Part shown: positions 1 through 23,762 of the stretch, piece after piece | How the letters are laid out: every line of letters starts with the position of its first letter | How positions within the stretch are numbered: the first letter of the stretch is position 1 | NCBI RefSeq assembly: GCF_006345805.1 | Contig: NW_021836526.1 | Coordinates: 1-23,762 of the forward strand | Direction: 5' to 3' | DNA length: 23,762 nucleotides | Source of the DNA: Octopus sinensis | Taxonomy: Eukaryota | Notes under the pieces: generated by a model | The model's database searches: none | Seen by the model: only the letters and a program-made list of their open reading frames with translations | What the model was told of the DNA's origin: nothing | Made by a program: the position numbers and the translations under genes

Positions 1-4
1 GTAA

Positions 5-319
5 TAGGCGCAGGAGGTGGCTGTGTGGTAAGTAGCTTGCTTACGAACCACACGGTTCTGGGTTCAGTCCCACTGCATGGCTCCTTGGGCAAGTGTCTTC
101 TACTATAGCCTCGGGCCGACCAAAGCCTTGTGAGTGGATTTGGTTGACGGAAACTGAAAGAAGCCCGTCGTATATAAATGTTTGTATATGTTTGTGTGTC
201 TGTGTTTGTCCCCCCCCCAATATCGCTTCACAACCGATGGTGGTGTGTTTACATCCCCATAACTTAGCGGTTCGGCAAAAGAAACCGACAGAATAAGTAC
301 TAGGCTTACAAAGAATAAG
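5..319 (+). mobile_element. tRNA-derived CORE-like SINE (family A), 3'-truncated
   Basis: Head TAGGCGCAGGAG.TGGCTGTGTGGTAAG...GGGTTCAGTCCC and CORE-like CCTTGGGCAAGT. Closely matches 1493-1900 and 8423-8836. Confidence 0.8.
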
Positions 320-409
320 ACACTTTCCCAAGGTACCACGCAGTGGGACTGAACCCGGAACCATGTGGTTGGTAAGCAAGCTACTTACCACACAGCCACT
401 CCTGCGCCT
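320..409 (-). mobile_element. Head fragment of SINE family A, inverted against the preceding copy
   Basis: Reverse complement of ~5-95. Confidence 0.75.
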
Positions 410-411
410 GA

Positions 412-620
412 CCGCGTGTGTACCGTTGGCGATTTTTTTCCCCTGTCTTCCCTTCTCTGGATCTTTCCTTCTCCTATGTCTCCGACGAAGAGCTCCGCTC
501 GAAACGTTAAACCCTCCTTCTTTCCTTCTTTCCCGAGCGTCCAATAATACTATATTTGTTCCACGTCCTCGCGTTGTTGTGTTTTTTTGTGCTTTCTTGT
601 TTGGATTAACTTTATATATA
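412..620 (+). mobile_element. Penelope-like pLTR fragment carrying a hammerhead-like motif
   Basis: ~200-bp repeat also at 6777-6970, ending in (TA)n. Contains CCGACGA-A-GAGC-TCC-GCTC-GAAACGTT. Confidence 0.55.
477..512 (+). ncRNA. Minimal hammerhead-like motif, second copy (one stem I mismatch)
   Basis: GTCT-CCGACGA-A-GAGCTCCGCTC-GAAACGTT-AAAC. Confidence 0.45.
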
Positions 621-829
621 TATGATATTTGTCATGTGAACTACGATGAAACAAATATGAAAAAGGTGTGGTACATATATTTTTTTCTGTGTAGGGGATT
701 CTTGAGACATGTAATTTATTTTAAGGGTTACGTAAGGGATAAAAAAGTTGAGAAAACCAGCAAGCCTCCACTTGAGAACAATTATTTTTCACAAAAGCAA
801 CATGGTTTCCTACTCTCTTAAACTGAACC

Positions 830-1243
830 TATTTATTTATTACCCACAAGGGGCTAAACACAGAGGGGACAAACAAGGACAGACATAGGTATTAAGTCGA
901 TTACATCGACCCCAGTGCGTAACTGGTACTTAATTTATCGACCCCGAAAGGATGAAAGGCAAAGTCGACCTCGGCGGAATTTGAACTCGGAACGTAACGA
1001 CAGACGAAATACCTATTTCTTTATTACCCACAAGGGGCTATACACAGAGGGGACAAACAAGGACAGACATAGGTATTAAGTCGATTACATCGACCCCAGT
1101 GCGTAACTGGTACATAATTTATCGACCCCGAAAGGATGAAAGGCAAAGTCGACCTCGGCGGAATTTGAACTCACAACGTAACGCGGACGAAATACCGCTA
1201 AGCATTTCGCCCGGCGTGCTAACGTTTCTGCCAGTTCGCCGCC
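830..1243 (-). mobile_element. tRNA-derived SINE (Meta-domain-like), head + 2 tandem bodies
   Basis: 19-bp TSD TACTCTCTTAAACTGAACC at 811-829 and 1244-1262. Bodies at 830-1013 and 1014-1196, head at 1197-1243. Has box-B-like GTTCAAATTCC and core GCCTTTCATCCTTTCGGGGTCGATAAATTAAGTACCAG. Confidence 0.85.
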
Positions 1244-1492
1244 TACTCTCTTAAACTGAACCGTCTCCAGTTCCGCTATCCTTTTTGTACGTCAGTGTCC
1301 TCTTGGCAATGTGTCCGTGAAGTGGTTGCACCATAACTCGTATTTATTCAGGTCACATTACGAACTGCGAATCTGCAAATGCCATCTCTTCAGATCCTAC
1401 GCATCCTGCTCGTGGGGTTGTTTGTGCTCTGATAATGACGAGCTTGGAATGTTCTAGCGTCATACAAACTACATGTTGTTGTATTCACCTCA

Positions 1493-1900
1493 TAGGCGCA
1501 GGAGTGGCTGTGTGGTAAGTAGCTTGCTAACCAACCACATGGTTCCGGGTTCAGTCCCACTGCGTGGCATCTTGGGCAAGTGTCTTCTGCTATGGCCCCG
1601 GGCCGACCAATGCCTTGTGAGTGGATTTGGTAGACGGAAACTGAAAGAAGCCGTCGTATATATTTATATATATATATGTGTGGTATATTTTGTGTGTCTG
1701 TTTTGCCCCCCTAGCATTGCTTGACAACCGATGCTGGTGTGTTTACGTCCCCGTCACTTAGCGGTTCGGCAATAGAGACCGATAGACTAAGTACTGGGCT
1801 TACAAAGAATTAGTCCCGGGGTCGATTTGCTCGACTAAAGGCGGTGCTCCAGCTTGGCCGCAGTCAAATGACTGAAACAAGTAAAAGAGTAAAGGGAGTA
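1493..1900 (+). mobile_element. Full-length SINE family A
   Basis: Head, CORE-like box, internal (TA)/(TG) tract, and tail GGCGGTGCTCCAGC..GGCCGCAGTCAAATGACTGAAACAAGTAAAAGAG. Confidence 0.85.
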
Positions 1901-2223
1901 TATGTAGAATGCATTAAAATCATTACATTTGCGGGTTTATTTACTGTACGAGAGATTATTATATGGCGAACCTAACTAGCCAGAGAAGGTTTTTGTATAA
2001 CTAAGGGCAAGTCCGATAGAGTCACCCCAAACAGCAATGGGCCATGACAGGTCCCTGTGTACCCTTGAGGTATCACGGTTAGTTGTAATCATCTCATCTG
2101 ACTCCTGTCTCTTGAAGTCATGCAACCACCCGTATTAATTTCACAGCTTTGCTGAGATCACAGTTTGTGACATACCACCTTGTGGTCGAATTTATCGAAG
2201 ACTTTCACGATATAATGTGGGGG

Positions 2224-3555
2224 TGTGAGACGTTTTGTCACAGCTGTTTTGGCGCCGCCTATTTTGCGTCACTAATTCGACGCTGGCCTATTTCACATCG
2301 CGAGGCGTTTTGGCACAGCTGTTTTGGTGTCGCTAAATCGACGTTAACTTATTTCATTCACATCGTGAGACATTTTGGCGCCGCTTATTTGGTGTCGCTA
2401 ATTCGACGATGAGTTATTCCACATCGTGAGACGTTTTGACACAGCTGTTTTGGCGCCGCCTATTTTGCGTCACTAATTCGACGCTGCCTATTTCACATCG
2501 CGGCGAGGCTTTTGGCACAGCTGTTTTGGCGCCGCTATTTTGCGTCACCAATTCGACGCTGGCCTATTTCACATCGCGAGGCATTTTGGCACAGCTGTTT
2601 TGGTGCCGCCTATTTTGCGCACTAATTCGACGCTGGCCTATTTCACATCGCGAGGCGTTTTGACACAGCTGTTTTGGGCCCGCCTTTTTGCGTCACTAAT
2701 TCGACGCTGGCCTATTTCACATCGCGAGGCGTTTTGGCACAGCTGTTTTGGCGCCGCCTATTTTGCGTCACTAATTCGACGCTGGCCTATTTCACATCGC
2801 GAGGCGTTTTGGCACAGCTGTTTTGGCGCCGCCTATTTTGCGTCACTAATTCGACGCTGGCCTATTTCACATCGCGAGGCGTTTTGGCACAGCTGTTTTG
2901 GCGCCGCCTATTTTGCGTCACTAATTCGACGCTGGCCTATTTCACATCGTGAGACGTTTTGTCACAGCTGTTTTGACGCCGCCTATTTTGCGTCACTAAT
3001 TCGACGCTGGCCTATTTCACATCGTGAGACGTTTTGTCACAGCTGTTTTGGCGCCGCCTATTTTGCGTCACTAATTCGACGCTGGCCTATTTCACATCGC
3101 GAGGCGTTTTGGCACAGCTGTTTTGGCGCCGCCTATTTTGCGTCACTAATTCGACGCTGGCCTATTTCACATCGCGAGGCGTTTTGGCACAGCTGTTTTG
3201 GCGCCGCCTATTTGCGTCACTAATCGACGCTGGCCTATTTCACATCGCGAGGCGTTTTGTCACAGCTGTTTTGGCGCCGCCTATTTTGCGTCACTAATTC
3301 GACGCTGGCCTATTTCACATCGCGAGGCGTTTTGTCACAGCTGTTTTGGCGCCGCCTATTTTGCGTCACTAATTCGACGCTGGCCTATTTCACATCGTGA
3401 GACGTTTTGACACAGCTGTTTTGGCGCCGCCTATTTTGCGTCACTAATTCGACGCTGGCCTATTTCACATCGTGAGACGTTTTGGCACAGCTGTTTTGGC
3501 GCCGCCTATTTAGCGTCGCTGATTCGAAGCTGCTTTATTTGACATGAGGCGTTTT
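2224..3555. repeat. CpG-rich 75-bp tandem satellite, ~17-18 copies
   Basis: TCGACGCTGG recurs at 2701, 2776, 2851, 2926 and 3001. The centre is homogeneous and the ends are degenerate. Confidence 0.95.
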
Positions 3556-3961
3556 GATGTTGGTTCGTTTTGAACCACTCGCTTCCACACTGTTTCCTTC
3601 TACCAAATTCGCTCTCACGGGCAATGATCGGCCCGAGACTATTGCAGTATATATTTGCTCAAGGTGTTACTCAATGGTAATGAACTCGCAACCTCGTGGT
3701 TGCAAAGTCAAGCTTCTTAACCACACGAACCATTTTTTTTTGGGGGGGGGGGGAGGGGGAATCTTATATTTCTGGTTTGTAACAAACCTCTAACATTTAG
3801 TAGTAATATCTATGTGATGTGCAGGTGAATATTGGTGGTGGCCAACTTGGACTGGCATTTGTGGCGTGACCCTGAGTACAAATGCACATGGTTTTTGACA
3901 CTGGTACTGCATCTGCTGCAATTAAATCAGTTGCTGCACATTATCTTATGCAATATTCAAA

Positions 3962-4950
3962 GGCGGCGGGCTGGCAGAACCGTTAGCACGCCGGGTGAAA
4001 TGCTTTGCGGTATTTCGTCTGCCGTTACGTTCTGGGTTCGAATTCCGCCGAGGTCGACTTTGCCTTTCATCCTTTCGGGGTCGATTAAATAAGTACCAGT
4101 TACGCACTGGGGTCGATGTAATCGACTTACTCCGTTCGTTTGTCTGTCTGTCTTGCTTGTCCCCTCTGTGTGTAGCCCCTTGTGGGTAGTAAAGAAATAG
4201 GTATTTCGTCTGCCTTACGTTCTGTGGGTTCGAATTCCGCCGAGGTCGACTTTGCCTTTCATCCTTTCGGGGTCGATTAAATAAGTACCATTTACGCACT
4301 GGGGTCGATGTAATCGACTTACTCCGTTCGTTTGTCTGTCCTTGCTTGTCCCCTCTGTGTGTAGCCCCTGTGGGGTAGTAAAGAAATAGGTATTTCGTCT
4401 GCCGTTACGTTCTGGGTTCGAATTCCGCCGAGGTCGACTTTGCCTTTCATCCTTTCGGGGTCGATTAAATAAGTACCAGTTACGCACTGGGGTCGATGTA
4501 ATCGACTTACTCCGTTCGTTTGTCTGTCCTTGCTTGTCCCCTCTGTGTGTAGCCCCTTGTGGGTAGTAAAGAAATAGGTATTTCGTCTGCCGTTACGTTC
4601 TGGGTTCGAATTCCGCCGAGGTCGACTTTGCCTTTCATCCTTTCGGGGTCGATTAAATAAGTACCAGTTACGCACTGGGGTCGATGTAATCGACTTACTC
4701 CGTTCGTTTGTCTGTCCTTGCTTGTCCTCTGTGTTTAGCCCCTTGTGGGTAGTAAAGAAATAGGTATTTCGTCTGCCGTTACGTTCTGGGTTCAAATTCC
4801 GCCGAGGTCGACTTTGCCTTTCATCCTTTCGGGGTCGATTAAATAAGTACCAGTTACGCACTGGGGTCGATGTAATCGACTTACTCCGTTCGTTTGTCTG
4901 TCCTTGCTTGTCCCTTCTGTGTGTAGCCCCTTGTGGGTAGTAAAGAAATA
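3962..4950 (+). mobile_element. Same SINE, head + 5 tandem ~188-bp bodies
   Basis: 10-bp TSD AATATTCAAA at 3952-3961 and 4951-4960. Head 3962-4008. Units start at 4009, 4200, 4389, 4577 and 4763, each with GGTATTTCGTC. Confidence 0.9.
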
Positions 4951-4960
4951 AATATTCAAA

Positions 4961-5288
4961 TGCGTCTGGGATCGTTGTTGAAGGGGAGACTAACCGACCC
5001 CTTCACGATGTGATAGCTTCACTGAAGGCCTCCGTTGTTCAGGTGATGCCCGAAATGAAAAAAAAAAAAAGGACCATTTAGCGCTGGCATGTCAACGAGT
5101 CCGGTCTCGCTTTGAAACAGTCAACGAAGTTGAAGACGGATTTATAGAATAATCTTACTTACAAGAAAGCGTATCGAAAACATTTGCATGAATTTTTTTT
5201 TATCAAAATACATTTGGATTTTTGGTAGATTAGAATTGCTTTATTAAATTACCAAATATGTTCTCGAATCTTTCTTGCAACCTGTATA
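4961..5288 (+). mobile_element. Tc1/mariner-family transposon 3' relic
   Basis: Degraded translation ...VVEGETNRPLHDVIASLKASVVQVMPEM..KDHLALACQRVRSRFETVNEVEDGFIE*, a typical Tc1/mariner C-terminus. Ends ...CAACCTG-TA. Confidence 0.7.
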
Positions 5289-5322
5289 TGTGTATATATG
5301 TTTGCATGTGTGCCTGTGCATG

Positions 5323-5377
<55 letters not shown>

Positions 5378-5760
5378 TATATGTGTGTGTGTGGTGTGTG
5401 TATTTATGTATGTATATATATATATATGTATTATGTATATACATATATATGTATGTATTTAAGTATGTATATATATGTATATATATATATATATATATTT
5501 ATGTATATGTATATATATATATGTGTGTATTTATGTATATGTATATATATATATGTGTGTATTTATGTTATGTACATATTATATATATATATGTATTTAT
5601 GTATATGTATATATATTATGTGTGTATTTATGTATATGTACATAATATATATATATATATGTATTTATGTATATATATATATATATGTATGTATTTATGT
5701 AAGTATATATATATATAATATATATATATATTATATATATGTATATATGTGTGTGTCTGT
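5285..5760. repeat. Compound (TA)n/(TG)n microsatellite
   Basis: Seen directly in the sequence. Confidence 0.95.
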
Positions 5761-5904
5761 GTGGTGTTTTAAAATTAATGTAGTTGTAGTAGTAGTAGTT
5801 GTAGTAGTAGCATGTAGTTTCAGCATCGCAGTTTCCTTTCCGCAAGAAGAATATCGACATTTTTCACACAACAGTCATCCAAACACACATACAACCAAAT
5901 ACAC

Positions 5905-5936
<32 letters not shown>

Positions 5937-6405
5937 TGCTTGCTGCTCGTCTGCCAAAGCTCATAATACATTGGCGCATAATCTTTTACTGGGGCAAAAT
6001 GTACATTAGGCCGTCTTTAATTGGGTACCAACCCATAGATGTATTCAGGGAATCTAGCTCTACGAGAGATGCCCTACACGAGATTAAGTCCCTTGGTCGA
6101 GAGTTTTTGCACTTGAAATGGATTCGTGCAGAAAAACATTGCCTCCCCCCTTACTGTAGCTCGGATTGAGTTTCTAGTGAACAGAGATAATTTGTCCCTT
6201 CTTCTCCATGCCCGCAAAACCCTTTTTATTGGGCCTAACACAAGATTTGGGCTCCATTATGTTCCTGGTGCCTGTTTTTCAATTTCGAAGTTAAGAGCCT
6301 TTATTTGGAGATTTACAGCTGGTTACTGGTCTTTTAAGGTGTTTAATTGCTTTGAATGCTTCATCTTTTCTATCTATGATGAGGATACACCTGTGTGTGT
6401 GTGTG

Positions 6406-6640
6406 TGACCTGCATGGGATGGATGCAGGTGTCTTCAAAACAAAAATGGATCTCCTTCTGTCAAGGGTTCCGGATGAACCTAACCCACGGCAGGAAACAC
6501 AGACGAGGGCAGTAACACCAAACTCTCTTATTCATCAACCGCCCCACATAACAGGAGGCTTCAAGTAGTGAAAAATGTAGCAGAGCTTACGGCGGTGCTC
6601 CAGCATGGCCACAATTCTCAAGCTAAAAACTAGTAGAAGT
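6406..6640 (+). mobile_element. 3' end of CR1/L2-like LINE (ORF2 C-terminus + tail)
   Basis: Translates DLHGMDAGVFKTKMDLLLSRVPDEP...NSLIHQ, followed by GGCGGTGCTCCAGCATGGCC, the same tail as SINE family A. Confidence 0.6.
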
Positions 6641-6776
6641 GTGCATATATTCTTTTACTTGTTTCAATCATTTGATTGCGGCCTTGCTGGACGCGCGCAC
6701 GCGAGCATACACACATTATATACACACACGCACAAATATAAAAAATACTTTTGAATATATACATAGATGTGTTTCC

Positions 6777-6970
6777 TCGTGTGTACCGTTGGCGAGTTTT
6801 TTCCTCTGTCTTCCCTTATCTGGATCTTTCCTTTTCCTATGTTTCCGACGAAGAGCTCCGCTCGAAACGTTAAACCCTCCTTCTTTTCTGAGCGTCCAAT
6901 AATACTATATTTGTTCCACGTCCTCGCGTTGTTGTGTTTTTTGTGCTTTCGTGTTTGGATTAACTATATA
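6777..6970 (+). mobile_element. Second copy of the Penelope-like pLTR fragment
   Basis: Highly similar to 412-620. Confidence 0.55.
6841..6875 (+). ncRNA. Minimal type I hammerhead ribozyme-like motif (U4C core variant)
   Basis: GTTT-CCGACGA-A-GAGC(TCC)GCTC-GAAACGTT-AAAC: stem I GTTT/AAAC, stem II GAGC/GCTC, palindromic AACGTT stem III. Confidence 0.55.
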
Positions 6971-7044
6971 TATATATATATATATTTGTCTATATACTCA
7001 CGTATATATATATATATATATATCTATATATATATATATATATG

Positions 7045-7279
7045 TTATCCTTAAATATGTTTCAGCCCGAAAGCTGCGGTCATGCTGGGGAACCACCGTT
7101 GATTGTGCTACAGTGGTATGTGAAACCCTCTCTGATACGTGGCACTTGGACAACAAGGGACTTCGACGCCGCTGCTCGCATCTGTGTTTCCTACCGAGAG
7201 GTGGGTTCATCTGGAACCCCTGACAAGAAGAGATCGAGTTCAGTTTAAAAGAAACCCACATCTCCACACCATGCAGGTC
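7045..7279 (-). mobile_element. 3' end of the same CR1/L2-like LINE
   Basis: Reverse complement is homologous to 6406-6520 (GACCTGCATGG...GGGTTCC.GATGAACC...AGGAAACACAGA), with tail CCCAGCATGACCGCAG...CTGAAACA. Confidence 0.6.
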
Positions 7280-7321
7280 TCTCAGTGTATATGTATTTGT
7301 GTCTATGTATGTGTTTGTTTG

Positions 7322-7354
<33 letters not shown>

Positions 7355-7491
7355 TCATACACGCACATATACATATGCAAAAATGAGTGTATCTCTAACT
7401 GTACACAAACATATACATATATACATACAGAAATGCATATATATTTATAGATACATAATTGTATAATCATATATGCAAATTATATATATGC

Positions 7492-7525
<34 letters not shown>

Positions 7526-7541
7526 GCACACAATTATGTAC

Positions 7542-7572
<31 letters not shown>

Positions 7573-7704
7573 CTTTTTCGGTATACTTCATATACACTGT
7601 GTACATACATATGTATGTATGTGTGTGTATGCGCACGCACACACACACAAACAAATTTATATAATTAATTATTCCTCTGTACGTGGATATATATATATAT
7701 ATAT

Positions 7705-8099
7705 ACATTCATATACACACACACACATATATAAACATTCATACACACACACACACACACACACATATATAAACATTCATACACACACACACACACACAT
7801 ATAAACATTCATACACACACACACACATATAAACATTCATACACACACACACACACATATATAAACATTCATACACACACACACACACATATATAAACAT
7901 TCATACACACACACACACACACATATAAACATTCATACACACACACACACACACATATAAACATTCATACACACACACACACATATAAACATTCATACAC
8001 ACACACACCCATATAAACATTCATACACACACACACACACATAAAACATTCATACACACACACACACACCACATATAAACATTCATACACACACACATA
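7705..8099. repeat. Minisatellite of ATAAACATTCAT + variable (AC)n, ~13 units of ~28-34 bp
   Basis: Seen directly. Sits within a larger TA/CA tract at 7285-8190. Confidence 0.9.
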
Positions 8100-8422
8100 T
8101 AATATATATATATATAATATATAATATATATATATACATATATATATATCATATATATACATACATATACATACACATATATATATATACCGGCGTAAGT
8201 GTATTGTTTGAGTGCATTTATGCTTGAGCACGTTTCGGTGTATGTAATTTTATCTCAGCAAGATTCAGAATGCAGCCGGTAATGGGGAAGGGCGATGAGG
8301 TTTTTAGGGTTAAATGGTATGTATGAGTGTGTTCGTGGCATCTGCATAATACTTGATGTTATAGCAATAATCACAAGGAACAATAAACGTATATCTATAA
8401 TTACGTATGCTGATTATATATA

Positions 8423-8836
8423 CTCTTTTACTCTTTTACTTGTTTCAGTCATTTGACTGCGGCCATGCTGGAGCACCCCCTTTAATCGAGCAACTCGACC
8501 GCGGGACTTATTCTTTTTGTAAGCCCAGTACTTATTCTATCGGTCTCCTTCGCCGAACCGCCAAGTGACGGGGACGTAAACACACCAGCATCGGTTGTCA
8601 AGCAATGCTAGGGGGGACAAACACAGACACACAAACATACACACGCATACATATATATATATAATATATATACGACGGGCTTCTTTCAGTTTCCGTCTAG
8701 CAAATCCACTCACAAGGCTTTGGTCGGCCCGAGGCTATAGTAGAAGACACTTGGCCAAGGTGCCACGCAGTGGGACTGAACCCGGAACCATGTGGTTGGT
8801 AGACAAGCTACTTACTACACAGCCACTCCTGTGCCT
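8423..8836 (-). mobile_element. Full-length SINE family A
   Basis: Reverse complement of 1493-1900. ~17-bp TSD TATG(C/T)TGATTATATATA at 8406-8422 and 8836-8852. Confidence 0.85.
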
Positions 8837-8856
8837 ATGTTGATTATATATATATA

Positions 8857-9158
8857 TCACCGTGACTGACCAGGCTATGAGATGTTGTTACACATCGCTG
8901 GTCACAATGCGCTTCGCATTGTTTTAGCCTTCAAATGACGCCACCCTGCTGGCTAAGCGAGCAGGCCAACAGAAGAAAGAGTGAGGGAAAGTTGTGGCGA
9001 AAGAGTACAGCAGGGATCGCCACCACACCCTGCCGGAGCTCGTGGAGCTTTTAGGTGTTTTCGCTCAATAAACACTCACAACGCCCGGTCTAGGAATCGA
9101 AACCGCGATCCTACAACCGCGAATCCGCTGCCCTAACCACTGGGCCAGTGCGCCTCCA
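8857..9158 (-). mobile_element. tRNA(Arg)-like SINE (family C), tail type 1
   Basis: Minus-strand head TGGAGGCGCA.TGGCCCAGTGGTTAGGGCAGCGGA.TCGCGG...GGTTTCGATTCC with A and B boxes. Body shared with 9271-9598 and 10861-11247. Confidence 0.8.
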
Positions 9159-9270
9159 CACACACACACACACACGTAACTATCTATCTGTAGTTCGCTC
9201 TCTTTATAGATTATTCTTTATAGGTTAGTACGAATAAATGAAGAATCGTTGATGTGCGTACATACATACA

Positions 9271-9598
9271 TTTTTTTTTATTTATGCGCCCTTTTCAAGT
9301 CTAGCCATGTTCATGGTCCCGGTTTCCCGGTTTCTGTAGCTTATGTGTTCCCTGCCGACCCGCCAGCTGGACGGGACGCCAGTCCACCGAAAGCGTTACT
9401 CAAGAAACAGGAAGAGAAAGTGAGAGAAAGTTGGGGCGAAAGAGTACAACAGGGTTCGCCACCACTCCCATCCGGAGCCTCGTGGAGCTTTTAGGTGGTT
9501 TCGCTCAATAAACACACACAACGCCCGATCTGAGAAACGAAACCGCGATCCTCCGACCGCGAGTCCGCTGCCCTAACCACTGGGCCATTGAGCCTCCA
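9271..9598 (-). mobile_element. SINE family C, tail type 2 with oligo(A) end
   Basis: Same head and body. Unrelated tail ending AAATAAAAAAAAA. CATACATAC flanks both sides. Confidence 0.8.
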
Positions 9599-10576
9599 CA
9601 CATACATACGTACATGTACATATACGTAAGTATATAGACAAATATGCATACATGCTTAAATGAACATCTATGTATATATTCAAAAATATTTTTTATCTAT
9701 GTATATTCATATATGTATACATATGTTTATATATTTTTATACACATGCAATACTTATATACGTAATATGTATATATATACATGCATATATGTGTATGTAT
9801 GTACCTACTAGTCTATCTATATATACATAATGATATAAGTATTTATAGAAATTTGCAACGCTCTTCATTTTAATAGAACTCAAATGAGATTTGAGTATGT
9901 CCTGAATGTGACTAAATTGCATCTAGTGGTGGGACCCTGGTTCGAGAGTTCCAGATTTTTGTGGAGTGTAGTACCACCTCTTAACCACAATTGCTCCCAG
10001 GTCAACCCTGACTCGTTGCACCTGACAAGCCCCAGCTACGGGTTAATAAGGTACGGAATTGTTTCTGACAGAAGGTCACTTACAAACGTCCAAGTGAACC
10101 CAGAGCAGATGAGGCTATTCAGCTCTTTACTTGCTTGTCTAAGATAACGTGACACCATAGATTTTCCTGCATTCTGAGGGTGACTGGAAATGTGGTACGC
10201 GTTGCACTCGACCAATACAATTTTGAAGGATGTGAGACAATATGATCGACCCTGCATTCAACATGCCCTTTATAATAATATTCTTTGTGCAGGTTGTTCT
10301 GAAAACCAAGACCCCCAGCACCAACACGCTTTCTTCGTAATTCCATTGACGCTTCAGCTTTGGCCCTACATTCTGGTGGTCATCGGGTGATGGCCGTTTT
10401 CCTCAGATCTTGATCAGATCCTAAAGGGTAAGTAAGAGCTCTGTTAGGTGCAGCACTGCACTCCCCAATCCGGGGAAGGGATTTTGAAGAGAAAATGTAA
10501 ATAAAGCCTGCCCCTCTCTGAACTTGCCAGGCCACCATTCCTGGCTGGTCAGCCAATGATTTAGTCGAAGAAAGAA

Positions 10577-10799
10577 GGCGTATGGCGTAGTGGTTAAGAG
10601 CGCGGGCTCCTAACCCCAAGGTTCCGAGTTCGATTCCAGGAAGTGACCTGAATAATGATGGCAACGGGAAAATACCTTAGGAATGAGAACCCAGGTTCGA
10701 AATTCCCCCAGGACACCTAAAGATAGTACATCAGCCGAAACGTTGTGTTAACTACAAACAAGATGAGGACAAATATCCGCCAAATGTAAATAATGTAAA
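10577..10799 (+). mobile_element. tRNA-derived SINE (family D) with Penelope-like tail
   Basis: A box TGGCGTAGTGG and B box GAGTTCGATTCC. The tail contains CAGCCGAAACGTTG and ends in AATGTAAAT repeats. Confidence 0.55.
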
Positions 10800-10860
10800 A
10801 ATATTTATGCCTGAAAATATCATACATGGAGTTACGATTTTATACACCCAACAAAGTATT

Positions 10861-11247
10861 GGATGGAAGCACTCCGTCGGTTACGACGACGAGGGTTCCG
10901 GTTGATCCGAATCAACGGAACAGCCTGCTCGTGAAATTAACGTGTAAGTGGCTGAGCACTCCACAGACACGTGTACCCTTAACGTAGTTCTCGGGGATAT
11001 TCAGCGTGACACAGAGAGTGACAAGGCCGGCCCTTTGAAATACAGGTACAACAGAAACAGGAAGTAAGAGTGAGAGAAAGTTGTGGTGAAAGAGTACAGC
11101 AGGGATCACCACCATCCCCTGCCGGAGCCTTGTGGAGCTTTAGGTGTTTTCGCTCAATAAACACTCACAGCGCCCTGTCTGGGAATCGAAACCGCGATCC
11201 TATGACCGCGAGTCCGCTGCCCTAACCACTGGGCCATTGTGCCTCCA
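10861..11247 (-). mobile_element. SINE family C, tail type 3
   Basis: Same head and body. TSD CACCCAACAAAGTATT at 10845-10860 and 11246-11261. Confidence 0.85.
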
Positions 11248-11544
11248 CCCAACAAAGTATTACTGTTAAGCTGAAACTGTTGCTAATGTAAAAAGAAATG
11301 AAATGGTGAAACTATTTTCTAGTTTTCTGAAAAAGCAGCGTTTTGGACTTACGACACTTTTGCATGATACCAACAATATACAAACACAATTTGTATTTAG
11401 AGAATTGCATGACGTACACTTAACTATGTGTCTATTAAGTGTGTGCACATGCGCAGATGTGTATTTTCGATATTTTTGTAGTCATTCGTTGCCGCGACCT
11501 CTTAACCCTATTAAATATCTTTTTCAATATATTAACTTTTCGGC

Positions 11545-11802
11545 ACAGGCAATAGACGTGTGGTTAAGAGCATCGGTTTACAACCACGTGGGTTCGGGTT
11601 CAGTCCCACTACGTGTCGTGTGTGTGTGTGTGTGTGTGTTCTACATCTTGGCAGTAGGTGTTGGTTTGTTTACGTGAAAAAGACCTACAGGATAAGAATC
11701 CGACGATAAAAAAAAAAAACGTATGTGTCAATTTGTTCGACTACACCCGTCAAGACGTTGCTCCAGCATGGCCACTATCCAATGACTGACACCAGTAAAA
11801 GA
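11545..11802 (+). mobile_element. Degenerate SINE family A-related copy
   Basis: GTGTGGTTAAG...GGTTCGGGTTCAGTCCCACT head and GCTCCAGCATGGCC...AATGACTGA tail. Confidence 0.55.
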
Positions 11803-12369
11803 CGCCGTGCGTTTTCGTCCTGTAGGACACTGAAAACCTATACATTTCCCTAATCCCAAGCTTTTGCAGTATCTGACCCCCAACTTTGGATGGGCTGCAA
11901 TAGATGGGGGAGTATTTAACAAGATCCCTTTACTGTTTTACTTGGGATTGATTAGCTGCGAATGGCAAAATTTGGCGCCTGTTCTTTCAGTATTTTTGGT
12001 ATATAATAAATCAGAGCGAATCGTTTCCTTCATCTCCAGTTCTCCCCAGGGACTCGAGTCTTACGCTTTCAACAACTCTCACTCTTTCATCCGCTGCCCG
12101 TTGCATAGAATTTAAATCTTCAATGAAGAAAATGTTAAATCGATTGAGTTCCGTTCCGCAGTCAGTTTGACGTTGTGTGGCGATCACAGCAGGCATCGAT
12201 AAACGAAGCGATTGAGAAGAAACTATCTTTCGTTAAGAACCAACATGACTTCTTGTTCATTCGCGCTAAATGTTCTCAGAATTCATCCCGAATTCGTTGG
12301 TATCTGGTTGTCATCTTTCTAATATGCGCATGAAATGATGCTTCATTGCGCATTATGATCCCCAGGCCA

Positions 12370-13010
12370 GGAGGTATTGATTATGATAGGACCTTATCAA
12401 CACAATGTGAACGTGCTTCCGGTCATATGACTTGCATTAAATAGCACATAATAAATGTAGCGTATTGCACATTAGCAGCGTGCTACGAATTACACATCCT
12501 CGTAAAAGAACATAACACAGCCACAGTTTAACCTTTAACAGCAAAATTAAATTTCATGCTCGTTTCACTAATGATGTTAAATATCTTATGAAAGAGAAAA
12601 ATTAGAATTTTCTGATTTTCTTCAAGTCACGTTGTCTCGTTTAGACTTGATTTGACATTCTTCAACAAAAGAGGATGGTGAACGAGTTTGATTTCCGCAG
12701 TTAACGTCAATGAAATTTTGACTGGTTATAATCTGATTTCTGCAGTAAGAGAGTTAAAAATAGCTGGAGAAGAACTTCAATCAGAAATTCTTGTGTACTA
12801 AGATAGCATGTTGTAAATGTGGCAAATTGCATATAGGCAACGCCTTCCACAAACTACACATCCGTGTGAAAGAATTTAACATTAGGCATAGGAATGCTAT
12901 GCATAATGTTAAATGCTATGCCTAAGATAGCTGGAGAATTCCTACAATCAGGAATTCATGATCCTATCAAAGACTTGAAGACTTCAAAAACCGGAGAAGG
13001 AAATGTCCAA
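12370..13010 (+). pseudogene. Highly decayed MULE-like transposase relic
   Basis: Fragments CSFH (~12557) and MWQIAYRQRLPQTTHPCE (~12817-12870) resemble MULE CxFH and W..RTNNxxE motifs. Many stop codons. Confidence 0.35.
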
Positions 13011-13824
13011 AAATATTAAAAGTTCATTCGAATTTAAAAAAAAATTTCATTCGAATTTAAAGCAGTATTGGATTCATTACACACGTGAACGCTGCTGTCA
13101 TTATCTACAGAGTCCATAGAATCACTAATGGTACTTCGGGGTAGATATGAAAAATTAACTCTTCGGCCTGACACACACACACATGTCGAGCCTGACCTGC
13201 GATCCTTCTCTCCGACTCGCAGGCCACCGGTTTATCGGTGCCCGCCTGCCGTATGTTTCTCGACTTATTGTTAGAGATCATGTATGATTAACGACATTTT
13301 CCAAATGAGAAATAGCCAAACGATTACAGGAGGGAACAAGGCGACCCGAAGAATACCCACCTAGAGACCCACCAATCAAGCAAACTGCACCACGTCGGGC
13401 AAGCTGTGATTGGTCAAGCGCAAACTGGGCCCGATAGAATCGACCAGTTCCTGAAAAAAGGAACCGCCCGTACAGCCACAAGACCCACTCCCAAAAGCCT
13501 AGAACATAACTGTACAAATCATGCCAAACAAACGCAAGGTACCACCCTTATGCTGCCTAAATTTTATGCAACATATTCCCCTCTGAGATTCACACACTTA
13601 TTGCAGCGGTAAATAAACTCGGAATGTTGGGACACCAGCGAGGCCTTTCGCGATACTCTTAAAGCCAGGAACTTTTCAGCACCCCTTCGTACACACACAC
13701 ACACACACACACACTTATTCATGTGCTTGAATTTATCTGAGAGGTGAGCATATGAAATTTTTGTTTATTACAAAAATCAGAGCTATATTAGAAAAAAAAA
13801 GCCGGTTACTTATGGGAAATATAA

Positions 13825-13860
<36 letters not shown>

Positions 13861-14029
13861 AAAGAGAGAGAATATAATATGATTACGTGGCTGCTGATGG
13901 AGTGTCTTAATATGGGGGGCATTATTAGATATAAATCTTGCCGAATAAATCACAGTATTCTGTAGACGGGAATCTCTCCATAAAGCATCTTCAGTGAAAA
14001 TAACTGTTGACAAGGAAGGGAGTATATGT

Positions 14030-14040
14030 ACGTATATATA

Positions 14041-14071
<31 letters not shown>

Positions 14072-14195
14072 ATATAGGTTTTTTATCTCGAGTTTGGAAA
14101 ATGGTGAGAGGAAATGGTTTAGGTTAACTAGAAACGGGTTATCATTTCTCCACCTCTCAACGTCCTAGAAATATGTTTATGAATGGTTCAAGGTG

Positions 14196-14247
<52 letters not shown>

Positions 14248-14454
14248 TTTGTGTGTGTGTGGGTGGTGTGTGTATATATGATACAGATCTAGATTATATT
14301 TACACACTTATGTCTATACTCATACGACATGGTACAAACCCATACGAGCATTATATATATATACTTGTGTGAGTATATATGATACAAATACATGCATGTC
14401 TATGTCTCCTATCCATCAAAGATGACGCCATAATGCAGAATGTTTTCAATGCCA

Positions 14455-14522
<68 letters not shown>

Positions 14523-14584
14523 AATTTTCAAACGTATGCTCCATCATTGATCTATCATGAGGAAAATGAGTGTGTGTGTGTGTG

Positions 14585-14632
<48 letters not shown>

Positions 14633-14720
14633 TACATACATGTGTTTACATATATACATACGCAAATATGTAAAGAAAGATGTAGATTTTTGTATATATA
14701 GTATTTATGTATATGTACAC
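14030..14720. repeat. Microsatellite cluster (TA)n, (TG)n, (CA)n
   Basis: Seen directly in the sequence. Confidence 0.9.
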
Positions 14721-15089
14721 ATATCTTTACACATAGCCGCGCTCACAACCGATAATACTTGGTGACGATCTGGCCGAACTCTTAGAGCGTCGGACAAAAT
14801 ACATCTCAATATTACCTCGCCTTTTGCTTCTAATTGAAATCTCCTGTAGTTTATTATCTCGAGTTCTGGAATCGACGAATAAATCTAGTTCTTTAGAGGA
14901 GATCGATACTTTTTGTCCATCGCAGCCTATTTGTCACTTCACCAGTCTGCTTCTGTCTGTTCTGCAAGGAATCTAAATCAAATGGCCGACTCCGATGTCT
15001 TTAAATGCCTTAGGCACGTTCCTTAATACTCCCGCAGCCCTTTCAGAAGTCGAGGATCCACGGCAAGGCACGTCTATAGGTTTATGTGG

Positions 15090-15290
15090 TTTGCCAAGAC
15101 TCAACTTCCCTCTGTGCTGTACTGCATGCATATAATCGACCAGGATCTTGTCTCGAGTTCAGTCGCTGATGCCGTCACTTTACAAACGTCTTGCTCTCTT
15201 CCTATCTTCTTTTACACTTCCTGTCAGGGTGGACATGGGCTATGATCCGTGGCGCATTGCATGTCCAAAGTAAGATTGCTTCATGACTCG
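15090..15290 (-). mobile_element. RTE-like LINE C-terminal relic
   Basis: Minus strand reads FGHAMRHGS*PMSTLTGSV, resembling the RTE ORF C-terminal FGHxxR...LxGxVxG motif. Confidence 0.4.
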
Positions 15291-15428
15291 ATTCACGACA
15301 ATACACAACCATACACATAGCTGTCTATCCATCCATCTATCCTTCCTTCCTCATATATGTGTGTCGTATTGGGTTGGTAATCAGAAACAGTAAAAGCAGA
15401 CCTTGAAACATAAGTATATTTTATAGGC

Positions 15429-15489
15429 AGAAGTCCAAATGCCGAAGAAGTCCAAATGCCGAAGAAGTCCAAATGCCGAAGAAGTCCAA
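15429..15489. repeat. 17-bp tandem repeat GAAGAAGTCCAAATGCC x~3.5
   Basis: Seen directly in the sequence. Confidence 0.9.
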
Positions 15490-15574
15490 TAAGCATAGCC
15501 AGAAAGAAGAGTCAGGAGGTTGGTCAACCCCGGGCGACGCATTTATAGAGGTGGGGAGGAGGCGGCACATTTGG

Positions 15575-15968
15575 GTCTAATCAAAGTCATCAGTGACCAG
15601 GCGATGCCTGAAATAAGGACCATTTATAATTCTTTCTACTAAAGACACAAGATATGAAATTTTTGGCGGAGGAACTGAATCGATTACATCAACCCCAGTG
15701 CGTAACTGGTACTTATATTTCATCGACCCCGAAAGGATGAAAGGCAAAGTCGACCACTGCGGAAGGACCATTTATTATAATGGTGTTTCAAAGACACCCG
15801 TCCAGCATTGTAGCAGTCATAGAAGCTGAAGGTAGATTCATAGAATAATTTTATGAAAAAGCTTATCGAGGACATGAGCGCAAATAATTTTACTAAAATT
15901 ACATTTGCTTAATTAGAATTGCTTCATTAAAATCACCAAATATGTCCTCAAATATCTCTCGCATCCTG
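15575..15968 (+). mobile_element. Second Tc1/mariner 3' relic (interrupted by SINE)
   Basis: Homologous to 4961-5288: AAGGACCATTTA...VIEAEGRFIE*...TTAGAATTGCTT.ATTAAA..ACCAAATATGT.CTC. Confidence 0.65.
15628..15762 (-). mobile_element. 5'-truncated Meta-like SINE with alternative tail, inserted in a Tc1/mariner relic
   Basis: 13-bp TSD AAGGACCATTTAT at 15615-15627 and 15763-15775. Same core as the arrays but a different 3' tail. Confidence 0.75.
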
Positions 15969-16940
15969 CACAAGGCCTGAAAATCGGACACGGGGATTAA
16001 TCGCTATTGCCCTTAGGAGGTAATTATTTTATGACTACCATGTACAGCTGGGTCCTCCAGGAAAGGAGCACATTTTCAGAGTTGCCTTATTTAATCGGGC
16101 CATAAATATTTTAGCAAGTATTACAACAAGCATTGCTCAACTAAAGGCGGTGCTCCAGCATGGCCGCAGTCAAATGATTGAAACAAGTAAAAGAGTAGAG
16201 TATACATATCTACAGAGAATATATACACACACCCGGATACAGAATATACTCATTACTGTTATAAATAATTTTAATATCTTGAACATTAAGACAGAAAATC
16301 TTTCAAACATACACAGATGCTTAAATACATACATACATAAGATTTTATACATGTGTATAGACAAACATAAGCCTTGTATATTAGAAATATTCATATACTT
16401 AAATGCATCGACACAAGCACACATATACACAGAATTATACATGTACGTAAGCATAGATATAAATGCAGGCATAAAAATATACATTTATCACATACACAAG
16501 CGTGTATGTTCGTGATATAACACAGGATTAGAGAGATAACGAAAAATACAAGATATGACGTCGATAAATATCAGGAGCTAATAATAATAATAATAATAAT
16601 AATAATTTCGGTATAGAAAAAGCGAAAGAGCAGCAGCAACATTGATTAAGATTGCATAGATTTATAGATATTGCTGCGAAGAAGGCCTATGATGTTATCG
16701 TCAAAAAGTAAAGCTGTAAAATTAAAAAAAAAAAAAGAATGTCTCATTAGAAAATTTGAAACAAAATTCAAGAGAAATAAACATGGCTGCCATTAGTTGA
16801 GTAAACAGTAAATAGAGAAAAAAAAATTGTTTTTTTAAAATGTTATCAAGAAACGAAGAGTGGTGTCAATGACCTGCTTTTTATTTGGGAAGATTCTAAT
16901 CTTAGTTTTGATGCCGGGGGAACAAGGAAATTACCTAATA

Positions 16941-17336
16941 CTAGCGGTATCGCCCGGCGTTGCTCGGGTTTGTAAGGGAAATAACTATATAAGCATTTTT
17001 AGAGATGTAAAGTATAATAGCCATCTCAATATGGTTAACCACAAAGGGGGGGTGTTACTGTAGCTTTTTACGTTCTGAGATTTAATAATAAATTTTTAGA
17101 GAGTTACTTCCCTTATATATGCCAAAAATGCATTAAAAATGGGGAAAATTGATGGTAAATTTTTTTTTAAATCGTAGACTCATCGTAGACGCGCGCTAAT
17201 ACCCAGAAGGGCTCGTTATGAATCATGACTATAAGATACCCGGTTTTGGTAAAAATGCACCGCAAAATGTGGGAGTAGTTAGGAATCTAAATCGTAGGAG
17301 ACAGACAGCACACAACCCCACTTTTATATATAAAGA
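16941..17336 (-). mobile_element. Non-autonomous Helitron (~396 bp)
   Basis: On the minus strand it starts TC(TTTATATATAAAAG) and ends CTAG, is inserted between A and T, has no TSD, and carries a subterminal GC hairpin CCCGAGCAACGCCGGG (16953-16968). Confidence 0.8.
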
Positions 17337-17409
17337 TTAGGGAAGACCCAAATGCTAGGTTGTGTTATTAAAGCGAACGAGGCTTTACACTTTACTGGTA
17401 TTTTGCTTC

Positions 17410-18130
17410 TTTATAGAAATGAGGAGGGTTTTATAAAAATAAGGAGGGTTTCAAGATGGGATAAGTCGATTACATTCACCCCCAGGGTTTCACTGGTACT
17501 TAATTTATCGACCCCGAAATGTTGAATTCGACCCCGAAATGATGATCGGCCAAGTTTCCGCGCACCAGTGGGACTGAACCGGAAACCACATGGTTGCCAA
17601 GTAAGCTTCTTTACCACACAATCATGCCTGCGCCTTATTCTTATCGACCCTCGATATATGATAGTGAAGTTGTCCTTGCCGCTATTCGAGCTCAGAACGT
17701 AAACATTCAAAAATATACCACAAAATGTTTTGTTTTTGTTTGTTCCGACGCTTGAGCCATTTCACCAAGCAATAATACTGATTTCCAAATTTCGGCACAA
17801 CGCCAGCAATTTTAGTGGGAGGGGGGGGGGCAGATAGTCGATTACATCGACTCCAGTGAATTACTGGTACTTATTTTATCGTCCCCGAAAGTATGAAAGG
17901 CTAAATCGACCTCGGCAGAATTTGAACTCAGAACTTGAATTCTGCCAGCTCGTTAACTTAATGATTCTGTTTAATTCAGGGGCAAGCATGAATGTGAGGT
18001 TAAGAAGTTCGTTTTGCAACAACATGGTTTTAGGTTAAGCCCCCCACCACGTGACATCTTGGGCAATTGTGTTAGAATGATTTGGGTCCACCAACGTCTT
18101 GTGAGTGAATATAGCAGGCGGAAAGACTGC
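17410..18130. mobile_element. Cluster of degenerate SINE fragments (Meta-like and family A)
   Basis: AAGTCGATTAC...ACTGGTACTT...ATCGACCCCGAAA pieces at ~17462 and ~17837. Family A heads at ~17565-17635 (-) and ~17980-18130 (+). Confidence 0.6.
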
Positions 18131-18278
18131 GATGGCGTGTTCACACTATTTCTTTATTACCCACAAGGGGCGAACGAAGAGGGGGACATAGAACATTACA
18201 ATTAAATTTATGAAGGATGAATTGTTACATGAAAAAATGATAATATGAAAGCGATGCTAAAGGCCCCATCCGTTAGCA

Positions 18279-18548
18279 TCACTTACCTGTCCTTTGGTTT
18301 TCACCGTCACTTGAATGTTCTTTCCCAATACGAATAAATTCCATATCCATTCTTACTCCGAAATACTCATCCATATTTTCCACGAATTCATCGCTCATTC
18401 TTATATCTTTCACCTCCCAATTCTCCCTTTCACACCTCACCATAAACTCATCTATGTTCTTTTTTTCAATCACAGCATACCTAGTCTCACCAACTTCATA
18501 CCATTTATACTCTTCCATTAGACTTTTAACTTCTTTCTGTTCAGTCAT
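18279..18548 (-). CDS. Probable C-terminal continuation of the ORF1 protein (89-aa acidic segment)
   Basis: Adding one base to the G6 run at 18625-18630 gives an uninterrupted read ...TRSPPTRKLKKKNNTDRQEIEIEPRPYICT-MTEQKEV... to the stop at 18279. Confidence 0.6.
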   Translation of the reverse strand: MTEQKEVKSLMEEYKWYEVGETRYAVIEKKNIDEFMVRCERENWEVKDIRMSDEFVENMDEYFGVRMDMEFIRIGKEHSSDGENQRTGK

Positions 18549-18610
18549 AGTACAAATGTACGGCCTGGGTTCGATTTCAATCTCTTGTCTGTCTGTATTA
18601 TTTTTTTTCT

Positions 18611-19699
18611 TTAGTTTTCTTGTTGGGGGGAGCGGGTGGGTTCACTGTCTGCAGGGATAGGGTGGGACTCAGAGGGTGTGGGTGGTTTTGGGGTGGATTG
18701 GTGTTCCATATTATTTTCTTTTCCTCGTATTCTTCTCTTCCTCTTATTTCCAGCTTCCTTCCATTTCTGTGTATTCTCTTCCTCTTCTACTGTCTCCTTC
18801 TCCTCTGGTTTCTGCTTCTCTCTCTGTGGTTCGGAATCCATTTCTTTCCCTGGGGGAGGGCAGAAGGCTCTTATGTGACCCCTCAGGCCACACTTGTAAC
18901 AACGTGGAGCTCTGCCCTCCACCCACACTCTCATGATCACGTCTCCCAATCTGATGCTTTCCGCCAGGTCCACCAGTACCTCGTTCTCTGCCTGCACGTT
19001 CAGCTCCACTGTTACGCCTCTCCAGCCCTCGGTCTTAACCGAGGCATGGAGAATATCCACTTCCTCCTCGTGGCCGCTGATCACAGCCGCCACAATCCAC
19101 TCTGCCTCCACGTTTGGTGGCACTCCCTCCACCCTTATTCGTGTAATCCTTCTATTCAAATACATAGGTAAAAGTGTTACCTTTTCTGACTTCACCGCCT
19201 TCGCCGCCATCTTCCTCGCTGCAGTCTCACTTTTAAAATGTACCACTACGGTACCATACTTGGATCCCCGAGTAAGAAAATTAATTTCCTCCTCAGTTCT
19301 TCTCAGGGCCTCCTCTATCCACTCCATGTTTACAACCTCTATTTTCTTCCTTTCGTTTGCGAACACCCTGTAAATAATGGTCCTCTTATCATACCATTCT
19401 TTTCTCTTGGGTGTCGGTGCCAGTTCCACCTCACCGCTATCCTTTTTCATGTATTTCTGGTAACTTGTTAACTTGGCCAAGTCGACCCCTTTCTCTTCAG
19501 CCTTCTTGGTTACACCGGCATAGGTATAACCCAGCTTCTCGTCCAATTTCCTCGCTGCCATTTCTAGCTCCTTCTCAGACGTAGACAAGTCTGATAAAGA
19601 CTCGAAAACTCCAGCCTTATCTCCCATCAGCTTCATTGTCACTGCCTGTTCCAGTTCCTCATCAGTCGTGGACAAGTCTGTTAGAGACTCATAGTCCAT
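18611..19699 (-). CDS. Gag-like/LINE ORF1p nucleic-acid-binding protein with CCHC zinc knuckle (362 aa from MDYESL; probably ~473 aa after a 1-bp frameshift)
   Basis: Long non-repetitive ORF. CYKCGLRGHIRAFC (CX2CX4HX4C) lies at 18860-18901, preceded by an RRM-like stretch (RIRVEGVP...IMRVWVEGRAPR) typical of L1/Tx1 ORF1 and followed by a basic KRKRR patch. The first ATG inside the TSD is at 19699. Confidence 0.75.
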   Translation of the reverse strand: MDYESLTDLSTTDEELEQAVTMKLMGDKAGVFESLSDLSTSEKELEMAARKLDEKLGYTYAGVTKKAEEKGVDLAKLTSYQKYMKKDSGEVELAPTPKRKEWYDKRTIIYRVFANERKKIEVVNMEWIEEALRRTEEEINFLTRGSKYGTVVVHFKSETAARKMAAKAVKSEKVTLLPMYLNRRITRIRVEGVPPNVEAEWIVAAVISGHEEEVDILHASVKTEGWRGVTVELNVQAENEVLVDLAESIRLGDVIMRVWVEGRAPRCYKCGLRGHIRAFCPPPGKEMDSEPQREKQKPEEKETVEEEENTQKWKEAGNKRKRRIRGKENNMEHQSTPKPPTPSESHPIPADSEPTRSPQQEN

Positions 19700-20496
19700 T
19701 TCCCTCTGTCTGACAGACCGAAAACGGCCGCCAAAAAAGAAAAAGGATGGCGTGTTCACACACAGGCGCCTGTCCTGTCCCCGCCATAGAATGTTTACGC
19801 CTCCTGGTGACTGAATGCAAAAAAAAAAAAAAAAAAGGAAAATTTTGGGTCGGTTTCTTCGACTAAAGTCTTTCAAGGTGGTGTCCCAGCATGACCGCAG
19901 AAAAAAAGATGAAAAGTTAGCTATTTTAGGGGAGGGGGACAATCGGTTCAAGACAGTCCTGCAAGGGTGGAAGGCAAAGTTGACTGCCACAGAACTTCGA
20001 ATCAGAACGTAAAGAGACCGAAGAAGTGCTGCTAACCATTTTGTACGACGCACAAGCAATTGTGCCGCTCACCGCCATAGTTTGAAAGAGGAACGAAGCG
20101 TGGTTAAATATTTTAAATTAAGAAATAAAAACTTAAAAGGAAAAACAGTTCGTTCCCAGATTAACCCATCGAGTTTACGGTCATGAAGTCGCATGTTCGA
20201 ATCTGGTTCACGGTCACAAAGTTACTTATTAGAATCTAGTTTACGGTTCTGAAGTTGAATGTTCGAATCTGGTTTGGAGCTCTTATAACAGTTTACTGAA
20301 ATAGTATCAATATTTGGAATAGTCAGTATCAAAAGAGAATGGCGCATCATGCGATCATTAAATTTTGTCTTCCACGAAAGACATATTCGTTTCTGTTCTT
20401 TAACAACAAGCATTAAAACCTCAATTTAAAAAGATGCAACGTAAAATTATTTTAATATATTAATTCATCCAAAACAGGTTTGCGTGAATGTATGTG

Positions 20497-20539
<43 letters not shown>

Positions 20540-20540
<1 letters not shown>

Positions 20541-20668
20541 TTTATTTAAAGCAGCAGAAATTCAACAAAATCTGTTACTCTGAGTTTCTAGCAAAAACTG
20601 TCCGACGAACGGCAACGGGAAACTCAGAGTAACACGTTTTGTTGAATTTTCTGCTGCTTTAAATAAAG
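20540..20668. repeat. ~50-bp-arm inverted repeat with hammerhead-like centre, embedded in (TA)n; Penelope-like end
   Basis: Arms 20540-20588 and 20619-20668 are near-perfect reverse complements. The spacer has CCGACGA-ACG-GCAA-CGG-GAAACTC. Confidence 0.7.
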
Positions 20669-21633
20669 CATATTACTCTACCACTGGTATTTGAGTACTC
20701 TTTTTTCCACATTGTTTCACATTTATGTGTTTACTCCGGTATATATATATATAAGTTCAGCAAAATTTAGATTCAAATGAATATGGTACTTAAGCTAGAT
20801 GCACCAGAATTTTGTATGGTGTTATCCATATAAATCCATGGGGGTGATTATAATTAAAATAAGCAGCAAGAATATCTTCGGTAATTTAGAAGATAATCTT
20901 GTTACTTATTTTGATTTTATATATATATATATATTTGGATATTATATGTAATTGATGAATGCCCTATACGTCATGAAATATATAAAAATCTGAATAAGAA
21001 CGAGGTTCGTAATATTTTTCCGTTAACGTCCGTCATCACGTTTTCATTCGCAAATTGTTTAATGTGAGACGCCATTAATCCATTAATTCGTAGCATTGTC
21101 ATCCATTTGTTTGGTCGAAGACGTGGAAGGTCGCGCTGATTTTGGAGAACTTTGTTCAAGCATTTGGCATTTTGATAAACATGTTTCATCCCACTGTCTG
21201 GTCGTAACTGTGCACCTATCCGTTGCTGCCGACCACCACAGATAGTATTCAGATTCCATCTTGGAATAGGATTTATGAATTTTACTGAACACGTTACTCA
21301 TTATTAAAAATTTGTGTAGATGGCTGTTATAACGGAAATAAGGGGTCCAATGACTTCCCCGTCTTAGAAATTTGGTTCACTTTGATCTCGTTTAGGAGTT
21401 TGCAACAAAATTAAAATCTTGATTTTTTTAGCAGCTTTATACTAGAAATTCTTTGTTTGTAGAATTGTCGGTAGACGAGTCGGTGATAGAAATGTTGGAC
21501 GAGTCCATTGCTTATGTATAGGAGAAATAAGAGCAAAGGACACAGAAAAAAAAACGAGGTCGCGGTGACTTCGAGTATTTCTTTAGACGAGTGAGGTACA
21601 GATGTTCAGAAAATCCCACACGAATTTTATTAT

Positions 21634-22171
21634 ATATTTATTTATTGCCCCCAGGAGGCTAAACACAGAGGGGACAAACAAGGACAGACAAACGGATTAA
21701 GTCGATTATATCGACCCCAGTGCGTTACTAGTACTTAATTTATCGACCCCGAAAGGATGAAAGGTAAAGTCGACCTCGGCGGAATTTGAACTCAGAGCGT
21801 AGCAGCAGACGAAATACCTATTTCTTTACTACCCACAAGGGGCTAAACACAGAGGGGACAAGCAAGGACAGACAAACGGATTAAGTCGATTATATCGACC
21901 CCAGTGCGTTACTAGTACTTAATTTATCGACCCCGAAAGGATGAAAGGTAAAGTCGACCTCGGCGGAATTTGAACTCAGAGCGTAGCAGCAGACGAAATA
22001 CCTATTTCTTTACTACCACAGGGGCTAAACACAGAGGGGACAAACAAGGACAGACAACGGATTAGATTAAGTCGATATTCGACCCCAGTGCGTTACTAGT
22101 ACTTAATTTATCGACCCCGAAAGGATGAAAGGTAAAGTCGACCTCGGCGGAATTTGAACTCAGAACATAAC
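21634..22171 (-). mobile_element. Same SINE, 3 tandem bodies, 5'-truncated (no head)
   Basis: GAAATACC|TATTTC junctions at 21818/21819 and 22002/22003. Possible 9-bp TSD TTTTATTAT at 21625-21633 and 22172-22180. Confidence 0.8.
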
Positions 22172-22185
22172 TTTTATTATTGCGA

Positions 22186-22450
22186 AGGCGACGATCTGGC
22201 AGTATCATTAACGCGTCGAATAACATGCTTAACGGCTTTTACTTCGGTGCTTGACGTTCTGAGTTCAAATCCCACCGATGTTCACTGTGGCTTTCGCGAC
22301 CTTCCACGTCTTCGACCAAACAAAGGGATAACAACGCTACGAATTAATGGATTAATAAAACAAATTAACAGTTGAACACTGGGGTCACAATGCAATCGAC
22401 TGCCGTCTCCCACCAAAATATCAGGCCTTGTGCCTATAACGATTATTATT
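22186..22450 (+). mobile_element. Diverged Meta-like SINE with alternative tail; core replaced by a captured 62-bp segment
   Basis: Head GGCGACGATCTGGCAG...GAGTTCAAATCCC, then CACTGGGGTC...AATCGACT and tail AGGCCTTGTGCCT...GATTATTATT. Confidence 0.6.
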
Positions 22451-22454
22451 AGTA

Positions 22455-23307
22455 AGGAGGCAGCGAGGATGGCGAATTAGTAGAAGTGTTCGATCGGTAT
22501 TTCATCCGGCTCTTGACGATCTGACGATCTGAGTTCAAATTCCGCCGAGGTCGACTTTGCCTTTCATCCTTTCGAGGTCGATTAAATAAGTACCAGTTAC
22601 GCACCGGGGTCTCTATAATCGACTTAATCCGTTATGTCCTGTCTTTTTGTCTCATTCTGTGTTTAGCCCCTTGTGGGTAGTAAAAAAGTAGGGTATTTAG
22701 TCTGTCTTTACGTTCTGAGTTCAAATTCCGCCGAGGTCGACTTTGCCTTTCATCCTTTCGGTGTCGATAAAAAAGACCAGTACGCACTGGGGTCGATGTA
22801 ATCGACTTAATACCTATGGTCCTTGTTTGTCCCCTCTCTGTTTAGCCCCTTGTGTGTAGTAAAGAAATAGGTATTTCATCCGGCTCTTGACTTTCTGAGT
22901 TCAAATTCCGCCGAGGTCGACTTTCCCTTTCACCCGTTCGGGGTCAATTAAATAAATACCTATTTCTTTATTACCCACAAGGAGCTAAACACAGAGGGGA
23001 CAAACAAGGACAGACATAGGTATTAAGTTGATTACATCGACCCCAGTGCGCAACTGGTACTTAATTTATCGACCCCGGAAGGATGAAAGGCAAAGTCGAC
23101 CTTGGCGGAATTTGAACTCAGAACGTAACGGGAGACCAAATACGGCTACGCATTTCGCCCGGCGTGCTAACGTTTCTGCCAGCTCACCGCCTTAATTAAA
23201 TAAATACCAGTTACGCACTGGGGTCGATATAATCGACTTAATTAATCCCTTTGTCTGTCCTTGTTTGTCTTTTCTATGTTTGGTCCCCTGTAGGCAATAA
23301 AGAAATA
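22455..23307 (+). mobile_element. Older, more diverged array of the same SINE (3 bodies), the last body interrupted by a nested copy
   Basis: Junctions at ~22691 and 22870 (AAAGAAATAG|GTATTTC). The third body resumes at ~23209 and ends in AATAAAGAAATA at ~23307. Confidence 0.75.
22961..23191 (-). mobile_element. Full-length monomeric copy of the same SINE nested antisense in the previous array
   Basis: 15-bp TSD AATTAAATAAATACC at 22946-22960 and 23194-23208. Head, body and tail are complete. Confidence 0.85.
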
Positions 23308-23762
23308 AATATTCTTTCCAAGACGCTTTGTTAGAGTCCATGTTGTACATCCATGTAACCAAACCGACTGCGTTACGGCCATTTGGAACGTAACTTGAAT
23401 AGCTTGAGAGAAACAGCTACTTAATCACACTCAGACCACACACTGCCGTCTTAATAAGAGGAAAGAAGATATTAGGTCACGTGGACGCAAATACACGCTT
23501 GCAAATCCCGTTGATCGCAGTCCTGCACGGTCAGGACTCGCCAAGAGGATAAACAGCTTTAGTGATAACAGCTTTTACTATACTTATACGTTTATACGAG
23601 ATATACTGCTATTATCTCGATACGAACCCGCGCTCATTTGGATCACAAGGCTCAAAGAATAAAAGGACGAACGAATCATACATACACATATATACACATT
23701 CCGACAGTGTGTAATTTGAAAGCCACACACGCGGATAGATATATAACAAATATATACACACG

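Follow-up and report, generated by a model that had tools for sequence, protein, structure and literature searches.

The window, that is, the whole stretch of Octopus sinensis DNA analysed here (23,762 nucleotides; contig NW_021836526.1), carries a forward-strand SINE array at 3952–4960. One 47-nt head (3962–4008) and five bodies of 186–191 nt lie between two copies of the TSD AATATTCAAA (3952–3961 and 4951–4960), much as the original prediction of one head and five ~188-bp bodies in a single TSD pair had it. TRF describes the array (3962–4950) as 5.0 copies of period 188 with a 96% match. The final AA of the left TSD overlaps the AA usual before heads, which directly precedes 95 of 129 full heads. 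We number positions along a natural 231-nt copy (L011), so that element position 48 is window 4009, the start of body 1 (4009–4199) and of the internal target word GGTATTTC (4009–4016); bodies 2 to 5 follow on the same strand at 4200–4388, 4389–4576, 4577–4762 and 4763–4950. The head is not a tRNA gene, and ARAGORN and Rfam found neither a tRNA gene nor a known structured RNA in the array. It contains TGGCAGAACCG at 3972–3982, which we take to be A-box-like, and body 1 contains GGTTCGAATTCC at 4035–4046, presumably B-box-like.

We refer to the SINE family of this array as A; its relatives B1–B3 have positions 1–166 in common and differ in their tails. Family A is short and dispersed, with more than 100 copies (the sampled 1.4 Mb of genome contains 108 complete 3′ ends) and, at many of them, varying TSDs of about 8–23 bp. 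We presume a likeness to MetaSINE or to the octopus SINEs OK/OR1/OR2.

A TTCG insertion marks all five bodies, and the 24-mer containing it occurs five times in 2.72 Gb, always within this array. The expectation of array-specific variants stands for TTCG, but the units are not uniform. Only body 5 agrees with the parent subfamily at two sites, bodies 1–4 have one further change in common, and the tail letter of body 4 (T at position 204) is the family majority, with G in the other four. Apart from the insertion, body 5 is identical to a young monomer elsewhere (L002) and is likely the founding copy of the array. About 420 bp upstream, at 2373–3532, lies a 75-bp satellite (15.5 copies, 94% match).

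The junction between units, AAAGAAATA followed directly by GGTATTTC, had been said to recur in other arrays of the window, and it does so at 1013 (−), 21818 and 22002 (−), and 22870 (+); a decayed version stands at 22692. The first of these lies in a head with two bodies on the reverse strand (830–1243), bounded by the 19-bp TSD GGTTCAGTTTAAGAGAGTA. The array at 21635–22171 (−) has three units that share middle variants, as described originally, but it has no head and its last unit carries a C-type tail whereas the upstream units carry T-type tails. The older three-unit array at 22524–23307 (+) does hold the junction, but is not continuous: its last unit is split by a full copy on the opposite strand (22961–23191), which has its own TSD, GGTATTTATTTAATT, and was inserted at an opposite-strand GGTATT word. 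Copies of another SINE-like family are present at 1–407 (an inverted pair), 1490–1880 and 8424–8838.

A fixed junction throughout the genome

The exact junction 21-mer occurs 34,598 times genome-wide, and its reversed control not once. Across 140 evenly spaced 10-kb stretches (1.4 Mb; hereafter, the even sample), 45 of 108 complete A 3′ ends adjoin another family match. The match restarts at position 48 in 32 cases, elsewhere within positions 47–50 in four, at 53 after a short insert in two, at 15 in three and at other points in four; in all, 36 of the 45 restart at 47–50. Roughly one third of complete copies (38/108 in the sample) thus stand at such a junction. Chains beginning with an A unit comprise one, two, three and four units in 55, 22, 2 and 3 cases, respectively.

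Short-read data contain the same junction. The joint from 4199 back to 4009 is the best-supported go-back joint there (47 contigs in run X1, 17 in X11 and two raw reads in X23), although its presence in the RNA-like run X11 is uninformative because genomic arrays contain it too. The junction type is no assembly artefact, one of the outcomes that had been named as grounds for abandoning the prediction. An artefact of long-read assembly might be suspected because the contig is small and unplaced and because some units differ by indels; however, the short-read contigs and raw reads, the distinct substitutions of the units and the locus-specific nested TSDs described below leave that explanation with next to no credence. 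The unit number of five at 3952–4960 is the count in the assembly of this small, unplaced contig. At the right flank, run X2 passes into the SINE tail, and a contig of run X6 that aligns from exactly 4951 onward continues into 248 bases not fitting the SINE tail, likely an empty site. The left flank has no cover in the four short-read runs and is uninformative.

Resident copies as probable targets

A tight pattern search recovered 137 chimeric arrays in which a young A unit stands on the body of the older family B3. We fetched the first 30 and scored 27 (two had no clean chain and one no scored region). Non-CpG divergence is 0.114 for the downstream B3 unit and 0.051 for the upstream A unit, and is larger downstream in 25 of 27 (p=1e-5), though the B3 yardstick pools sub-lineages and may inflate B3 divergence. 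Of the chimera heads, 11 of 26 are B3-like, a state that 1 of 25 lone A copies shows (p=0.002), whereas at positions 55–66 the upstream unit is A-like in 25 of 26. Only 14 chimeras have GGCATTTC at the junction, compared with the 137 that have GGTATTTC, although C is the letter at this place in 69% of lone B3 copies.

Nested insertions that retain both heads were also recovered. The pattern of old head, TSD and new head gave 96 matches, some of them tandem repeats at one locus. Thirty loci were taken, of which seven were dropped as overlaps or a duplicate; 19 of the remaining 23 resume with a position-48 word, and eight repeat locus-private letters on both sides as judged by eye. At one locus (L224), a 5′-truncated insert of 41 nt, flanked by a TSD at position 48, lies inside a B3 copy that was also hit at position 15. 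The even sample (1.4 Mb) held no two-headed form, but the idea that such insertions are absent was rejected once the targeted pattern searches had found them. Since two-headed forms are rare, merging of the new copy with the old must be very efficient.

Junctions at large are commonly mixed. Units of different subfamily or tail class are joined at 67 of 115 junctions and like units at 48, a count that leaves out the long array L180 and the pattern-selected B3 pairs and in which ‘other tail’ includes truncated units. The like-with-like junctions exceed the prediction of random targeting. In unbiased A–A arrays, the first and last units do not differ significantly in age (0.025 and 0.032, p=0.10, n=21), and the same test including search-selected loci gives p=0.027. 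Mixed junctions, older downstream units and nested TSDs at position 48 together show that a single TSD can span more than one event.

Target words follow the tail type

Tails of family A fall into T-tails and C-tails according to the letter at tail position −13, and the two types end before different words. GGTA directly follows 24 of 57 T-tail ends and 1 of 33 C-tail ends (p=3e-5; background 0.26%), whereas AGAA directly follows 3 of 57 and 13 of 33 (p=8e-5). The word at the junction, GGTATTT, is the same one that starts the TSDs of lone copies (24/57). Moreover, the target word also lies within the left TSD copy (e.g., L023, L030, L061, L115, L161) and so was part of the target.

Both words exist in the interior of the element, GGTATTTC at position 48 and AGAAAC at position 15. 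T-tails are joined to position 48 in 53 cases and C-tails to position 15 in three of five; in another count, C-tails join position 15 in 11 cases and position 48 in five. The young subfamily to which the window array belongs prefers TAT words (7 of 11 terminal ends after removal of one mislabelled junction, with no GGTA), and because it lands on TAT elsewhere, the window array is atypical. Tails of the B families stand before AATATT or ATTATT. That the words track the RNA lineage suggests that bases behind the tail would pair with the nicked target strand. Position 48 was used in 36 junctions among 224 family copies, compared with 19 GGTA insertions among ~2,000 GGTAT words; it is favoured beyond the word alone, though part of the junctions come from local duplication.

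Two side observations concern the same words. Older B families cluster as full-headed copies (L042, L087, L093, L121, L152, L161) with short ATT-rich linkers between them, in keeping with their own tail words. At three loci (L219, L253, L261), a head variant (43G, 48C) of the incoming copies abolishes their own target word; 48C is present in about a fifth of units, and the variant could be an escape from self-insertion.

Local duplication of units

Clonal arrays are a minority. Neighbours have a rare variant in common in 6 of the 23 chains of two units and in 13 of the 24 longer ones (background 2.7%), and the median distance is 0.060 between adjacent units as compared with 0.097 between random pairs. 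DNA-level duplication is evident at three kinds of site. One array (L180, G000:C9293) has at least 18 headless units with a nine-unit block repeated as a higher-order repeat, and is a SINE turning into a satellite. Another (L166, minus strand, 7730–8900) has six units, two junctions of which contain a telomere-like insert, GGTATTT followed by AGGGTTAGGG; this suggests a break at the target site that was healed and later duplicated. The third consists of tandem repeats of head plus TSD, 65–67 bp long (G000:C3430:1373-2204; C1:195358959-195359250; C7:15322788-15323084), which likely grew from nested insertions.

Where a T-tail unit stands upstream of a C-tail unit, about 5 of 14 pairs have private body variants in common but different tails. 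Two dimers (L177, L188) have this form, for which crossover alone is an awkward explanation; the form is consistent with a cDNA of the tail only, annealed to the late part of an old body that is thereby duplicated. The concordance of units (phi) is low at positions 200–221 (−0.01, 0.48, 0.22 and 0.09) compared with 0.24–0.79 upstream. Shared rare variants showed no significant sign of the 5′ bias that was predicted for them (p=0.75), nor did phi vary significantly with position (p=0.53), which weakens the case for a tail-only duplication step. The five near-identical units of the window array nevertheless need a local-copy step, either tail-primed duplication or later unequal exchange, and a founding monomer followed by tail-primed duplication and expansion fits what is seen there.

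Origin of the chains

With the sum of this evidence, we consider it probable that the chains arise by self-targeted insertion at position 48 with in-register joining. Target-primed reverse transcription by a LINE would probably insert the new SINE copy at position 48 of a resident copy, the RNA running a few bases past AAAGAAAUA and these read-through bases presumably pairing with the nicked target strand. The unit has no TTTT run, so RNA derived from a chain would carry GGUAUUUC, and with the read-through bases paired to the nicked target, chains would breed chains. The 5′ end of the new copy would then likely pair in register with the old one, leaving one head and the oldest TSD, with the cDNA joining at a point that may vary. 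Joining near or before position 55 would add one new body; joining late in the body would duplicate the local old body, with only the tail new. Later unequal exchange would lengthen some arrays. A special hairpin at the junction adds nothing here, for although a loop is predicted there, the fold is no better than that of shuffled sequences (z −0.35).

The one TSD, the mixed units and the word rule would also follow from template jumping in trans during a single insertion event, the cDNA pausing at position 48 and moving via the shared word to the 3′ end of another RNA. Jumps of R2 to small RNAs in vivo are reported in one study (PMC3414825), and at one locus (L256) three A units lie within one nested TSD. 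Such jumping, however, predicts the head of the RNA copied last and units of equal age, yet the old-type heads and the roughly twofold greater divergence of downstream units are found in the chimeras, and the TSDs at position 48 mean that genomic DNA was nicked there; we consider it improbable. Rolling-circle or repeated copying of one RNA could explain why TTCG is in every unit of the window array and nowhere else, and why neighbouring units are close. As a general cause it is quite improbable, given the 67 mixed junctions, the departure of body 5 from bodies 1–4 toward the subfamily state, and a second junction, at position 15, that goes with another tail; nor was a hammerhead found, there being no Rfam ribozyme match at E≤10 and no CTGANGA core on either strand. 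For the minority of near-identical arrays, repeated copying of one RNA may apply, and for the window array taken by itself it is a real but minority possibility.

Whole copying of a few multimeric master genes is likewise quite improbable. Read-through of entire chains is possible, as no TTTT terminator occurs within a unit, and same-subfamily neighbours are in excess, but the downstream B3 units of the chimeras are mutually different and decayed, upstream and downstream classes combine freely, and among ACA pairs no position-specific haplotype recurs. The original prediction had attributed the arrays to a circular RNA, programmed template jumping or a multimeric master. Its core, a fixed and sequence-directed junction made during retrotransposition, is supported; a circle or one master as the general cause is not supported, in view of the mixed junctions, the usually older downstream unit and the nested TSDs. 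Its argument that unequal crossover would not reproduce one breakpoint holds for the first dimer only, as later crossovers all keep the junction.

Self-targeted insertion leads to a broader idea, which we advance tentatively and with slightly less belief than doubt: the choice of insertion site would not be set by the enzyme alone but passed on with the few bases that the RNA carries beyond its tail by read-through. Each lineage would have its own word (GGTATT, AGAA, TATA, AATATT), one whose word matches its own interior would become a self-feeding chain builder, and, because tail-only cDNA could trigger duplication of a resident copy, retrotransposition would seed satellites.

Relation to known systems

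The nearest counterpart is in the blood clam Scapharca broughtonii, whose TSD-(SINE)n-TSD arrays were suggested to arise by unequal recombination (PMC11481361). Clam and octopus arrays alike have one TSD pair, a head (in the clam, a tRNA head) complete on the first unit only and internal units whose heads are cut at one common point. In the clam, internal units are also 3′-truncated and 64 elements form arrays of 4–15 units, whereas the octopus tails are complete, the junctions exceed 34,000, and there are a target-word rule and nested intermediates. Squamate SINE-derived satellites are similar in having tandem units shorter than the SINE and one longer terminal unit, and their origin is ascribed both to unequal recombination and to same-locus insertion; TSDs, template switching and rolling circles do not appear in the accessible text (PMC10702118).

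In mechanism, the octopus chains would probably resemble the tandem insertion of R1, except that the element serves as its own target. R1 and R2/R1 SIDE arrays in 28S genes form by repeated insertion at a regenerated target, but there the target is a host gene, a 14-bp TSD lies between copies and specificity does not come from a word inside the element (PMC3414825). A comparable LINE pathway joins the new 5′ end by annealing it to the DNA of the target, yet it uses microhomology, whereas the homology of the octopus SINE would span the whole element and erase the second head (PMC4245944). Non-LTR retrozymes are short tandem animal retro-repeats, sometimes with TSDs, but form circular RNAs and have hammerhead ribozymes, of which none was found in the octopus SINE (PMC7229834; bioRxiv 10.64898/2026.07.22.740005); the array is not a retrozyme.

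Arrays of similar shape, serial insertion at one site and annealed 5′ joining are thus each already known separately. SINEs make up 11.6% of an octopus genome, and the available part of that report does not mention such chains (PMC13282606). A literature search, mostly without subscription papers and thus without the 1994 octopus SINE paper, returned no description of A-family chains or of self-targeting through an internal word. The mechanism proposed here offers a testable route from SINE to tandem array, a step for which both of the closest papers invoke unequal recombination. Chains read as single insertions would distort family consensus, copy counts and age estimates. The data also suggest that the LINE involved can take its target from the 3′ bases of the RNA. 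Among 16 endonuclease-LINE 3′ ends sampled out of 150 matches, none carries the SINE tail.

That tail does end a repeated element of ~1.6 kb at 18147–19745 (−) of the window, which contains a zinc-knuckle, ORF1-like frame of 359 aa but lacks a reverse transcriptase. Its copies ending in AAAGAAATA are followed by GTGT and those ending in AAAGAA by TCACCA-like words, and one copy is joined at a TCACCAC site internal to its own family. The element may share both its LINE and its target rule with the SINE.

Follow-up and report, generated by a model that had tools for sequence, protein, structure and literature searches.

In a stretch of 23,762 nucleotides of the Octopus sinensis genome (contig NW_021836526.1 of assembly GCF_006345805.1), hereafter called the window, a protein-coding retroelement and a non-coding SINE terminate in the same sequence. 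Why two such different elements share a 3′ end, and which enzyme copies them, are the questions raised by this locus. LINEs insert by target-primed reverse transcription, and tails shared between elements are established signals for their reverse transcriptases (RTs). A sequence-only reading of the window had proposed a three-part system, in which an unseen autonomous LINE, a coding parasite that has only ORF1 and the SINE all use one recognition tail. From the analysis described here, it is very probable that a tail lacking poly(A) is common to an old, multi-family ORF1-only retrotransposon, the SINE and at least four L1/Tx1-group LINE families, and that it serves them as a signal for reverse transcription.

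The ORF1-only element and its tail

The coding element is an ORF1-only non-autonomous LINE on the reverse strand at positions 18147-19745. The full unit measures ~1.75 kb; relative to full copies, the window copy is truncated at its 5′ end and lacks ~150 nt of the 5′ UTR. It is bracketed by identical 16-nt target-site duplications (TSDs), found on the forward strand at 18131-18146 (3′-end side) and 19746-19761 (5′-end side), and the element resides in an aged and decayed copy of a different SINE (70% identity to positions 1491-1900). The shared tail occupies positions 18147-18188 of the reverse strand. Read in sense, a small predicted hairpin comes first, then an AATAAA-like motif, and the tail stops at a fixed end that lacks poly(A).

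The tail at 18147-18171 was reported to be identical to the SINE end at 1014-1038, which is correct at 25 of 25 nt, and the similarity said to continue beyond this segment amounts to a gapped match of 36 of 40 nt. Since a reversed-pattern control gave 0 matches in the 2.7-Gb genome, this identity is far beyond chance. Ten further near-copies of the 25-mer, with at most three mismatches, are present within the window. Both tails were also said to abut their TSD at the same nucleotide. This holds for position 18147 and for position 830, but not for 1014, which is the junction within a SINE dimer; the true TSD-abutting SINE tail at 830-854 differs from the tail at 18147 at 1 of 25 nt. Compared over 42 nt, the window tail is identical at 41 positions to a copy of a LINE designated LINE-D (G000:C28:5783358) vs. 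34 positions, ungapped, to the SINE; on this comparison, it is closer to the LINE.

One could argue that a tiny, truncated SINE has inserted by chance at the end of an ORF1 fragment, as the SINE is very abundant, with 65,564 exact tails in the genome, and very short insertions consisting of a tail only do occur (locus L183). However, a single TSD brackets tail and ORF together, and the window tail is nearer to LINE-D than to the SINE. Moreover, lack of the tail in other copies of the ORF1 element had been put forward as the observation that would speak for such an accident, and the tail was found in 80 of 81 ORF-stop regions of ORF1-only elements in fetched DNA, the single miss having a decayed tail. 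This figure already refutes the idea of an accident, which retains a practically negligible probability.

The tail could also have been inherited without being a specific signal, if the machinery is as relaxed as that of mammalian L1 and the AATAAA-like motif serves in processing only. The same hairpin was predicted in four of the five tails folded, with weak folding z-scores. Its covariation is not significant (99 of 500 shuffles scored as high), and many SINE and LINE-C copies carry AGTAAA or AGTAAT variants of the end motif, both of which would be in line with an unspecific tail. Against it, the ends are fixed to the nucleotide without poly(A), and the last 25-40 nt are the only DNA common to otherwise unalignable elements and are kept across families whose ORF1s are 31-40% identical. 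An unspecific tail is, therefore, considered improbable, and the tail is discussed below as a putative recognition signal.

The SINE in the window

The SINE at 830-1243, on the reverse strand, is a dimer with a period of 184. Its 3′ unit (830-1013) lacks the first 47 nt and has its tail at the true terminus, whilst the tail of the full unit (1014-1243) is joined to the 3′ unit at a position called site 1. The TSD that flanks the dimer measures 19-21 nt and is found at 809-829 (forward strand) and again at 1242-1262, with its final 2 nt overlapping the 5′ end of the SINE. Two sites in the SINE head are relevant for what follows, i.e., site 1 (1186-1197 on the forward strand, with the break at 1196/1197, SINE nt 47/48) and site 2 (1216-1230, same strand, with the break at 1229/1230, SINE nt 14/15). 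The same SINE forms a five-unit array with junctions at site 1 (3962-4950, forward strand) and a further tandem array (21635-22164, reverse strand). A copy at 22961-23191 (reverse strand) has inserted antisense into another SINE and is flanked by 17-nt TSDs that end in TACC.

No tRNA was detected in the SINE by ARAGORN or Rfam. Motifs resembling A and B boxes are present in the head, as judged by eye, and the body is, also by eye, presumably Deu/Nin-like. Copies of a second SINE family, whose tail is different, are located at 1-310, 1491-1890 and 8516-8839 (inverted pairs I9, I10 and I13). Related SINE families share head and body and have another tail with similar end motifs, which suggests exchange of tails among partners.

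The window contains several other repeats, including a 75-bp satellite at 2227-3557 (15.5 copies, 94% identity), a 17-bp tandem repeat at 15429-15489 (3.6 perfect copies) and a MITE-like long imperfect palindrome between (TA)n tracts at ~20540-20670. A short repeat at ~16940-17340 has ends that we take to be of the non-autonomous Helitron/DINE type.

Four LINE families carry the tail

Blind sampling of 15 stretches (150 kb) yielded 17 tails, of which 15 belonged to SINEs, one was cut off and one was of another kind; as none was coding, sampling on this scale cannot find LINEs. Complete elements with ORF1 and ORF2 were found in the stretches around ORF1-only arrays. Four families, LINE-A, LINE-B, LINE-C and LINE-D, could be told apart, with ORF2 DNA that is 74-81% identical, whilst the ORF1 proteins of LINE-A, LINE-B and LINE-C are 33-40% identical among themselves. 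The tail is present in 30 of 30 copies each of LINE-A, LINE-B and LINE-D; the tails of LINE-C, seen in three copies, are degenerate. Hence, the three classes expected upstream of the tail, i.e., a SINE body, an ORF1-only element and an RT-encoding LINE, all exist, and the tail is shared among them as proposed, with its use by a LINE RT being what we infer. The proposal of one member per class was too simple, as LINEs and ORF1-only elements each comprise at least four families.

Pfam domains in the partner LINEs are Exo_endo_phos, RVT_1 and zf-RVT, and among solved structures ORF2 is closest to human L1 ORF2p (E-value of 1.9e-60 vs. 2e-24 for R2). Judged by an ORF1 plus an ORF2 with APE, RT and a C-terminal zinc region, these LINEs are assigned to the L1 group. 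A quick RT tree, built without a curated Tx1 reference, places the octopus RTs in one branch (100) outside the branch of the L1s that bear Transposase_22; some sequences in this comparison were labelled Tx1-type by assumption, and a literature search did not bear these labels out. Only one homolog had a specific name, the automatic label "Transposon TX1." The designation Tx1 is based on architecture, target preference and this one label, and no named reference fixes it. A Tx1-like preference for a multicopy repeat is seen in LINE-A and LINE-B, but not in LINE-D.

The targets of LINE-D are scattered, with ACAC-ending sites in just 2 of 30 copies. Its copy at G000:C28:5783358 shares a target motif with the closest sister copy of the window element. 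As to LINE-B, 18 of 30 copies adjoin one 17-nt site, and these copies form tandem arrays with a period of 5.4 kb. Tails of a related type were also seen inside (GATA)n microsatellites, at L052:9479-10000 (G000:C10:95439479) and at L041:4137. The former is followed by an ORF2 C-terminus that is 45% identical to that of LINE-C and probably represents another targeted family.

LINE-A inserts into the SINE head

The sequence-only reading had missed a LINE family that targets the SINE head, as well as the SINE array junctions at the same site. The 3′ ends of the 30 best LINE-A matches adjoin SINE nt 47/48, 29 of them strictly and the 30th with a 1-nt deletion, and genome-wide, 117 of 137 exact LINE-A ends come right after the 8-nt site 1. 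In all 20 copies fetched from these 30, the LINE sequence extends over 5.34 kb and is then followed by a short TSD and, on the 5′ side of the copy, the remaining part of the SINE head. Site 1 is located in a predicted hairpin of the SINE head (z-score of −3.0).

Since the 3′ part of a SINE always comes after LINE-A, both might constitute one composite element. The host SINE parts, however, are 88.6% identical pairwise vs. 99.9% for the LINE-A ends, two host subtypes occur that agree on both sides of LINE-A in 20 of 20 cases, and several hosts show their own outer TSD. A composite element would survive these data only if gene conversion after insertion had diversified the SINE parts alone, and it is regarded as highly implausible. 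The difference in identity, the agreement in subtype and the finding of the host subtype without interruption 6,384 times demonstrate that LINE-A copies are independent insertions into distinct SINEs. Rewriting of the SINE head by LINE-A RNA had also been considered, as a G variant was present at 12 of 17 junctions vs. 1 of 24; this was rejected, because the variant corresponds to an uninterrupted SINE subtype.

None of the LINE families agrees with the SINE in tail and target alike. LINE-A inserts at the same site as the SINE, but its tail differs at several positions; LINE-D has the tail, but its targets scatter.

Arrays of SINEs and ORF1-only units

As many as 23,793 of the 65,564 exact SINE tails adjoin site 1, in the same junction as at 1013/1014 of the window. 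In 17 of 39 scored cases of a SINE at site 1, the host unit does not carry this tail and is mostly a related SINE with another tail, which favors insertion into existing SINEs. Where both SINEs have the same tail, they are of the same subtype in 19 of 22 pairs, which favors local amplification too. Among 14 site-1 SINEs with a full head, 13 show no TSD or second head, and none of the 14 examined was a self-inserted SINE with both. The numbers 19 of 22 and 13 of 14 also fit local duplication. SINE insertions outside SINE heads favor primer ends like TAYY (n = 31), and 9 of 10 full-length insertions of this kind have TSDs of at least 10 nt.

Up to ten ORF1-only units follow one another head-to-tail in arrays, often together with units of other families and with LINEs; homogeneous arrays of nine units were seen as well. 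The arrays of one ORF1-only subfamily begin at site 2 (nt 14/15) at four fetched loci (C24, C1b, C5c and C6b), and at a fifth (C5b) an array of this subfamily ends against site 2. The 5′ end of the subfamily resembles site 2. A nested locus at G000:C6:45200681-45216900 holds a single SINE that is interrupted twice, at site 1 by LINE-A and at site 2 by LINE-B together with three ORF1-only units. In a set of 21 arrays, which is contaminated by about five SINE arrays that passed the filter, array junctions resemble the first target of their own array with a score of 0.53 vs. 0.40 after shuffling (0 of 2000). The arrays C9, C5a, C10 and C3a share flanks and possibly do not represent four separate cases. 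At C8, a TSD is sandwiched between two units.

Arrays might be formed mainly by an RT that jumps end-to-end between RNAs or by unequal recombination, with the targeting by LINE-A being real but separate. The prevalence of same-subtype neighbors in SINE pairs, the homogeneous nine-unit arrays and a duplicated flank in the C4 array agree with such a scenario, and unequal recombination between TSDs is cited for SINE arrays in the available part of Martelossi (2024; PMC11481361). It fits less well with the hosts that have a different tail, with the mixed arrays of several ORF1-only families and LINEs, with the TSD between units at C8, and with the resemblance of junctions to the first target of their own array, about five SINE arrays in that set notwithstanding. 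We regard this scenario as possible, though rather unlikely, and prefer repeated targeted insertion as the start of the arrays.

In the three-unit C4 array (G000:C4:36.52 Mb), each unit carries ~120 nt of local flank, which suggests homology-driven duplication at insertion. Another ORF1-only subfamily inserts after TGG, several times in one repeat (L050, L057-L058, L067 and L005); the repeat has what we take to be Mariner-like ends, which echoes Tx1-Mar.

The ORF1-only family and its protein

A DNA search of the own genome, in which 40 of 887 candidates were scored, gave at least 40 near-full-length matches to the window element, itself included, with 91-97% identity. The family comprises several divergent subfamilies, and the main subfamilies account for 155 exact tails in the genome. 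Altogether, at least four ORF1-only families exist, with proteins that are 50-61% identical. The unit encodes no ORF2 or RT, and ~130 nt separate the ORF stop from the tail.

In the window, a frameshift of one base within a run of C near 18625-18630 divides the ORF into an N-terminal frame of 362 aa (18611-19699, reverse strand) and a C-terminal frame of 120 aa (18279-18641, reverse strand). The two are continuous in unbroken copies and represent a single ORF of ~471 aa rather than 362. Amongst 73 ORF1-like frames, 13 are unbroken from Met1 to the C-terminus. The break in the window may be an assembly error, because only 6 of 20 otherwise near-identical LINE-A copies have the 1134-aa ORF2 intact, and the remaining 14 lack it in unbroken form as well.

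The N-terminal region of ORF1 contains an internal duplication of 29 aa, encoded by an 87-nt duplication with 79% identity at 19552-19690 of the window, two predicted RRM-like folds and one CCHC knuckle. A low-confidence full-length model (pLDDT of 46) has the two RRM/ferredoxin-like folds ahead of the knuckle, and Pfam reported nothing in ORF1 beyond a sub-threshold zf-CCHC. The C-terminal domain of ~90 aa, an alpha/beta domain, models well (pLDDT of 81), and no fold match was obtained in PDB, BFVD, a wide VIA search (best Z-score of 4.2) or the ESM Atlas, which does not make it a new fold. That this domain is unique to ORF1-only elements was considered and could not be established, as ORF1 of LINE-A has a C-terminal segment of its own. 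A profile of the domain finds no LINE ORF1 at E ≤ 1. The LINE-A segment shows a weak, in-register likeness to it (hhalign probability of 0.4%) and may, tentatively, be a diverged counterpart.

ORF1 of the ORF1-only family is under purifying selection. The dN/dS of the core is 0.08-0.44 within the main family (seven pairs vs. one copy); between families with unsaturated dS, it is 0.10-0.24, and the values for the C-terminal domain are noisy (0-1.35). Identity of the protein to the ORF1s of LINE-A, LINE-B and LINE-C is 31-36%, and no direct LINE parent was found among the LINE families compared. Just the tail is common to the element and all four LINEs; in addition, a 78-nt 5′ end is shared with a single copy of LINE-B, a possible chimera.

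Public gene models of Octopus vulgaris (P0122-P0126) contain stretches of the ORF1-only ORF. P0122 is made up of three copies of the C-terminal domain and is probably the product of splicing across tandem arrays.

A model for mobilization

The LINE ORF2 enzymes are likely to copy all three kinds of RNA, as judged from the shared tails. The hairpin and end motif of the tail would constitute the signal for recognition and start: the ORF2 proteins would bind the tail and begin copying at its fixed end by target-primed reverse transcription. The ORF1-only element may package its own RNA with its own ORF1p in cis and borrow ORF2p in trans, and SINE RNA would similarly be mobilized in trans by LINEs. 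LINE-D is the likeliest donor for the window copy. The target would be set by the borrowed LINE endonuclease, so that the landing place would differ between subfamilies, being site 2 of the SINE, a small repeat that resembles a DNA transposon or a site that, like that of the window copy, ends in ACAC.

SINE arrays would start with the insertion of a SINE into site 1 of another SINE, after which the identical heads may be resolved by homology. Those of ORF1-only elements and LINEs would start by repeated insertion: the target would be recreated at the 5′ end of each insert, and the elements would, thus, stack. Unequal crossing-over probably extends both kinds of array.

Relation to known systems

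Non-autonomous LINEs that retain ORF1 have been described, i.e., HAL1 in the L1 clade, HeT-A in Jockey and Ag-Sponge in CR1 (Kojima, 2018, PMC5786205; PMC5753468). According to the accessible parts of these reports, they are like the octopus element in encoding ORF1p only, in having LINE-type ends and TSDs and in relying on a LINE for RT. Within the same limits, the octopus element is different in that it comes from a mollusc, belongs to the L1/Tx1 group and has in common with a SINE a fixed tail that lacks poly(A). It also represents an old radiation for which no close parent was found, forms stacks at sites within other repeats rather than at telomeres and has a C-terminal domain without fold match.

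Crocodilians harbor Tx1-Mar LINEs together with SINEU, and Tx1L inserts in Tx1D (Kojima, 2015, PMC4494074). As far as the available text of that study goes, Tx1-Mar/SINEU and the octopus system have in common an APE-type LINE that prefers a site in another repeat, a partner SINE with the same target, a host with two hot spots and tandem insertions that sandwich a TSD. The crocodilian elements, as there described, insert into a DNA transposon, SINEU has poly(A) at its end, and the link between SINE and LINE is the target and head, not the tail. In octopus, in contrast, the partner SINE serves as host and has the tail in common with the LINE, and an ORF1-only element participates as a third party.

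In having a SINE tail that is homologous to a LINE 3′ end and is predicted to form a stem-loop, the octopus system is like the stringent SINE/LINE pairs (PMC3747384; PMC11481361, as far as accessible). The accessible text of Ohshima (2013; PMC3747384) lists three L1-clade SINE pairs only, from plants and an alga, and has Tx1 just in the phylogeny. In bivalves, the SINE partners named in the available portion of Martelossi (2024; PMC11481361) are CR1-Zenon, CR1, L2 and Nimb, not L1/Tx1. The classes L1-Tx1 and tRNA-Deu/tRNA-Core are reported to be abundant or recently active in octopus genomes; in their accessible sections, these repeat surveys provide counts only, and no partner, target site, array or ORF1-only family (PMC13282606; PMC8967140). 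Their repeat libraries may already hold these consensus sequences. A prior description of a LINE that targets the SINE with its own tail was not found in the literature outside subscription journals, supplements, Repbase and Dfam. Each part of the octopus system has a precedent in HAL1/HeT-A or SINEU/Tx1-Mar; the combination was not found in print.

Implications

The findings point to what probably drives one of the most abundant SINEs of octopus, and they add an animal case of tail-dependent recognition in the L1 group, for which the available part of the review cited above lists plant and algal pairs only. They provide a natural set of closely related ORF2 proteins (76-81% DNA identity) with one RNA tail and different DNA targets. 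RNA recognition and target choice can, therefore, be tested separately, which is relevant to site-specific retrotransposon tools. The ORF1-only lineage indicates that an element needs no more than a short tail to persist and diversify, and LINE-A, that a LINE can use its presumed parasite as its own insertion site.

The balance tips slightly in favor of a closed loop, in which LINEs amplify the SINE via the shared tail, whilst the SINE head is the landing pad for LINEs, ORF1-only parasites and SINEs. If so, each SINE copy makes new safe targets, and the loop would partly account for the SINE explosion specific to octopus, in which a third of the exact tails are stacked at one nucleotide.
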